Shown here: positions 1 through 64,000 of the stretch, piece by piece
How positions within the stretch are numbered: position 1 is the stretch's first letter
Layout of the letters: every line of letters begins with the position of its first letter
DNA from: Escherichia coli
GTDB taxonomy: Bacteria > Pseudomonadota > Gammaproteobacteria > Enterobacterales > Enterobacteriaceae
Length of the DNA stretch: 64,000 bases
Strand: one strand, 5' to 3'
Assembly: GCF_046105845.1 (NCBI RefSeq)
Contig: NZ_CP151004.1
Program-made: the position numbers and the translations under genes
The notes under the pieces: model-generated
The model's database searches: none
The model's input: the letters and a program-made list of their open reading frames with translations, nothing else
Told to the model about the DNA's origin: nothing

Positions 1-32
1 GGAAATTAACCCGCTGCATTATTTCAGGCGAA

Positions 33-317
33 ATGATTATGAAAAATTGTCTACTGTTGGGCGCGCTTTTAATGGGCTTTACTGGTGTGGCGATGGCGCA
101 AAATGTCACCGTCGATGTGCCGAGTGGATACAAAGTGGTTGTGGTTCCTGATTCAGTCAGCGTTCCACAAGCGGTCAGCGTCGCGACTGTGCCGCAAACC
201 GTCTATGTGGCTCCTGCGCCAGCTCCGGCTTACCGCCCGCATCCTTATGTTCGCCATCTTGCCAGCGTAGGTGAAGGGATGGTTATCGAACACCAGATTG
301 ACGACCATCACCATTAA
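33..317 (+). CDS. ybjH: Uncharacterized small secreted protein YbjH (94 aa)
   Basis: ORF with N-terminal signal-peptide-like segment; matches E. coli YbjH by sequence recall and by position next to mdfA. Confidence 0.85.
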   Translation: MIMKNCLLLGALLMGFTGVAMAQNVTVDVPSGYKVVVVPDSVSVPQAVSVATVPQTVYVAPAPAPAYRPHPYVRHLASVGEGMVIEHQIDDHHH

Positions 318-326
318 TTCGAGAAA

Positions 327-359
327 GCCTGATCGCACAAAGCAATCAGGCATTTTTTT
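327..359. terminator. Hairpin (GCCTGAT/ATCAGGC stem) followed by T-run between convergent ybjH and mdfA; likely bidirectional terminator
   Basis: Inverted repeat 327-333/345-351 with T-run 353-359, read directly from sequence. Confidence 0.6.
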
Positions 360-1590
360 ACCCTTCGTGCGAATTTCCCATCTGTTTATCTTTTAAAAAG
401 ATAACCATCAGCAACAGCCACAAAATTCCGTTGACAAGGTTGAAGAGATTAAACAGTCCGTTGCCCCCGTTCAGCCAGGCATGTTTGCTGATTTCAATAC
501 CGACGGTAAAGATCAGCATTTGCAGCATTCCCATCGCCGCAGAAACCGTACCTTTACTCATATCGCTGGCAAACAGGGTTAATCGCACCAGTCCCGCATT
601 CGCCAGACCAATGCCGAAAGCATAAATACTTAACCCGGCGGTCATCCATAAATACGCGTGCGATGAGATAACCGTTGCCGCAGCAGCGACCAACAGACCA
701 ATCATAATCGGCCAGCCGCCCATAATAATCAGCGAACGTACGGTGCGACGCGAGGTCAGACGCGCTAACAGCAAGTTACCCGCAATTAACGCCCCGAAAA
801 TAGGCACTTGCAGCAAGCCATATTCATAGCTGCTCAACTGCTCACCGGTAATGATGATAATCGGCGACTGGGCGATCCACGCCAGCAATGGCAGGCTAAC
901 GAATCCCAGCGCCAGCGCCCCCGCCACAAAGCGACCGTTCTTCAGCACCAGCTTATAGTCACGACCGAGTTCTTTCAGCGACAGTTTCTCGCCTATACGC
1001 GTGGCGGTTTCAGGCATGGCTCGTTGCAGACCGAAAAAGGAGATCGCTGCCAATGCGGCAAACAAGACAAACATCCCTTCCCAGGGCAGCACATGGATCC
1101 ACGCCGCGCCCACCAGCGGACCAAGTAGCGGAGCAATCAGCGCCACGTTCGCCATTAGCGCGGTGATCTTGATACAAACCGCCTCTTCGAAGGATTCCTG
1201 AATTGCGGCGTATCCCACAGCGCCAATGAAACAGAGGCTTATGCCCTGCAAGAAGCGCAACAGGGTGAATTGTTCAATGTTTTGCGCCAGTAATATTGCC
1301 AGACAGGTGACGATAAACCACACCACTCCCGCCAGCATCACCGGACGGCGGCCAATACGATCCGACAGCGGCCCCAGGAGCCATTGTAAAAACATCCCGC
1401 CCGCCAGATACGCAGTCATCGAAGTAGGAACCCAATCAATGCCCGCCTGATATTGTTCCACCACGGCCAACATACCGGGTTGAATCATATCGTTGCCGAT
1501 ATAGGTTGAAAATTCGTAAAGCACCAGACAGAGAGGGAAAAGTAACGCCTGACGTCCAAGCCTGGCACCGGAAACTAATTTATTTTGCAT
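358..1590 (-). CDS. mdfA: MFS multidrug efflux transporter MdfA (Cmr), 410 aa
   Basis: ORF 358..1620; start placed at internal Met ([11 protein letters not shown]...) matching the conserved MdfA N-terminus; polytopic membrane protein. Confidence 0.93.
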
Positions 1591-1874
1591 GCAATTTCTT
1601 CGCCAATAATAATCGCGCAAAGTTTAATAAAAGCGCAGCTAACGAGAAAGCGAATTTTGTAGCTGAAACCACGGTTAAGCACATTCTTACATTATTGCGA
1701 GTATAGCTACGCTTTCTTTAAGTTTTATTTAACCTATGCCCGTTACAATCACCCACCGTAAACAGGCCGCTTGAGGGAAATAAGACGATGCCGCTTTACC
1801 CAGTTTAACCTGCACTTTATTCTCAACGACTTGCCTGTATTGGCTCCCTTTTAATCACTTTGCGTCGGGAAGTT

Positions 1875-2471
1875 ATGCTGGAAAATTTGAATCTCTCTCT
1901 ATTCTCTCTTATTAACGCGACGCCAGACTCGGCTCCGTGGATGATCTCGTTGGCGATTTTTATTGCTAAAGATTTGATTACCGTGGTGCCGTTGCTGGCC
2001 GCGGTACTTTGGCTGTGGGGGCTTACAGCACAACGGCAACTGGTGATAAAAATCGCTATCGCGCTGGCGGTCAGCCTGTTTGTGTCCTGGTCGATGGGGC
2101 ATCTTTTTCCGCACGACCGACCCTTTGTCGAAAATATCGGCTATAACTTCCTGCATCATGCGGCGGATGACTCATTCCCGAGCGATCACGGTACGGTGAT
2201 TTTCACCTTTGCACTGGCATTTTTATGCTGGCATCGCCTGTGGTCCGGCTCACTTTTAATGGTGCTGGCCGTCGTCATTGCCTGGTCGCGCGTTTATCTT
2301 GGCGTCCACTGGCCGCTGGATATGCTCGGTGGATTGCTGGCAGGTATGATTGGCTGCCTTAGCGCCCAGATTATCTGGCAAGCGATGGGGCATAAACTCT
2401 ATCAACGTCTGCAATCGTGGTATCGTTTCTGTTTTGCATTACCGATCCGCAAAGGCTGGGTGCGTGACTGA
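1875..2471 (+). CDS. ybjG: Undecaprenyl-diphosphate phosphatase, PAP2 family (198 aa)
   Basis: ORF 1860..2471; start at Met-6 (MLENLNL...) matching YbjG; PAP2 motifs (PSDH, SR..H). Confidence 0.9.
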   Translation: MLENLNLSLFSLINATPDSAPWMISLAIFIAKDLITVVPLLAAVLWLWGLTAQRQLVIKIAIALAVSLFVSWSMGHLFPHDRPFVENIGYNFLHHAADDSFPSDHGTVIFTFALAFLCWHRLWSGSLLMVLAVVIAWSRVYLGVHWPLDMLGGLLAGMIGCLSAQIIWQAMGHKLYQRLQSWYRFCFALPIRKGWVRD

Positions 2472-2528
2472 TCTCTGCTAAAAAGTGTAGTATTGAGCGG
2501 CTCGCTTCAATAACTATTCAGAGGGATT

Positions 2529-3287
2529 ATGGAAACACGTCGCGAAGAGCGTATCGGGCAGCTGCTGCAAGAATTAAAACGCAGCGATAAGTTACATCTT
2601 AAAGACGCCGCCGCCCTGCTTGGGGTTTCGGAGATGACGATTCGTCGCGATCTGAACAACCACAGTGCGCCCGTCGTTTTGCTCGGCGGCTATATTGTTC
2701 TGGAACCGCGCAGCGCCAGCCATTACCTGTTAAGCGATCAAAAATCCCGCCTGGTGGAAGAAAAACGCCGGGCGGCAAAACTGGCTGCGACGCTGGTAGA
2801 ACCCGATCAGACCCTCTTTTTTGACTGTGGCACCACCACACCGTGGATTATTGAAGCGATTGATAACGAAATCCCTTTCACCGCCGTTTGTTATTCGCTA
2901 AATACCTTTCTGGCACTGAAAGAGAAACCCCATTGCCGCGCGTTTCTGTGTGGTGGTGAATTTCACGCCAGCAACGCCATTTTCAAACCCATCGATTTTC
3001 AGCAAACGCTGAATAATTTTTGCCCGGATATCGCTTTTTATTCCGCGGCGGGGGTGCATGTCAGTAAAGGCGCTACCTGTTTTAATCTTGAAGAGTTGCC
3101 GGTAAAACACTGGGCCATGTCGATGGCGCAAAAGCATGTGCTGGTTGTCGACCACAGTAAATTTGGCAAGGTGCGTCCGGCACGCATGGGTGACCTGAAA
3201 CGCTTTGATATTGTGGTGAGCGATTGTTGCCCGGAAGATGAGTATGTGAAGTACGCGCAGACGCAGCGTATTAAGTTGATGTATTAA
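2529..3287 (+). CDS. deoR: Deoxyribose operon repressor DeoR (252 aa)
   Basis: Full-length ORF, N-terminal HTH, recognised as DeoR; conserved position. Confidence 0.93.
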   Translation: METRREERIGQLLQELKRSDKLHLKDAAALLGVSEMTIRRDLNNHSAPVVLLGGYIVLEPRSASHYLLSDQKSRLVEEKRRAAKLAATLVEPDQTLFFDCGTTTPWIIEAIDNEIPFTAVCYSLNTFLALKEKPHCRAFLCGGEFHASNAIFKPIDFQQTLNNFCPDIAFYSAAGVHVSKGATCFNLEELPVKHWAMSMAQKHVLVVDHSKFGKVRPARMGDLKRFDIVVSDCCPEDEYVKYAQTQRIKLMY

Positions 3288-3297
3288 TGACGTATTA

Positions 3298-3322
3298 CCG
3301 GATGACGTTTCGCGCCATCCGG
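3298..3322. other. Intergenic hairpin (CCGGATG/CATCCGG) between deoR and dacC
   Basis: Inverted repeat read from sequence; no U-tract, so terminator function uncertain. Confidence 0.35.
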
Positions 3323-3333
3323 TTATCAGAAGA

Positions 3334-4536
3334 TTAAGAGAACCAGCTGCCGAACCACTGATGGAATTTCATCATAACGAAATCCCACATCCGCCCAAAG
3401 AATCCGCCCTCTTCCACATTTTCCATCACGATCAGCGGACGCTGCTCAATGGATTTACCGTTAAGCTGGAAATCAATGGTCCCGACAACCTGACCTTTTT
3501 TCAGCGGTGCGGTAAGCTGCGGTTCCGTTAACGTGTAGCTCGCTTTCAGGTTTTTCAGCTGCCCACGCGGTATGGTCACTGAGCCCGCTTCGCCTGCCCC
3601 GAGATTCACTTCGCTCTTATCACCAAACCAGACGCGCTGAGTCACAAAGGTGGCATCAGGTTTAATTGGCGTCACGGTTTCAAAGAAGCGGAAACCCCAG
3701 GTCAATAATTTCTCAGACTCATTAAAACGGATACGGTCAGTTTTCGCCCCCAGCACTACGGAGATTAAACGCATATCACCCTGGGTAGCCGAAGCAACCA
3801 GATTATATCCCGCGCCTGCCGTGGTTCCTGTCTTCATGCCATCAACATTCAGATTGCTGCTCCACAGCAGACGGTTACGGTTAGGCTGTCGAATTTTGTT
3901 GAAGGTGAACTCTTTCTCTTTATGAATGGCGTACTCTTCCGGCACATCGTGGATTAATGCTTTACCCAGCAATGCCATATCGCGCGCGGTACTGAACTGC
4001 CCCGGCGCATCCAGACCGTGCACCGTCTGGAAGGTAGTGTTGGTCAGACCCAGTTTTTTGGCATAACCATTCATCAGACCAATAAATGACTCCTGGCTCC
4101 CGGCAACGTAATCGGCCAGCGCAATACAGGCGTCATTACCGGACTGGATAATCACACCTTTGTTCAGGTCTGCCACCGAAACCTGATCGCCCGGTTTAAG
4201 GAACATTACCGATGAACCACGCAGTGCCGGATTTCCCGTCGCCCAGGCATCTTTACCGACCGTCACCATATCGGTGAGTTTAATCTTATCGGCCTTAAGC
4301 GCCTGCCCAACCACATAGCTGGTCATGATTTTAGTCAGGCTCGCGGGGTCCAGTTTTTCATCCGCATTGCCTTCTGCCAGCACTTTACCGCTGGCGTAAT
4401 CCATTAAAATCCATGCACGCGCATCCACGCTCGGCGCTTCAACGGTTTGTTCCGCCGCGAATGCCGTTGGGGCAAAAAGGAATAAAAATGCAGAACCCGC
4501 TGCAAGACCACGAAGGAGAGAGGAGTATTGCGTCAT
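3334..4536 (-). CDS. dacC: D-alanyl-D-alanine carboxypeptidase DacC (PBP6), 400 aa
   Basis: ORF 3334..4557; start at Met-8 ([10 protein letters not shown]...) with signal peptide; SxxK motif (SLTK). Confidence 0.93.
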
Positions 4537-4782
4537 AAATGCCACCCGAGTATCCATTCAAAAAAAATACGTTATATCGCCGTATGATAAGTTCGGTGAT
4601 TAATAACGCACACACAAACTTAAAGAAACCGTAAGTTGGTAAAGTTTTTAAAGTTTATGCAATATCCTGCCGCTTCGCTGCTTCTGGTGTCATTTTTTTG
4701 CCAGCTGTTGCTTAAAAGTTAACTTTACTTCACCATCGGAGTCCTGTTCAGCCTGTGGCTGCCTGTCGGAAAAGGGGTGAGT

Positions 4783-5409
4783 ATGATTACGCTGTGGGGT
4801 CGGAATAATTCAACCAACGTAAAAAAAGTATTGCTGACGCTCGAAGAACTGGAACTACCTTATGAGCAAATTCTCGCGGGCCGTGAGTTTGGGATAAATC
4901 ACGATGCTGATTTTCTGGCGATGAACCCTAACGGGCTGGTGCCGTTGTTGCGTGACGACGAAAGTGATCTCATTCTTTGGGAATCAAACGCCATTGTCCG
5001 CTATCTGGCGGCACAGTACGGGCAAAAACGCCTGTGGATCGACTCACCGGCACGTCGTGCGGAAGCAGAAAAATGGATGGACTGGGCAAACCAGACGCTC
5101 AGTAATGCTCATCGCGGGATCCTGATGGGATTAGTCAGAACACCACCGGAAGAGCGCGATCAGGCCGCCATTGATGCCAGTTGTAAAGAGTGCGACGCCC
5201 TGTTTGCCCTGCTCGATGCGGAACTGGCAAAAGTAAAATGGTTCTCTGGCGACGAGTTTGGTGTGGGCGATATCGCTATCGCTCCGTTCATCTACAATTT
5301 GTTTAACGTTGGCCTGACCTGGACACCGCGTCCAAATCTGCAACGCTGGTATCAGCAACTCACTGAACGCCCCGCAGTGCGCAAAGTGGTGATGATTCCC
5401 GTTAGCTAA
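4783..5409 (+). CDS. gstB: Glutathione S-transferase GstB (YliJ), 208 aa
   Basis: ORF 4777..5409; start at MITLWGRN matching GstB. Confidence 0.9.
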
Positions 5410-6521
5410 TTGCGTGGGCTAACTTTAAGTAATTCCCCACTGGACTCGTCGGTGAGAACGTATAAATAACCGTCGGGTCCAGTGCGAACATCACGAATTC
5501 GCTGCCCTCTGTCCGTTAAAATACGGCCATCTTCTGTCACTTCGTCGCCGTTGACGCTCATCACAATGACATCTTTATCTTTCAGCGCGCCAATAAATAA
5601 TTTTTGCTGCCACTGGGGGAATTTATCGCTGTTATAGAAGGCCATACCGCTCACGGCGGGCGAATCTTTCCAGTAAAAAACAGGTTGCTCGGTCCCGGCG
5701 ACGATCTCCCCTTTCGCTTCCGGTATCTTAAAGCCTGAATAGTTGATTCCCCAGGTTGCCAGCGGCCAGCCGTAGTTTTTGCCTTTTTGCGGGATATTAA
5801 TTTCATCGCCACCGCGCGGGCCATGTTCATTCAGCCATAGTGCATTACTCCACGGATTCATCGCCATTCCTTGCGGATTACGAATGCCATAAGACCAGAT
5901 CTCGGCGCGCGCACCGGATTCCTTTATAAAAGGATTATCATCCGGGATTTCGCCCTGGTCGGTCAGACGCACCAGTTTGCCCTGTAATTTATCCAGATCC
6001 TGCGCCGTCGGGCGCTGATTGTTTTCGCCCAGAGCAATAAAAAGATAACCTTTACCGTCGAATACCAGCCGCCCGCCAAAATGGTTGCCGGTAGACAGTT
6101 TTGGCATCTGGCGAAAGACGGTGCGGAAGTCGGTCACTTTTGAGAGATCATCACTTAAGCGGCCATAACCCACAGCAGTTCCGGCTTTGCCATCATCGCC
6201 AACTTCGGAATAACTTAACCAGATGCGGCTCGACTGAGCAAAATCAGGCGCTAAAACCACGTCCAGCAGACCGCCCTGCCCGTGCGCCCAAACGTCCGGC
6301 ACTCCGGAAAGCGGCGCAGATAATCCTTTTCCTGCTTGCCAGTGACGCAACTCGCCGCCGCGCAGAGTGATTAACATACCGTGATTATCGGGTAAAAAGG
6401 CCAGCGCCCAGGGATGGTCGAGTTTGTCTTGCAGTACTTCGACATTTACCGTTGCAGGAGCCGCCCAGAGAGCGGAAGAAAGACAAATAAGGGGCACAGA
6501 GAAAAAGAATTGTCGATGCAT
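5406..6521 (-). CDS. yliI: Soluble aldose sugar dehydrogenase YliI (PQQ-dependent), 371 aa
   Basis: Full ORF with signal peptide; recognised YliI sequence; 4-bp convergent overlap with gstB. Confidence 0.9.
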
Positions 6522-6601
6522 AACGCCTCCGGATTGACTCTGGCTTAAAGCGTAGTCAGTGGAGGAGATAACAAATTCATTTTTACAAAAACTTAAACAT
6601 G

Positions 6602-6626
6602 AAGGGGGAGACGCTTTCTCCCCCTT
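6602..6626. other. 10-bp perfect inverted repeat (AAGGGGGAGA/TCTCCCCCTT) between bssR and yliI
   Basis: Read directly from sequence; terminator-like stem-loop. Confidence 0.4.
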
Positions 6627-6631
6627 AGTTT

Positions 6632-7015
6632 TCAGGCCTTCTCAAGCATGGTGTGCTTCTGCAGGCTCTGGATACTCAGCGTTAAGCTCATCAGACAATT
6701 TTCAAGCTTATCGGCGTTGACGGTAATAACAGTCGGGCAATCATGGTGCCCACTCATCAAACATACTGCGGCTGTCGCTAATGCTTCTTCAGCATGATGA
6801 AGAGCACTCCACTCTTCCTGATCCAGATGAAGATTCAACCGCAGCGATTTATCGTGCAGTTCGCGATTCAGTTTAAAAAAGTTATCTCGTAGATGATTGC
6901 TTTCGCTGACGGACATGTATCCTTTTGCCTTCCTCAGTTGCACGTATGCGGCGAGGTCAACGCGTGCGTCGATCAACCGGTTCAGCAGATCGATTCGCTG
7001 TCTGTCAACGAACAT
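6632..7015 (-). CDS. bssR: Biofilm regulator BssR (YliH), 127 aa
   Basis: ORF 6632..7048; start at internal Met (MFVDRQRIDLL...) matching BssR. Confidence 0.88.
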   Translation of the reverse strand: MFVDRQRIDLLNRLIDARVDLAAYVQLRKAKGYMSVSESNHLRDNFFKLNRELHDKSLRLNLHLDQEEWSALHHAEEALATAAVCLMSGHHDCPTVITVNADKLENCLMSLTLSIQSLQKHTMLEKA

Positions 7016-7227
7016 ACTTCGATCCTCCTCTTTCCAGCCTTGTTGCAATTAAATAGTATGGCTATTTTTTGAGCAAAATGCTGTCCAGGATCAATTCTTC
7101 ACGCCGAATTAACAAAATTTACATTTCCTTCGCCTCCGCCAGCGAATGAGATTGCGATACAAATTTTATCCAGAACTCTGTAGAATCCCTGCCCTGACCT
7201 TTCCTGTAACTGAATATTTTTTAAGCT

Positions 7228-8553
7228 ATGAGCAAAGTAACTCCCCAGCCGAAAATCGGCTTTGTTTCCCTTGGCTGCCCGAAAAACCTTGTCGATTCAG
7301 AGCGTATTCTCACCGAACTACGCACTGAAGGTTATGACGTGGTACCGAGCTATGACGATGCGGACATGGTGATCGTCAACACCTGCGGCTTTATTGACAG
7401 CGCGGTACAAGAATCACTGGAAGCCATTGGTGAAGCGTTGAATGAAAACGGCAAGGTAATTGTGACCGGTTGTCTGGGGGCAAAAGAAGATCAGATCCGC
7501 GAAATCCACCCGAAAGTGCTGGAAATCACCGGGCCTCATAGCTATGAGCAGGTTCTGGAGCACGTTCATCACTACGTGCCAAAACCGAAACACAACCCAT
7601 TCCTGAGCCTGGTGCCAGAACAAGGCGTGAAACTGACGCCGCGTCATTATGCCTATCTGAAAATTTCTGAAGGTTGTAATCACCGCTGCACCTTCTGCAT
7701 TATTCCGTCTATGCGCGGCGACCTGGTGAGCCGTCCGATTGGCGAAGTGTTAAGTGAAGCGAAACGTCTGGTTGATGCGGGCGTTAAAGAGATTCTGGTG
7801 ATCTCGCAGGATACTTCCGCCTATGGCGTCGATGTTAAACATCGTACTGGCTTCCACAACGGCGAGCCGGTAAAAACCAGCATGGTCAGCCTGTGCGAAC
7901 AGTTATCGAAACTGGGGATCTGGACACGTCTGCACTACGTTTACCCTTATCCGCATGTGGACGACGTCATCCCACTGATGGCAGAAGGCAAAATCCTGCC
8001 CTATCTGGACATTCCGTTGCAGCACGCCAGCCCGCGCATTCTCAAACTGATGAAGCGTCCGGGTTCTGTAGATCGCCAACTCGCGCGCATCAAACAGTGG
8101 CGCGAAATCTGCCCGGAACTGACCCTACGCTCAACCTTTATTGTCGGCTTCCCTGGCGAGACAGAAGAAGATTTCCAGATGCTACTCGACTTCCTGAAAG
8201 AAGCGCGTCTGGATCGCGTTGGCTGCTTTAAATACAGCCCGGTTGAAGGTGCAGACGCCAATGCCCTGCCTGACCAGGTTCCGGAAGAAGTGAAAGAAGA
8301 ACGCTGGAACCGTTTCATGCAGCTGCAGCAGCAGATTTCCGCCGAGCGCCTGCAAGCGAAAGTGGGCCGTGAAATTCTGGTGATTATCGACGAAGTGGAC
8401 GAAGAAGGCGCGATTGGTCGCAGCATGGCAGATGCACCGGAAATCGACGGTGCGGTTTATCTCAATGGTGAAACCAACGTTAAGCCGGGTGATATCCTGC
8501 GTGTGAAAGTCGAGCACGCCGATGAGTACGATTTGTGGGGTAGCCGGGTTTAA
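7228..8553 (+). CDS. rimO: Ribosomal protein S12 methylthiotransferase RimO (radical SAM), 441 aa
   Basis: Full ORF; radical SAM CxxxCxxC motif (CNHRCTFC); recognised RimO. Confidence 0.93.
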
Positions 8554-8599
8554 TTAATTCAGGCCGGGCAAAATCATTTGTCCGGCCTGCGAATAATGA

Positions 8600-9928
8600 T
8601 TACTGCCAGCTAATCTGCGCCCTGCCGTTTTTCTTACTCTTATACAGTCGCTCATCCGCCAGCATTTTCAAGCGTTCGACGGTAGTACATTCATTTGAAT
8701 GCGCTACACCGATACTGGTGCTTAAATTAATGCTTCCCACCTGGAAATGAACAATTTCTTTTAGAATCGATAGCAACTCTTCCAGCGTTCCACCCGTATA
8801 AATCACCGCAAATTCGTCACCGCCGAAGCGGTAGACTTTACCTTTATCTACCGGGATCTGTGATTTAAGGATTTTCACCACTTTCATCAACACTTCATCG
8901 CCCAGCAAATGACCGAAGGTGTCGTTAATGTTTTTGAATTTATCGACGTCAAACAGGCACAAATAACCGCCTTTTTCCGGCAGCGCTTTTAAATCTTCGT
9001 CAAAGGATTTTCTGCCCATTGCTTTGGTCAGGTCATCCAGGAACGCCGAGTTATACAGACTGTAGAGTTTTTTGACATCGGCAGCCGAAAAGAAAAGCCC
9101 GCCATCCAGTACGCGTTCAAAATGGTTATTAATGATGGCTTCTTTCTCCACAATACCACGATTAATCACTCTGCGTACCAGATAGAGGCAACTGACACCC
9201 GAAATCACTGCCACCAATGCGGCAAAGAAAATAATCAATGTACAGACCCGCAAATAAACATCTTTTTTATACGCAAATACGTACAATCCGGTCGGCAAAT
9301 AGGCGAAGTGCTCCATCGCTTCCGAAACGGTGAAGATGGCGTTTTTAGCATTAAATTCATCACCGGTCACCGGTTTACCGTTCTTAAACAGAGAGAACAT
9401 CAGGTTCTCGCTATCCATCGCCAGCGATTTTGACAGTAAAGAAAAACGCTCCAGACCAAGCAAAAATATCAGACTACGATTATGAGTTACCGGATAGAGG
9501 TAATAGACGAAGGTTTTACCGTCAAAAGAGATAAACCCTGTATTTTTGACATGTCGATACTTCACAATCTGCATAATATCTGCACAATAATTTTTCTCGA
9601 ACTCCTTTACCTGAATACATTCGTCACTGGAAATCAGATAAGGACCGACATCGTACAAATAAGAGGGTGAAACCGAGTCGGCGTAAGCTGTGCGTAAGCC
9701 AACCAACAGCTGTTCCTCCGTGGGATTTAGCGTGTTGATAAGATCAATTGCCACGCTACGCCGATATTCAGCAATATTTGCCACCGCAAAAGCAGTATCA
9801 ATAACGGACTGTTTCAGGCCATACACCCGTTCCTTTACCATTTGAGTGTAGATCCCGCAGGCAACTGCTGAAATCATGATAAAAATCAGCAGACTGACTG
9901 TAAGTACGAACTTATTGATTCTGGACAT
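8600..9928 (-). CDS. dgcI: Membrane-anchored GGDEF-domain protein DgcI (YliF), 442 aa
   Basis: Full ORF; N-terminal TM plus C-terminal GGDEF-type domain (RFGGDEF); conserved position. Confidence 0.9.
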
Positions 9929-9935
9929 ACGTAAA

Positions 9936-12284
9936 CTACTCTTTTACTAATTTTCCACTTTTATCCCAGGCGGAGAACGGCATGGGTTTCTGGTACAGAT
10001 ACCCCTGAGCCTGAACACATCCTAATTTGATTAATTCGCGCGCAACGTCTTCGCTCTCTACGCCTTCCGCAATCACCGGGATCCGGTTATAGCGTGCCAG
10101 ATCGAAAATAATGCGCACAATTTTTCCCGCAGTACCGAAAATATCGCCGGTAAATTGTGAGTCCACCTTTATGCTATCTGGATTAATTTCATAAAAACGT
10201 TTCAGGTTTGACAAACCGGTGCCAAAGTCATCAATCGATATCCGTACCCCTTGTTTACGCAGTTGTTCAATATTGAGATAAAAATGTTCATTAATTCGCT
10301 CGATCACGGTTTCAGTGATCTCAACACAGAGGCTGTTCGCCTTCAGGCCATTTTCTTCCATGATGGTGGTAAAACGCTCATGAAAGTGTGGTTCGTTTAA
10401 CTCCCAGGGCGAAACATTAATATGCAGTAAGAAATCATCCTTCAGCGACGCACGCTGACTAAAATGTCTGAATTCACCCATTGCCGTTTTAATAATCTGA
10501 TAACCCAGCTCATTGATAAACCCGATATCTTCAGCAATGGTAATGAACTTTAGCGGTGAAATGATCCCCCGCTCCGCAGACACCCAACGGCACAACGCCT
10601 CCGCGCCCAGAATGGTGCGGGTGTTAATATCAACGATCGGTTGATAGACGAGGAATAGTTCGCCAATTTCCATTGCATGGCGAATATTACGCGCAATCCA
10701 GATATTCTCTTCTATTTCGTTGAGTTTCGCGTCATCACAGAAAATAAACTCGGAGAACATATGGTCACGGATACTGGAAATCGCCAGTTTCAGTTTTTCT
10801 GCGTAACTCCAGGCGTTTTCCCCCTGCAAAGGTTCACAAATGGCAGACTTATGGATGCGCAGATTGCGGTAGCCAAAGCTGCTGTCAAAATCGTTTATCA
10901 TCGCTATTTTACGGGTAAATGTCTGTACATTTTCCCGGCACAGAAGTAAATAGAGATCGGCATTGAATGTCACGATATCGCAGCATTGCGCATATTTCTC
11001 GGCAATTCGCTGACACAATTTCCTGACGATTTTATTGCGTTCATCAACACCAAACACCGCTTCCACGGCTTCCAGACCACACAGTTTGATGATCCCCACA
11101 GCCAGATACTGATTATTGTTAGACTCAATAATCGCCATATTTTTAATAAAACCGCTTTCCTGATCGTAAGAGATCAGTGAGAGCAATTTATTTGACCGTT
11201 CAATTTCGGCATCTTTCATTTCCGCGATCGAATTTTTGATGCTGATAATCTCTTTCGCATCGCCTTCGCGAATTTTCAGAGCCTCGATCTGATCCGTTGA
11301 GTCGGGCAAAAACGCCAGCGTATTAACCAGCTCGGTCATTTCAGAAAATTGCCGACGGAACACACGAGTGGTCATTAAATAAACCACCAGCAATACGATA
11401 ATAATGAAAGCAAACGGCAGATAAAAAAGTTTATCTGATGCGTTCAATAAATTACCACCAGGATAATAAAAATAGATTTCGAATAATGCGTTGTTTGGCA
11501 CCGCTGAAGTTTTTTCGATATATTCAGTATCGACAGAATCAATAATATTATAATTACCTTCGCTATTATAAATAATTAGTTTTTCACGAGCGAGTTGATT
11601 CTTGGCAATGATCTCATGGCCTTGTTTCAAAAATAGAACTTCATCATTAGCGCTGATTTGATCAAGATACTCGTTCAGATATCGCCAGTTTAAATCGACA
11701 TGTATTTTATCCACCGCTAACAAATCGTGATCTTTGCCGTTGATGCGTAGCGTAAAAGAGATACATTTTTTACCCGGACGATCAAAGCAATTGTAGGCCG
11801 GATTCCAGCTGTTGTTAGAGTCATCTGAAGCCACCGACCATGGTCGTTTCGATGGATTAAAATCGGCAAAAATAACCCGCCCTGACTCGTCGACAAGCGG
11901 TCCATTTACTTCTTCCTGATGATAAACAACGATTTTATCATTCGCCCTCCGCGAAAAGAGATAATATTTATTATCATCAAGTACCAGTCCCACCGAGTCT
12001 AAAAATGGCATCATTTCCATTTTAAGGATCACAGCGCGTTGAATCTCCTCTGTATTTTTTAATAAATACAGTGAGTCCTTTAATGTCAGGGCCGAACGTT
12101 CAATATCTTTAAAGAAATAGCCAACGTTTTTCTGAATAAGTTCAAAGCGGCTATCGGCACGTTTTACCGCGCGTTCCAATACCAGTTGATAGTTAATGAT
12201 GAAAAAAAGGCCAATAAATGACAGTGCTGCCAATAAAAATAAAATTATCAGCCTTATCTTTATCTTTTCGTATAAACTCAGCAT
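9936..12284 (-). CDS. pdeI: c-di-GMP phosphodiesterase PdeI (YliE), EAL domain, 782 aa
   Basis: ORF 9936..12362; start at Met-27 (MLSLYEKIK...) matching YliE; C-terminal EAL-type domain. Confidence 0.9.
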
Positions 12285-12461
12285 GTTAATACATTTAACA
12301 AAATAACTGTCTGAACGCTGTGCCGCTGCAAAAACAGTCCCTTGCTGCGGCTTTTTAACCAAATTACCCGATTCTACAAAATCAGCAGAAAGTTACAACA
12401 CTTGCTTAGGGCAATAATTTCCTGTGAGGTGATTACCCTTTCAAGCAATATTCAAACGTAA

Positions 12462-13373
12462 CTATCCTTTAATTTTCGGATCCAGCGCATCGCGTAAACC
12501 ATCACCCAACAAATTGAACGCCAGTACAGTCAGAAAAATAGCCAGGGCCGGAAAAATAGCGACATGCGGCGCGATAACCATATCCGCTCGTGCCTCATTG
12601 AGCATTGCTCCCCACTCTGGTGTCGGCGGCTGCGCACCGAGGCCGAGAAATGACAGGCTGGCGGCAGAGATAATCGAGGTACCGATGCGCATGGTGAAAA
12701 ACACCACGATAGACGAGACAGTCCCGGGCAAGATATGGCGCAATAAGATGGTCATGTCGCTGGCACCAATACTGCGCGCCGATTCAATAAAAGTTTGCTG
12801 TTTCAACACCAGCGTGTTGCCGCGCACCAGTCGGGCAAACGCGGGGATGGAAAAAATGGCGACTGCAATAATCACGTTAGCAATGCCGCTTCCCAACACC
12901 GCAACAACAGCGATCGCCAGTAAAATACCCGGAAAGGCAAACAGCACATCGCAAATGCGCATGATCAGCCGATCCCACCAGCCTTCATAATATCCAGCCA
13001 GCAAACCCAGCAACGTCCCGATCGCCGCACCGATAAACACGGCAAACACACCCGCCGCCAGTGAGATTTGCGCACCAACCAGGACACGGCTGAAAATGTC
13101 ACGCCCCAGTGAATCAACGCCAAACCAGTGCTGCAAAGAAGGTCCGTTATTCAGATTGTCATAATCAAAATAATTTTCGGCGTCATAGGGAGCGATCCAG
13201 CGTGCAAAAATAGCCACCACAATCAATAAAATAACGAACAATGCGGCGGTCATCGCCATATGCTGACGGCGAAATCGTCGCCAGAATTCATGCCACGGTG
13301 TACGTACCTGGTCAGGTTTGACCAGTGGCATGGCGTTTAACACCGCCTGACGTCGCCAGTTAAATAGTCGCAT
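12462..13373 (-). CDS. gsiD: Glutathione ABC transporter permease GsiD, 303 aa
   Basis: Full ORF; polytopic ABC permease; gsiABCD operon context. Confidence 0.92.
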
Positions 13374-13375
13374 CC

Positions 13376-14296
13376 TTACTTGTACCTGATAGCCGGGTTA
13401 ATGGCGGCGTAAAGCACATCCACCACTAAGTTGATAAGAATAAATTCCAGCGAGAAAAGCAGAATTTCCGCCTGAATCACCGGGTAATCGCGCATTTCTA
13501 CGGAGTCAACGAGTAAGCGTCCAAGTCCGGGCCAGTTGAAAACTTTCTCCACCACGATGGAACCACCGAGCAAAAAGCCAAACTGTAAGCCCATCATGGT
13601 CACTACCGGGATCATCGCGTTGCGTAGCCCGTGTTTGAGGACAACCCAGGTTTCGCTCACCCCTTTCGCCCTCGCGGTACGCATATAATCTTCGCTTAAA
13701 ACGTCGACAAACGACGCGCGGGTAAAGCGCGCCATCACGGCAGCCACTGCCGCGCCGAGCGTCAGGGAGGGTAAAATGTAGTGCTGCCAACTGTCTGCTC
13801 CCACGGTAGGCAGCCAGCCCAGTTCAACGGAGAATACCTGAATTAAAAGCATCCCCAGCGCAAATGCCGGAAACGAGATCCCCGACACCGCAATGGTCAT
13901 ACTCAATCGATCCGGCCAACGATTACGCCAGACGGCGGCGATAATTCCCGCCGCCATACCAAATATCACCGCCCAGACCATACTGGTTATGGTCAGCCAC
14001 AGCGTTGGCATAAAGCGGCTGGCAATCTCATCGGCAACCGGACGACGCGACACCATCGACAGGCCAAAATCCCCCTGCACAGCATTGCTGATATAGTGCC
14101 AGAACTGGTGATACAGCGGCTGATCCAACCCCAGCTGCTGACGCACCAGTTCTATAACCTGCGCATCAGCTTCGGGCCCGGCAATCAATCGCGCCGGATC
14201 GCCGGGCAACATATGGACAAATAAAAACACCAGCACCGAGACGATAAACAGCGTCGGAATCAACCCCAGTAAGCGTTTGATAACGTAATTAAGCAT
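13376..14296 (-). CDS. gsiC: Glutathione ABC transporter permease GsiC, 306 aa
   Basis: Full ORF; ABC permease; operon context. Confidence 0.92.
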
Positions 14297-14313
14297 TCCA
14301 CTCCCTGCGTTGC

Positions 14314-15852
14314 TTATTGCAAATCCGCGTCTTCAAAGCTGAAGCCGGTGTCTGGCATGATCCAAAAACCGGTCAGGTTTTTACTGTGTGCCGACACCAG
14401 TTTTTCTACCACTAGCGGGATCCACGGCGACTCTTGCCAGATGATATCCTGCGCCGCCTTATATAAACGGGTCTTTTCTGCCGGATCATTAGTTTTCAGT
14501 GCCTGAGCCAGGAAGTCATCCACCTGTTTATTGCTGTAAAACGCGGTATTAAACAGCGTCGGTGGCCAGTTCTGCGATGCAAACAGCGGCGATAGAGCCC
14601 AGTCAGCTTCGCCGGTTGAAGCCGACCAGCCAGTGTAGAACATCCGCACGCCGCTCTCTTTTTGCCCTTTACCTTCAACTTCTGCCGCCCGCTGTCCGGC
14701 ATCCATCGCAGTCACCTGGGCTTTAATCCCGACCTGCGCTAACTGCTGCTGGGTAAATTGCAGCACTTTCTGCGCGGTGCTGTGGTTATGTGACGACCAC
14801 AGCGTGGTACTGAAACCGTTGGGATATCCCGCCTCTTTCAGTAATTCGCGCGCTTTCACTGGATCGTAAGGCCACGGTTTATAACTTTGCGCGTAGGCGA
14901 TACTCGGCGGTACCACACCAGTAGCTGGCTTTGCATAGCCCGCGAAGGCTACTTTCACCAGCGCCGGGCGGTTAATGGCGTAATTCAGCGCCTCACGGAC
15001 CTTCGGGTTATCGAACGGCTTTTGCGTCACGTTCATACTGATATAACGCTGCATAATTGACGGACTGGCCATCAACTCGATATTTTTGTTTTTCTCCAGC
15101 AGTGCGGCCTGCTCGTAGGGAATGGGGAAAGCAAACTGCGCTTCACCGGTTTGCAGCATTGCCGCGCGGGTGTTGTTATCCGCCACCGGACGCCAGGTTA
15201 TGCTGTCCAGTTTGGGCAATCCTGGCTGCCAGTAAGCCGCGAATTTTTTCACCTTCACAAAATCGGTCTGATTCCAGGTATCCAGTTCATACGGCCCGGT
15301 TCCCACTGGATGAAAACCAATCTCCTTGCCATATTTTTCCAGCGCTGCCGGCGAAATCATCGCGGTCGCCGGATGGGCAAGAATATTAATAAACGCTGAG
15401 AACGGCTGTTTGAGGGTAATCTTTACCGTTGTTGGATCGATCGCTTCCGTTTTGGCAATATTCTTATACAGGTTGTAGCGTTTAAGATGATTCGCCGGAT
15501 CGCTGGCCCGGTCCAGATTCGCTTTTACCGCCGCTGCGTTGAAGTCGGTGCCATCCTGGAATTTAATTCCTTCCCGCAATTTCACGGTGTAAGTAAGGCC
15601 GTCATCGGAAACGGTATAACTCTCCGCCAGCACGTTTTTCAGTTTCATCTCTTTATCGAGACCGAACAGCCCCTGGTAAAACGATTTCGCTACGGCCTGA
15701 GATAACGTGTCATTCGCGTCATAGGGATCGAGCGTGGTGAAGTTCGATCCTACCGCCACCACCACATCTTTGGCAGCGAATGCACAAGATGCCATCAACG
15801 CTGTCGCAATGCCCAGCGCCACTAACCCACTACGGTGTACAGCTCTTGCCAT
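14314..15852 (-). CDS. gsiB: Glutathione-binding periplasmic protein GsiB, 512 aa
   Basis: ORF 14314..16119; start at internal Met ([14 protein letters not shown]...) with signal peptide, matching GsiB. Confidence 0.92.
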
Positions 15853-15871
15853 TTTATTCTCCGCCTGAATG

Positions 15872-17743
15872 TTATCTACGCATGAATGCGTATTCTGATT
15901 GTGGTTGTGCGACGTAATGCCCCGGCCCGACGCATTGCAACGAGACAGCTGCAACCTCTTCGCCACGCAGATGAATATTGCTGGGAAGATCGTCCGACAG
16001 CAGTACACGCTGCGGTCGTTGTCGGGACGGTTCCGCGACCGGAACCGCCGCCAGTAATTTACGCGTATAAGGATGCTGCGGGTTTTCGAAGACCGCGCGC
16101 CGTGGACCAATTTCAACAATTTGTCCGAGATACATCACCGCCACACGATGACTAATCCGCTCTACCACGGCCATATCGTGGGAGATAAACAGATACGCAA
16201 TGCCGAAATCACGCTGGAGATCGAGCAACAAGTTGATAATCTGCCCGCGAATAGAAACATCCAGCGCCGAGACGGCTTCATCGGCAATGATCACTTTTGG
16301 ATTCAATGCCAACGCGCGAGCAATGCAGATGCGCTGGCGCTGACCGCCGGAAAACTCATGCGGGTAACGCCAGGCATGTTCAGGTAACAGGCCCACGCGC
16401 TCCAGCAACCACGCAACGCGTGCAGCCGCTTCTTTACCTGGCAATAAACCGTGTACGCGCAGCGGTTCGATAATCGAATCACCGATGGTCTGACGTGGGT
16501 CCAGCGAAGCGTAAGGGTCCTGAAAAATAAACTGAATATCGCGGCGCAATGCCTGAAGTTTACCGGGTGACAAGGTATCGATTCGCTGACCGTTAAAGAT
16601 AATTTCGCCGCCCTGCGATTCGACCAGGCGCAGCAACGCCCGCCCGGTAGTGGATTTACCGCTGCCAGACTCGCCCACCAGCGATAGCGTTTCGCCAGGC
16701 CAGAGATCAAAACTGACTTTCTCAACGGCATGCACTTCCCGCGTTACGCGATTCAACAAACCGCTGCGCAAAGGGAAACGGGTGACCAGATTACGCACCC
16801 GTAAAACAGGTTCGCCATCCACCACCGTTTTCTGCTCGATGGGTGGTTCCTGTTTCGCTGGATGTTCAAGCGATATCAATGGGAAACGTCGGGGATAATC
16901 TAACCCTTTCATCGCACCAAGTTGCGGAACAGCAGCTAACAGCGCACGGGTGTAAGGATGTTGCGGTGCATGAAAAATCTGTTCGACGCTACCCGTTTCC
17001 ACCGCCTCGCCCTGATACATCACCAGTACCCGATCGGCAATCTCTGCCACCACGCCCATATCGTGAGTGATAAAGATAACGCCCATCGACATCTCTTTTT
17101 GCAATACTTTGATTAATTGCAGGATCTGCGCCTGAATAGTGACATCCAGCGCGGTGGTTGGCTCATCGGCAATCAGCACCGCCGGGCGGCATGACAGTGC
17201 CATCGCAATCATCACTCGCTGGCGCATCCCGCCAGAGAGTTGATGCGGATAACGTGAAAGAATGGTTTGTGCCTCCGGAATGCGTACCTGATCCAGCATC
17301 CGCTTCGCCTCGACCATTGCTTCTTCACGACTGGCGTTTTGATGCAGACGAATAGATTCAGCAATCTGTTCACCCACAGTAAATACCGGGTTCAGCGATG
17401 TCATCGGCTCCTGAAATATCATCGCCATATCCGCACCGCGCACATGGCGCATTTGTGCAGCGCTCTGCTCGCTAAGTTCAATCACTTCGCGACTGCGCCG
17501 CCGCAACAGCATTTGATCGCACTGCACTAAACCGCCCGCCTGTTCCAACAGGCGCATCAATGCCAGCGCAGTCACTGACTTACCGGAGCCGGATTCGCCA
17601 ACAATTGCCAGCGTCTCACCACGTTGCAGGCTAAAAGAGAGATTGCGGACCGCAGCTATTTTCTGCTGGTCCTGCATAAAGGCAATATTCAGATTTTCAA
17701 CCGCCAGCACATCACCGGCATCAAGTTCATCACTGTGTGGCAA
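15872..17743 (-). CDS. gsiA: Glutathione ABC transporter ATPase GsiA (two nucleotide-binding domains), 623 aa
   Basis: ORF 15872..17851; conserved N-terminus (PHSDELDAG...) is preceded by a TTG codon at 17741-17743, inferred non-ATG start; two Walker A motifs (GESGSGKS). Confidence 0.88.
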
Positions 17744-18695
17744 CGGTGTCCCCTTTTTCACGGTAGATACCGGTGGTTGGCGTATCGCCTGCGTAGCCCC
17801 AGGCGCGATACATTCCTTCGGTGTTAAACGGTAGCGCGATATTACCTTCATGGTCGATAGCGATTAAGCCACCGCTACCGCCAAGCGCAGGGAGTTTTTC
17901 CATTACTACCCGCTCGCAGGCTTCCGCGAGACTTAATCCGCCGTAATCCATTAACGCGGCGATGTCATATGCCGCCAGCGCGCGGATGAAGACTTCGCCC
18001 GTGCCGGTACATGAAACCGCCACACTGGCGTTATTGGCGTAGCATCCGGCCCCCACTAAGGGACTATCGCCAACTCGTCCGGGTAATTTATTGGTCATTC
18101 CGCCTGTGGACGTGGCTGCCGCCAGATTGCCGTCTAAATCCAACGCCACGGCCCCCACGGTGCCCATTTTCTGTTTTTCATCCAGTGGCGCACCGCTATG
18201 GTCGAGGACCATTTCCCCTTCCTCGCGCGCTGCCAGTAGTTGTTCATAACGCAAAGGCGTGGAGAAAATCTCCGGCGAGACGCGCTCCATGCCATGAGCA
18301 AACGCAAAATTTTCTGCCCCTTCGCCAATCATCATCACATGCGGGCTCTGCTCCATCACCAGCCGGGCGGCAAGAACCGGATTACGCAGATGACTAACGC
18401 CCGCCACCGCACCGGCTTTCAGGGTGTTACCATCCATCACACAGGCGTCCAGTTCATGGGTTTCATCACGCGTAAAGACAGCGCCAATTCCGGCGTTAAA
18501 CAGTGGACACTCTTCCAGCAGACGCACCGCTTCCGTCACCACATCCAGCGCACTTTCGCCCGCTTCCAGCATTTTCTGCCCGGTTTCAACAATGGCAGAC
18601 AGCGCCTCGATGTAGCGTAATTCCTGTTGCAGACTCATCTGCGCGCGGCTAATTGCACCTGCGCCGCCATGAATTGCAATGACTGCTTTGCCCAT
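17730..18695 (-). CDS. iaaA: Isoaspartyl dipeptidase / L-asparaginase IaaA (Ntn hydrolase), 321 aa
   Basis: Full ORF, recognised IaaA; first gene of the iaaA-gsiABCD cluster. Confidence 0.92.
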
Positions 18696-18898
18696 AGTAT
18701 TCGTCCATTAAGGGTGGCTCGCCACTTTTGCTATAAATATCAGAATTTTTATGAATTACTCATTCAATTTTTGAATATAGAAAGATGGATATGGCATGTA
18801 AAGGCAGGAGCCAGCGCTACGCCCGAGGTGGCATACAGTCTGTGGCGTTTTTCTGACATAATAGGCAAATTCGATTTTGCCTCCGCAGGAGTGTTTTC

Positions 18899-20134
18899 AT
18901 GGAATTTACCACCGGATTGATGTCGCTCGACACCGCGCTTAATGAGATGCTTTCTCGCGTTACCCCACTGACCGCCCAGGAAACGCTGCCACTGGTACAG
19001 TGTTTTGGTCGTATTCTGGCGAGCGATGTCGTTTCGCCACTGGATGTCCCGGGGTTTGATAACTCCGCTATGGACGGCTACGCGGTGCGTTTAGCCGATA
19101 TTGCCTCCGGGCAACCGCTGCCCGTTGCCGGTAAATCCTTTGCCGGTCAGCCGTACCATGGTGAATGGCCTGCGGGTACCTGCATTCGTATTATGACCGG
19201 TGCGCCGGTGCCGGAAGGCTGCGAAGCGGTGGTGATGCAGGAACAGACCGAACAGACTGACGCTGGCGTGCGTTTTACTGCTGAAGTGCGTAGCGGGCAA
19301 AATATTCGCCGTCGCGGTGAAGATATCTCTGCGGGTGCGGTTGTTTTCCCGGCGGGAACTCGCCTGACTACCGCAGAGCTGCCAGTAATTGCTTCACTGG
19401 GGATTGCCGAAGTTCCGGTGATTCGTAAAGTGCGTGTAGCGCTGTTTTCTACCGGTGATGAACTCCAGTTGCCAGGCCAGCCGCTGGGCGACGGCCAAAT
19501 CTACGATACCAACCGTCTCGCCGTACACCTGATGTTAGAACAGCTGGGATGCGAGGTAATCAACTTAGGGATTATCCGCGACGATCCTCATGCCCTGCGC
19601 GCCGCATTTATTGAAGCCGATAGCCAGGCGGATGTGGTGATCAGTTCCGGCGGTGTTTCAGTGGGTGAAGCGGATTACACCAAAACCATTCTTGAAGAGC
19701 TGGGGGAGATCGCCTTCTGGAAGCTGGCGATTAAACCGGGTAAACCGTTCGCGTTCGGTAAACTTTCTAATAGTTGGTTCTGCGGCCTGCCGGGCAACCC
19801 GGTTTCAGCAACGCTGACCTTCTATCAACTGGTACAGCCTTTGCTGGCAAAACTAAGCGGCAATACCGCCAGCGGCCTGCCCGCGCGCCAGCGTGTGCGC
19901 ACGGCATCGCCTCTGAAGAAATCGCCAGGACGCCTTGATTTCCAGCGCGGTGTGCTGCAACGCAACGCCGATGGCGAACTGGAAGTGACGACCACCGGGC
20001 ATCAGGGTTCACATATATTTAGCTCCTTTAGCCTCGGCAACTGCTTTATCGTACTGGAGCGCGAGCGCGGCAATGTGGAAGTGGGCGAATGGGTGGAAGT
20101 AGAACCGTTTAACGCGTTGTTCGGAGGCCTGTAA
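18899..20134 (+). CDS. moeA: Molybdopterin molybdenumtransferase MoeA, 411 aa
   Basis: Full ORF recognised as MoeA; moeAB operon. Confidence 0.94.
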
Positions 20135-20883
20135 TGGCGGAACTCAGCGATCAGGAGATGCTGCGCTACAACCGGCAAATCATTCTGCGCGGTTTTGATT
20201 TTGACGGTCAGGAGGCGCTAAAAGATTCTCGTGTGCTGATCGTCGGCCTCGGTGGACTCGGCTGTGCAGCTTCGCAGTATCTGGCAAGCGCCGGTGTCGG
20301 CAACCTGACGCTGCTCGACTTCGACACGGTTTCGCTCTCGAATCTGCAACGCCAGACGCTGCACAGTGATGCCACGATCGGGCAACCGAAGGTGGAATCC
20401 GCCCGTGACGCCCTGACGCGGATCAACCCACATATCGCGATTACGCCAGTCAATGCACTGCTGGATGACGCAGAACTTGCAGCATTGATTGCTGAACACG
20501 ATCTGGTGCTCGACTGTACGGATAACGTTGCGGTGCGCAATCAACTGAACGCAGGCTGTTTTGCCGCGAAGGTGCCGCTGGTTTCCGGCGCGGCAATTCG
20601 TATGGAAGGTCAAATCACGGTCTTCACTTATCAGGACGGCGAGCCTTGCTATCGCTGCCTTAGCCGTTTGTTTGGCGAGAACGCGTTAACCTGCGTAGAA
20701 GCAGGCGTGATGGCACCGTTGATCGGCGTAATTGGTTCGTTGCAGGCAATGGAAGCGATCAAACTGCTGGCAGGTTATGGCAAACCGGCCAGCGGGAAAA
20801 TCGTCATGTACGATGCGATGACCTGTCAGTTTCGTGAAATGAAACTGATGCGCAATCCGGGGTGTGAGGTGTGCGGGCAGTAA
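20134..20883 (+). CDS. moeB: Molybdopterin-synthase adenylyltransferase MoeB, 249 aa
   Basis: Full ORF; ThiF/MoeB fold (GLGGLGC) and C-terminal CxxC; start overlaps moeA stop. Confidence 0.94.
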   Translation: MAELSDQEMLRYNRQIILRGFDFDGQEALKDSRVLIVGLGGLGCAASQYLASAGVGNLTLLDFDTVSLSNLQRQTLHSDATIGQPKVESARDALTRINPHIAITPVNALLDDAELAALIAEHDLVLDCTDNVAVRNQLNAGCFAAKVPLVSGAAIRMEGQITVFTYQDGEPCYRCLSRLFGENALTCVEAGVMAPLIGVIGSLQAMEAIKLLAGYGKPASGKIVMYDAMTCQFREMKLMRNPGCEVCGQ

Positions 20884-20900
20884 TTGCCACCTCCAGGCCT

Positions 20901-20945
20901 GATAAGACGTGGCAGGCATCGGTGCACTCCGCCACGTCATCAGCA
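20901..20945. repeat. REP-like imperfect palindrome between moeB and fsaA
   Basis: CTGATAAGACGTGGC ... GCCACGTCATCAG inverted repeat with one mismatch, read from sequence. Confidence 0.4.
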
Positions 20946-20970
20946 ATTTATGAGGATGCAGAACGTCCGG

Positions 20971-21633
20971 TTAAATCGACGTTCTGCCAAACGCTCCCTG
21001 CCAGTCCTGCTCAAACTTCGCCACAGCGGCATCAACCGCCGGATAGCTAATCATCTGTTGTGCCACATCCAGTGGCAGAGTAATTGATTCACATCCTGCC
21101 AGTAAGCAGTCCAGCGCCTGACGCGGGGTTTTGAAACTCGCTGCCAGCACTTTCGCCTGCGGCGCATGCATTTTCAATAACTGGTGTAAGTCGGTCACAG
21201 TCTGAATGCCGCTACCGCCCTGAGCATCAATACGATTAACGTAAGGCGCAACATATTCCGCACCTGCCAGCGCCGACAGCAGCCCTTGTGCTGCGCCATA
21301 TACCGCGGTTCCCAGCGTCGGAATCCCTTCCGCTTTTAACATATTAATCGCTGCCAGCCCCTCGGCGGTCACCGGAACTTTCACCACGATATCCGCAATA
21401 ATAGAACGCAATTTACGTGCGTCATTCACCATCCCTTCGGCTGTGGTAGCCATCACCTGGGCAAACAGACGCCCCTGACCGCCCATCGCCTCGTGAAGTT
21501 CCGGAAGTACAACGTCCAGCGGTTTCTTACCCGCTGCGATAATGCTTGGGTTAGTGGTCACACCCGCCAGCGGAAAAATACGTGACAGCGCCTTCACCGC
21601 AACAACGTCTGAAGTATCCAGATACAGTTCCAT
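20971..21633 (-). CDS. fsaA: Fructose-6-phosphate aldolase 1 FsaA, 220 aa
   Basis: ORF 20971..21705; start at MELYLDTSD matching FsaA. Confidence 0.92.
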
Positions 21634-21736
21634 AACCATCCTCAAAATGTACTTTTTGTCTGAATGTAGACTATCACGGGAAAACTCTCTGAACAGTTGA
21701 CGCACATCAATCTAACTTTCATTCGAAAGTATTTTA

Positions 21737-22663
21737 ATGTTTGAACGAAACAGAGAGGCAACTATGATTTTCAATATTCAGCGCTACTCGACCCATGATG
21801 GCCCCGGTATCCGCACGGTCGTATTTCTTAAAGGCTGTTCGCTGGGCTGCCGCTGGTGTCAGAACCCGGAAAGCCGCGCCCGCACGCAGGATCTGCTGTA
21901 TGACGCACGTCTGTGTCTGGAAGGCTGCGAGCTGTGCGCTAAGGCCGCGCCGGAAGTGATTGAGCGCGCGCTGAATGGCTTGCTTATTCATCGGGAAAAG
22001 TTAACCCCGGAGCATCTGACAGCGTTAACCGACTGCTGCCCGACACAGGCGTTAACCGTATGTGGTGAAGTGAAAAGCGTTGAGGAGATAATGAAGACCG
22101 TTCTGCGCGATAAACCGTTTTACGATCGCAGCGGCGGCGGCTTAACGCTTTCTGGCGGTGAACCCTTTATGCAGCCGGAAATGGCGATGGCGCTACTGCA
22201 AGCCAGCCACGAGGCAGGCATTCATACTGCGGTAGAAACCTGTCTGCATGTGCCGTGGAAATATATCGCCCCTTCTCTGCCCTATATCGATCTGTTTCTT
22301 GCCGATTTAAAACACGTTGCCGACGCACCGTTTAAACAGTGGACCGACGGTAATGCCGCCAGGGTGCTGGATAACCTGAAAAAACTCGCCGCAGCGGGCA
22401 AAAAAATCATTATCCGCGTGCCGCTGATTCAGGGCTTTAATGCCGACGAAACCTCTGTAAAAGCCATTACCGATTTTGCCGCCGACGAGCTGCACGTTGG
22501 CGAAATTCATTTCCTGCCCTACCACACGCTGGGCATCAACAAATATCACTTACTTAATCTGCCCTATGACGCCCCGGAAAAACCGCTTGATGCGCCAGAA
22601 CTGCTCGACTTTGCCCAGCAGTATGCCTGCCAGAAAGGGTTAACCGCGACCTTACGAGGATAA
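21737..22663 (+). CDS. ybiY: Glycyl-radical enzyme activating protein YbiY (radical SAM), about 299-308 aa
   Basis: ORF with CxxxCxxC cluster (CSLGCRWC) and extra Cys-rich insert; alternative start at 21764 (MIFNIQRY) possible. Confidence 0.88.
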
Positions 22664-22668
22664 CAACC

Positions 22669-25101
22669 ATGACCACACTGAAACTGGATACGCTCAGCGA
22701 CCGCATTAAAGCGCACAAAAATGCGCTGGTGCATATTGTGAAACCGCCGGTCTGTACCGAGCGCGCGCAGCACTATACTGAGATGTATCAACAACATCTC
22801 GATAAGCCGATCCCGGTACGTCGCGCGCTGGCGCTGGCGCATCACCTGGCGAATCGCACCATCTGGATCAAGCACGATGAGTTGATCATTGGCAACCAGG
22901 CAAGCGAAGTTCGCGCCGCGCCGATCTTCCCGGAATATACCGTCTCCTGGATCGAAAAAGAGATTGATGATCTGGCGGATCGTCCGGGTGCTGGTTTTGC
23001 GGTGAGCGAAGAGAACAAACGTGTTCTGCATGAAGTGTGCCCTTGGTGGCGCGGTCAGACGGTACAGGATCGCTGCTACGGCATGTTTACCGATGAGCAA
23101 AAAGGTCTGCTGGCGACCGGAATCATTAAAGCGGAAGGCAATATGACCTCCGGCGATGCGCACCTGGCGGTGAATTTCCCGCTACTGCTGGAAAAAGGTC
23201 TTGATGGTCTGCGCGAGAAAGTAGCGGAACGTCGCTCGCGCATCAACCTGACGGTGCTGGAAGATTTGCACGGCGAGCAGTTCCTGAAAGCGATTGATAT
23301 CGTGCTGGTGGCAGTCAGTGAACACATTGAACGTTTCGCTGCCCTGGCGCGTGAAATGGCAGCCACTGAAACCCGCGAAAGCCGTCGCGATGAACTGCTG
23401 GCGATAGCAGAAAACTGCGATCTTATCGCCCACCAGCCGCCGCAGACTTTCTGGCAGGCGCTGCAACTGTGTTACTTCATCCAGTTGATTTTGCAGATCG
23501 AATCTAACGGTCACTCGGTATCGTTTGGTCGTATGGACCAGTATCTCTACCCGTACTATCGCCGCGACGTTGAACTGAACCAGACACTGGATCGCGAACA
23601 TGCCATCGAGATGCTGCATAGCTGCTGGTTGAAACTGCTGGAAGTGAACAAAATCCGCTCCGGCTCGCACTCGAAAGCCTCTGCGGGAAGTCCGCTGTAT
23701 CAGAACGTCACCATTGGCGGACAAAATCTGGTTGATGGTCAACCAATGGACGCGGTGAATCCACTCTCTTACGCGATCCTCGAATCCTGCGGTCGCCTGC
23801 GTTCCACTCAGCCTAACCTCAGCGTGCGTTACCATGCAGGAATGAGCAACGATTTCCTCGACGCCTGCGTACAGGTGATCCGTTGCGGCTTCGGGATGCC
23901 GGCGTTCAACAACGACGAAATCGTGATCCCGGAATTTATTAAACTCGGTATTGAACCGCAGGACGCTTACGACTATGCAGCGATTGGTTGTATCGAAACC
24001 GCCGTCGGTGGCAAATGGGGCTATCGCTGTACCGGCATGAGCTTTATCAACTTCGCCCGTGTGATGCTGGCGGCGCTGGAAGGCGGTCGTGATGCCACCA
24101 GCGGCAAAGTGTTCCTGCCACAAGAAAAAGCGTTGTCGGCAGGTAACTTCAACAACTTCGATGAAGTGATGGACGCGTGGGATACGCAAATCCGTTACTA
24201 CACGCGTAAATCAATCGAAATCGAATATGTCGTTGACACCATGCTGGAAGAGAACGTGCACGATATTCTCTGCTCGGCGCTGGTGGATGACTGTATTGAG
24301 CGAGCGAAAAGCATCAAGCAAGGCGGCGCGAAATATGACTGGGTTTCTGGCCTGCAGGTTGGCATTGCCAACCTCGGCAACAGCCTGGCGGCAGTGAAGA
24401 AACTGGTATTTGAACAGGGCGCGATTGGTCAGCAACAACTGGCTGCCGCACTGGCGGATGACTTCGATGGCCTGACTCATGAGCAACTGCGTCAGCGGCT
24501 GATTAACGGTGCGCCGAAGTACGGCAACGACGATGATACCGTCGATACGCTGCTGGCTCGCGCTTATCAGACCTATATCGACGAACTGAAACAGTACCAT
24601 AACCCACGCTACGGTCGTGGTCCGGTTGGCGGCAACTATTACGCGGGTACGTCGTCTATCTCCGCTAACGTACCGTTTGGCGCGCAGACTATGGCAACAC
24701 CGGACGGGCGCAAAGCCCACACCCCGCTGGCAGAAGGCGCAAGCCCGGCTTCCGGTACTGATCATCTTGGCCCTACTGCGGTCATTGGCTCAGTGGGTAA
24801 ACTGCCTACGGCCGCGATTCTCGGCGGCGTGCTGCTCAACCAGAAACTGAATCCAGCAACGCTGGAGAACGAATCTGACAAGCAGAAACTGATGATCCTG
24901 CTACGCACCTTCTTTGAAGTGCATAAAGGCTGGCATATTCAGTACAACATCGTTTCCCGCGAAACGCTGCTGGAAGCGAAAAAACATCCGGATCAGTACC
25001 GCGATCTGGTAGTGCGTGTCGCGGGTTATTCCGCCTTCTTCACTGCGCTCTCTCCAGACGCACAGGACGATATCATCGCCCGTACTGAACATATGCTGTA
25101 A
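22669..25101 (+). CDS. ybiW: Pyruvate formate-lyase-like glycyl radical enzyme YbiW, 810 aa
   Basis: Full ORF; C-terminal glycyl radical motif (RVAGYSA); directly downstream of the activase ybiY. Confidence 0.92.
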
Positions 25102-25246
25102 CTCTTCCGCCCGGCGGCCACCGTCGCCGGGCCAAATCATTCACATCATCAATTTCAGCCTCGCTTTCATTCGAAATATAATTTGTGCTCTGCGTCACAT
25201 TGTTATTACACTGTTACGGTTTCATTTTCGAGCCAGGAGCACACCT

Positions 25247-26062
25247 ATGAGCGTAAAAGTTATCGTCACAGACATGGACGGTACTTTTCTTAACGACGCC
25301 AAAACGTACAACCAACCACGTTTTATGGCGCAATATCAGGAACTGAAAAAGCGCGGCATTAAGTTCGTTGTCGCCAGCGGTAATCAGTATTACCAGCTTA
25401 TTTCGTTCTTTCCTGAGCTAAAGGATGAGATCTCTTTTGTCGCGGAAAACGGCGCACTGGTTTACGAACATGGCAAGCAACTGTTCCACGGCGAACTGAC
25501 CCGACATGAATCGCGGATTGTGATTGGCGAGTTGCTAAAAGATAAGCAACTCAATTTTGTCGCCTGCGGTCTGCAAAGTGCATATGTCAGCGAAAACGCC
25601 CCCGAAGCATTCGTCGCACTGATGGCAAAACACTACCATCGCCTGAAACCTGTAAAAGATTATCAGGAGATTGACGACGTACTGTTCAAGTTTTCGCTCA
25701 ACCTGCCGGATGAACAAATCCCGTTAGTGATCGACAAACTGCACGTAGCGCTCGACGGCATTATGAAACCCGTCACCAGTGGTTTTGGCTTTATCGACCT
25801 GATTATTCCTGGCCTGCATAAAGCGAATGGTATTTCGCGGTTACTGAAACGCTGGGATCTGTCACCGCAAAATGTGGTAGCGATTGGCGACAGCGGTAAC
25901 GATGCGGAGATGCTGAAAATGGCGCGTTATTCCTTTGCGATGGGCAATGCTGCGGAAAACATTAAACAAATCGCCCGTTACGCTACCGATGATAATAATC
26001 ATGAAGGCGCGCTGAACGTGATTCAGGCGGTGCTGGATAATATCGCTCCTTTCAATAGTTGA
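25247..26062 (+). CDS. ybiV: HAD-family sugar phosphatase YbiV (Cof-like), 271 aa
   Basis: ORF 25016..26062; start at [13 protein letters not shown] (HAD motif I DxDGT). Confidence 0.9.
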
Positions 26063-26082
26063 TCTTCCCCCTGGCCGAAGTG

Positions 26083-26116
26083 ACCACTTCGGCCTCTCTC
26101 CTTTTTGCTCGCTTTG
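26083..26116 (+). terminator. Rho-independent terminator downstream of ybiV
   Basis: GGCCGAAGTG/CACTTCGGCC stem followed by a T-rich tract, 20 bp after the ybiV stop. Confidence 0.6.
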
Positions 26117-26213
26117 TGCACTGACTCAAGATTTTTATCTTGCGTTAACTTATTTTTAACTTAATGTATCAATCGTAATCATTTTACTTTCGAATGAAAG
26201 AAGCGAGGTTGAT

Positions 26214-27473
26214 ATGACTTTTTCCTGTGAGACGCTGCCCACAGATGCGAAAGCGGCTATCCGAGAGATGAAAGCTGCGCTGCGGGAACAGCTCGGTGAT
26301 GTGCAACAGGTTTTCGATACACTCTCTGCAAAAATCGAAACGCGTGTTGCTGAAATCGATGCCCTAAAAGCGCAAGGGCTGCCGGTTTGGCCGGAAGTTT
26401 CTTATAGTGATATTGCCGCAGGTACAGTAAGCGATGCCACTCGCAATGAAATTAAACGTCGCGGCTGTGCAGTCATAAAAGGCCATTTCCCTCGCGAGCT
26501 GGCGATGGCGTGGGATCGTGCCATGCTCGATTATCTTGATATCAATCATTTTGATGATGTTTATAAAGGCCCTGGCGACAGTTTTTTCGGCTCGCTGGAG
26601 GCTTCTCGTCCCGAAATCTATCCCATTTACTGGTCGCAAGCACAGATGCAGGCGCGGCAGAGCGAAAACATGGCTGCTGTGCAATCTTTTCTAAACCGAC
26701 TGTGGACGTCTGAAAGCAACGGCAAACAGTGGTTTAATCCTGATATCAGTGTGATTTATCCAGACAGGATCCGCCGCCGCCCTCCAGGTACTACATCTAA
26801 AGGCCTGGGCGCGCATACCGATTCTGGTGCGCTGGAACGGTGGTTATTACCCGCTTATCAGCGCGTTTTTGCCAATGTGTTTAATGGTAATTTCGATGAT
26901 TACGATCCCTGGGATGCTGCACACCGGACCGATGTCGAAGAGTACACGGTAGATAACACTACAAAATGTTCGGTGTTCCGCACGTTTCAAGGCTGGACGG
27001 CGCTCTCTGATATGTTATCGGGTCAGGGATTGTTACATGTGGTGCCTATCCCGGAAGCGATGGCGTATGTTTTATTGCGCCCGCTGCTGGATGACGTACC
27101 GGACGATGAACTGTGCGGGGTTGCACCTGGCAAAGTTCTGCCCATTTCAGAGAAATGGCATCCACTACTGCTTAAAGCGCTGACTTCCATTCCCGCGATA
27201 ACAGCAGGGGATTCCGTCTGGTGGCACTGCGATGTGATTCACTCCGTCGCGCCAGTAGACAATCAACAGGGTTGGGGCAACGTGATGTACATCCCTGCTG
27301 CGCCAATGTGCGAGAAAAATCGGGCTTATGCACACAAAGTCAAAATGGCGCTGGAAAAAGGCGCATCACCTGGCGACTTCCCGCGGGAAGATTATGAAGC
27401 AAACTGGGAAGGCCGCTTTAAGCTGGAGGATCTGAACATTCACGGTAAGCGAGCGTTGGGCATGGATGTTTGA
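26214..27473 (+). CDS. ybiU: Uncharacterized protein YbiU (DUF1479 family), 419 aa
   Basis: Full ORF; recognised as YbiU by sequence and position. Confidence 0.85.
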   Translation: MTFSCETLPTDAKAAIREMKAALREQLGDVQQVFDTLSAKIETRVAEIDALKAQGLPVWPEVSYSDIAAGTVSDATRNEIKRRGCAVIKGHFPRELAMAWDRAMLDYLDINHFDDVYKGPGDSFFGSLEASRPEIYPIYWSQAQMQARQSENMAAVQSFLNRLWTSESNGKQWFNPDISVIYPDRIRRRPPGTTSKGLGAHTDSGALERWLLPAYQRVFANVFNGNFDDYDPWDAAHRTDVEEYTVDNTTKCSVFRTFQGWTALSDMLSGQGLLHVVPIPEAMAYVLLRPLLDDVPDDELCGVAPGKVLPISEKWHPLLLKALTSIPAITAGDSVWWHCDVIHSVAPVDNQQGWGNVMYIPAAPMCEKNRAYAHKVKMALEKGASPGDFPREDYEANWEGRFKLEDLNIHGKRALGMDV

Positions 27474-27555
27474 GAGTTAATGGAAGTGAATTGATGTGGG
27501 ATTAAGAAAATCGATTCGACGTTACTCAGATTGCTGACAAGTGCGCTTTCTTAAT

Positions 27556-27580
27556 GCCTGATAAGCGTAGCGCATCAGGC
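27556..27580. repeat. REP (repetitive extragenic palindrome) unit between ybiU and ybiT
   Basis: GCCTGATAAGCGTAGCGCATCAGGC, the canonical E. coli REP palindrome. Confidence 0.7.
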
Positions 27581-27603
27581 TATTTTGCATTTGTCATCAG
27601 CCG

Positions 27604-27632
27604 CCGTCACCCCGACAGTATCGGGGTGACGG
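27604..27632 (-). terminator. Stem-loop directly downstream of the ybiT stop (12-bp perfect stem)
   Basis: CCGTCACCCCGA / TCGGGGTGACGG inverted repeat read from sequence. Confidence 0.55.
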
Positions 27633-27640
27633 ATAATAAC

Positions 27641-29233
27641 TTACTCGATCCCTTTACTACGCAGGTAATCTTCGTAATTACCGCTAAAGTCAATAACGCG
27701 TTCCGGGGTGATTTCCAGAATGCGGGTCGCCAGGGAGCTTACGAACTCACGGTCGTGTGAAACAAAGATCAGCGTGCCCTGATACAGTTCCAGCGCCATG
27801 TTCAGCGACTCAATAGATTCCATATCCAGGTGGTTGGTCGGTTCGTCCATGATCAGAATGTTCGGCTTCTGCATCATTAACTTACCAAACAGCATCCGCC
27901 CTTTCTCCCCACCGGAAAGCACTTTCGCTGGCTTTTTGATGTCGTCCTGGCTGAACAGCAAACGACCGAGAATGCTGCGTACCGCCTGCTCGTCATCGCC
28001 TTCCTGCTTCCACTGGCTCATCCATTCGAACACGGTCAGATCATTTTCAAACTCATATTCGTGGTCCTGAGCATAGTAACCAATGCGCGCGTTTTCAGAC
28101 CATTTTACGGTGCCGCTGTCCGGTTGCAGATCGCCCACCAGCGTTTTCAGCAGCGTTGATTTACCGACGCCGTTGGTACCCAGTACCGCAAGTTTTTCAC
28201 CGACCTCCAGCAGCAGGTTGAGATTTTTAAACAGTGGACCGTTATCAAACCCTTTGGTCAGACCTTCCACTTCCAGCGCGTTACGGAACAGTTTCTTATC
28301 CTGTTCAAAACGGATGAACGGGTTCTGACGGCTGGAGGCTTTCACCTCTTCCAGTTTGATTTTATCAATCTGGCGCGCGCGCGAAGTTGCCTGGCGAGAT
28401 TTCGAGGCGTTGGCGCTAAAGCGGCTAACGAAAGATTGCAGCTCAGCAATCTGCGCTTTCTTCTTGGCGTTATCAGCCAGCAGACGTTCACGCGCCTGGG
28501 TCGCCGCCGTCATGTACTCATCGTAGTTGCCCGGATAAACGCGCAGCTCGCCGTAATCCAGATCCGCCATATGGGTACAAACCATGTTAAGGAAGTGACG
28601 GTCGTGCGAGATGATGATCATGGTGCTGTCACGCTCGTTCAGCACCTGTTCCAGCCAACGAATGGTGTCGATGTCGAGGTTGTTGGTCGGTTCGTCGAGC
28701 AGGAGAATGTCTGGATCAGCAAAAAGCGCCTGTGCCAGCAGCACACGCAGCTTCCAGCCAGGAGCAACTTCACTCATCGGGCCGTAGTGCTGTTCCACTG
28801 GAATTCCCACGCCAAGCAACAATTCACCGGCGCGAGCTTCCGCAGAGTAACCGTCCATTTCGCCGTATTTCACTTCCAGATCGGCCACTTTATAGCCGTC
28901 TTCTTCACTCATTTCCGGCAAAGCATAGATGCGGTCACGCTCCTGCTTCACTTCCCACAACTCTTTATGCCCCATGATCACCGTATCCAGCACAGTGAAC
29001 TCTTCAAAGGCAAACTGATCCTGACGCAGCTTACCAATGCGCTCGTTGGGATCGAGGGAAACGTTACCCAGCGTCGGCTCAAGGTCGCCGCCGAGGATCT
29101 TCATAAAGGTGGATTTACCACTACCGTTCGCGCCAATCAGGCCGTAACGGTTGCCGCCGCCAAATTTGACGGAAATGTTTTCAAACAACGGCTTACTGCC
29201 GAACTGCATGGTGACGTTACTGGAAACTAACAC
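27641..29233 (-). CDS. ybiT: ABC-F family ATPase YbiT (two ABC domains, no permease), 530 aa
   Basis: Full ORF; two Walker A motifs ([18 protein letters not shown]) and ABC signatures. Confidence 0.92.
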
Positions 29234-29451
29234 AGGCGTATCCTGAAAAGAGATATGACAAACCGCGCATTATGCCATAAGTCTGAAAGAAGATCCTGCT
29301 CCTCGCTTAAGGTCTACACTCAAGCCAAAGGCAAAAAATGTGATTTCGTACACATCTGATTTCACTGTGAGCAGGAATGAACTTATAATGCGCTTCCAAT
29401 ACTCTAATATTCTCAACCCAATGGCCTGCCAGGCACAAAATCTCGCTTAAC

Positions 29452-30372
29452 ATGAATATGAAATTGAAAACATTATTCGCAGCGGCCTTCGCTGTTGTCG
29501 GCTTTTGCAGTACCGCCTCTGCGGTAACTTATCCTCTGCCAACCGACGGGAGTCGCCTGGTTGGTCAGAATCAGGTGATCACCATTCCTGAAGGTAACAC
29601 TCAGCCGCTGGAGTATTTTGCCGCCGAGTACCAGATGGGGCTTTCCAATATGATGGAAGCGAACCCGGGTGTGGATACCTTCCTGCCGAAAGGCGGTACT
29701 GTACTGAACATTCCGCAGCAGCTGATCCTGCCGGATACCGTTCATGAAGGCATCGTCATTAACAGTGCAGAGATGCGTCTGTATTACTATCCGAAAGGGA
29801 CCAACACCGTTATCGTGCTGCCGATCGGCATTGGTCAGTTAGGCAAAGATACGCCTATCAACTGGACCACCAAAGTTGAGCGTAAGAAAGCAGGCCCGAC
29901 CTGGACGCCAACCGCTAAAATGCACGCAGAGTACCGCGCTGCGGGCGAACCGCTTCCGGCTGTCGTTCCGGCAGGTCCGGATAACCCGATGGGTCTGTAT
30001 GCACTCTACATCGGTCGCCTGTACGCAATCCATGGCACCAACGCCAACTTCGGTATCGGCCTGCGTGTAAGTCATGGTTGTGTGCGTCTGCGTAACGAAG
30101 ACATCAAATTCCTGTTCGAGAAAGTACCAGTCGGTACCCGCGTACAGTTTATTGATGAGCCGGTAAAAGCGACCACCGAGCCAGACGGCAGCCGTTATAT
30201 TGAAGTCCATAATCCGCTGTCTACCACCGAAGCCCAGTTTGAAGGTCAGGAAATTGTGCCAATTACCCTGACGAAGAGCGTGCAGACAGTGACCGGTCAG
30301 CCAGATGTTGACCAGGTTGTTCTTGATGAAGCGATCAAAAATCGTTCCGGGATGCCGGTTCGTCTGAATTAA
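29452..30372 (+). CDS. ldtB: L,D-transpeptidase LdtB (YbiS), 306 aa
   Basis: Full ORF with signal peptide; YkuD catalytic motif (HGTN ... SHGCVRL). Confidence 0.92.
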
Positions 30373-30429
30373 TCGTCAAAACGTAAAACAAAGGCGGACT
30401 CATAATCCGCCTTTTTAATTTGCCAGACC

Positions 30430-31548
30430 TTATCCCGCCGGGATCATAACCAACAAAACATATCCCACCAGCGCCGCCCACAACAGCATCGGTATTGAAT
30501 AGAGATGGAAACGCCACCAGATACGGCGATCGTTCGCCATCCGTAACGCAATCAAATTTGCCAGCGATCCGGGTAATAAACCAAAGCCCCCCACGTTTAC
30601 CGCCCATGCCAGTAATAAAGACGGCGGCACATAATTGAGCAGCAAAATGGTACTCGGCACGTTACTGATCACCTGCGATAAACCGATTGCCGTTAACCAT
30701 AACCCGGGTTCAGATAAATGACTCACGTTACCCAACACACCTTGCAACGCTGGAAGCTGGGTCAGTAAATGGACGTCGATAAACATCGCCATAAACACCA
30801 GCAGCAGCGTCCAGTCCACACTCAACACCACGCGACGTGCCAGCAGCGCAAAGCCCGCCGCCACAATCACCAGTCCCCACAGCTCTTGTTTTAACTCCAG
30901 CGCCGTCAGAAAGACGATATACAGCCCCAGACAACTCCACACCAGCCGCGGTTTCCACTCCGGAGTTTGCACCCCCGTATGGTATTGGAGTGCCTTTCCA
31001 GGGAAACAACACCAGCACAGGAGCAGGAGCGTCAGCATCATTGCGCCAGCCAGCGGTGCCATTTGGGCAATAAATCCGGCAAACGAAAGACCAGAACGTC
31101 CCCAGATAAGAATATTTTGCGGGTTGCCAATTGGCGTCAGTAGCGAACCAGCGTTGACTGCCAGCGCCTCAAAAATAATCAGCCGATTAACCGGGATCTC
31201 ACACAGTCTTTTTAGCGTGATAGTCAGCGGAACAACTATAAACAGCGCGACATCGTTGGTCAGAAAGGTAGAAAGCAGCGCCGCCGCCAGCACCATAAAC
31301 ATCGCCAGCCGACGCTCCGTAGCAAAGCGGCGCACCATTTTGCGCCCCAGCACATCAAAATAACCGCTTAGCTCCACACCTTTAGTCAGCAGCATCAGGC
31401 CGCTTAAGGTGATGATGGTGTGCCAGTCGATAGCAGCAGGCCAGGATTTCGGTGCAAAGGGAACAAAAAAACTTAATCCGATGCCAACAAGAATTAATAA
31501 CTGAAAAAAACGATCGCCTTGCAGCGTGCGTAAAAAAGGCAGGCTCAT
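30430..31548 (-). CDS. ybiR: Inner-membrane anion permease family protein YbiR, 372 aa
   Basis: Full polytopic ORF; 4-bp overlap with mntR upstream, operon arrangement. Confidence 0.88.
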
Positions 31549-32012
31549 TTGGCACCGTGTTTCTGGGTAAACAAACGAAAGGCATGCAGCGTCTCTTCAC
31601 TAACATGGTGCTCCATGCCTTCCGCGTCGCGACGGGCGATTTCCGGACTGACGCCCAACACCAACAAGAAATTTTCGACTATCTGATGTCGCTCGCGGCT
31701 TTCCTGCGCCAGCTTCTCTCCTTCTGCCGTTAAAAACACGCCACGCCAGGGGATCATTTCAATCAGCCCCATGGTTGCCAGTCGCTTAAGCATTTTCGCC
31801 ACCGTCGGTTGCGAAACCCCCAGACGAGCAGCCATGTCCACCTGACGAGCTTCCCCCACTTCCCTGATCAAGTCAGAAATTAGCTCAACGTAATCATCAA
31901 TAAGCTCGCGCCGATGCGCCTCTCTGACCTGGCGGAACCCTTCAACGTGCTCTTCCACGTTCACTAACTGCGTCACTTTTTTTGCTGTTGGCGTACCTGC
32001 GCGACGACTCAT
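31545..32012 (-). CDS. mntR: Manganese-responsive transcriptional regulator MntR (DtxR family), 155 aa
   Basis: Full ORF recognised as MntR. Confidence 0.92.
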
Positions 32013-32103
32013 TGTGCTTCCTCATTATGGTGACGCATACCTAGCGTTCTCATTTCGTGCGCACATTGTAAACCAGAGTTGCGAAGGTACAAAAAATTAA
32101 CGT

Positions 32104-32140
32104 TTTAGCAATAGCTATATAATATAGCCTGTGCTATATC
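32104..32140 (+). promoter_or_regulatory. Putative MntR operator palindromes upstream of mntS
   Basis: ATAGC-N4-GCTAT palindrome (ATATAGCCTGTGCTATAT) and adjacent AGCAATAGCTAT; resembles known MntR boxes; inferred. Confidence 0.45.
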
Positions 32141-32197
32141 TGTATGTAATGCAATCATCCCTCAAGGATCGACGGGATTAGCAAGTCAGGAGGTCTT

Positions 32198-32326
32198 ATG
32201 AATGAGTTCAAGAGGTGTATGCGCGTGTTTAGTCATTCTCCCTTTAAAGTACGGTTAATGCTGCTCTCTATGTTGTGCGATATGGTCAACAACAAACCGC
32301 AGCAAGATAAACCTTCCGATAAATAG
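32198..32326 (+). CDS. mntS: Small protein MntS (42 aa) involved in manganese homeostasis
   Basis: Short ORF MNEFKRCMRVFSHSPFKVRLMLLSMLCDMVNNKPQQDKPSDK read from sequence; below the ORF-track length cutoff. Confidence 0.85.
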   Translation: MNEFKRCMRVFSHSPFKVRLMLLSMLCDMVNNKPQQDKPSDK

Positions 32327-32597
32327 CGGCGTCGCGGTACGCCGCTTCACTCCTGCTTTTATGCAGGCACAACGCGTTTTGGTCTGAAAAACCCCACTTT
32401 TTGTCGGATTTGCAATCCCCTTCGCAAAAGATTTGTTCGTCAGTAGTTGACCTGAACGGCGGCTCGCTCTATCTTCTTGCAGCCCTGCGTATATTGCGGC
32501 TCGCGGATGCGGACCCCTTTCCCCTCTTCACGCACTCTTGCAGGTATTGACCCTTGACGCCAGGGTAAGCACATGGCGTTTGTTACGATAGTGGCAT

Positions 32598-34181
32598 ATG
32601 AATTTAACCCTCAAAGAATCGCTTGTTACCCGTAGCCGGGTATTTAGCCCGTGGACTGCGTTCTACTTTTTACAGTCGCTATTAATTAACCTCGGCTTAG
32701 GTTACCCCTTCAGTTTGCTCTACACCGCCGCATTTACGGCTATTTTGCTTTTGCTATGGCGAACATTGCCTGGCGTACAAAAAGTTCTGGTCGGTGTCAG
32801 TTCGCTGGTGGCGGCTTGTTATTTCCCTTTTGCTCAGGCCTACGGCGCGCCTAACTTCAATACATTGCTGGCATTGCACTCCACCAATATGGAAGAGTCG
32901 ACCGAAATCCTGACGATTTTTCCGTGGTACAGCTACCTGGTCGGCTTATTTATTTTTGCGCTCGGCGTAATAGCAATCAGGCGGAAAAAAGAGAGTGAAA
33001 AAGCGCGCTGGAATACCTTCGACAGCCTGTGTCTGGTATTCAGTGTGGCGACATTTTTTGTTGCTCCCATGCAAAACCTGGCCTGGGGCGGCGTATTTAA
33101 ACTGAAAGATACTGGCTATCCGGTATTTCGTTTTGCTAAGGATGTCATCGTCAATAATAACGAGGTGATTGAAGAGCAAGAACGGATGGCAAAACTTTCC
33201 GGAATGAAAGATACCTGGACGGTCACTGCCGTTAAGCCGAAATATCAGACCTATGTGGTGGTGATCGGTGAAAGCGCGCGTCGCGATGCCCTCGGTGCCT
33301 TTGGCGGTCACTGGAACAATACCCCGTTTGCCAGCAGTGTTAACGGTTTGATATTTGCTGACTACATTGCCGCCAGTGGCTCCACGCAGAAATCGCTTGG
33401 CTTAACGCTCAATCGCGTTGTCGATGGCAAACCACAGTTTCAGGATAACTTTGTCACCCTGGCAAATCGCGCGGGCTTCCAGACCTGGTGGTTTTCCAAC
33501 CAGGGCCAAATCGGCGAATACGATACCGCCATCGCCAGCATCGCCAAACGTGCAGATGAAGTGTATTTCCTGAAAGAAGGTAATTTTGAAGCAGATAAAA
33601 ACACGAAAGACGAAGCGTTACTGGATATGACCGCTCAAGTGCTGGCGCAAGAGCACTCGCAACCGCAGCTGATTGTTCTACATCTGATGGGCTCACATCC
33701 GCAGGCCTGCGACCGGACACAAGGCAAATACGAAACCTTTGTGCAATCGAAAGAAACGTCGTGCTATCTCTATACCATGACGCAAACGGACGATTTACTG
33801 CGCAAGCTGTACGATCAGTTACGCAACAGCGGCAGCAGCTTCTCGCTGGTTTACTTTTCTGACCACGGTCTGGCCTTTAAAGAGCGCGGCAAAGACGTGC
33901 AATACCTTGCCCATGATGATAAATATCAGCAGAATTTCCAGGTGCCTTTTATGGTCATTTCGAGCGACGATAAAGCGCATCGGGTGATTAAAGCCCGCCG
34001 CTCTGCCAATGACTTCTTAGGCTTTTTCTCCCAGTGGACGGGAATTAAAGCGAAGGAAATTAACATCAAATACCCGTTTATATCTGAGAAGAAAGCCGGG
34101 CCGATATACATCACCAACTTCCAGTTACAGAAGGTGGATTACAACCATCTCGGAACCGATATTTTCGACCCGAAACCTTAA
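32598..34181 (+). CDS. opgE: Phosphoethanolamine transferase OpgE (YbiP), 527 aa
   Basis: Full ORF; N-terminal TM helices plus sulfatase-like domain. Confidence 0.9.
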   Translation: MNLTLKESLVTRSRVFSPWTAFYFLQSLLINLGLGYPFSLLYTAAFTAILLLLWRTLPGVQKVLVGVSSLVAACYFPFAQAYGAPNFNTLLALHSTNMEESTEILTIFPWYSYLVGLFIFALGVIAIRRKKESEKARWNTFDSLCLVFSVATFFVAPMQNLAWGGVFKLKDTGYPVFRFAKDVIVNNNEVIEEQERMAKLSGMKDTWTVTAVKPKYQTYVVVIGESARRDALGAFGGHWNNTPFASSVNGLIFADYIAASGSTQKSLGLTLNRVVDGKPQFQDNFVTLANRAGFQTWWFSNQGQIGEYDTAIASIAKRADEVYFLKEGNFEADKNTKDEALLDMTAQVLAQEHSQPQLIVLHLMGSHPQACDRTQGKYETFVQSKETSCYLYTMTQTDDLLRKLYDQLRNSGSSFSLVYFSDHGLAFKERGKDVQYLAHDDKYQQNFQVPFMVISSDDKAHRVIKARRSANDFLGFFSQWTGIKAKEINIKYPFISEKKAGPIYITNFQLQKVDYNHLGTDIFDPKP

Positions 34182-34189
34182 AAACAAAA

Positions 34190-34214
34190 ATCCGCCCCGA
34201 GAGGCGGATTTTTT
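34190..34214. terminator. Bidirectional rho-independent terminator between opgE and ompX
   Basis: ATCCGCC/GGCGGAT stem flanked by an A-run upstream and a T-run downstream. Confidence 0.7.
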
Positions 34215-34229
34215 ATATCACCGAAGTGA

Positions 34230-34745
34230 TTAGAAGCGGTAACCAACACCGGCAATCCAGGTGCCTACGTCAACGCTACGAATACGGCTCTGCTCGTAAG
34301 AGAAGTCCAGAGCAACGTTTTCCATCGGGTTGAACTGCAGACCAGCACCGTAGGAGAAACCGTAGTCGCTGGTGTCGTGTTTGTAGGTCGGGTATTCAGT
34401 GGTCTGGAATTTACCATAACCCACACCCACTACACCGTAGATGCTTGCCCAGTCGTTAATGCGGTAAGCCGGACCAGCAGTGATGCCGTAGTACTGGTTT
34501 TTGTTGTAGTCACCAGAGCTTGCAGTACGGCTTTTCTCGGTGTAAGTGAAAGAACCGATCACACCCAGCGGGCTGTTGTCTTCTTCATAGCGGTATTTCA
34601 GGTTGAAACCGCCCATTTTGTTCATTTGGCCCTGAGCGTCGCTCTGTGCGTAACCGCCAGTTACGGTAGAAGTCGCAGCTACGGAAGTACCTGCGGTGAA
34701 AGCCAGAACTGCGGCCAGTGCTGAAAGACATGCAATTTTTTTCAT
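34230..34745 (-). CDS. ompX: Outer membrane protein OmpX, 171 aa
   Basis: ORF 34230..34751; start at MKKIACLSALAAVLAF (signal peptide); C-terminal aromatic residue typical of beta-barrels. Confidence 0.95.
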   Translation of the reverse strand: MKKIACLSALAAVLAFTAGTSVAATSTVTGGYAQSDAQGQMNKMGGFNLKYRYEEDNSPLGVIGSFTYTEKSRTASSGDYNKNQYYGITAGPAYRINDWASIYGVVGVGYGKFQTTEYPTYKHDTSDYGFSYGAGLQFNPMENVALDFSYEQSRIRSVDVGTWIAGVGYRF

Positions 34746-35097
34746 AACCACCTCAAATGTGATTCAAATAAGTCCTAAGTTTTAAATATATCAAAAATTA
34801 ATGGGAAACTCTTCGCGATTTGTGATGTCTAACGGGCCATTTCATGTAACAGAACGTTTCCATACACCGCTATCCATCTAAATTTAAATCACTTTTTCAG
34901 AGAACTGCGTAAGTATTACGCATGTTTTCCCTGTCATTCATCCAGATTATTCCTAATCACCAGACTAATGATTCCATCAATCCTGGCGCATTTTAGTCAA
35001 AACGGGGGAAAATTTTTTCAACAAATGCTCAACCAGCATTGGGTATATCCAGTACACTCCACGCTTTACTTAGGTTTAGATATTTGTGGGAGAAAGG

Positions 35098-35985
35098 ATG
35101 CCTGGTTCATTACGTAAAATGCCGGTCTGGTTACCAATAGTCATATTGCTCGTTGCCATGGCGTCTATTCAGGGTGGAGCCTCGTTAGCTAAGTCACTTT
35201 TTCCTCTGGTGGGCGCACCGGGTGTCACTGCGCTGCGTCTGGCATTAGGAACGCTAATCCTCATCGCGTTCTTTAAGCCATGGCGACTGCGCTTTGCCAA
35301 AGAGCAACGATTACCGCTGTTGTTTTACGGCGTTTCGCTGGGTGGGATGAATTATCTTTTTTATCTTTCTATTCAGACAGTACCGCTGGGTATTGCGGTG
35401 GCGCTGGAGTTCACCGGACCACTGGCGGTGGCGCTGTTCTCTTCTCGTCGCCCGGTAGATTTCGTCTGGGTTGTTCTGGCGGTTCTTGGTCTGTGGTTCC
35501 TGCTACCGCTGGGGCAAGACGTTTCCCATGTCGATTTAACCGGCTGTGCGCTGGCTCTGGGGGCCGGGGCTTGTTGGGCTATTTACATTTTAAGTGGGCA
35601 ACGCGCAGGAGCGGAACATGGCCCTGCGACGGTGGCAATTGGTTCGTTGATTGCAGCGTTAATTTTCGTGCCAATTGGAGCGCTTCAGGCTGGTGAAGCA
35701 CTCTGGCACTGGTCGGTTATTCCATTGGGTCTGGCGGTCGCTATTCTCTCGACCGCTCTGCCTTATTCGCTGGAAATGATTGCCCTCACCCGTTTGCCAA
35801 CACGGACATTTGGTACGCTGATGAGCATGGAACCGGCGCTGGCTGCCGTTTCCGGGATGATTTTCCTCGGAGAAACACTGACACCCATACAGCTGCTGGC
35901 GCTCGGCGCTATCATCGCCGCTTCAATGGGTTCTACGCTGACAGTACGCAAAGAGAGCAAAATAAAAGAATTAGACATTAATTAA
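35098..35985 (+). CDS. rhtA: Threonine/homoserine exporter RhtA (DMT family), 295 aa
   Basis: ORF 35086..35985; start at MPGSLRKMPVWLP matching RhtA. Confidence 0.9.
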   Translation: MPGSLRKMPVWLPIVILLVAMASIQGGASLAKSLFPLVGAPGVTALRLALGTLILIAFFKPWRLRFAKEQRLPLLFYGVSLGGMNYLFYLSIQTVPLGIAVALEFTGPLAVALFSSRRPVDFVWVVLAVLGLWFLLPLGQDVSHVDLTGCALALGAGACWAIYILSGQRAGAEHGPATVAIGSLIAALIFVPIGALQAGEALWHWSVIPLGLAVAILSTALPYSLEMIALTRLPTRTFGTLMSMEPALAAVSGMIFLGETLTPIQLLALGAIIAASMGSTLTVRKESKIKELDIN

Positions 35986-36139
35986 ATTTACATTTCTGCA
36001 TGGTTATGCATAACCATGCAGAATTTCTCGCTACTTTTCCTCTACAGCATCTTTATATATCGAATTATGCAAAAGCATATTTATTCCGAAAATTCCTGGC
36101 GAGCCAATAAATAAGAATTGTTCTTATCAATATACCTAA

Positions 36140-36787
<648 letters not shown>

Positions 36788-36999
36788 ATCCATCGCTGAT
36801 GGTGCAGAACTTTAGTACCCGATAAAAGCGGCTTCCTGACAGGAGGCCGTTTTGTTTTGCAGCCCACCTCAACGCACTTATTTAGTGCATCCATCTGCTA
36901 TCTCCAGCTGATTAAGTAAATTTTTTGTATCCACATCATCACACAATCGTTACATAAAGATTGTTTTTTCATCAGGTTTTACGCTAAATAATCACTGTG

Positions 37000-37050
37000 T
37001 TGAGTGCACAATTTTAGCGCACCAGTTTGGTGCCCCAGAATGGTGCATCT
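37000..37050 (+). promoter_or_regulatory. Putative NtrC binding sites upstream of glnH
   Basis: GCACC-N5-GGTGC palindrome (GCACCAGTTTGGTGC) and adjacent GGTGCA half-site, resembling the NtrC consensus; inferred from known glnHPQ regulation. Confidence 0.5.
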
Positions 37051-37120
37051 TCAGGGTATTGCCCTATAAATCGTGCATCACGTTTTTACCGCATCTCGAT
37101 AAATCAATGAGTTGCAAAAC

Positions 37121-37136
37121 TGGCACGATTTTTTCA
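37121..37136 (+). promoter_or_regulatory. Putative sigma54 promoter (glnHp2): TGGCAC-N5-TTTCA
   Basis: TGGCACGATTTTTTCA about 55 bp upstream of the glnH start; -24 GG present, -12 element is a near match. Confidence 0.5.
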
Positions 37137-37175
37137 TATATGTGAATGTCACGCAGGGGATCGTCCCGTGGATAG

Positions 37176-37937
<762 letters not shown>

Positions 37938-37944
37938 TAACGCT

Positions 37945-38025
37945 ACGCCTGTAAGGCGCACTGGCAGTTCCCTCTCCCCTCTGGGGAGAGGATTAGGGTG
38001 AGGGGCGCAAACCCGCTCCGGGGCC
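37945..38025. repeat. GC-rich palindromic intergenic element (boxC/REP-like) between glnH and glnP
   Basis: CCTCTCCCC-TCT-GGGGAGAGG perfect 9-bp inverted repeat followed by GGGTGAGGGG; family assignment is from memory and uncertain. Confidence 0.45.
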
Positions 38026-38075
38026 ATTAATTACCCTGAATTTGATTATTTACACCACGGTAACAGGAACAACAT

Positions 38076-38735
38076 ATGCAGTTTGACTGGAGTGCCATCT
38101 GGCCTGCCATTCCGCTTCTGATTGAAGGTGCCAAAATGACCCTGTGGATTTCGGTCCTCGGTTTGGCTGGCGGTCTGGTGATCGGATTGCTGGCAGGTTT
38201 TGCACGCACCTTCGGTGGTTGGATAGCCAACCACGTCGCGCTGGTCTTTATTGAAGTGATCCGCGGCACACCTATCGTCGTCCAGGTGATGTTTATCTAT
38301 TTCGCCCTGCCGATGGCGTTTAACGACTTACGCATCGACCCGTTTACTGCGGCGGTGGTCACCATCATGATCAACTCCGGCGCGTACATTGCGGAAATCA
38401 CGCGTGGTGCGGTGCTGTCTATTCACAAAGGTTTTCGTGAAGCAGGACTGGCGCTCGGTCTTTCACGTTGGGAAACCATTCGCTACGTCATTTTACCGCT
38501 GGCACTGCGTCGTATGCTGCCGCCGCTGGGTAACCAGTGGATCATCAGCATTAAAGACACCTCGCTGTTTATTGTTATCGGCGTGGCGGAACTGACCCGT
38601 CAGGGGCAAGAAATTATTGCCGGAAACTTCCGCGCCCTTGAGATCTGGAGCGCCGTGGCGGTGTTCTATCTGATTATTACCCTGGTGCTGAGCTTTATTC
38701 TGCGTCGTCTGGAAAGAAGGATGAAAATCCTGTGA
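38076..38735 (+). CDS. glnP: Glutamine ABC transporter permease GlnP, 219 aa
   Basis: Full ORF; polytopic permease; operon context. Confidence 0.94.
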
Positions 38736-39454
38736 TTGAATTTAAAAACGTCTCCAAGCATTTTGGTCCAACCCAGGTGCTGCACAATATCGATTTGAAC
38801 ATTGCTCAGGGCGAAGTCGTGGTGATTATCGGGCCGTCCGGTTCCGGTAAATCGACCCTGCTGCGCTGCATCAACAAACTGGAAGAAATCACCTCCGGCG
38901 ATCTGATTGTCGATGGCCTGAAGGTTAACGATCCGAAAGTTGACGAGCGCCTGATTCGCCAGGAAGCGGGTATGGTGTTCCAGCAGTTTTACCTCTTCCC
39001 GCATCTGACGGCGCTGGAAAACGTCATGTTTGGTCCGCTACGTGTGCGTGGCGCGAACAAAGAAGAGGCGGAAAAACTGGCGCGTGAGCTGCTGGCGAAA
39101 GTCGGCCTGGCAGAACGCGCTCACCACTACCCTTCCGAGCTTTCTGGTGGTCAGCAACAGCGTGTGGCGATTGCCCGTGCGCTGGCGGTAAAACCGAAAA
39201 TGATGCTGTTCGATGAACCGACTTCCGCTCTTGACCCGGAACTGCGCCATGAAGTGCTGAAGGTTATGCAGGACCTGGCTGAAGAAGGGATGACGATGGT
39301 GATCGTGACCCACGAAATCGGTTTTGCCGAGAAAGTAGCTTCGCGCCTTATCTTTATCGACAAAGGCCGGATTGCGGAAGATGGCGATCCGCAGGTGTTG
39401 ATCAAGAACCCACCGAGCCAGCGCTTGCAGGAATTTTTGCAGCACGTCTCTTAA
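38732..39454 (+). CDS. glnQ: Glutamine ABC transporter ATP-binding protein GlnQ, 240 aa
   Basis: Full ORF; Walker [10 protein letters not shown] and ABC signature LSGGQQQR. Confidence 0.95.
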
Positions 39455-39463
39455 CTTCTCAGC

Positions 39464-39487
39464 CTCCCTTTCCCCCGAAAGGGAGGC
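39464..39487 (+). terminator. Stem-loop (CCTCCCTTTC/GAAAGGGAGG) 10 bp after the glnQ stop
   Basis: Perfect inverted repeat read from sequence; lacks a clear T-run. Confidence 0.45.
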
Positions 39488-39570
39488 ACACCAGATTCCT
39501 CTCATTTAAAATCGCCCCTCCCCCAGCATCTATACTTATCTTTTTGCTCTGTTTTCTCACTGGAGGAGTC

Positions 39571-41796
39571 ATGCGGTGGATCCTGTTCATCCTCTTCTGC
39601 CTGCTGGGCGCACCTGCCCAAGCGGTATCCATACCCGGCGTTACAACCACAACGACAACGGACTCAACGACTGAACCGGCCCCGGAACCGGATATCGAAC
39701 AAAAAAAAGCGGCCTATGGCGCACTGGCGGATGTGCTGGATAATGACACCTCGCGTAAAGAGTTGATCGACCAGTTGCGCACCGTCGCCGCGACGCCCCC
39801 TGCGGAACCCGTACCGAAGATCGTGCCGCCGACGCTGGTTGAAGAGCAAACCGTGCTGCAAAAAGTCACCGAAGTCAGCCGCCATTATGGTGAAGCCCTT
39901 TCCGCCCGCTTCGGACAACTTTATCGCAATATCACCGGCTCCCCGCATAAGCCGTTTAATCCACAAACCTTCAGCAATGCGTTGACCCATTTTTCAATGT
40001 TAGCGGTATTAGTGTTTGGTTTTTACTGGCTGATTCGCCTGTGCGCACTGCCGCTGTATCGCAAAATGGGCCAGTGGGCGCGGCAAAAAAATCGTGAGCG
40101 CAGTAACTGGTTGCAGCTTCCGGCGATGATTATCGGGGCGTTTATTATCGACCTGCTGTTACTGGCACTGACATTATTTGTCGGTCAGGTTTTAAGCGAC
40201 AACCTGAATGCGGGCAGTCGCACCATCGCTTTCCAACAAAGTTTGTTTCTCAGCGCCTTTGCCCTGATTGAATTTTTCAAAGCCGTACTACGCCTGATTT
40301 TTTGCCCAAACGTGGCGGAACTGCGCCCGTTCACGATTCATGACGAGAGCGCCCGTTACTGGAGTCGTCGCCTGAGCTGGTTAAGCAGCCTGATTGGCTA
40401 TGGCCTGATTGTCGCCGTGCCGATTATCTCTAATCAGGTGAATGTACAGATAGGTGCGCTGGCGAACGTCATCATTATGCTGTGCATGACCGTCTGGGCG
40501 TTGTACCTGATCTTTCGTAATAAAAAAGAGATTACCCAGCATTTGCTCAACTTCGCGGAGCATTCGCTGGCCTTTTTCAGCTTGTTTATCCGCGCCTTTG
40601 CGCTGGTGTGGCACTGGCTGGCAAGCGCCTATTTTATCGTGCTGTTTTTCTTTTCGTTGTTCGATCCGGGCAACAGCCTGAAATTTATGATGGGTGCAAC
40701 GGTGCGCAGCCTGGCGATTATTGGTATCGCAGCATTTGTTTCCGGTATGTTTTCCCGCTGGCTGGCGAAAACCATCACCCTCTCGCCACATACTCAGCGT
40801 AACTATCCCGAGCTGCAAAAACGGCTGAATGGCTGGCTGTCGGCGGCGCTGAAAACGGCGCGTATTCTGACAGTCTGCGTGGCGGTAATGTTGCTGTTGA
40901 GCGCATGGGGATTGTTCGATTTCTGGAACTGGCTGCAAAACGGCGCGGGGCAGAAAACCGTAGATATCCTGATCCGTATCGCACTCATCCTTTTCTTCTC
41001 GGCGGTTGGCTGGACGGTGCTCGCCAGTTTGATCGAAAACCGGCTGGCTTCGGATATTCATGGCCGCCCGCTACCCAGCGCCCGTACGCGTACCCTGCTG
41101 ACGCTGTTCCGTAACGCGCTGGCGGTGATTATCAGTACCATCACCATCATGATTGTGTTGTCGGAAATCGGCGTCAATATCGCGCCATTGCTGGCAGGTG
41201 CCGGGGCATTAGGTCTGGCTATCTCGTTTGGTTCGCAAACGCTGGTAAAAGATATCATTACCGGGGTGTTTATTCAGTTTGAAAACGGCATGAACACTGG
41301 AGATTTGGTGACTATCGGGCCGTTGACCGGCACTGTGGAACGGATGTCGATTCGCTCCGTGGGCGTGCGCCAGGATACCGGGGCGTATCACATCATTCCG
41401 TGGTCTTCGATTACCACCTTTGCCAACTTTGTCCGTGGCATTGGTTCGGTGGTGGCAAACTATGATGTCGGTCGCCATGAAGATGCTGATAAAGCCAATC
41501 AGGCACTGAAAGATGCGGTAGCGGAATTGATGGAAAACGAAGAAATTCGCGGGCTGATTATTGGTGAACCGAATTTTGCCGGGATTGTCGGCTTAAGCAA
41601 TACCGCGTTTACACTGCGTGTTTCGTTCACCACGCTGCCACTCAAACAGTGGACGGTACGCTTTGCCCTCGACAGCCAGGTGAAAAAACATTTCGACCTG
41701 GCGGGCGTTCGCGCGCCAGTGCAGACTTATCAGGTGCTGCCTGCTCCGGGCGCGACCCCGGCTGAACCGTTGCCGCCGGGGGAACCAACGCTTTAA
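39571..41796 (+). CDS. ybiO: MscS-family mechanosensitive channel YbiO, 741 aa
   Basis: ORF 39544..41796; start at [18 protein letters not shown] (signal peptide); multiple TM helices plus MscS-like C-terminal domain. Confidence 0.9.
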
Positions 41797-42719
41797 CGCT
41801 GGCGATTGACAAAACGGCGGCGCTGCTCGTCGTTCATAAAGGTCCAGGCAATAAAGCGACTCTGCTTTTGCCCCTGGGCCATCTCTTTTTTAACCACCTT
41901 CACCGCGCCCACGTCCGTCAGGGCACGATACAACGGCGGTAAGTTTTCACCACGAGATACAAGTGAGGTAAACCACATCACCTGCTTCGCGAAGCCTTTG
42001 CTCTCTTCAATCATCTTTTTGATAAAAGCGACTTCACCGCCTTCACACCACAACTCCTGTTGCTGACCACCAAAGTTCAGTGCATCGTCTTTGTTTAGCC
42101 CCAGGTTACGGCGTTTACGTTCACTACCTGCCCGTGCCGCAGCGGCGGAATCGTGGAATGGCGGGTTACACAAGGTCGCGTCGTATTGCTCGTTTTTATG
42201 GATGATTCCGTTAAAAATCGCCCCACTCTCTTTTTGCCGACGCAGACGAATGGCGCGGTTAAGCCCCGGATTAGCACTGATGATCGCCTGCGCACTGCTT
42301 AACGCCTGGCTGCTGGTTTCACTACCAGTAAAACGCCAGCCATATTCATGTACGCCAATCAGCGGATAAATACAGTTCGCACCAACGCCGATATCCAGAA
42401 TGCTGGCATTAGCTGGAATTGATCCTGTTGCTTCTGCCAGTAAATCGGCAAGGTGATGAATATAATCCGCCCGGCCCGGTACTGGTGGGCAGAGAAAACC
42501 GTCGGGGATATCCCAGTTCGCTACGGCGTAAAAATGGGCCAGCAATGCCTTATTGAGCGCCTTCACCGCCAGCGGATTGGCAAAGTCTACGCTTTGCTCC
42601 CCGGCGGGTGTAAGCGTGAGGAATTGCCTGAGTTCAGGATTGACCTGACAAAGCGTGGCGAGATCGTAGCGGCTGTGATGACGGTTGCGCGGATGCAACC
42701 CCGGTTTCTGGGCGGACAT
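41793..42719 (-). CDS. rlmF: 23S rRNA m6A1618 methyltransferase RlmF, 308 aa
   Basis: ORF 41793..42809; start at internal Met ([15 protein letters not shown]...) matching RlmF; NPPF motif. Confidence 0.9.
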
Positions 42720-42994
42720 AGCATTCTCCTTTAAGCAGCGGCGTAAGATACCCGCATAACGCGACAGGGTAAATATCTGGCTGCGTTTATCATTTCTATA
42801 AACCTTCACATGGCTATGGTTTATGGCAATTCATCATAAAAATCAGCATCATGCATGTCATTGATTTGTCTTGTTTTGTAAAAATATATCGTTCAAAAAA
42901 CAAGCGCATCTCTGTCAATTTTTTGCGTCATTTTCATCGCCCAGGCGACCTACACTTATCAGGCACTACCCGTTGTATTTATGAGGATGTCATT

Positions 42995-43255
42995 ATGAAA
43001 AAGTGCCTCACACTACTGATTGCCACCGTCCTGAGCGGAATCTCTCTCACGGCTTATGCCGCGCAACCGATGAGTAATCTGGACAGCGGTCAGCTACGGC
43101 CCGCCGGTACCGTTTCGGCAACTGGCGCATCAAACCTAAGCGATCTGGAGGATAAACTGGCAGAAAAAGCGCGCGAACAAGGCGCGAAAGGTTATGTCAT
43201 TAATTCCGCGGGCGGAAATGACCAGATGTTCGGTACTGCAACCATCTACAAATAA
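42995..43255 (+). CDS. mcbA: Small periplasmic DUF1471-family protein McbA (YbiM), 86 aa
   Basis: ORF 42851..43255; start at MKKCLTLLIATVLSG (signal peptide); C-terminal GTATIYK motif. Confidence 0.85.
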   Translation: MKKCLTLLIATVLSGISLTAYAAQPMSNLDSGQLRPAGTVSATGASNLSDLEDKLAEKAREQGAKGYVINSAGGNDQMFGTATIYK

Positions 43256-43390
43256 CCCCACCAACGTAACTGCATTCGCCTCTGGATGCAGTTTTCGCCT
43301 GTTTTGTAATCAAAAAACATCAAATATGAACGAAATGTAAATAAATGTATTTCTTTTTCGCGCAATGGGTGATAGAAAATCGCGCCAAGT

Positions 43391-43417
43391 GATAATGCTT
43401 ATCAAAATTATTATCAC
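43391..43417 (+). promoter_or_regulatory. Fur box upstream of fiu
   Basis: GATAATGCTTATCAAAATTATTATCAC closely matches the Fur consensus GATAATGATAATCATTATC; fiu is a known Fur-regulated receptor. Confidence 0.7.
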
Positions 43418-43519
43418 TTGCACGAACGCTATCACGAGATTAACAGTGGCATCGCATCCGCAGAGAGGCTTTCTCGTGGCAGTGAAAATTTCAACATATA
43501 AGAAAAAGTCACCTGCAAA

Positions 43520-45802
43520 ATGGAAAACAATCGCAATTTCCCTGCCAGACAATTTCATTCGCTCACGTTCTTTGCCGGTCTTTGTATTGGCATCACGCCT
43601 GTGGCTCAGGCACTCGCCGCCGAAGGGCAAGCAAACGCGGATGACACGCTGGTTGTCGAAGCATCAACGCCTTCGCTTTATGCGCCACAACAATCTGCTG
43701 ATCCGAAATTCTCGCGTCCGGTAGCGGATACTACCCGCACGATGACGGTGATTTCTGAACAAGTGATTAAAGATCAGGGCGCAACCAACCTTACCGACGC
43801 GCTCAAAAACGTCCCCGGCGTGGGTGCGTTTTTTGCGGGTGAGAACGGTAACTCCACCACTGGCGACGCCATTTATATGCGTGGTGCCGATACCTCTAAC
43901 AGTATTTATATTGATGGCATTCGCGATATCGGCAGCGTCTCGCGCGACACCTTCAATACCGAGCAGGTCGAAGTGATTAAAGGGCCGTCCGGCACCGACT
44001 ACGGGCGCAGCGCACCAACAGGCTCAATCAATATGATCAGCAAGCAGCCGCGCAATGATTCGGGCATTGACGCCTCCGCCAGTATTGGCAGCGCCTGGTT
44101 CCGCCGCGGCACGCTGGACGTCAATCAGGTCATTGGTGATACCACTGCGGTGCGCCTCAATGTGATGGGCGAAAAAACGCACGATGCCGGACGCGACAAA
44201 GTCAAAAATGAGCGTTACGGCGTCGCCCCTTCTGTCGCTTTTGGCCTTGGTACAGCGAATCGTTTGTATCTTAATTATCTACATGTCACCCAGCACAACA
44301 CGCCAGACGGCGGCGTTCCGACCATCGGTTTGCCGGGCTATTCTGCCCCATCTGCGGGAACAGCGGCCCTGAATCATTCCGGAAAAGTTGATACTCATAA
44401 CTTTTACGGCACGGATTCCGATTACGACGATTCGACCACCGACACCGCTACCATGCGTTTTGAGCACGACATCAACGATAACACCACCATTCGCAATACT
44501 ACCCGTTGGTCGCGCGTGAAGCAGGATTACCTGATGACGGCGATTATGGGCGGGGCGTCGAATATTACCCAGCCCACCAGCGATGTGAATAGCTGGACCT
44601 GGTCACGCACGGCGAATACTAAAGATGTAAGTAATAAAATTCTCACCAACCAGACCAACCTGACCTCGACGTTCTATACCGGTTCTATCGGTCATGATGT
44701 CAGTACCGGCGTGGAATTTACCCGTGAAACGCAGACTAACTACGGCGTTAATCCGGTGACGTTACCTGCGGTAAATATTTATCATCCTGACAGCAGCATT
44801 CATCCCGGCGGCCTGACGCGCAACGGCGCAAACGCTAATGGTCAGACGGATACCTTCGCAATTTACGCCTTCGATACGCTGCAAATCACCCGTGATTTTG
44901 AGCTGAACGGCGGGATCCGTCTGGATAATTATCATACTGAATATGACAGTGCCACCGCCTGCGGCGGCAGCGGACGCGGTGCCATCACCTGCCCTGCTGG
45001 CGTGGCAAAAGGTTCTCCGGTCACCACCGTCGATACCGCCAAGTCGGGCAATCTGGTGAACTGGAAAGCCGGGGCGCTGTATCACCTGACGGAAAACGGC
45101 AATGTCTATATTAACTATGCCGTTTCCCAGCAGCCTCCGGGCGGCAACAACTTCGCCCTTGCGCAGTCTGGCAGCGGTAACAGTGCCAACCGCACCGATT
45201 TTAAACCGCAAAAAGCCAACACCAGCGAGATTGGCACCAAATGGCAGGTTCTGGATAAACGCCTGTTGCTCACCGCCGCGCTGTTCCGTACTGATATCGA
45301 AAATGAAGTTGAGCAAAATGATGACGGAACTTACTCGCAATACGGTAAGAAACGCGTCGAAGGCTATGAGATATCCGTGGCCGGGAATATCACTCCCGCG
45401 TGGCAGGTGATTGGCGGCTATACCCAGCAAAAAGCAACCATCAAAAACGGCAAAGATGTTGCCCAGGATGGTTCCTCATCGCTGCCGTATACCCCGGAGC
45501 ACGCCTTTACCTTATGGAGCCAGTATCAGGCAACCGATGATATCTCTGTTGGCGCAGGCGCACGCTATATCGGTAGTATGCATAAAGGTTCTGACGGCGC
45601 GGTGGGAACGCCAGCGTTTACCGAAGGTTACTGGGTCGCCGACGCTAAACTGGGGTATCGGGTTAATCGCAATCTCGACTTCCAGCTAAACGTCTACAAC
45701 CTGTTTGATACCGATTACGTCGCCTCAATCAACAAGAGCGGCTACCGTTATCACCCGGGCGAGCCAAGAACCTTCCTGCTCACGGCCAATATGCATTTCT
45801 GA
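43520..45802 (+). CDS. fiu: TonB-dependent catecholate siderophore receptor Fiu, 760 aa
   Basis: Full ORF with signal peptide, TonB box region and C-terminal Phe beta-barrel terminus. Confidence 0.94.
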
Positions 45803-45843
45803 TTCAGATGTGGGGCGCAGGCCCCACTTTTTGGAGAACTTGT

Positions 45844-46521
45844 ATGATGTACCACATTCCCGGCGTGCTATCGCCACAGGACGTCGCCCGTTTTCGCGAA
45901 CAACTGGAACAAGCCGAATGGGTGGATGGACGCGTCACCACTGGCGCACAAGGTGCGCAAGTTAAGAACAATCAACAGGTAGACACCCGCAGCACGTTAT
46001 ACGCCGCCCTGCAAAATGAGGTGCTGAACGCGGTTAACCAACATGCTTTGTTCTTTGCCGCGGCCTTGCCGCGTACCCTTTCCACGCCGCTGTTTAATCG
46101 CTATCAGAACAATGAAACTTATGGTTTTCATGTGGATGGCGCAGTACGCAGTCACCCACAAAACGGCTGGATGCGCACTGACCTTTCTGCCACGCTGTTT
46201 TTAAGCGATCCACAAAGCTACGATGGCGGCGAACTGGTCGTTAATGACACCTTCGGGCAACATCGGGTAAAACTTCCGGCAGGCGATCTGGTGTTGTATC
46301 CCTCCAGCAGCTTGCATTGCGTGACACCCGTAACCCGCGGCGTACGAGTGGCATCATTTATGTGGATCCAGTCGATGATCCGTGATGATAAAAAGCGCGC
46401 CATGCTGTTTGAACTGGACAACAATATTCAGTCGCTGAAAAGCCGCTACGGCGAAAGTGAAGAGATCCTGTCGCTGCTCAATCTTTATCATAACCTGCTG
46501 CGGGAATGGTCGGAGATCTGA
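45844..46521 (+). CDS. ybiX: PKHD-type Fe(II)/2-oxoglutarate-dependent hydroxylase YbiX, 225 aa
   Basis: ORF 45808..46521; start at [10 protein letters not shown]; HxD...H iron-binding motif (HVDG ... H). Confidence 0.88.
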
Positions 46522-46594
46522 CGCTTGAACTGCCCGAGTTCGCCCCTATATTAGCTACACTTAACTGTACAAGTATTGATATGGGGAGGACGAT

Positions 46595-46861
46595 ATGGCA
46601 TCCGGTTGGGCTAACGATGACGCCGTCAACGAACAGATCAACAGTACAATTGAAGATGCGATTGCCCGCGCTCGGGGTGAAATTCCGCGTGGCGAAAGCC
46701 TGTATGAATGTGAAGAGTGCGGAGCCACCATCCCGCAAGCCCGTCGGGAAGCCATTCCTGGTGTGCGCTTATGCATTCATTGTCAGCAGGAGAAAGATTT
46801 ACAAAAACCAGCTTATACAGGATATAATCGCAGAGGTTCGAAAGACAGCCAGTTACGTTAA
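46595..46861 (+). CDS. ybiI: DksA/TraR-type C4 zinc-finger protein YbiI, 88 aa
   Basis: Full ORF; CxxC-N17-CxxC (CEECG ... CIHCQ). Confidence 0.88.
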   Translation: MASGWANDDAVNEQINSTIEDAIARARGEIPRGESLYECEECGATIPQARREAIPGVRLCIHCQQEKDLQKPAYTGYNRRGSKDSQLR

Positions 46862-47125
46862 CTACAACTGGCGGGATGTATAGCGAGTATAATTTGTATT
46901 TTGCGTGGCATTCCGTGCCTTTAACGCTGTCGTGACTGCCACGCTGCATAAAACAAGTCCATAAGTTCAACAAATAAATGGATTATCAGTATGTTAGATA
47001 TCAATCAATTTATTTGAACAAGGCGGTCAATTCTCTTCGATTTTATCTCTCGAAAAAAAACGTGATACTCATCACATCGACGAAACAACGTCACTTATAC
47101 AAAAATCACCTGCGAGAGATTAATT

Positions 47126-47386
47126 ATGAAAACTATCAATACTGTTGTTGCTGCTATGGCTCTTTCAACTCTGTCATTTGGCGTGTTTGCCGCGGAACCG
47201 GTAACGGCATCCCAGGCACAGAACATGAATAAAATCGGCGTGGTTTCTGCCGATGGCGCATCCACCCTCGATGCCCTGGAAGCGAAACTGGCTGAGAAAG
47301 CTGCGGCAGCTGGGGCGAGTGGATACAGCATCACTTCTGCCACCAACAACAATAAATTAAGCGGTACTGCGGTAATTTATAAGTAA
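47126..47386 (+). CDS. ybiJ: Small periplasmic DUF1471-family protein YbiJ, 86 aa
   Basis: Full ORF with signal peptide; C-terminal GTAVIYK; paralogue of mcbA. Confidence 0.88.
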   Translation: MKTINTVVAAMALSTLSFGVFAAEPVTASQAQNMNKIGVVSADGASTLDALEAKLAEKAAAAGASGYSITSATNNNKLSGTAVIYK

Positions 47387-47524
47387 TTCGTAAGCCGGAT
47401 CAGGCGTTTACGCTACGTCCAGCACAAGTATTTCCCTGTCTGTTTGCCGACAGACGCATATGCTCTAACCCTCATTGATCCTATATTACCCTTGTTTGCC
47501 CGTCCGTTACTGGACGGGCTTTTT

Positions 47525-48744
<1,220 letters not shown>

Positions 48745-48750
48745 AAAGAA

Positions 48751-49713
<963 letters not shown>

Positions 49714-49740
49714 TTACGACTCCTTACCTGACTCACATCA

Positions 49741-51891
49741 TTAACGCCGCCGACGGCGTGGGGATTTCGTTTTTTCTTTCTTTTTAACTATACCTTCAGG
49801 GACTTCCGGTTGCTCTATCGGAAATACCGGTAATGCATCCAGTAGTCGCTTGCCATAATTTTTGGTCAGCAAGCGTTTGTCGTAAATCACCACTTCGCCC
49901 CAGCAACCGTGGCTTCGAATTAGTCGCCCAACCTGCTGAATCAGGTTAAACGAGGCGCTCGGCAGGCTTTGTACCTCAAACGGATAGCGGTTGAGGCTTT
50001 TCAGCCATTCCCCTTCGGTGATCACCACCGGGCTGTCGATGGGCGGAAAAGCGATTTTGTGGATATGCACCTGGCTGAGCAGATCGCCTTTCAGATCAAG
50101 CCCTTCGGCAAATGACTGCAAGCCCACCAGCACGCTACGCTCACCGTTGGCAACGCGTTTGCGGTGCAATTCAACTAAACGGTAACGCGGCTGATCGCCC
50201 TGCACCAGCAACATCAGGCGTAAATCCGTCACATAGTCGAGAAACCGCTGCATCGCCCGTCCGCTGGCAAACAGTACCAACATACCGAGATGTTTTTTGC
50301 TCTCCACCTGTTTACGGAAAAAGGCCGCCATTTCGGCAATGTGCTGCTCTTCGTTGTCGATGGAAGGCTCAACGCGCATCCGGGGAATAACAATTTTGCC
50401 CTGTTCGCAGTGGTTAAAGGGGGAATCCAGCGCCACAAAACGGTCGCCCGCTTTCTCTTTCAGCCCGCTCATCTCCTGCAAACGCGAAAAACTGTTCAGC
50501 GAACGTAAGGTCGCGGAAGTGACAATAATGTGCGGAATACTGCGCCACAGCAGCCTTTCCAGCTGATCGCTGACACGAATACCCACACAGTGAAACCAGA
50601 GATGCAGCTGCCCTTCGCGTTCTTCCCGCGTCGCCCATTTAGTCACCGGCGCACCGGAAGATTGCGCCAGAGACGCCAGCCGCCAGAGTTTGCTTTGCGC
50701 CTCGAACATCCCCAACGCGCGATTCATCTGCAAAATCAACCGATGCAGACGTACAATGTCATGGCTGCCGGTTTTCTCACTTAAATCGTTAAGAAATAAC
50801 TCCGCCAGGCCACGCAGCATCTCGGTGAGTTTTGCCAGCCGCTGGCAGATCTCCAGCACTTCATCAGGCAGTTCGCCCATCGCAAAACGGTGCTCTGCCT
50901 CCTGCCTGGCAGGCATGTAGAGGTTGAGAATGTTGTTTAACGAGGCGATAAGCTCATACAACTCTTCACAATGGGCATTCAAACGCTCGGGGATCGCCAG
51001 CGGGGGGATGGTCTTCGGGCGAAACTGCTCCATGCAGGTAGCGACCAGTTTCGTGAACAAGTCCAACTGTAGTCGATACCAGGGCGCGGTGATTTCGGCA
51101 CTCATCTCCAGCGCATCCCGCGCCACATCTGGCAGGTGATGACCTTCGTCCAGCACCAGCAGCAAATTTTTCGGGTCAGGCAATACGGCTTCGCTTTCCA
51201 TCGCCGCCATCACCAGCGCATGGTTTGCCACCACCACTTCCGCTTCCTGAATCTCCCGACGAGCGACAAAAAACGGGCATTCGCGATAGTAATAACAGTT
51301 GCGGTTGAGGCAGCTGGCTTTGTCGGTACTTAAACGACGCCAGAGATCGTCATCTATAGCGATATCAGTATGATCGCGCAGACCATCCCATTTATAAGTG
51401 TCGAGATCGCCCTTCAACTTTGCACAACGCTTTTGCTCTTCCTGATTGTTCGGCGTCAGCTCGTCGTCAAGAAACGCCAGCAGATCCTGTTGCGTGGGCT
51501 CAGTGCTGGCAAGCGCCGTCAGATTACGCGGGCAAACGTAGCGCCCACGCCCAAAAGCGGCAGTGAATTTAAGATCGGGAATGATCTTTTTCAGCAGCGG
51601 TAAATCTTTACTGTAGATCTGATCCTGCAATGCCACGTTGGCGGTACTCACCACCAGCGTTTTTTGCTCTTCGCGGGCAATGGCGATGCCGGGAATCAAA
51701 TAAGAGAGCGTTTTCCCAACGCCGGTGGGGGCTTCAATCGCCAGATGCCGCCCTTCTTCTCCGGCCAGCGTTTTGGCGACGTCCGCAATCATCTGCCGCT
51801 GCGGCGCACGGGGAATAAAGTCGGGGATCTGTTCCTGAAGCGCCTTATACCAGGCGGCAATTTGCGCTTTAAGCGCAGCGGTTAATGCCAT
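49741..51891 (-). CDS. dinG: ATP-dependent DNA helicase DinG (SOS-regulated, Fe-S helicase), 716 aa
   Basis: ORF 49741..52029; start at internal Met (MALTAALKAQIAAWYK...) matching DinG; Walker A APTGVGKT and DEGH box. Confidence 0.94.
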   Translation of the reverse strand: MALTAALKAQIAAWYKALQEQIPDFIPRAPQRQMIADVAKTLAGEEGRHLAIEAPTGVGKTLSYLIPGIAIAREEQKTLVVSTANVALQDQIYSKDLPLLKKIIPDLKFTAAFGRGRYVCPRNLTALASTEPTQQDLLAFLDDELTPNNQEEQKRCAKLKGDLDTYKWDGLRDHTDIAIDDDLWRRLSTDKASCLNRNCYYYRECPFFVARREIQEAEVVVANHALVMAAMESEAVLPDPKNLLLVLDEGHHLPDVARDALEMSAEITAPWYRLQLDLFTKLVATCMEQFRPKTIPPLAIPERLNAHCEELYELIASLNNILNLYMPARQEAEHRFAMGELPDEVLEICQRLAKLTEMLRGLAELFLNDLSEKTGSHDIVRLHRLILQMNRALGMFEAQSKLWRLASLAQSSGAPVTKWATREEREGQLHLWFHCVGIRVSDQLERLLWRSIPHIIVTSATLRSLNSFSRLQEMSGLKEKAGDRFVALDSPFNHCEQGKIVIPRMRVEPSIDNEEQHIAEMAAFFRKQVESKKHLGMLVLFASGRAMQRFLDYVTDLRLMLLVQGDQPRYRLVELHRKRVANGERSVLVGLQSFAEGLDLKGDLLSQVHIHKIAFPPIDSPVVITEGEWLKSLNRYPFEVQSLPSASFNLIQQVGRLIRSHGCWGEVVIYDKRLLTKNYGKRLLDALPVFPIEQPEVPEGIVKKKEKTKSPRRRRR

Positions 51892-51902
51892 GAGAAAACC
51901 TG

Positions 51903-51922
51903 AAATACTGTATAAACAGCCA
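51903..51922 (-). promoter_or_regulatory. LexA (SOS) box of dinG
   Basis: Minus-strand TATTGGCTGTTTATACAGTA, 12-31 bp upstream of the dinG start; matches the known non-canonical dinG SOS operator. Confidence 0.75.
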
Positions 51923-52127
51923 ATATTGTGGCATTTTTCGGTTTTCAGGGGTAATGGTTTTTCTGTTTCTGGAAAGCGGCTCGCAAACACGCCCTCTCGC
52001 AATATATTTGATTGAAAGTTCGACGGCACGGTGAGCGCCAGTCTTCAGGGCAGAAAACAGCAAGTGATACCGCATTTCGTGGTTACACTTGCCGCCGTCA
52101 TCGCTTCGCAGGAACCGGTATTGCCCG

Positions 52128-52145
52128 CCCTGGCCTGAGCCAGGG
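52128..52145. other. Hairpin (CCCTGGC/GCCAGGG) about 30 bp downstream of the 670-aa ORF stop and upstream of the dinG promoter
   Basis: Inverted repeat read from sequence; may insulate dinG from read-through. Confidence 0.35.
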
Positions 52146-52174
52146 CCATCAATGCCATTATTCTGCTGCGATCT

Positions 52175-64000: not shown

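Follow-up and report, generated by a model that had tools for sequence, protein, structure and literature searches.

The chromosomal pdeI-dgcI pair of Escherichia coli: predicted opposing c-di-GMP enzymes and a degenerate GGDEF-like domain in PdeI

Introduction

Two adjacent genes of Escherichia coli encode a membrane-bound GGDEF protein and a large EAL protein, raising the question of whether the pair makes and degrades c-di-GMP, and of whether the protein named as a phosphodiesterase might itself be a cyclase. The genes lie in a stretch of 64,000 nucleotides of E. coli DNA (the window), for which an earlier note, made from the sequence alone, had proposed the names dgcI and pdeI. The literature conflicts on PdeI, which has been reported both to lower and to raise c-di-GMP. 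We examined the locus, the domains of the two proteins, their conservation and their relationship to known systems.

The locus

The locus corresponds to pdeI-dgcI (yliE-yliF) on the E. coli chromosome, and both genes are intact and ordinary. Its features in the window are as follows.

9936..12284, minus strand: pdeI (yliE) coding sequence, 782 aa, inner-membrane c-di-GMP phosphodiesterase-type protein (ORF, K-12 identity, Pfam, RefSeq)
8600..9928, minus strand: dgcI (yliF) coding sequence, 442 aa, inner-membrane diguanylate cyclase (ORF, K-12 identity, Pfam, RefSeq)
9929..9935, minus strand: 7-nt gap from the pdeI stop codon to the dgcI ATG, sequence ...AAAGAGTAGTTTACGTATG...
7228-8553, plus strand: rimO, between bssR and dgcI
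6632-7015, minus strand: bssR, not an immediate neighbour of dgcI
8560..8589, no strand assigned: GC-rich hairpin with 13-nt arms and a 4-nt loop in the dgcI/rimO gap (inverted repeat I1)
12285..12461, minus strand: gsiD-pdeI intergenic region, 177 bp, AT-rich (38% GC)
12398..12371, minus strand: candidate sigma-70 promoter TTGTAA-16-TAGAAT (promoter scan, 9/12 match)

The proposed gene names proved correct. The proteins are 99% identical to PdeI (YliE, b0833) and DgcI (YliF, b0834) of K-12, with the same lengths and the same 7-nt spacing, and RefSeq names the matching DNA dgcI and pdeI. PdeI matches b0833 at 775 of 782 residues and DgcI matches b0834 at 436 of 442; none of the seven and six substitutions, respectively, falls at a catalytic or motif position. 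The pdeI start is the ATG that gives 782 aa; although the mechanical ORF reaches back to a TTG at 12362, the annotation does not start there. Both genes are already known and named, belong to the E. coli core and have the domains expected of them; nothing is new here beyond a few corrections to the earlier description.

One such correction concerns the layout, which the earlier note gave as back to back and next to bssR. The genes are indeed consecutive but not opposed, both being on the minus strand with pdeI upstream; bssR is nearby, but rimO intervenes before dgcI. The order gsiD-pdeI-dgcI-rimO(-)-bssR is identical in K-12, an O158:H23 strain and E. fergusonii; the K-12 pair has the same neighbours, gsiD upstream and a convergent rimO downstream.

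Because the two genes share a strand, with pdeI first and only 7 nt from its stop codon to the dgcI ATG, they probably form an operon, with co-transcription likely to start from the gsiD-pdeI spacer. A promoter scan of this region returned no more matches than expected from shuffled sequence, and TTGTAA-16-TAGAAT is therefore a candidate only. Inspection of the sequence upstream of either ATG found no good Shine-Dalgarno sequence; the sole purine-rich run before the dgcI ATG, AAAGAG, ends 10 nt upstream of it, and translation of the two genes may be coupled across the short gap. At the other end, dgcI and rimO converge on a 46-bp gap containing the hairpin, which has a folding energy of -20.3 kcal/mol on the minus strand and -25.2 on the plus strand (z -4.5 and -5.0; no shuffle folded as well). 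The hairpin has no canonical U-tract and a terminator scan gave no call at this site; it is probably a transcription stop common to dgcI and rimO.

DgcI has a complete diguanylate cyclase active site

DgcI has the architecture TM-GAPES2-TM-GGDEF.

9242..9853, minus strand: periplasmic GAPES2 domain, residues 26-229 (Pfam GAPES2, E 4e-142)
8618..9046, minus strand: GGDEF catalytic domain, residues 295-437, with RFGGDEF at 8810-8830 (Pfam GGDEF)

The membrane topology that had been read from the sequence is supported in both proteins, since two hydropathy peaks flank a periplasmic domain in each (residues ~3-32 and ~222-255 in DgcI, ~6-37 and ~282-311 in PdeI). The same is true of the GGDEF and EAL assignments, for which alignment to profiles had been named beforehand as the test and gave scores far beyond chance: 89.3 bits for DgcI against Pfam PF00990 GGDEF (E 3e-25; cut-off 23.8), 91.9 bits against TIGR00254 (cut-off 37.4), and 231.7 bits for PdeI against Pfam PF00563 EAL (E 1e-68; cut-off 31.3). 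In an alignment of five GAPES2-GGDEF proteins (39-77% identity) the periplasmic ANxxEYRR motif is invariant and the Cys pair C104/C115 is kept.

The GGDEF domain of DgcI aligns to the structures of DgcZ, DosC, PleD and WspR. The RFGGDEF motif noticed earlier is present at residues 367-373, and alignment to DgcZ, DosC and PleD shows that the metal-, guanine- and phosphate-binding residues and the GG(D/E)EF motif are all in place. Invariant in five DgcI family members are D327, D329, K332, N335, D336, H340, D344, R367, GGDEF 369-373, K432 and R436. An RxxD I-site is typical of the GGDEF family and is not required for catalysis. In DgcI it is absent, the position five residues upstream of GGDEF reading VDKG; therefore no I-site product inhibition is predicted. 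A published survey likewise lists the yliF A-site as KNDHDRGGDEF and its I-site as non-consensus (Spurbeck 2012 Table 1).

Whether this domain is intact had been posed as an open question. All of the A-site residues are intact, and the question had largely been answered by published in vivo work, because the K-12 and Shigella alleles have been shown to make c-di-GMP. K-12 DgcI raises a c-di-GMP reporter in vivo and D371A abolishes the effect (PMC11757272), while S. flexneri DgcI gave the highest c-di-GMP among four cyclases by LC-MS/MS, abolished by GG->AA (PMC11327459). We found no in vitro enzymology on DgcI in the literature. Taken together, the sequence and the published in vivo data support the reading of DgcI as a diguanylate cyclase with a complete active site.

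PdeI combines a periplasmic sensor with a complete EAL domain

PdeI is arranged as TM1, a dCache-like sensor (CHASE9), TM2, a conserved helix, a degenerate GGDEF-like domain and EAL. The earlier description of a periplasmic sensor plus EAL was right on both parts but missed the degenerate domain between TM2 and EAL.

11421..12185, minus strand: periplasmic sensor, dCache-like fold, residues 34-288 (Pfam, AF2 model, Foldseek)
11835-12176, minus strand: CHASE9, first half of the sensor, residues 37-150 (Pfam E 7e-62)
11109..11264, minus strand: residues 341-392, the most conserved stretch (ortholog column conservation)
10725..11132, minus strand: degenerate GGDEF-like domain, residues ~385-520, including G412 (BLASTP, NCBIfam, hhalign)
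9984..10691, minus strand: EAL domain, residues 532-767, with the EAL motif at 10593-10601 (Pfam EAL)

An AF2 model of the sensor (pLDDT 70.7, pTM 0.68; pLDDT <50 around RPW) has a long helix at its N-terminus and then two alpha/beta (PAS-like) modules. Every one of the best ~40 Foldseek matches in the PDB is a dCache or tandem-PAS sensor domain; the lowest E is 4.6e-5, and 19 matches have E<=0.001. With TM-scores of 0.4-0.5, and with both model quality and similarity moderate, the fold class could be assigned as dCache-like. The predicted fold of residues 34-288 is that of the dCache sensors TlpC, Mlp24/Mlp37, KinD and the Aeromonas diguanylate cyclase sensor 7k5n, and the R-P-W of PdeI (R147-W149) stands where Cache domains have RPWY; PdeI differs from these sensors in sequence (8-14% identity) and in having no Pfam dCache_1 match, CHASE9 alone being found in its sensor. 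Its plasmid-borne paralogue (38% identical) reaches 29.3 bits against dCache_1, under the cut-off of 45. Comparison with the dCache sensors yielded no assignable ligand-binding motif in the PdeI sensor, and the periplasmic domains of PdeI and DgcI presumably bind ligands.

The PdeI sensor also carries a conserved Cys pair, C166/C174, found in the distant relatives P0167 and P0177. Periplasmic Cys pairs raised the possibility of a disulfide-controlled phosphodiesterase of the CSS-domain type, which we rejected: the periplasmic regions of PdeI and DgcI gave no match to the Pfam CSS-motif domain, and the Cys pairs alone are conserved. A redox role for C166/C174 of PdeI and C104/C115 of DgcI is speculation. 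Similarly, the HAMP linker attributed to YliE in a preprint (10.1101/2025.05.09.653004) is unsupported, as there is no Pfam match between TM2 and the output domains; residues 306-536 gave none to HAMP even at E<=10.

The EAL domain is complete. Read from alignments to the solved EAL domains 5yrp and 2r6o (both active) and 5m3c, the conserved residues are E562-A-L-x-R566, N623, E655/E658, D685-D686-FGTG, K706, E740 and Q760, and yliE has been listed as full consensus, EALR/QRDD/TE/ENEEDKEQ (Spurbeck 2012). With its catalytic set whole, the domain is predicted to hydrolyse c-di-GMP. Our literature search found no in vitro hydrolysis assay of PdeI.

A conserved helix and a degenerate GGDEF-like domain in PdeI

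The strongest constraint in PdeI lies outside the EAL domain. Among four Escherichia orthologues, 92% of columns are invariant at residues 341-392 versus 59-68% in the sensor, mid and EAL domains; this stretch is 96% identical to E. fergusonii, and the whole protein 69%. Presumably a signalling helix here leads into the degenerate GGDEF-like domain, which opens with YDQESGFxxN.

Several comparisons place this mid-domain in the register of GGDEF. By BLASTP it aligns in register to the GGDEF domain of the GGDEF-EAL protein P0012, and the NCBIfam GepA and DosP models are colinear with PdeI from residue 377/388. In hhalign it matches GGDEF in the same register with E 0.013, at a score of 19.5 versus a maximum of 18.9 over 30 column shuffles. 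A low-confidence AF2 model built from orthologues only (pLDDT 41) has an order of secondary structure that fits beta-alpha-alpha-beta-beta-alpha, and GGDEF domains are frequent among its top 50 Foldseek matches, all with E >= 0.13 (not significant). Pfam returned no GGDEF match to the mid-domain at E<=10, and no canonical GGDEF protein came up in an HMMER search of 1.84 billion proteins. These comparisons weakly support homology of residues ~385-520 to GGDEF, in keeping with the literature, where the mid-domain has been called divergent GGDEF or xGGDEF (eLife 2024; 10.1101/2025.05.09.653004).

In the BLASTP alignment every cyclase position is replaced: DxD by K400/C402, FK by L404/E405, N by E408 and GD by R416/N417. 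The place of RxGGDEF is taken by T439-F-N-A-D-L-Y445 in the alignment to P0012, with FNADLY at 10950-10967 of the window. Moreover, the equivalent motif drifts among PdeI orthologues and paralogues (FNADL, FNSNT, LSADL, LSSDL, LSPYK, ISDKR, NKNKY). The sequence thus argues that PdeI itself would be unable to synthesise c-di-GMP.

Distribution, composition and selection

All but one of 5426 complete E. coli genomes carry the locus. At the DNA level the allele in the window belongs to a minority lineage, its best complete genome being 99.5% identical and only 212 of the 5425 reaching at least 99%. Homologue searches found full-length orthologues of the pair in Escherichia only. The pair forms an AT-rich insert between gsiD and rimO, with a GC content of 41.5% for pdeI and 43.4% for dgcI versus 52-54% for rimO, gsiC and gsiD. 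The earlier term native module thus holds for its occurrence throughout E. coli and its shared synteny with E. fergusonii, but the pair is an Escherichia-restricted insert. Truncated dgcI variants are common in databases.

Against K-12, dN/dS is 0.07 for pdeI and 0.11 for dgcI, values based on few substitutions; dS against E. fergusonii is saturated (>2), and therefore the K-12 comparison alone informs dN/dS. Both genes are under purifying selection. Both have also been reported to be up-regulated at 37 C in CFT073, and the AT-rich locus may be subject to H-NS-type silencing that is lifted at this temperature.

Comparison with known systems

A parallel is provided by plasmid-borne YliE-like/YliF-like pairs, already reported beside horizontally transferred cellulose synthase clusters in a Romling-lab preprint (10.1101/2025.05.09.653004). 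They share with the chromosomal pair the domains (CHASE9...EAL and GAPES2-GGDEF), the gene order, the strand, a degenerate mid-domain and intact EAL and GGDEF motifs; they differ in sequence (38% and 40% identity) and in an 11-nt overlap of the ORFs, versus the 7-nt gap on the chromosome. The plasmid pairs lie directly upstream of bcsA-bcsB-bcsC on IncHI1B-type plasmids, whereas the chromosomal pair has no adjacent polysaccharide synthase.

The DosC-DosP (DgcO-PdeO) operon is likewise a two-gene unit of c-di-GMP cyclase and phosphodiesterase, and DosP is also a degenerate GGDEF-EAL protein, its NCBIfam model being colinear with PdeI residues 388-770. In DosC-DosP the cyclase gene leads and both products are haem-based gas sensors of the cytoplasm; in PdeI-DgcI, in contrast, the phosphodiesterase gene leads and both products sit in the membrane, each with a periplasmic sensor. 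In Caulobacter PdeA/CC3396, a GTP-activated GGDEF-EAL phosphodiesterase whose EAL domain is controlled by its non-catalytic GGDEF domain, and in the degenerate receptor LapD, as in PdeI, an inactive GGDEF-type domain abuts EAL on its N-terminal side after a signalling helix. The degenerate GGDEF domain of CC3396 still binds GTP. PdeI differs in that its guanine-binding positions are replaced too (E408, R416/N417), and GTP sensing is therefore unlikely. Unlike LapD, PdeI retains all catalytic residues in its EAL domain.

Discussion

We favour, at a probability of about 0.85, the reading that pdeI and dgcI lie in the same direction, are probably transcribed together and encode inner-membrane sensor enzymes that act on c-di-GMP in opposite ways. 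A DgcI dimer, when its periplasmic domain allows, would make c-di-GMP from two GTP without I-site feedback, and the PdeI EAL domain would convert c-di-GMP to pGpG. The PdeI helix and degenerate domain may form a gate linking the sensor with the activity of the EAL domain.

It has been proposed that the pde name is wrong and that PdeI is a c-di-GMP synthase acting through a divergent GGDEF domain (eLife 2024). The proposal draws on a ~11-fold rise in c-di-GMP by HPLC-MS/MS on PdeI overexpression, on a positive correlation of PdeI-BFP level with a c-di-GMP sensor in single cells, and on loss of the increase with G412S in the mid-domain (eLife 2024). We give it very little credence, for each catalytic position is replaced in register with a real GGDEF domain, the GGDEF-equivalent motif varies even inside Escherichia and in paralogues, and Pfam finds no GGDEF match. 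Moreover, pdeI overexpression blocks c-di-GMP-dependent infection by phage N4, as do five other phosphodiesterases, and pdeI suppressor mutations restore motility in a pdeH mutant. The G412S allele, as cited within eLife 2024, lowers c-di-GMP in the pdeH background, which fits an activated phosphodiesterase equally well. PdeI could instead be mainly a regulator that raises c-di-GMP indirectly in some conditions, such as in surface-attached cells; it would activate DgcI or another cyclase, or titrate another phosphodiesterase, making contact by way of the hyper-conserved helix and the degenerate GGDEF region. This would reconcile the c-di-GMP rise with the missing cyclase residues and suits the concentration of constraint at the helix/hinge. 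The plasmid pair keeps the order and tight spacing despite its divergence, which suggests that both proteins act together, and catalysis-independent phenotypes of S. flexneri DgcI suggest protein-protein signalling (PMC11327459). We nevertheless consider a mainly regulatory PdeI unlikely: its EAL catalytic residues, often lost in trigger-only proteins, are fully conserved and constrained; net phosphodiesterase behaviour is seen in the N4 and motility assays; and DgcI is barely expressed in K-12. In a published two-hybrid screen DgcI was toxic, and PdeI is not mentioned in the main text of that paper.

A different view sees the pair as an insert acquired long ago and now largely silenced, a cryptic module under weak selection that mostly contributes little. 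The low GC content, the restriction of full-length orthologues to Escherichia, the lack of a good Shine-Dalgarno sequence at either ATG and the truncated dgcI variants would all suit such a history, as would reports that in K-12 under standard conditions DgcI protein is undetectable and expression of its gene very low or absent. We regard it as distinctly unlikely, since both frames are intact in a locus that nearly every complete genome carries, dN/dS is low, all catalytic residues are kept out to E. fergusonii and the plasmid paralogues, and both genes are induced at 37 C. Phenotypes have also been described: pdeI marks a subpopulation of surface-attached cells in biofilm (eLife 2024), yliF deletion alters adherence in CFT073 (Spurbeck 2012), and dgcI influences Shigella biofilm formation and virulence-related phenotypes (PMC11327459 and further literature).

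The pair might also act as a two-protein local signalling unit, in which PdeI, by way of its helix and degenerate GGDEF domain, would directly control DgcI and direct its product to a c-di-GMP-dependent exopolysaccharide synthase. Such a synthase is suggested as the target because paralogous pairs sit directly upstream of bcsABC on plasmids, and redox control through the conserved Cys pairs of the two sensors might come on top. We view this as quite improbable; if true, it would explain the rise in c-di-GMP on PdeI overexpression despite the missing cyclase residues.

The importance of the locus is limited overall: both genes have names and belong to the E. coli core, and the earlier note did not present them as novel. 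The GGDEF question is already largely answered in the literature. For PdeI, the sequence of the degenerate GGDEF-like domain argues against the published claim that it is a c-di-GMP synthase. That paralogous pairs are linked to cellulose-synthase clusters on plasmids hints at the type of output that the chromosomal pair may serve.

Identity and arrangement of the pdeI-dgcI locus

An earlier note had read this region as an adjacent pair of c-di-GMP turnover genes, dgcI (GGDEF) and pdeI (EAL), sitting back to back beside the biofilm regulator bssR. The open reading frames, the Pfam domains and the identity to the K-12 proteins confirm both gene names and their positions. The features of the locus are as follows.

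6632-7015, minus strand: bssR, separated from dgcI by rimO
7228-8553, plus strand: rimO, convergent with dgcI and lying between dgcI and bssR
8560-8589: GC-rich hairpin with 13-nt arms (dG -20 to -25 kcal/mol, z about -5)
8600-9928, minus strand: dgcI, a 442-aa open reading frame with 436/442 residues as in K-12 DgcI (b0834)
9584-9619: DgcI cysteine pair C104...C115 (Cx10C), kept in distant GAPES2 proteins
9936-12284, minus strand: pdeI, 782 aa from the ATG at 12284, N-terminus MLSLYEK, with 775/782 residues as in K-12 PdeI (b0833)
11109-11264: PdeI residues 341-392 (a helix plus YDQESGFxxN), 92% invariant columns versus 59-68% elsewhere
11763-11789: PdeI cysteine pair C166...C174 (Cx7C), kept in distant PdeI-family relatives

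The domain assignments were borne out by profile searches. DgcI comprises GAPES2 (residues 26-229, E 4e-142), flanked by hydropathy-predicted transmembrane segments at ~7-27 and ~227-250, and GGDEF (295-437; 89 bits, cut-off 23.8), while PdeI comprises CHASE9 (37-150, E 7e-62) and EAL (532-767; 232 bits, cut-off 31.3), with transmembrane segments at ~10-32 and ~288-305. Both genes lie on one strand with pdeI upstream and 7 nt from its stop to the start of dgcI, and so the description "back to back" holds in the sense of consecutive but not otherwise. The placement of bssR next to the pair needs correcting, as rimO intervenes before dgcI. The order gsiABCD-pdeI-dgcI-rimO(-)-bssR-yliI is common to K-12, one O158:H23 strain and E. 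fergusonii, and 5425 of 5426 complete E. coli genomes match the locus DNA, where the annotation is pdeI plus dgcI.

A TTG at 12362 was ruled out as the start of pdeI, as K-12, the RefSeq annotation and all orthologues begin MLSLYEK. The mechanical list of open reading frames over-extends three genes to upstream TTGs (12285-12362, 7016-7048 and 15853-16119), giving listed versus annotated lengths of 808/782 aa for pdeI, 138/127 for bssR and 601/512 for gsiB; these extensions are artefacts of first-start calling.

Composition, evolution and expression signals

The GC content of pdeI (41.5%) and dgcI (43.4%) compares with 52-54% in rimO, gsiC and gsiD, and in 500-bp windows it dips to 0.37-0.45 over 8600-12461, against 0.50-0.56 in the flanking rimO and gsiCD. 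A word-indexed protein search returned full-length orthologues only from E. coli, E. albertii, E. marmotae and E. fergusonii. Together, the dip and this Escherichia-only distribution suggest that pdeI-dgcI is an old horizontally acquired insert, which is probably bound by H-NS. Relative to K-12, dN/dS is 0.07 for pdeI and 0.11 for dgcI; synonymous sites are saturated in the E. fergusonii comparison. Over window 8400-12500 (4.1 kb) the best complete E. coli genome is at most 99.5% identical and just 212 of 5425 are at 99% or higher, the nearest being O158:H23 CFIAFB20140388, KE55 and PCN033; judged by these identities, the allele belongs to a minority lineage.

The hairpin at 8560-8589 occupies most of the 46-bp gap between dgcI and the convergent rimO. 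It probably ends transcription both ways, though it has a U-tract on neither strand and was not called by a terminator scan. The gsiD-pdeI spacer (12285-12461, 177 bp, 38% GC) contains one 9/12 sigma-70 match, a candidate promoter at 12398..12371, and no inverted repeats, and a promoter scan found sigma-70 matches there no commoner than in shuffled sequence. No Rfam family matched 6000-13000 at E<=1. Neither pdeI nor dgcI has a good Shine-Dalgarno sequence, which fits published work on K-12 in which dgcI expression is very low and DgcI protein undetected. In CFT073, both genes are up at 37 C.

DgcI retains a complete cyclase active site

Whether the GGDEF domain, which reads RFGGDEF (residues 367-373, window 8810-8830), is catalytically intact had been raised as a question. 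Alignment to the solved cyclases DgcZ, DosC, PleD and WspR shows a complete active site (D327-V-D329-K-F-K332-N-I-N335-D336...H340...D344, R367-F-GGDEF(369-373) and K432...R436), its residues are invariant in comparison with four GAPES2-GGDEF relatives (39-77% identity), and the six substitutions relative to K-12 all fall outside motifs. In vivo, the signal of a c-di-GMP reporter goes up with K-12 DgcI but not with its D371A variant (PMC11757272), and among four cyclases compared by LC-MS/MS the S. flexneri DgcI produced the most c-di-GMP, an activity lost when GG was changed to AA (PMC11327459). The intact motifs here and the in-vivo activity elsewhere thus answer the question in the affirmative. 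The RxxD inhibitory site is absent, as Table 1 of Spurbeck et al. 2012 also indicates; its position reads VDKG.

Shortened DgcI variants are numerous in public data (protein clusters P0045, P0047, P0048 and P0051-P0061), for example 1305 sequences in a cluster of 399-aa proteins, besides forms 406-408 aa long, suggesting that truncation or deletion alleles of dgcI are frequent in natural E. coli and Shigella.

The periplasmic sensors

An AlphaFold2 model of PdeI residues 34-288, built from the sequences of four Escherichia orthologues, has pLDDT 70.7 and pTM 0.68. In a Foldseek search of the PDB, all 19 matches at E<=0.001 were double-Cache or tandem-PAS sensor domains, as were roughly the top 40 (chemoreceptors, kinases and one diguanylate cyclase). 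A plasmid-borne paralogue (38% identity), with RPWY where PdeI has RPWS, scores sub-threshold for Pfam dCache_1. From these structural matches and the signal in the paralogue, the PdeI sensor is predicted to be dCache-like; Pfam at E<=10 gave no Cache match in the C-terminal half of the periplasmic region.

The DgcI and PdeI periplasmic domains share no sequence similarity by BLASTP (best E 0.7), and the idea that they are paralogous copies reading one signal accordingly finds no support in sequence. Neither sensor matches the CSS domain, and the cysteine pairs may form disulfides that are structural or respond to redox state. The EAL proteins P0167 and P0177, which resemble PdeI distantly, carry the conserved helix, a degenerate mid-domain and a periplasmic WxxxYxCx7C, with no CHASE9 match in Pfam; they could add depth to alignments for structure prediction.

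PdeI carries a probable degenerate GGDEF domain and a conserved helix

The periplasmic sensor and EAL domain previously described for PdeI stand, but that description was silent on residues ~385-520, between TM2 and EAL. By BLASTP this mid-domain aligns in register with the GGDEF domain of a genuine GGDEF-EAL protein, the NCBIfam models for GepA and DosP, both GGDEF-EAL proteins, are colinear with PdeI from residue 377/388, and hhalign reproduces that register at E 0.013, scoring slightly higher than 30 controls with shuffled columns. Pfam at E<=10 found no GGDEF or HAMP match in residues 306-536. A HMMER profile run against 1.84 billion representatives gave 25 matches, mostly fragments of the same family, with two distant PdeI-like proteins among the yield and no canonical GGDEF protein. 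The AlphaFold2 model, built from orthologues only because real GGDEF sequences were deliberately excluded to avoid circularity, was unusable (pLDDT 41), and Foldseek returned nothing for it below E 0.1. Two papers term the region a divergent GGDEF domain (eLife 2024; the 2025 Romling preprint, 10.1101/2025.05.09.653004), and on these alignments homology to GGDEF is probable.

Every cyclase position in the mid-domain is replaced: K400/C402 (DxD), L404/E405 (FK), E408 (N), R416/N417 (GD) and T439-FNADLY (RxGGDEF). The GGDEF-equivalent motif drifts freely in relatives (FNADL, FNSNT, LSADL, LSSDL, LSPYK, ISDKR, NKNKY). The EAL consensus residues are all kept (E562-A-L-x-R566, N623, E655/E658, D685-D686-FGTG, K706, E740 and Q760). 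Across Escherichia, the highest conservation in the protein is found in residues 341-392, above the catalytic EAL domain; this segment is 96% identical to E. fergusonii, against 69% for full-length PdeI. Such conservation points to a role in signal transmission or contact.

Discussion

The earlier interpretation of the locus is supported apart from minor corrections, and its content is already known or incremental annotation detail. The activity of PdeI is disputed. Overexpression of pdeI confers resistance to phage N4, like that of five other phosphodiesterases, and pdeI suppressor mutations are reported to restore motility to a pdeH mutant; both support a phosphodiesterase role in vivo. A different label, synthase, was given by authors who saw c-di-GMP rise ~11-fold on PdeI overexpression, an effect abolished by G412S, a substitution in the mid-domain (eLife 2024). 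With every cyclase position lost, direct synthesis by PdeI is very unlikely, and G412S might just as well activate the phosphodiesterase, which would fit the lower c-di-GMP it is said, in a citation in that paper, to cause in a pdeH mutant. An indirect rise through a partner enzyme is a better candidate, though still an improbable one.

Related pairs occur outside the chromosome. A tblastn search of plasmid sequences turned up relatives of PdeI (38% identity) and DgcI (40%) encoded on E. coli plasmids of ~100-170 kb. On the IncHI1B plasmid pF719-2 (NZ_OY754394.1, 6395-22710) the paralogues are adjacent in the same order with an 11-nt overlap, have the Pfam architectures of chromosomal pdeI and dgcI, and immediately precede bcsA-bcsB-(IS3)-(group II intron RT)-bcsC, with IS26 nearby. 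By this association, pairs of this type are suggested to serve cellulose synthase; their link to cellulose synthase clusters was already made in the preprint from the Romling laboratory (2025). Separately, PLSDB records H16-H23 (e.g. NZ_CP134663.1, 4.9 Mb, and NZ_CP148400.1, 55 kb), some spanning 0.7-4.9 Mb, carry the chromosomal pdeI-dgcI at ~99% and look like chromosomal sequence, complete or in contigs, that was mislabelled as plasmid. That PdeI and DgcI form a partner-control unit feeding an exopolysaccharide synthase is a speculative extension, for which we would give odds of roughly one in ten.

Taking PdeI as a phosphodiesterase, the most likely scheme is that DgcI dimers make c-di-GMP under the control of GAPES2, without I-site feedback, and that the EAL domain of PdeI breaks it down under the control of the dCache-like sensor; the gate would be formed by the helix and the degenerate GGDEF domain. 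Both proteins would be co-expressed from a single AT-rich, thermoregulated unit.

Follow-up and report, generated by a model that had tools for sequence, protein, structure and literature searches.

Comparative and annotation evidence places the start of gsiA at a UUG codon within the 3' end of iaaA in Escherichia coli

In the window, that is, the whole 64,000-nucleotide stretch of Escherichia coli DNA that was analysed, the genes iaaA, gsiA, gsiB, gsiC and gsiD follow one another in this order (according to the RefSeq annotation of matching E. coli regions), and the reading frames of iaaA and gsiA meet in a short region of the minus strand. The features of this region, with the evidence on which each assignment is based, are the following.

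18774..18802, minus strand: sigma-70-like promoter match (TTTACA, 17-nt spacer, TATATT) 5' of iaaA; a pattern match only
17730..18695, minus strand: iaaA coding sequence, beta-aspartyl / isoaspartyl peptidase, 321 aa (open reading frame; annotated by RefSeq in XJ6.1, a near-identical strain, and as b0828 in MG1655)
17849..17851, minus strand: upstream in-frame ATG that opens the six-frame open reading frame, judged not to be a start (Shine-Dalgarno energy, the E. albertii sequence, in-frame stops, substitution periodicity)
17744..17848, minus strand: 35 codons separating this ATG from the TTG; free of stops in the gsiA frame, although only IaaA is encoded (the gsiA-frame translation is poorly conserved, the IaaA-frame translation nearly invariant)
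17750..17755, minus strand: Shine-Dalgarno sequence AAGGGG, 6 nt 5' of the TTG, inside the Lys-Gly-Asp codons of IaaA (about residues 314–317)
17741..17743, minus strand: gsiA initiation codon TTG (UUG) (start in the RefSeq strains and MG1655; position 1 of family model NF007613; homologous codons are TTG, GTG or ATG)
17730..17743, minus strand: 14-nt region read in two frames, comprising gsiA codons 1–5 and iaaA codons 318–321 plus the stop (from the sequence)
17730..17732, minus strand: iaaA stop codon TGA, within gsiA codons 4–5 (AGT GAT)
15872..17743, minus strand: gsiA coding sequence, glutathione ABC transporter ATP-binding protein, 623 aa (open reading frame and RefSeq annotation of XJ6.1)
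14314..15852, minus strand: gsiB coding sequence, the next gene of the operon, 19 nt past the gsiA stop (XJ6.1 RefSeq annotation mapped onto the window)

On the minus strand, the 3' end of iaaA reads CGT GAA AAA GGG GAC ACC GTT GCC ACA CAG TGA, and, read in the +1 frame, these bases give GTG AAA AAG GGG ACA CCG TTG, followed by CCA CAC AGT GAT GAA CTT GAT GCC GGT GAT; the span from the TTG to the end of the TGA (17743–17730) is 14 nt. The first-pass annotation had proposed that gsiA starts at this TTG, overlapping the 3' end of iaaA, and the sequence, the RefSeq annotation, the family model and a comparison of 34 junctions all agree with the proposal. Its further observation that no in-frame ATG lies immediately 5' of the GsiA N-terminus is likewise borne out, the nearest being the one at 17851–17849; between 17849 and the TTG there is no other in-frame ATG, and the sole other start-type codon is a GTG at 17761–17759. 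When opened at the upstream ATG, the six-frame reading frame encodes 659 aa, compared with 623 aa from the TTG; the 36 extra, non-conserved residues and the overlap of about 120 bp that had been ascribed to this longer frame hold up, with the exact overlap being 122 nt and the extension being poorly conserved as protein.

The arrangement is shared throughout the species. Of 5426 complete E. coli genomes, 5425 contain a match of 98–99.9% identity to an 801-nt stretch spanning the junction, always under iaaA and gsiA, and 5233 contain an exact copy of a 36-mer that covers the Shine-Dalgarno sequence, the TTG and the TGA; the junction in the window is 99.9% identical to that of strain XJ6.1. The iaaA-gsiA junction is a real feature, not a chance pattern. 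As a side observation on the opposite strand, a terminator-like hairpin followed by a T-run (CACTGTGTGGCAACGGTG TCCCCTTTTT) lies antisense to the junction (17731–17748, plus strand); because the T-run complements the gsiA Shine-Dalgarno sequence and the adjoining A-run, it probably arises as a by-product and does not act as a terminator.

Neither the TTG start nor the 14-nt overlap is new: they are known from the curated MG1655/RefSeq annotation and from the NCBIfam GsiA model. RefSeq places gsiA at the TTG, with the 14-nt overlap, in XJ6.1, in a K-12 derivative and in MG1655, where iaaA (b0828) occupies 866568..867533 and gsiA (b0829, NP_415350.2) occupies 867520..869391. The GsiA of the window is 100% identical, over residues 1–623, to WP_085459470.1 of XJ6.1, and it scores 1378.5 bits against NCBIfam NF007613 (the PRK10261 equivalog; cutoff 1077). 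Positions 1–623 of this 623-position model map to residues 37–659 of the long open reading frame, and since model position 1 falls on residue 37, the GsiA model begins on the TTG. The gsiA gene of K-12 (b0829, formerly yliA) shares the start codon, the overlap and the length of 623 aa with the window; the two proteins are 98.9% identical, and nothing substantive sets them apart. The window belongs to a different E. coli lineage, with Asp in place of Asn at residue 11.

Two further observations concern individual records. The MG1655 GsiA record (locus at 1521–3392 of the NC_000913.3 stretch compared here) carries the version NP_415350.2, from which it follows that its protein sequence has been revised once since the original release; the revision may have been a start-site correction. 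In an extraintestinal pathogenic (ExPEC) E. coli from mussels (NZ_CM172609.1, 2958–5052), gsiA is annotated in two pieces, one at 2958..4490 and a partial pseudogene at 4456..5052, which jointly exceed the intact gene by ~220 nt, suggesting an internal duplication or insertion; this genome keeps the TTG start and the 14-nt overlap.

When a single genome of each species was scanned, 80 orthologous loci were obtained, none of them from Salmonella; 34 Enterobacterales loci were used for the junction comparison. All the way from Enterobacterales to Burkholderiales, iaaA is the gene directly 5' of gsiA. The codon that corresponds to the TTG of the window is again TTG in Escherichia, including E. 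albertii, and in Citrobacter, Superficieibacter and Pseudocitrobacter; GTG is found in Lelliottia, Enterobacter, Phytobacter, Kosakonia, Pluralibacter gergoviae and Siccibacter; and ATG is found in Leclercia, Cedecea, Erwinia, Pantoea, Serratia and Tatumella. Most of the 34 junctions carry a GGAG or GGGG block 5' of this codon, with duplex energies against the 16S 3' end mostly between −5.5 and −11.7 kcal/mol (the exceptions are L016 at −1.7 and L034 at +0.6 kcal/mol); the TTG of the window, at −7.8 kcal/mol, is within this range. It should be noted, as a separate observation, that in loci L039–L082 (Achromobacter, Bordetella, Paraburkholderia, Variovorax, Cupriavidus and others) the iaaA-gsiA order is kept and GsiA is 64–70% identical, with an intergenic gap of tens of nucleotides and without the PHSDELD motif.

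The comparison bears directly on the possibility that gsiA starts instead at the upstream ATG (17851–17849), giving a protein of 659 aa whose 36-residue extension would be encoded in the +1 frame of iaaA. This ATG is the first of the open frame, and both it and the open frame are present in E. coli and Citrobacter. However, it has no Shine-Dalgarno sequence (−1.5 kcal/mol), E. albertii carries a Thr codon in its place, and in other genera stops interrupt the frame after the ATG position and before the TTG; in seven loci (L008, L011, L012, L021, L024, L025 and L026) such gsiA-frame stops lie only 3–12 codons 5' of the homologous start. The extension is also outside the NF007613 model, and RefSeq does not use it.

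The substitution pattern provides a further argument against the extension. Among seven ungapped Escherichia and Citrobacter sequences, 218 of 281 iaaA wobble positions (about 77%) are variable 5' of the alternative ATG, as are 23 of 30 in the 90 nt that follow it. Each of these iaaA wobble positions is also the middle base of a codon in the gsiA frame, where selection on a second protein would reduce variability; no such reduction is seen, and the constraint imposed by the gsiA frame therefore begins at or near the TTG. Within the 14-nt overlap none of the 14 positions is variable, and past the iaaA stop the variation takes on the periodicity of gsiA, with 10 of 15 variable wobble positions vs 5 of 15 and 3 of 15 at the other two codon positions. 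Taken with the points above, this makes initiation at the upstream ATG hardly credible, and we retain the TTG as the start.

The six-frame track presents the same kind of artefact at the next gene: the gsiB frame (601 aa from a TTG; 14314–16119, minus strand) over-extends the annotated gene (512 aa from the ATG at 15852) and would overlap gsiA by 248 nt.

A start at one of two nearby in-frame GTG codons has also to be weighed, that is, at 17761–17759, six codons upstream of the TTG (629 aa), or at Val-12, 17710–17708 (612 aa). In the window both codons read GTG; the valine at position 12 is conserved, and solved homologues have an ABC domain whose alignment to GsiA begins at about residue 9–13. 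On the other hand, the upstream GTG has a weak Shine-Dalgarno sequence (−3.1 kcal/mol), and a GCG (Ala) codon stands in its place in E. albertii and in L003, a divergent E. coli locus. Three loci (L003, L005 and L007) encode the valine of position 12 by GTA or GTT, so what is conserved is the amino acid and not a start codon; nor is there a good Shine-Dalgarno sequence in front of it (−4.9 kcal/mol or weaker). GsiA residues 2–11, which precede Val-12, are conserved as protein across genera, and residues 2–8 (PHSDELD and variants) are kept also in genera where the same DNA does not overlap iaaA; these codons must therefore be translated, and Val-12 is excluded as the start. In the solved ABC ATPase homologues (e.g., DppD and OppD), GsiA residue 9–13 aligns to the homologue's own residue 4–16, so that short N-terminal leaders are the norm in this family, and one of 47 residues would not be; the comparison is with homologues only, since no solved GsiA structure that shows the N-terminus was found. 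Together with the cell-free data described below, these observations make a start at either GTG very unlikely, and the TTG remains the preferred initiation codon.

In published start-site maps, gsiA gives no signal. In the cell-free INRI-seq assay, in which about 70% of E. coli initiation regions give a peak (PMC9825163), the isolated gsiA region (−30..+153) yielded 0 CPM in five of five replicates, and iaaA, with its ATG start, was blank too, while gsiB, gsiC and gsiD gave peaks (PMC9825163 Table S2). Because iaaA is also blank, the blank at gsiA is weak evidence; the absence of a peak from both genes points to weak isolated initiation regions for the first two genes of the cluster. Over the first 153 nt the assay showed no other gsiA initiation site, which speaks against the nearby GTG codons; the construct, reaching from −30 to +153, cannot probe the ATG at −108. 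In vivo, the Ribo-RET data are blank for gsiA at MG1655 867520, as for about 82% of genes, with no alternative site in Table S3, and gsiA is absent from the TRAINSPOTTER and Salmonella riboproteogenomics supplements. Neither an N-terminal sequence of GsiA nor a start-site footprint was found in the literature and supplements searched. The assignment of the start to the TTG is thus strongly indicated by comparative and annotation evidence rather than by direct measurement.

The same junctions suggest how the overlap may have arisen. In most Enterobacterales the 3' end of iaaA reads ATC TAT CGT GAA TAA-GGAG...(A/G/T)TG: IaaA ends in IYRE, and the iaaA TAA adjoins the gsiA Shine-Dalgarno sequence, 9–13 nt before the start. 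In Cedecea-like genomes iaaA and gsiA overlap by one base, in the form TAATG or TGATG. In Escherichia and Citrobacter, AAA (17754–17756, minus strand; Lys-314 of IaaA) stands in place of the TAA at identical spacing (compare positions 1488–1490 of L009 and 1487–1489 of L011). The change from TAA to AAA would lengthen IaaA by eight residues (KGDTVATQ), up to the TGA in gsiA codons 4–5, and so create the 14-nt overlap. The junctions of Leclercia, Lelliottia and Cedecea share with the window the position of the start, the Shine-Dalgarno block and the PHS(D/H)EL motif, but differ in having an ATG or GTG start, an iaaA TAA 9–13 nt before the start or a one-base overlap, and no KGDTVATQ tail. The 14-nt overlap is therefore probably a derived state of Escherichia and Citrobacter that arose by a single substitution, its polarity being read from the distribution among genera and not from a tree.

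The first-pass annotation had concluded that the overlap implies translational coupling within the operon, a statement that exceeds the evidence. What favors coupling is proximity: the distance from the iaaA stop to the gsiA start is between −19 and +14 nt in 34 of 34 Enterobacterales junctions, as opposed to tens of nucleotides in Burkholderiales, and it is from this conserved proximity that we infer coupling of iaaA and gsiA to be plausible. UUG is a weak start codon, and gsiA is the only one of 45 neighboring annotated genes to start with TTG. A sigma-70 pattern scan found no promoter-like site on the minus strand inside iaaA, the only match 5' of gsiA being that at 18774..18802; the three terminator-like pattern matches are weak, with poor T-tails. 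According to the literature, gsiABCD forms an operon, and iaaA is part of the locus (PMC10355420).

The coupled overlapping pairs trpE-trpD and trpB-trpA of E. coli operons (UGAUG type) resemble iaaA-gsiA in that the genes lie on the same strand and are co-transcribed, as iaaA and gsiA probably are, the downstream Shine-Dalgarno sequence lies within the upstream coding sequence, and the stop is a few nucleotides from the start. They differ in overlapping by 1 or 4 nt, compared with 14 nt in iaaA-gsiA, and gsiA starts with UUG. As the 14-nt overlap puts the iaaA stop downstream of the gsiA start, reinitiation would need a short backward movement. For the trp pairs coupling has been measured; for iaaA-gsiA it is plausible.

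RNA structure does not add to the case for coupling. Opening the region from −20 to +10 of gsiA costs 8.4 kcal/mol, which ranks 27th among the 45 neighboring genes (median 8.9), so the initiation region is not unusually structured; a downstream initiation region that is masked by structure is common among coupled pairs, although coupling does not require it. A long mRNA hairpin is predicted at 17699–17782 of the window (minus strand), in which CACCGGUAUC pairs with GAUGCCGGUG and which encloses the gsiA Shine-Dalgarno sequence and the UUG, with z-scores of −2.6 in the window and −2.1 in K-12. For E. albertii and Citrobacter the prediction gives no such hairpin (z about 0), and the consensus fold contains no compensatory pair. 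Conserved RNA structure was rejected as a basis for coupling, the hairpin being unconserved and the accessibility ordinary.

These data must be set against the alternative that the TTG start is initiated independently on its own Shine-Dalgarno sequence, the overlap being a neutral by-product of the change of the iaaA stop and coupling being absent. With −7.8 kcal/mol the Shine-Dalgarno sequence is good enough for independent de novo initiation, the ordinary accessibility of the region and the lack of a conserved RNA structure point the same way, and the length of the overlap is specific to the lineage, the stop being separated from the start in relatives. Against this stand the proximity of stop and start throughout the Enterobacterales junctions and its relaxation in Burkholderiales, the weakness of UUG as an initiator and the absence of an in vitro signal from the isolated gsiA region. 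We regard independent initiation as a serious contender, albeit with somewhat less than an even chance of being correct, and a substantial contribution of coupling to gsiA initiation as about evenly balanced.

The explanation that we consider best, and hold with high confidence as a whole, is one in which the start site is the firm part. In this explanation, gsiA is translated from the UUG at 17743–17741 (minus strand), using the AAGGGG sequence located 6 nt upstream in the last codons of iaaA, to give a 623-aa GsiA that begins with fMet-Pro-His-Ser-Asp-Glu-Leu-Asp, and the 36-codon open stretch 5' of the TTG is the +1 frame of iaaA, which happens to contain no stop there. The two genes would be co-transcribed, and ribosomes finishing iaaA would probably aid initiation on gsiA, either by reinitiating or by keeping the site open; their contribution is probable because the UGA (17732–17730) lies 9–11 nt downstream of the UUG. 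The overlap itself would be derived. A stronger version, in which the loss of the iaaA stop (TAA to AAA) made gsiA of Escherichia and Citrobacter strictly dependent on ribosomes that terminate 9–11 nt past the UUG and step back, seems unlikely to us.

The finding about the start is correct but ordinary, and there is little to gain from it beyond some practical points: six-frame tracks over-extend genes whose true start is not an ATG, as they do likewise for gsiB in the window, and for GsiA expression constructs and proteomic databases the 623-aa form is the appropriate one. If strict dependence did hold, the output of the ATPase of the glutathione importer would be tied, in a lineage-specific manner, to the output of the isoaspartyl peptidase, and relatives with an ATG or GTG start and a separated stop would initiate gsiA independently. 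The overlap provides a small example of how a single stop-codon substitution may convert adjacent genes into overlapping ones.

Follow-up and report, generated by a model that had tools for sequence, protein, structure and literature searches.

1,5-Anhydroglucitol is a dietary and host-derived sugar derivative present in food and blood; its phosphorylated form, 1,5-anhydroglucitol-6-phosphate (1,5-AG6P), is the toxic compound in G6PC3 and GSD-Ib neutropenia, which makes the sugar clinically relevant. In E. coli, the glycyl radical enzyme YbiW cleaves 1,5-AG6P to 1-deoxyfructose-6-phosphate in a reaction that requires the glycyl radical and allows the bacterium to grow anaerobically on 1,5-anhydroglucitol (Ma et al., J Am Chem Soc 146:26187, 2024, relayed in PMC12441222). 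The paralogue PflD cleaves the C2 epimer, 1,5-anhydromannitol-6-phosphate, and, according to PMC12441222, generates the same product. Crystal structures of YbiW (8ID7, 8YJN) and of PflD (8YJO) are in the PDB. As substrate, product and growth phenotype were all published in 2024, the ybiY-ybiW pair is known, together with its structures and physiological role, and is no longer a "known unknown"; an earlier sequence-only reading of the DNA analysed here, which had called the physiological substrate poorly defined, was outdated on this point (PMC12441222).

The window, i.e. the whole stretch of 64,000 nucleotides of E. coli DNA under analysis, contains a region that very probably encodes the YbiY-YbiW system for anaerobic use of 1,5-anhydroglucitol (Table 1). 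The gene order moeB-fsaA-ybiY-ybiW-ybiV-ybiU-ybiT is the same in the window and in K-12, and the locus was found in 5425 of 5426 complete E. coli genomes. The sequence-only reading had recognised a glycyl radical enzyme pair conserved in E. coli, in which an activase is directly followed by a PFL-like enzyme. This is borne out by the domains, the motifs and the near-identity to the K-12 proteins (one residue difference in YbiY, four in YbiW): a gap of 5 nt separates the genes, the second of which encodes PFL-like and Gly_radical domains. Both the RVAGYSA motif and the radical SAM cluster, whose absence on alignment had been named as grounds for abandoning the identification, are present and invariant in 80 species. 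The enzyme function predicted for the window allele is carried over from the K-12 protein on the strength of this near-identity and of synteny.

Table 1 Features of the ybiY-ybiW region (positions are those of the window)
Feature	Position	Strand	Description
fsaA	20971..21633	-	Fructose-6-phosphate aldolase 1, 220 aa; divergent from ybiY; predicted aldolase for the YbiW product
Candidate extended -10 of fsaA, TGATAGTCT	21668..21676	-	TGnTAnnnT pattern
FNR-type site, TTGACgcacATCAA	21697..21710	.	9/10 consensus positions; predicted anaerobic activator site, centre near -41.5 of the ybiY promoter
Operator O1, ACTTTC-ATTC-GAAAGT	21715..21730	.	Perfect palindrome between FNR-like site and -10; candidate YciT site
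-10-like hexamer TTTAAT, ybiY promoter	21733..21738	+	1.65-2.0 bits/position
Second conserved box, TTTGAACGAAA	21740..21750	+	Consensus CTTYATAYGMAA; putative degenerate operator copy across the predicted transcription start
ybiY	21764..22663	+	Glycyl-radical-enzyme activating radical-SAM protein, 299 aa
ybiW	22669..25101	+	Glycyl radical enzyme, 810 aa; predicted 1,5-anhydroglucitol-6-phosphate ring-opening C-O lyase ("dehydratase")
GC-rich hairpin	25109..25132	+	Just past the ybiW stop; 10-bp stem, 4-nt loop, no U tract
Operator O2, GCTTTCATTCGAAATA	25163..25182	+	Overlaps consensus TATAAT (25177-25182), upstream of ybiV
ybiV (supH)	25247..26062	+	Cof-type HAD sugar phosphatase, 271 aa; PDB 1RLM, 2HF2
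Operator O3, TCTTTCATTCGAAAGT	26186..26201	-	1 mismatch, inverted; ends 13 nt before the ybiU start codon
ybiU	26214..27473	+	DUF1479 / Gig2-like protein, 419 aa; PDB 2DBI, 2CSG

The mechanical ORF of ybiY spans 21737-22663 (308 aa). The RefSeq start, placed by homology, lies 27 nt downstream of 21737 and is preceded by its own Shine-Dalgarno sequence (GAGAGG, 21753-21758), while the upstream, in-frame ATG at 21737 falls inside the conserved -10-like TTTAAT; 21737 was therefore dropped as the ybiY start. Thus, the span 21737-25101 given for the pair by the sequence-only reading is correct as to the open reading frames, but not as to the true start of ybiY. A GAGGA Shine-Dalgarno for ybiW lies within the 3' end of ybiY. 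Mechanical antisense ORFs were also seen within ybiW (e.g. 23182-24189, 335 aa) and ybiY, opposite highly conserved coding sequence. No RNA family was detected at E <= 1 in 20800-27600, nor at gathering score across the whole window.

YbiW is made of a Pfam PFL-like domain, the ten-stranded barrel (PF02901, 697 bits, residues 11-671), and, C-terminal to it, a Gly_radical domain (PF01228, 113 bits, residues 688-792). RVAGYSA occupies residues 783-789, with G786 as the radical glycine, and the Cys loop reads G440-C441-I442-E443, i.e. the GCxE signature of eliminases, with E443 as the presumed general base. With both domains, the RVxG motif, the Cys loop and an adjoining activase gene, YbiW has all the features of the glycyl radical enzyme superfamily. 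Its score against the PFL2-3 subfamily model (TIGR01774, 1408.9 bits, cut-off 678.2) places it among the glycyl radical eliminases/dehydratases. G786, C441, E443, H165, H282, S283 and Y344 are invariant in 80 species and align with G763, C433, E435, H164, H281, S282 and Y339 of glycerol dehydratase. An active-site comparison along the lines suggested in the sequence-only reading revealed a Cys loop unlike that of PFL, conservation of the glycerol dehydratase catalytic residues, and a score below the choline TMA-lyase cut-off. The equivalogs tested at curated cut-offs, besides PFL, were choline TMA-lyase, hydroxyproline dehydratase and sulfopropanediol dehydratase, and YbiW stayed below the cut-off for TIGR04394 (choline TMA-lyase, 464.6 versus 1050), NF043068 (532.6 versus 1100) and NF048009 (517.8 versus 1000). 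NCBIfam release 20 holds no equivalog model for YbiW itself. Against the PDB, the two entries named "Probable dehydratase YbiW" (8ID7 and 8YJN) are matched at 1855 bits.

Names given to YbiW elsewhere would make it a third pyruvate (2-ketoacid) formate-lyase, with YbiY as its PFL activase: the RefSeq K-12 product name for YbiW is still "putative pyruvate formate lyase", the orthologue in PDB 6XS4 was deposited as "Formate C-acetyltransferase", and PMC9055928 counted YbiW among four E. coli formate acetyltransferases. We regard this as very unlikely. PflB has the pair Cys418-Cys419 (ACCVS) at the position of the YbiW G440-C441-I-E443 loop, YbiW falls far short of the PFL equivalog TIGR01255 (160.8 versus a cut-off of 994.2) and of NF007437 (582 versus 1109), and PFL is the weakest PDB match among full-length glycyl radical enzymes (152 bits). 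Moreover, a different substrate has been demonstrated (PMC12441222). Among non-orthologous structures, YbiW is instead closest to B12-independent glycerol dehydratase (550 bits), followed by diol dehydratase (507 bits); it keeps the catalytic His, Ser, Tyr, Cys and Glu of the former, and the co-regulated genes ybiV and ybiU are without an assigned step, which would suit a small-molecule diol/glycerol-type dehydratase or an enzyme for another sugar phosphate that accepts 1,5-AG6P as a side substrate only. Such an enzyme is nonetheless quite unlikely here. Glycerol dehydratase D447 and Y640, which we take to be the glycerol-binding residues that matter (1R9D), correspond to G456 and S662 in YbiW, both invariant in the YbiW clade, and an invariant insert, R453-C454-T455, is specific to YbiW. 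Across Enterobacterales, 489 of the 810 YbiW positions are invariant, which argues for a single tightly constrained substrate. The genes found around ybiYW (hexose transporter, ROK sugar kinase, F6P-type aldolase and GldA homologue) fit a hexitol phosphate, not a C3 diol, and growth on 1,5-anhydroglucitol has been reported (PMC12441222).

It could also be argued that the pair is decaying or silent in this strain, a remnant devoid of current function, given that expression of the locus in standard media was reported to be very low (for FsaA), that ybiW is disrupted in one related locus (L065) and that ybiU carries a frameshift in E. coli strain 1190. This is exceedingly improbable: the ybiY and ybiW ORFs are intact, of the four YbiW sites that differ from K-12, three have the majority residue in the window and the fourth a common one (I, 37/80), the promoter elements match K-12 exactly, and nearly every complete E. 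coli genome retains the locus, as mentioned above. The comparison over 80 species supports the reading of the locus as part of the 1,5-anhydroglucitol pathway.

YbiY contains the Pfam domains Radical_SAM and Fer4_12 and scores 370.7 bits against TIGR02494, "glycyl-radical enzyme activating protein" (cut-off 174.35). All three cysteines of C25-x3-C29-x2-C32 (numbered from the true start) are invariant. Relative to PflA, YbiY carries an insert of ~50 aa with six cysteines, C51, C55, C58, C91, C92 and C100, all of which except C91 are invariant in the window and 80 orthologues; no Pfam Fer4 domain was called in YbiY. The class of activases with ferredoxin-like auxiliary clusters is defined by two CX2CX2CX3C motifs (eight cysteines) and two auxiliary [4Fe-4S] clusters. 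The cysteines of the YbiY insert would be enough for one auxiliary cluster, not for two complete four-Cys clusters. Of the "CxxxCxxC plus ferredoxin-like Cys clusters" read from the sequence earlier, the CX3CX2C motif stands, and the ferredoxin-like clusters are borne out in part. The single difference from K-12 YbiY, T111K, is at a site variable among species.

The following sequence of events can be proposed. The CX3CX2C-bound [4Fe-4S] cluster of YbiY, together with S-adenosylmethionine, would remove a hydrogen from YbiW Gly786. The glycyl radical so formed, stable but sensitive to oxygen, would move from Gly786 to Cys441 at each turnover. The Cys441 thiyl radical would then take the C2 hydrogen of 1,5-AG6P while Glu443 would deprotonate the C2 hydroxyl, and the resulting ketyl radical would expel the ring oxygen from C1; the leaving group would thus be an ether oxygen and not water. 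Return of the hydrogen from Cys441 would yield 1-deoxyfructose-6-phosphate. We infer these individual radical steps by analogy with glycerol and diol dehydratases. FsaA would next split 1-deoxyfructose-6-phosphate into glyceraldehyde-3-phosphate and hydroxyacetone, and GldA, encoded elsewhere, would reduce hydroxyacetone to 1,2-propanediol. The 2024 work on YbiW reportedly also places the FsaA and GldA steps downstream of it, and these steps fit the gene context seen here.

Indeed, ybiY is upstream of and adjacent to ybiW in 80/80 loci, and fsaA is adjacent and divergent in 62 of the 80; FsaA of the window (Pfam TAL_FSA; NCBIfam NF009296, 451 bits), placed like YbiY by homology to RefSeq, differs from the K-12 protein by three substitutions. 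A block CTAYCACGG...AAAACC is conserved only in loci where fsaA is next to ybiY, and TGATAGTCT may be the extended -10 of fsaA, ~30 bp from the midpoint of the FNR-like site, an assignment made with low confidence. Downstream, ybiV follows ybiW in 59 of 80 loci, and ybiU is still linked to fsaA-ybiYW in rearranged gene orders (L069, L078). In Rouxiella, a single cluster unites ybiYW, fsaA and ybiU with genes for a GluP-type transporter, a ROK kinase, a GldA homologue (49% identity) and two DeoR-type regulators, one of them yciT-like with 58% identity to K-12 YciT. In K-12, pflD-pflC similarly adjoins fsaB, gldA and a PTS. The hairpin past ybiW (-22.1 kcal/mol, z = -4.6) may terminate transcription weakly or stabilise the mRNA end, and K-12 keeps its stem while the loop differs; the terminator scan called no canonical terminator after ybiW, the hairpin included.

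We next turn to the control of these genes. In an alignment of 74 promoter sequences (the window and 73 species loci), TTGAY-N4-RTCAA is present in 68, and in 67 of them at one fixed offset from the operator described below. Its half-sites carry 1.6-2.0 bits and its spacer 0.3-0.5 bits. Sites of this type with one mismatch number 6 in the window versus 2.65 expected, which is not significant in the window alone. The TTTAAT hexamer starts 29.5 bp from the midpoint of the FNR-like site, i.e. class II geometry, and a transcription start is predicted near 21745. With this arrangement, ybiY would be transcribed from a class II FNR-dependent promoter. A sigma-70 scan had returned a sole match, TTGAAC-16-TATGAT (21741-21768), which was rejected as the ybiY promoter since its -10 spans the ybiY start codon; since no good -35 is to be expected at class II FNR promoters, the scan missed TTTAAT. 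Regulatory-genomics preprints have reported anaerobic activation of the ybiY promoter and the footprint of an activator that they did not identify; in two of them, based on MPRA, motifs were scanned and FNR was not named. The second conserved box matches the reported "0 to +20" footprint once the predicted start is shifted. In the literature searched, we found no prior claim of or support for FNR control of ybiY, and the FNR and operator predictions made here, likewise not found there, are offered as additions.

A near-invariant palindrome, ACTTTCATTCGAAAGT, is found upstream of ybiY, ybiV and ybiU. At ybiY (O1) it reaches ~2 bits/position across the 74 sequences, and at ybiU (O3) it is kept in the divergent K-12 allele. 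It precedes ybiY in 76 of 80 loci, ybiV in 51 of 59 (as an operator-like 14-mer) and ybiU in 56 of 57, the last two denominators being the loci that have the respective gene. Elsewhere in 1.07 Mb, it occurs at 3 sites, with 7 further weak matches inside ybiW. The literature describes a YciT ChIP-exo peak and a DNA-affinity mass spectrometry hit at the ybiY promoter and lists ybiV as a YciT target, and yciT orthologues (58-64% identity) adjoin ybiYW in four genera, including Serratia, Rouxiella and Brenneria. The palindrome is therefore likely to be the operator of the DeoR-type regulator YciT, and we infer that YciT represses the ybiY promoter at this element, which recurs before ybiV and ybiU. 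With FNR activation and YciT repression at a recurring palindrome, fsaA, ybiYW, ybiV and ybiU would form one regulon.

But perhaps more speculatively, fsaA, ybiY-ybiW, ybiV and ybiU could be a five-gene anhydroglucitol regulon in which FNR is the anaerobic activator left unnamed by the two MPRA studies, YciT is a repressor responsive to sugar phosphate, and YbiV and YbiU carry out extra steps on the same metabolite. Taken as a whole, this proposal is possible but doubtful. In it, YciT would act at the three conserved operators, with 1,5-AG6P or 1-deoxyfructose-6-P as its likely inducer. YbiV might act on toxic 1,5-AG6P as a phosphatase "safety valve", much as G6PC3 does in humans. YbiU, presumably of a 2-oxoglutarate/Fe(II)-oxygenase-like fold, might handle this metabolite by a route that tolerates oxygen, as would suit the partner of an oxygen-sensitive enzyme; by conjecture, it might hydroxylate C1 of 1,5-AG6P to give glucose-6-P.

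The ring opening catalysed by YbiW lets gut bacteria ferment 1,5-anhydroglucitol, and the practical value of the present analysis lies in correcting the outdated "unknown substrate" view: in two regulatory-genomics preprints of 2025-2026, ybiYW is still presented as lacking functional or regulatory annotation. Joining these separate literatures would give a coherent picture, that of an FNR- and YciT-controlled regulon for a dietary/host-derived sugar analogue, and the same picture provides an experimental handle on YbiU/DUF1479, for which structures are solved.

Compared with known systems, the window pair is orthologous to K-12 YbiW/YbiY (b0823/b0824), with equal length and gene order, 806/810 and 298/299 identical residues, respectively, and a fsaA-ybiY control region identical at 128 of 130 bases, including the promoter elements. 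The four YbiW substitutions, E184K, M246I, H474R and D769E, are all at sites variable among species; the crystallised K-12 constructs (8ID7, 8YJN) have three further changes near residues 114-117. The neighbouring ybiU allele shares only 84% identity with its K-12 counterpart. E. coli PflD/PflC (8YJO) belongs to the same eliminase class and is likewise clustered with an Fsa aldolase gene (fsaB), but PflD is only 39% identical to YbiW, differs at the candidate pocket positions (H282 to S, Y344 to G, R453-C454-T455-G456 to G-L-H-D, S662 to Y), and is encoded within the frw PTS cluster with the activase gene downstream of the enzyme gene, whereas ybiY is upstream. From the alignment, H282, Y344, R453-C454-T455 and S662 may be what sets recognition of the gluco epimer apart from that of the manno epimer. 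Clostridium butyricum B12-independent glycerol dehydratase (1R8W, 1R9D) and the diol dehydratases have the fold and Gly/Cys/Glu triad of YbiW, and equivalents of glycerol dehydratase His164, His281, Ser282 and Tyr339 are present in it. The chemistry presumed to be common to them is formation of a ketyl radical and beta-elimination, with oxygen as the leaving group. This group would be the ring ether oxygen of a phosphorylated hexitol in YbiW and is the hydroxyl of a C3 diol in the dehydratases, and, relative to glycerol dehydratase, insertions of 2 and 6 residues lie close to the active-site loops of YbiW. Finally, PflB/PflA share the superfamily, the glycyl radical cofactor and the radical-SAM activase core with YbiW/YbiY; however, PflB carries a Cys-Cys pair, is devoid of a catalytic Glu and cleaves a C-C bond where YbiW cleaves C-O, and PflA lacks the ~50-residue Cys-rich insert of YbiY.

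The substrate of YbiW, which the sequence-only reading had called unknown, is 1,5-anhydroglucitol-6-phosphate (PDB entries 8ID7 and 8YJN, both entitled 'Probable dehydratase YbiW'; Ma et al., J Am Chem Soc 146:26187 (2024), summarised in the 2025 review PMC12441222). According to that summary, the pathways start with PTS phosphorylation, YbiW cleaves 1,5-anhydroglucitol-6-phosphate to 1-deoxyfructose-6-phosphate, PflD (PDB 8YJO) acts likewise on 1,5-anhydromannitol-6-phosphate, the glycyl radical is required for the reaction, and the pathway allows growth of E. coli and many gut bacteria on 1,5-anhydroglucitol. The ybiY-ybiW system is already known. The RefSeq label of K-12 YbiW is still 'putative pyruvate formate lyase', PGAP uses 'glycyl radical protein', and a YbiW equivalog model is missing from NCBIfam release 20. 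In papers dated 2020 to 2026 YbiW continues to appear as a formate acetyltransferase or without annotation. Annotation of both genes is behind the biochemistry.

The identification of a glycyl radical pair was correct, and both ORFs were found on one strand where they had been placed. The ybiY ORF scored 370.7 bits against NCBIfam TIGR02494 ('glycyl-radical enzyme activating protein'; cut-off 174) and ybiW 1408.9 bits against TIGR01774 (the 'formate C-acetyltransferase/glycerol dehydratase family' subfamily; cut-off 678). By direct inspection, YbiY carries the activase motif C25-x3-C29-x2-C32, while YbiW carries RVAGYSA at 783-789, with G786 as the glycine, and the Cys loop G440-C441-I-E443. 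The genes are 5 nt apart and the ribosome-binding site of ybiW, GAGGA, lies inside ybiY. The start first assigned to ybiY, ATG 21737, is 27 nt too early: it sits within a conserved -10-like element, and the 299-aa RefSeq form begins at ATG 21764, preceded by GAGAGG (21753-21758). In 80 species-level orthologues drawn from the genome collection, the radical-SAM cysteines of YbiY are invariant. Relative to PflA, YbiY contains a roughly 50-residue insert with cysteines C51, C55, C58, C91, C92 and C100, five of them invariant in the same set, which suggests one auxiliary cluster by sequence; the ferredoxin-like Cys clusters described earlier stand as a Cys-rich insert, not as a pair of complete motifs. 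In E. coli UTI89, over-expression of a 161-bp fragment internal to ybiY caused filamentation in either orientation, and full-length ybiY did not (PMC6206680).

Features of the ybiYW locus and its relatives. L-numbers are ybiYW loci of other genomes, in their own coordinates; all other positions are those of the window.
Feature	Coordinates	Sequence or product	Remark
ybiY ORF as first given	21737-22663	Pfam Radical_SAM + Fer4_12	same strand as ybiW
ybiW	22669-25101	810 aa; Pfam PFL-like (697 bits) + Gly_radical (113 bits)	
Predicted FNR site	21697-21710	TTGACgcacATCAA	TTGA-Y-N4-R-TCAA; 68/74 sequences
Palindrome (predicted YciT operator)	21715-21730	ACTTTCATTCGAAAGT	almost invariant in footprint
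-10-like element	21733-21738	TTTAAT	conserved
Degenerate second operator copy	21740-21750		conserved in footprint
Operator copy upstream of ybiV	25163-25178		overlaps consensus TATAAT
Operator copy upstream of ybiU	26186-26201		inverted; ends 13 nt before ybiU start codon
yciT orthologue, L073	8482-9228		
yciT orthologue, L069	10979-11728		
yciT orthologue, L068	3472-4218		
yciT orthologue, L081	8544-9311		

Published data on the ybiY promoter come from three studies. A ChIP-exo study found YciT, a regulator of the DeoR type, bound between ybiY and fsaA, with fsaA, ybiY and ybiV regulated. In a massively parallel reporter preprint the promoter was active only anaerobically; YciT bound near '-5', counted from a predicted start site, and an activator that the authors left unidentified bound 'around -20'. 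The couplings in a second preprint were activator-like from -30 to -15 and strong from 0 to +20, and its authors suspect an error in the predicted start site. FNR is mentioned in neither preprint, and both present the operon as one without functional or regulatory annotation. An alignment of 74 sequences (the window plus 73 species loci), anchored on the palindrome, gave a footprint with four conserved elements. The first matches the FNR consensus and is a predicted FNR site; it lies at one fixed offset in 67 of the 68 sequences carrying it, with 1.6-2.0 bits of information in the half-sites, 0.3-0.5 in the four spacer bases and 0.1-0.5 in the flanks. From its centre to base 1 of the -10 hexamer is 29.5 bp; with a transcription start near 21745, that spacing would correspond to the class II arrangement (-41.5). 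When the published start site is shifted once, to ~21726, all three published footprints fall on these motifs. The window contains six FNR-type sites against 2.65 expected, and a single site is not significant alone; the argument for FNR rests on the conservation pattern together with the reported anaerobic activity, and the FNR and YciT model is a prediction.

Conservation of a further block, CTAYCACGG..AAAACC (window 21668-21690), is confined to genomes with fsaA divergent from ybiY; Klebsiella and Raoultella, in which moeB lies right up against the ybiY promoter, lack it. Read on the minus strand, the block has the form of an extended -10 (TGnTAnnnT) some 30 bp away from the middle of the FNR-like site, so that fsaA and ybiY might share one FNR site between their divergent promoters.

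The ChIP-exo paper gives its YciT motif as a figure only; that the palindrome is the YciT operator is our inference. Operator-like 14-mers, counted across 80 loci (1.07 Mb), lie upstream of ybiY in 76 of 80 loci, of ybiV in 51 of 59 and of ybiU in 56 of 57, with 3 elsewhere and 7 weak matches inside ybiW; the arrangement upstream of ybiV and ybiU is conserved across Enterobacteriaceae. This recurrence implies that the ybiV phosphatase and the DUF1479 protein YbiU are co-regulated with the anhydroglucitol enzymes. Orthologues of yciT (58-64% identical to K-12 YciT) adjoin ybiYW or fsaA in Serratia, Rouxiella, Brenneria and Affinibrenneria. The Serratia cluster itself adjoins ORFs that resemble, from their first residues, yciH, pyrF and lapB, the neighbours of yciT in E. 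coli. We take these arrangements to suggest that yciT and the ybiYW operon were once linked and later separated in Escherichia. YciT is probably the dedicated regulator of the cluster.

YbiU has solved structures (2DBI, 2CSG), and no function for it was found in the searched literature. In a comparison of ybiU and its flanks (26013-27680), the ybiU allele of the window has ~62-86% DNA and 84% protein identity to that of K-12, whereas the flanking genes reach 97-100%. At this locus, therefore, two ybiU alleles that have diverged deeply exist in E. coli, both with the upstream operator. A very stable GC-rich hairpin directly follows the ybiW stop codon (25109-25132; -22 kcal/mol, z = -4.6). It has no following U tract, and K-12 keeps its stem with a different loop; a weak terminator, RNA end protection and a REP-like element are all candidates.

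Conservation of the pair in E. coli was borne out: a 5.2-kb fsaA-to-ybiV query matched 5425 of 5426 complete genomes at 90-99% identity (best 98.3%). For this core-genome segment (20900-26100), complete E. coli genomes reach at most 98.3%; the top matches among those listed were all at that value, and four records lay at 90-95%. The window apparently derives from an Escherichia lineage that lacks a close representative in the collection. Relative to K-12, YbiW has four residue changes (E184K, M246I, H474R, D769E), YbiY one (T111K) and the fsaA-ybiY intergenic region two in 130 bases. All four YbiW sites vary among the 80 orthologues, the window residue being the majority one at three and a common one at the fourth. 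YbiW is unusually constrained, with 489 of its 810 positions invariant and 85-99% identity across Enterobacterales, against 63-96% for YbiY and 67-97% for FsaA. In Pseudocitrobacter faecalis (L065 6001-8429), ybiW is apparently interrupted near its 5' end: the frame from the expected start gives 16 aa only, with the match starting at 6117. The ybiU gene of E. coli strain 1190 (L001 11291-12551) is annotated as a frameshifted pseudogene. Both disruptions could be real decay or assembly errors.

Gene context supports the anhydroglucitol pathway independently. In all 80 loci ybiY precedes ybiW; fsaA is divergent and adjacent in 62, and ybiV and ybiU lie 3' of ybiW in 59 and 57. In K-12, the paralogous pair pflD-pflC lies among frw PTS genes and adjoins ptsA, fsaB and gldA. 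Reportedly, FsaA or FsaB splits 1-deoxyfructose-6-phosphate into glyceraldehyde-3-phosphate and hydroxyacetone, which GldA is said to reduce to 1,2-propanediol; these steps are consistent with the gene context and with the acceptance of hydroxyacetone by FsaA known from the literature. Rouxiella aceris (L069 1-13300) has ybiU, fsaA, ybiY and ybiW in one compact cluster with a GluP-type MFS transporter, a ROK-family sugar kinase, a glycerol-dehydrogenase-family gene (49% identical to GldA) and two DeoR-type regulator genes, one yciT-like (58% identical to K-12 YciT). The functions predicted from these genes span uptake, phosphorylation, ring opening, aldol cleavage and hydroxyacetone reduction, and the cluster resembles the complete pathway in a PTS-independent form.

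By analogy with diol dehydratases, YbiW would abstract the C2 hydrogen of its substrate, Glu443 would deprotonate the C2 hydroxyl, the ring oxygen would be lost from C1 by beta-elimination, and hydrogen would be returned; such a stepwise radical mechanism would explain one product from two enzymes acting on C2 epimers. The active-site comparison that had been proposed, here an alignment with glycerol dehydratase (1R8W), found the catalytic residues conserved: G786 (G763 in glycerol dehydratase), C441 (C433), E443 (E435), H165 (H164), H282/S283 (H281/S282) and Y344 (Y339), all invariant in the 80 orthologues. In contrast, D447 and Y640 of glycerol dehydratase are replaced by G456 and S662, and YbiW has an invariant R453-C454-T455 insert. 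YbiW falls far under the cut-offs of the PFL, choline-lyase, hydroxyproline-dehydratase and sulfopropanediol-dehydratase equivalog models; its Gly-Cys-Ile-Glu loop and low PFL score rule out a formate-lyase and place it, by sequence, in the eliminase class. PflB instead has a Cys-Cys pair (ACCVS) and lacks a Glu at the position of E443. PflD, 39% identical to YbiW, has GCVE where YbiW has GCIE and differs at 282, 344, 453-456 and 662, which are candidate substrate-recognition sites.

Follow-up and report, generated by a model that had tools for sequence, protein, structure and literature searches.

Between glnH and glnP, inside the glnHPQ operon of Escherichia coli, lies a GC-rich palindrome, and the questions that it raises are which family of repeats it belongs to and whether it acts on the mRNA that contains it. 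The initial annotation had described a 9-bp inverted repeat in a 138-bp gap between the two genes, had taken it for a native intra-operon repeat of uncertain family and had given it a role in either attenuating transcription or stabilizing the mRNA, and thereby in setting the stoichiometry of binding protein to permease. We followed the element up in the window, by which we mean the whole 64-kb stretch of E. coli DNA that was analyzed and in which the region reads rhtA-dps-glnH-glnP-glnQ-ybiO. The explanation that we favor, with a probability of roughly 55%, is that the palindrome is a copy of the boxC repeat, that this copy is fixed in E. coli, and that it would serve as a barrier to mRNA decay in place of other hairpins found at the same position in related species.

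The palindrome and its setting

The repeat search and the list of open reading frames agreed on both the inverted repeat and the gap that holds it. The arms, CCTCTCCCC and GGGGAGAGG, are 9 nt each and 100% complementary, separated by a 3-nt loop, TCT. The right arm is followed by ATTA and then by the G-rich sequence GGGTGAGGGG. When up to three mismatches were allowed, the hairpin pattern occurred once in the 64-kb window and never in 100 dinucleotide shuffles; the pattern formed by the second and third blocks also occurred once, with a mean of 0.08 in the shuffles. The interval first assigned to the palindrome, 37945-38025, contained the whole element, both its core and the longer stretch aligned by the profile HMM described below. 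The coordinates of the features are collected in Table 1, and the MG1655 counterpart of the spacer element is found at 847,120-847,257.

Table 1. Features of the glnH-glnP spacer and its neighbors, in window coordinates
Feature	Position	Strand	Basis or remark
glnH, periplasmic glutamine-binding protein gene, upstream cistron	37191..37937	+	ORF list; same annotation in MG1655 and other E. coli genomes
glnH-glnP intercistronic spacer, 138 nt	37938..38075	+	4 positions differ from the MG1655 spacer
Full boxC-family similarity, core and weakly conserved flanks	37947..38018	+	nhmmer profile
boxC / PIT / TMECO core, type A (TTA second loop)	37970..38005	+	CCCTCTCCC-CTCTG-GGGAGAGGA-TTA-GGGTGAGGG-G
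Left arm of the Watson-Crick hairpin, pyrimidine block	37971..37979	+	Invariant in five distinct alleles
Hairpin loop TCT	37980..37982	+	Variable among alleles (TCT, TAT, GCC); allele comparison
Right arm of the hairpin, purine block	37983..37991	+	Isolated RNA hairpin, -18.3 kcal/mol
A in place of the family consensus G	37992	+	Consensus from PMC4666352
Third G-rich block, GGGTGAGGG(G), potential Hoogsteen strand of an intrastrand DNA triplex	37996..38005	+	8/9 triplets purine-motif compatible
ACCACGG (38054-38060) and AGGA ribosome-binding site (38065-38068), published target of the GlnZ sRNA, immediately 5' of the ribosome-binding site	38054..38068	+	Outside boxC
glnP, permease gene, downstream cistron	38076..38735	+	ORF list

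Some smaller features were seen in the surroundings. Just 3' of the glnH stop codon, in the left flank of the element, there is a small 4-bp hairpin, CGCC-TGTAA-GGCG (37946..37958, + strand), which is polymorphic: three substitutions (37947, 37955 and 37956) abolish it in K-12. The scan scored this hairpin as terminator-like on the minus strand. No promoter-like site was found by scan within 36900-39700. Just past the dps-side open reading frame, at 36825-36860 (+ strand), there was a weak Rfam match to ctRNA_p42d (26.9 bits with a gathering score of 50, E=0.005), which is probably just a terminator-like hairpin.

The palindrome is almost certainly a boxC copy

BoxC repeats have been known since the 1990s. 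The family was later named the PIT element by Hoyne and Maher, and later still the TMECO G/C-rich triplex motif by Holder et al. (2015, PMC4666352). The TMECO consensus, also used as the search string, is CCCTCNCCC-N3-6-GGGNGAGGG-N3-GGGNGAGGG, and 23 copies were tabulated for MG1655 (PMC4666352); the published counts are 23 strict copies and 32 classical boxC copies. The core of the glnH-glnP element is identical at 34 of 36 positions to MG1655 copies 9, 16, 19 and 22 (CCCTCGCCCCTCTGGGGAGAGGGTTAGGGTGAGGGG; Table 1 of PMC4666352). The two differences are a T instead of a G at position 6 of block 1 and, at 37992, an A instead of a G as the last base of block 2.

A profile HMM was built from 12 of the tabulated MG1655 copies with their flanks, and the glnH-glnP copy was excluded from it. 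In an nhmmer search with this profile, the element was the sole significant match in the window, with 48.3 bits and E=2e-14, and the next match had E>=0.5. The left flank, gcgcactggcagtt, resembles the flank of other family members, such as gcgcacggacagtc at adk-hemH. Judged from the sequences, a convergent origin of the likeness to other boxC copies is implausible at this E value and with shared flanks. Homology that includes the flanks, many dispersed copies and an intergenic position wholly within the 138-nt spacer all place the element in the family, and it is almost certainly a boxC copy that has been slightly mutated.

The strict TMECO string does not match the copy, as its block 2 is GGGAGAGGA and is one specified base off (the A at 37992). 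No copy near 847 kb is among the 23 tabulated for MG1655 (PMC4666352), though the element is present there, and it is probably this A, which breaks the search string, that kept the copy off the 2015 list. Neither glnH nor glnP was found mentioned in the supplements of Holder 2015. All E. coli alleles seen have A at 37992, where the sister lineage Escherichia sp. E1V33 has G, and the E. coli copy is thus a point-mutated derivative.

Pattern searches and the profile revealed no second boxC copy in the 64-kb window; a partial match to the third block at 59513-59532 (E=1) was treated as chance. An Rfam search of 36800-39600 at a permissive threshold returned chance-level matches only, the best one over the element being whalefall-1 (E=2.2, 15 bits with a gathering score of 37). 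A REP/BIME identity was rejected after a motif scan of 37938-38075 gave no hit to REP motifs such as GCCKGATGCG and CTTATCMGGC. REP-like motifs are present elsewhere in the window, at 20897, 27556, 27571 and 42955 (GCCTGATAAG, CGCATCAGGC and CTTATCAGGC; the 27556-27580 stretch).

The copy is fixed in E. coli

Searches of complete E. coli genomes put the 43-nt element at 2-30 places in each genome (median 15), which amounted to 80,358 places in 5425 of 5426 genomes, only 56 of these places being on plasmids. With the 138-nt spacer as the query, the median was 12 places per genome, again in 5425 of the 5426. A 298-nt query comprising the spacer and both gene ends matched 5421 genomes, 5400 of them over >=80% of its length, and the best match had >=95% identity in all but one of the 5421. 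A spacer without boxC, of the type seen in SCPM-O-B-8794 (described below), was found in none of the E. coli genomes searched. The glnH-glnP boxC copy is essentially fixed and stable in E. coli (about 5400/5426 at >=95%). What the initial annotation had called a native repeat is indeed native and one of many copies, here within an operon, and the family that it had left uncertain is boxC and not REP. A motif unique in the genome and absent from known repeat families, the finding that it had set against its own reading, is not what was seen: the element is multi-copy and matches the boxC profile.

Only one disrupted allele was examined, in E. coli FORC_042 (NZ_CP025318.1 3380150-3381583), where an IS26 in the 3' end of glnH alters the gene end and removes the normal spacer junction.

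Five distinct alleles were compared, namely those of the window, MG1655, W224N (to which AHB12 is identical), an O157:H7 strain and Escherichia sp. E1V33. All 18 stem bases were invariant and the loop occurred in three versions, while the third block showed three different changes (GGGTGAAGGG, a one-G deletion and GGGTGAGGAG). The spacer was 137-138 nt long in every allele examined. This pattern fits the view that the Watson-Crick hairpin is constrained and the triplex is not, but as a statistical signal it is weak: by our own arithmetic, no change was seen in 18 stem positions when roughly 2-3 were expected, with P ~0.04-0.17. Gene conversion or chance could also explain the invariance of the stem. 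In the explanation that we favor, boxC came to lie between glnH and glnP earlier than the separation of E. coli from at least one of its sister lineages in Escherichia.

Predicted RNA and DNA structures

The isolated 23-nt RNA hairpin was predicted at -18.3 kcal/mol, compared to -15.7 kcal/mol for the common "A mm" form of the family, and it is stronger because the T at position 6 of block 1 removes an internal mismatch. The hairpin that takes its place in the boxC-less lineage was of similar strength (-19.4 kcal/mol). The whole spacer folded at -54.4 kcal/mol (z=-2.4), with the boxC hairpin in both the MFE and the centroid structures. As RNA, the 43-nt element folded no better than shuffles (z=-0.31), and since composition alone gives strong folds, the folding z-scores of the core say little. 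Its predicted fold is an ensemble (MFE frequency 0.12), since the third block offers the C-rich block an alternative partner.

In the common "A mm" copies, position 6 of block 1 holds a G that is mismatched with block 2 and can form a G-U pair with block 3. The canonical copy at zntA/tusA, folded as RNA, pairs block 1 with block 3 (-26.2 kcal/mol, z=-2.84), whereas the glnH-glnP copy at 37966-38008, with its T, prefers block 2. Pairing between blocks 1 and 3 may explain why the "mismatch" is the majority form (13/23 copies).

For single-stranded DNA, a hairpin of about -9.7 kcal/mol was predicted on either strand. Read as a purine-motif triplex, 8/9 triplets were compatible by sequence alone. 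With respect to transcription termination, the stem is present and is followed by the tail ATTAGGGTGA, which contains no T-run, and the scan found no terminator-like site on the + strand of the spacer.

Hairpins of other kinds occupy the orthologous spacers

A GlnH scan with one genome per species gave 80 Enterobacteriaceae loci, from which the glnH-glnP spacers were extracted. At this position, boxC was found only in E. coli and in Escherichia sp. E1V33, whose glnH DNA is 94.9% identical to that of the window. SCPM-O-B-8794 (glnH 94.6%) and E. albertii (92.6%) have spacers of 94 and 96 nt, with a hairpin, GCCCGGCAG...CTGACCGGGC, in the place of boxC. The genome of SCPM-O-B-8794 is labeled E. 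coli (NZ_JAATUR010000020.1) and is a separate species representative in the genome collection, without boxC here; it is probably a cryptic Escherichia lineage and not E. coli proper.

The best single hairpin ranged from -13.7 to -38.4 kcal/mol over all 81 spacers, and the glnH-proximal part folded better than dinucleotide shuffles (z below -2) in 75 of them, with a mean z of -3.5. A crude motif classification of the 81 spacers counted 2 occupants as boxC, 39 as REP-like, 17 as a stem with a T-run and 23 as other. The third type, GGGGCG...CGCCCC and a T-run, is found in many genera, where it occupies the shortest spacers (73-90 nt). Of the 9 pairs in its consensus structure, 3 show compensatory changes, and it lies directly upstream of ACCACGG...AGGA. 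Taken together, the spacers show that a structured element after glnH is near-universal and that its sequence has been replaced at least twice, with boxC as the occupant in E. coli.

In the slot equivalent to 37938-38053, the conserved stem CAGGGGCG...CGCCCCTG of at least 17 further species of enterobacteria is followed by a T-run, resembles an intrinsic terminator and abuts the ACCACGG target of GlnZ. This suggests a real glnH-glnP attenuator in the stem-plus-T-run genera that is absent from E. coli.

The element lies upstream of the GlnZ target

The sRNA GlnZ pairs with a site immediately 5' of the glnP ribosome-binding site and thereby represses the gene (Walling 2022; PMC9731577). The target motif ACCACGG was present in 70/81 orthologous spacers. 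The 3' third of the spacer, 38041-38075 (TTGATTATTTACACCACGGTAACAGGAACAACAT), which comprises the GlnZ pairing site and the glnP ribosome-binding site, hardly varies from genus to genus. The Salmonella target mutation C-18G (PMC9731577) maps to 38058 in the window, about 60 nt downstream of the boxC hairpin. After a pulse of GlnZ in Salmonella, glnP and glnQ were down more than fourfold, and glnH was not among the listed genes (PMC9731577).

Published transcript data were also consulted. Dar and Sorek 2018 reported that the binding-protein genes of five ABC transporter operons are selectively stabilized by 3' structures (PMC5927463). The glnQ-glnP-glnH operon is among the 390 operons analyzed and is absent from the tables of differential decay; operons with internal intrinsic terminators or substantial Rho termination had been excluded from this set (PMC5927463). 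The published supplementary text, which is possibly incomplete and therefore weak evidence on this point, yielded no 3' end, half-life or expression value for the glnH-glnP transcript. The sole relevant entry in the supplement of Adams 2021 places a start of glnH transcription at minus-strand position 848057. No 3'-end record for the spacer was found in the supplement of the TERMITe paper, and a literature search for glnHPQ mRNA stability or a stem-loop gave nothing specific.

A possible barrier to mRNA decay

As we picture it, the boxC element is transcribed within the glnHPQ mRNA, where blocks 1 and 2 form a 9-bp, all-Watson-Crick, G+C-rich hairpin without a U-tract. Since no U-tract follows the hairpin, its most likely effect, if any, would not be termination; it would instead block 3'-to-5' exonucleases and so preserve the glnH segment. 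The protection would act when the glnPQ segment is cleaved and degraded, for example once GlnZ has paired at the glnP ribosome-binding site, ~60 nt further downstream. BoxC would thereby stand in for the REP-like or stem-plus-T-run hairpin of other Enterobacteriaceae.

That the boxC hairpin is a 3'-exonuclease barrier protecting glnH mRNA is a tentative proposal, drawn from the anatomy of the spacer, the comparative data and the analogy with REP and malEFG, and an influence on mRNA decay or on the GlnH:GlnPQ ratio may follow from it. Of the two roles first considered for the palindrome, that of a stabilizer is plausible, given that 75/81 spacers fold significantly better than shuffles and that at least three unrelated hairpin types occur, and that of an attenuator is unlikely, given the missing T-run and the lack of a + strand terminator. 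A more specific version would hold that the position after glnH is a selected hairpin site filled by three unrelated elements (stem-plus-T-run, REP-like and boxC), and that boxC was co-opted there as a decay barrier that lets GlnZ shut down glnPQ while glnH mRNA is spared. We consider this version unlikely; if it were true, the barrier would be the first function assigned to any boxC/triplex-motif copy.

A quite possible alternative is that the copy is a neutral passenger, the relic of a selfish or recombination-spread repeat in a tolerant site, with no measurable effect on glnHPQ, and that the recurring hairpins are simply palindromic repeats. No function has been demonstrated for the boxC family (PMC4666352), whose copies adjoin unrelated genes in every gene orientation, and the glnH-glnP copy is already decaying, as seen from the A at 37992 and the changes in the third block of other alleles. 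The glnHPQ operon was also not flagged as differentially decaying (PMC5927463). Part of the recurring-hairpin pattern could arise without selection, because the species are related and so are not independent samples and because repeats are palindromic, and the long spacers may be structured simply since repeats insert where they are tolerated. However, the shortest spacers (73-90 nt) of many genera keep a hairpin that is not a repeat and that shows compensatory changes, which points to selection on the structure and argues against a purely passive explanation. Two further observations sit poorly with a passenger: variation among the alleles affects the loop and the third block but never the stem, and no deletion allele was seen, the copy being fixed in about 5400 genomes.

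The hairpin could also be an intra-operon attenuator, a partial intrinsic terminator that cuts read-through into glnPQ. A strong GC hairpin between the gene for a highly needed binding protein and the permease genes would suit this role, and at least 17 other species have an equivalent hairpin followed by a T-run that resembles a true intrinsic terminator. In E. coli, however, the stem is followed by ATTAGGGTGAGGGG and not by a T-run, and the + strand terminator scan was empty in the spacer. PIT elements were found in earlier work of the Maher laboratory to have neither promoter nor terminator activity and no effect on RNA polymerase (summarized in PMC4666352), and glnQ-glnP-glnH was retained after the exclusion of internally terminated operons (PMC5927463). 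We therefore regard attenuation by the E. coli element as very improbable.

Equally improbable is an action at the DNA level as proposed for the family, in which the single-stranded G-rich strand folds into an intrastrand purine-motif triplex that stalls polymerase and makes the site a rearrangement hotspot. In its favor, this copy keeps 8/9 base triplets, triplex formation by oligonucleotides of the family occurs in vitro, and TMECO loci are reported to be more variable between strains (PMC4666352). Against it, this locus is very stable (5400/5426 at >=95%, with a spacer of 137-138 nt in every allele examined), and the sole disrupted example that was examined is an IS26 that lies within glnH and not near the element. 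Changes gather in the third block, and in vivo footprinting by Holder did not detect a stable triplex (PMC4666352).

The boxC family was known before, and K-12 carries this same copy. What is mildly new is that the copy escapes the 2015 catalog by one base, that the locus is stable, and that hairpin types have replaced one another beside the GlnZ target. Catalogs of triplex motifs that are based on a strict pattern miss degenerate copies such as this one. At this locus, the stability of the copy is at odds with the proposal that triplex motifs destabilize their surroundings. The replacement of hairpin types beside a validated sRNA target offers a simple test case for an RNA-level function of a boxC copy. 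On its own, the glnH-glnP copy matters little, and it is ordinary apart from filling a slot in which relatives carry other hairpins.

Comparison with known systems

The element shares with the boxC/PIT/TMECO family its three blocks (pyrimidine, complementary purine and second purine), as well as the type-A TTA loop, a similar left flank and an intergenic, multi-copy nature. It differs from the family in having a T and not the common G at position 6 of block 1, which results in a perfect Watson-Crick stem between blocks 1 and 2. It also lies within an operon, like the pstA-pstB copy, whereas 7/12 of the MG1655 copies that were fetched lie between convergent genes. The pstA-pstB spacer of MG1655 holds a canonical boxC copy in an ABC-transporter operon, on the strand opposite to the genes and at positions 306-340 of the interval NC_000913.3 3908190-3908830.

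The REP stabilizers, of which malE-malF is the classic case (cited in PMC5927463), are alike in their position just after the binding-protein gene of an ABC operon and in forming a stable GC hairpin that no U-tract follows. REP-like hairpins stand in the place of boxC in the orthologous spacers of E. albertii, Citrobacter, Salmonella, Enterobacter and others. In contrast to malEFG, the glnH-glnP spacer has no REP consensus, and differential decay is documented for malEFG and not for glnHPQ. A further parallel is the decay of iscRSUA under RyhB, which Desnoyers et al. are said to have described in 2009 as an sRNA-driven differential decay in which an intergenic structure protects the upstream cistron. 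The likeness of glnHPQ to it is one of analogy only, and it extends to three points: the second cistron is targeted by GlnZ at its ribosome-binding site, the genes listed as falling include glnP and glnQ but not glnH, and a strong hairpin lies between the cistrons.
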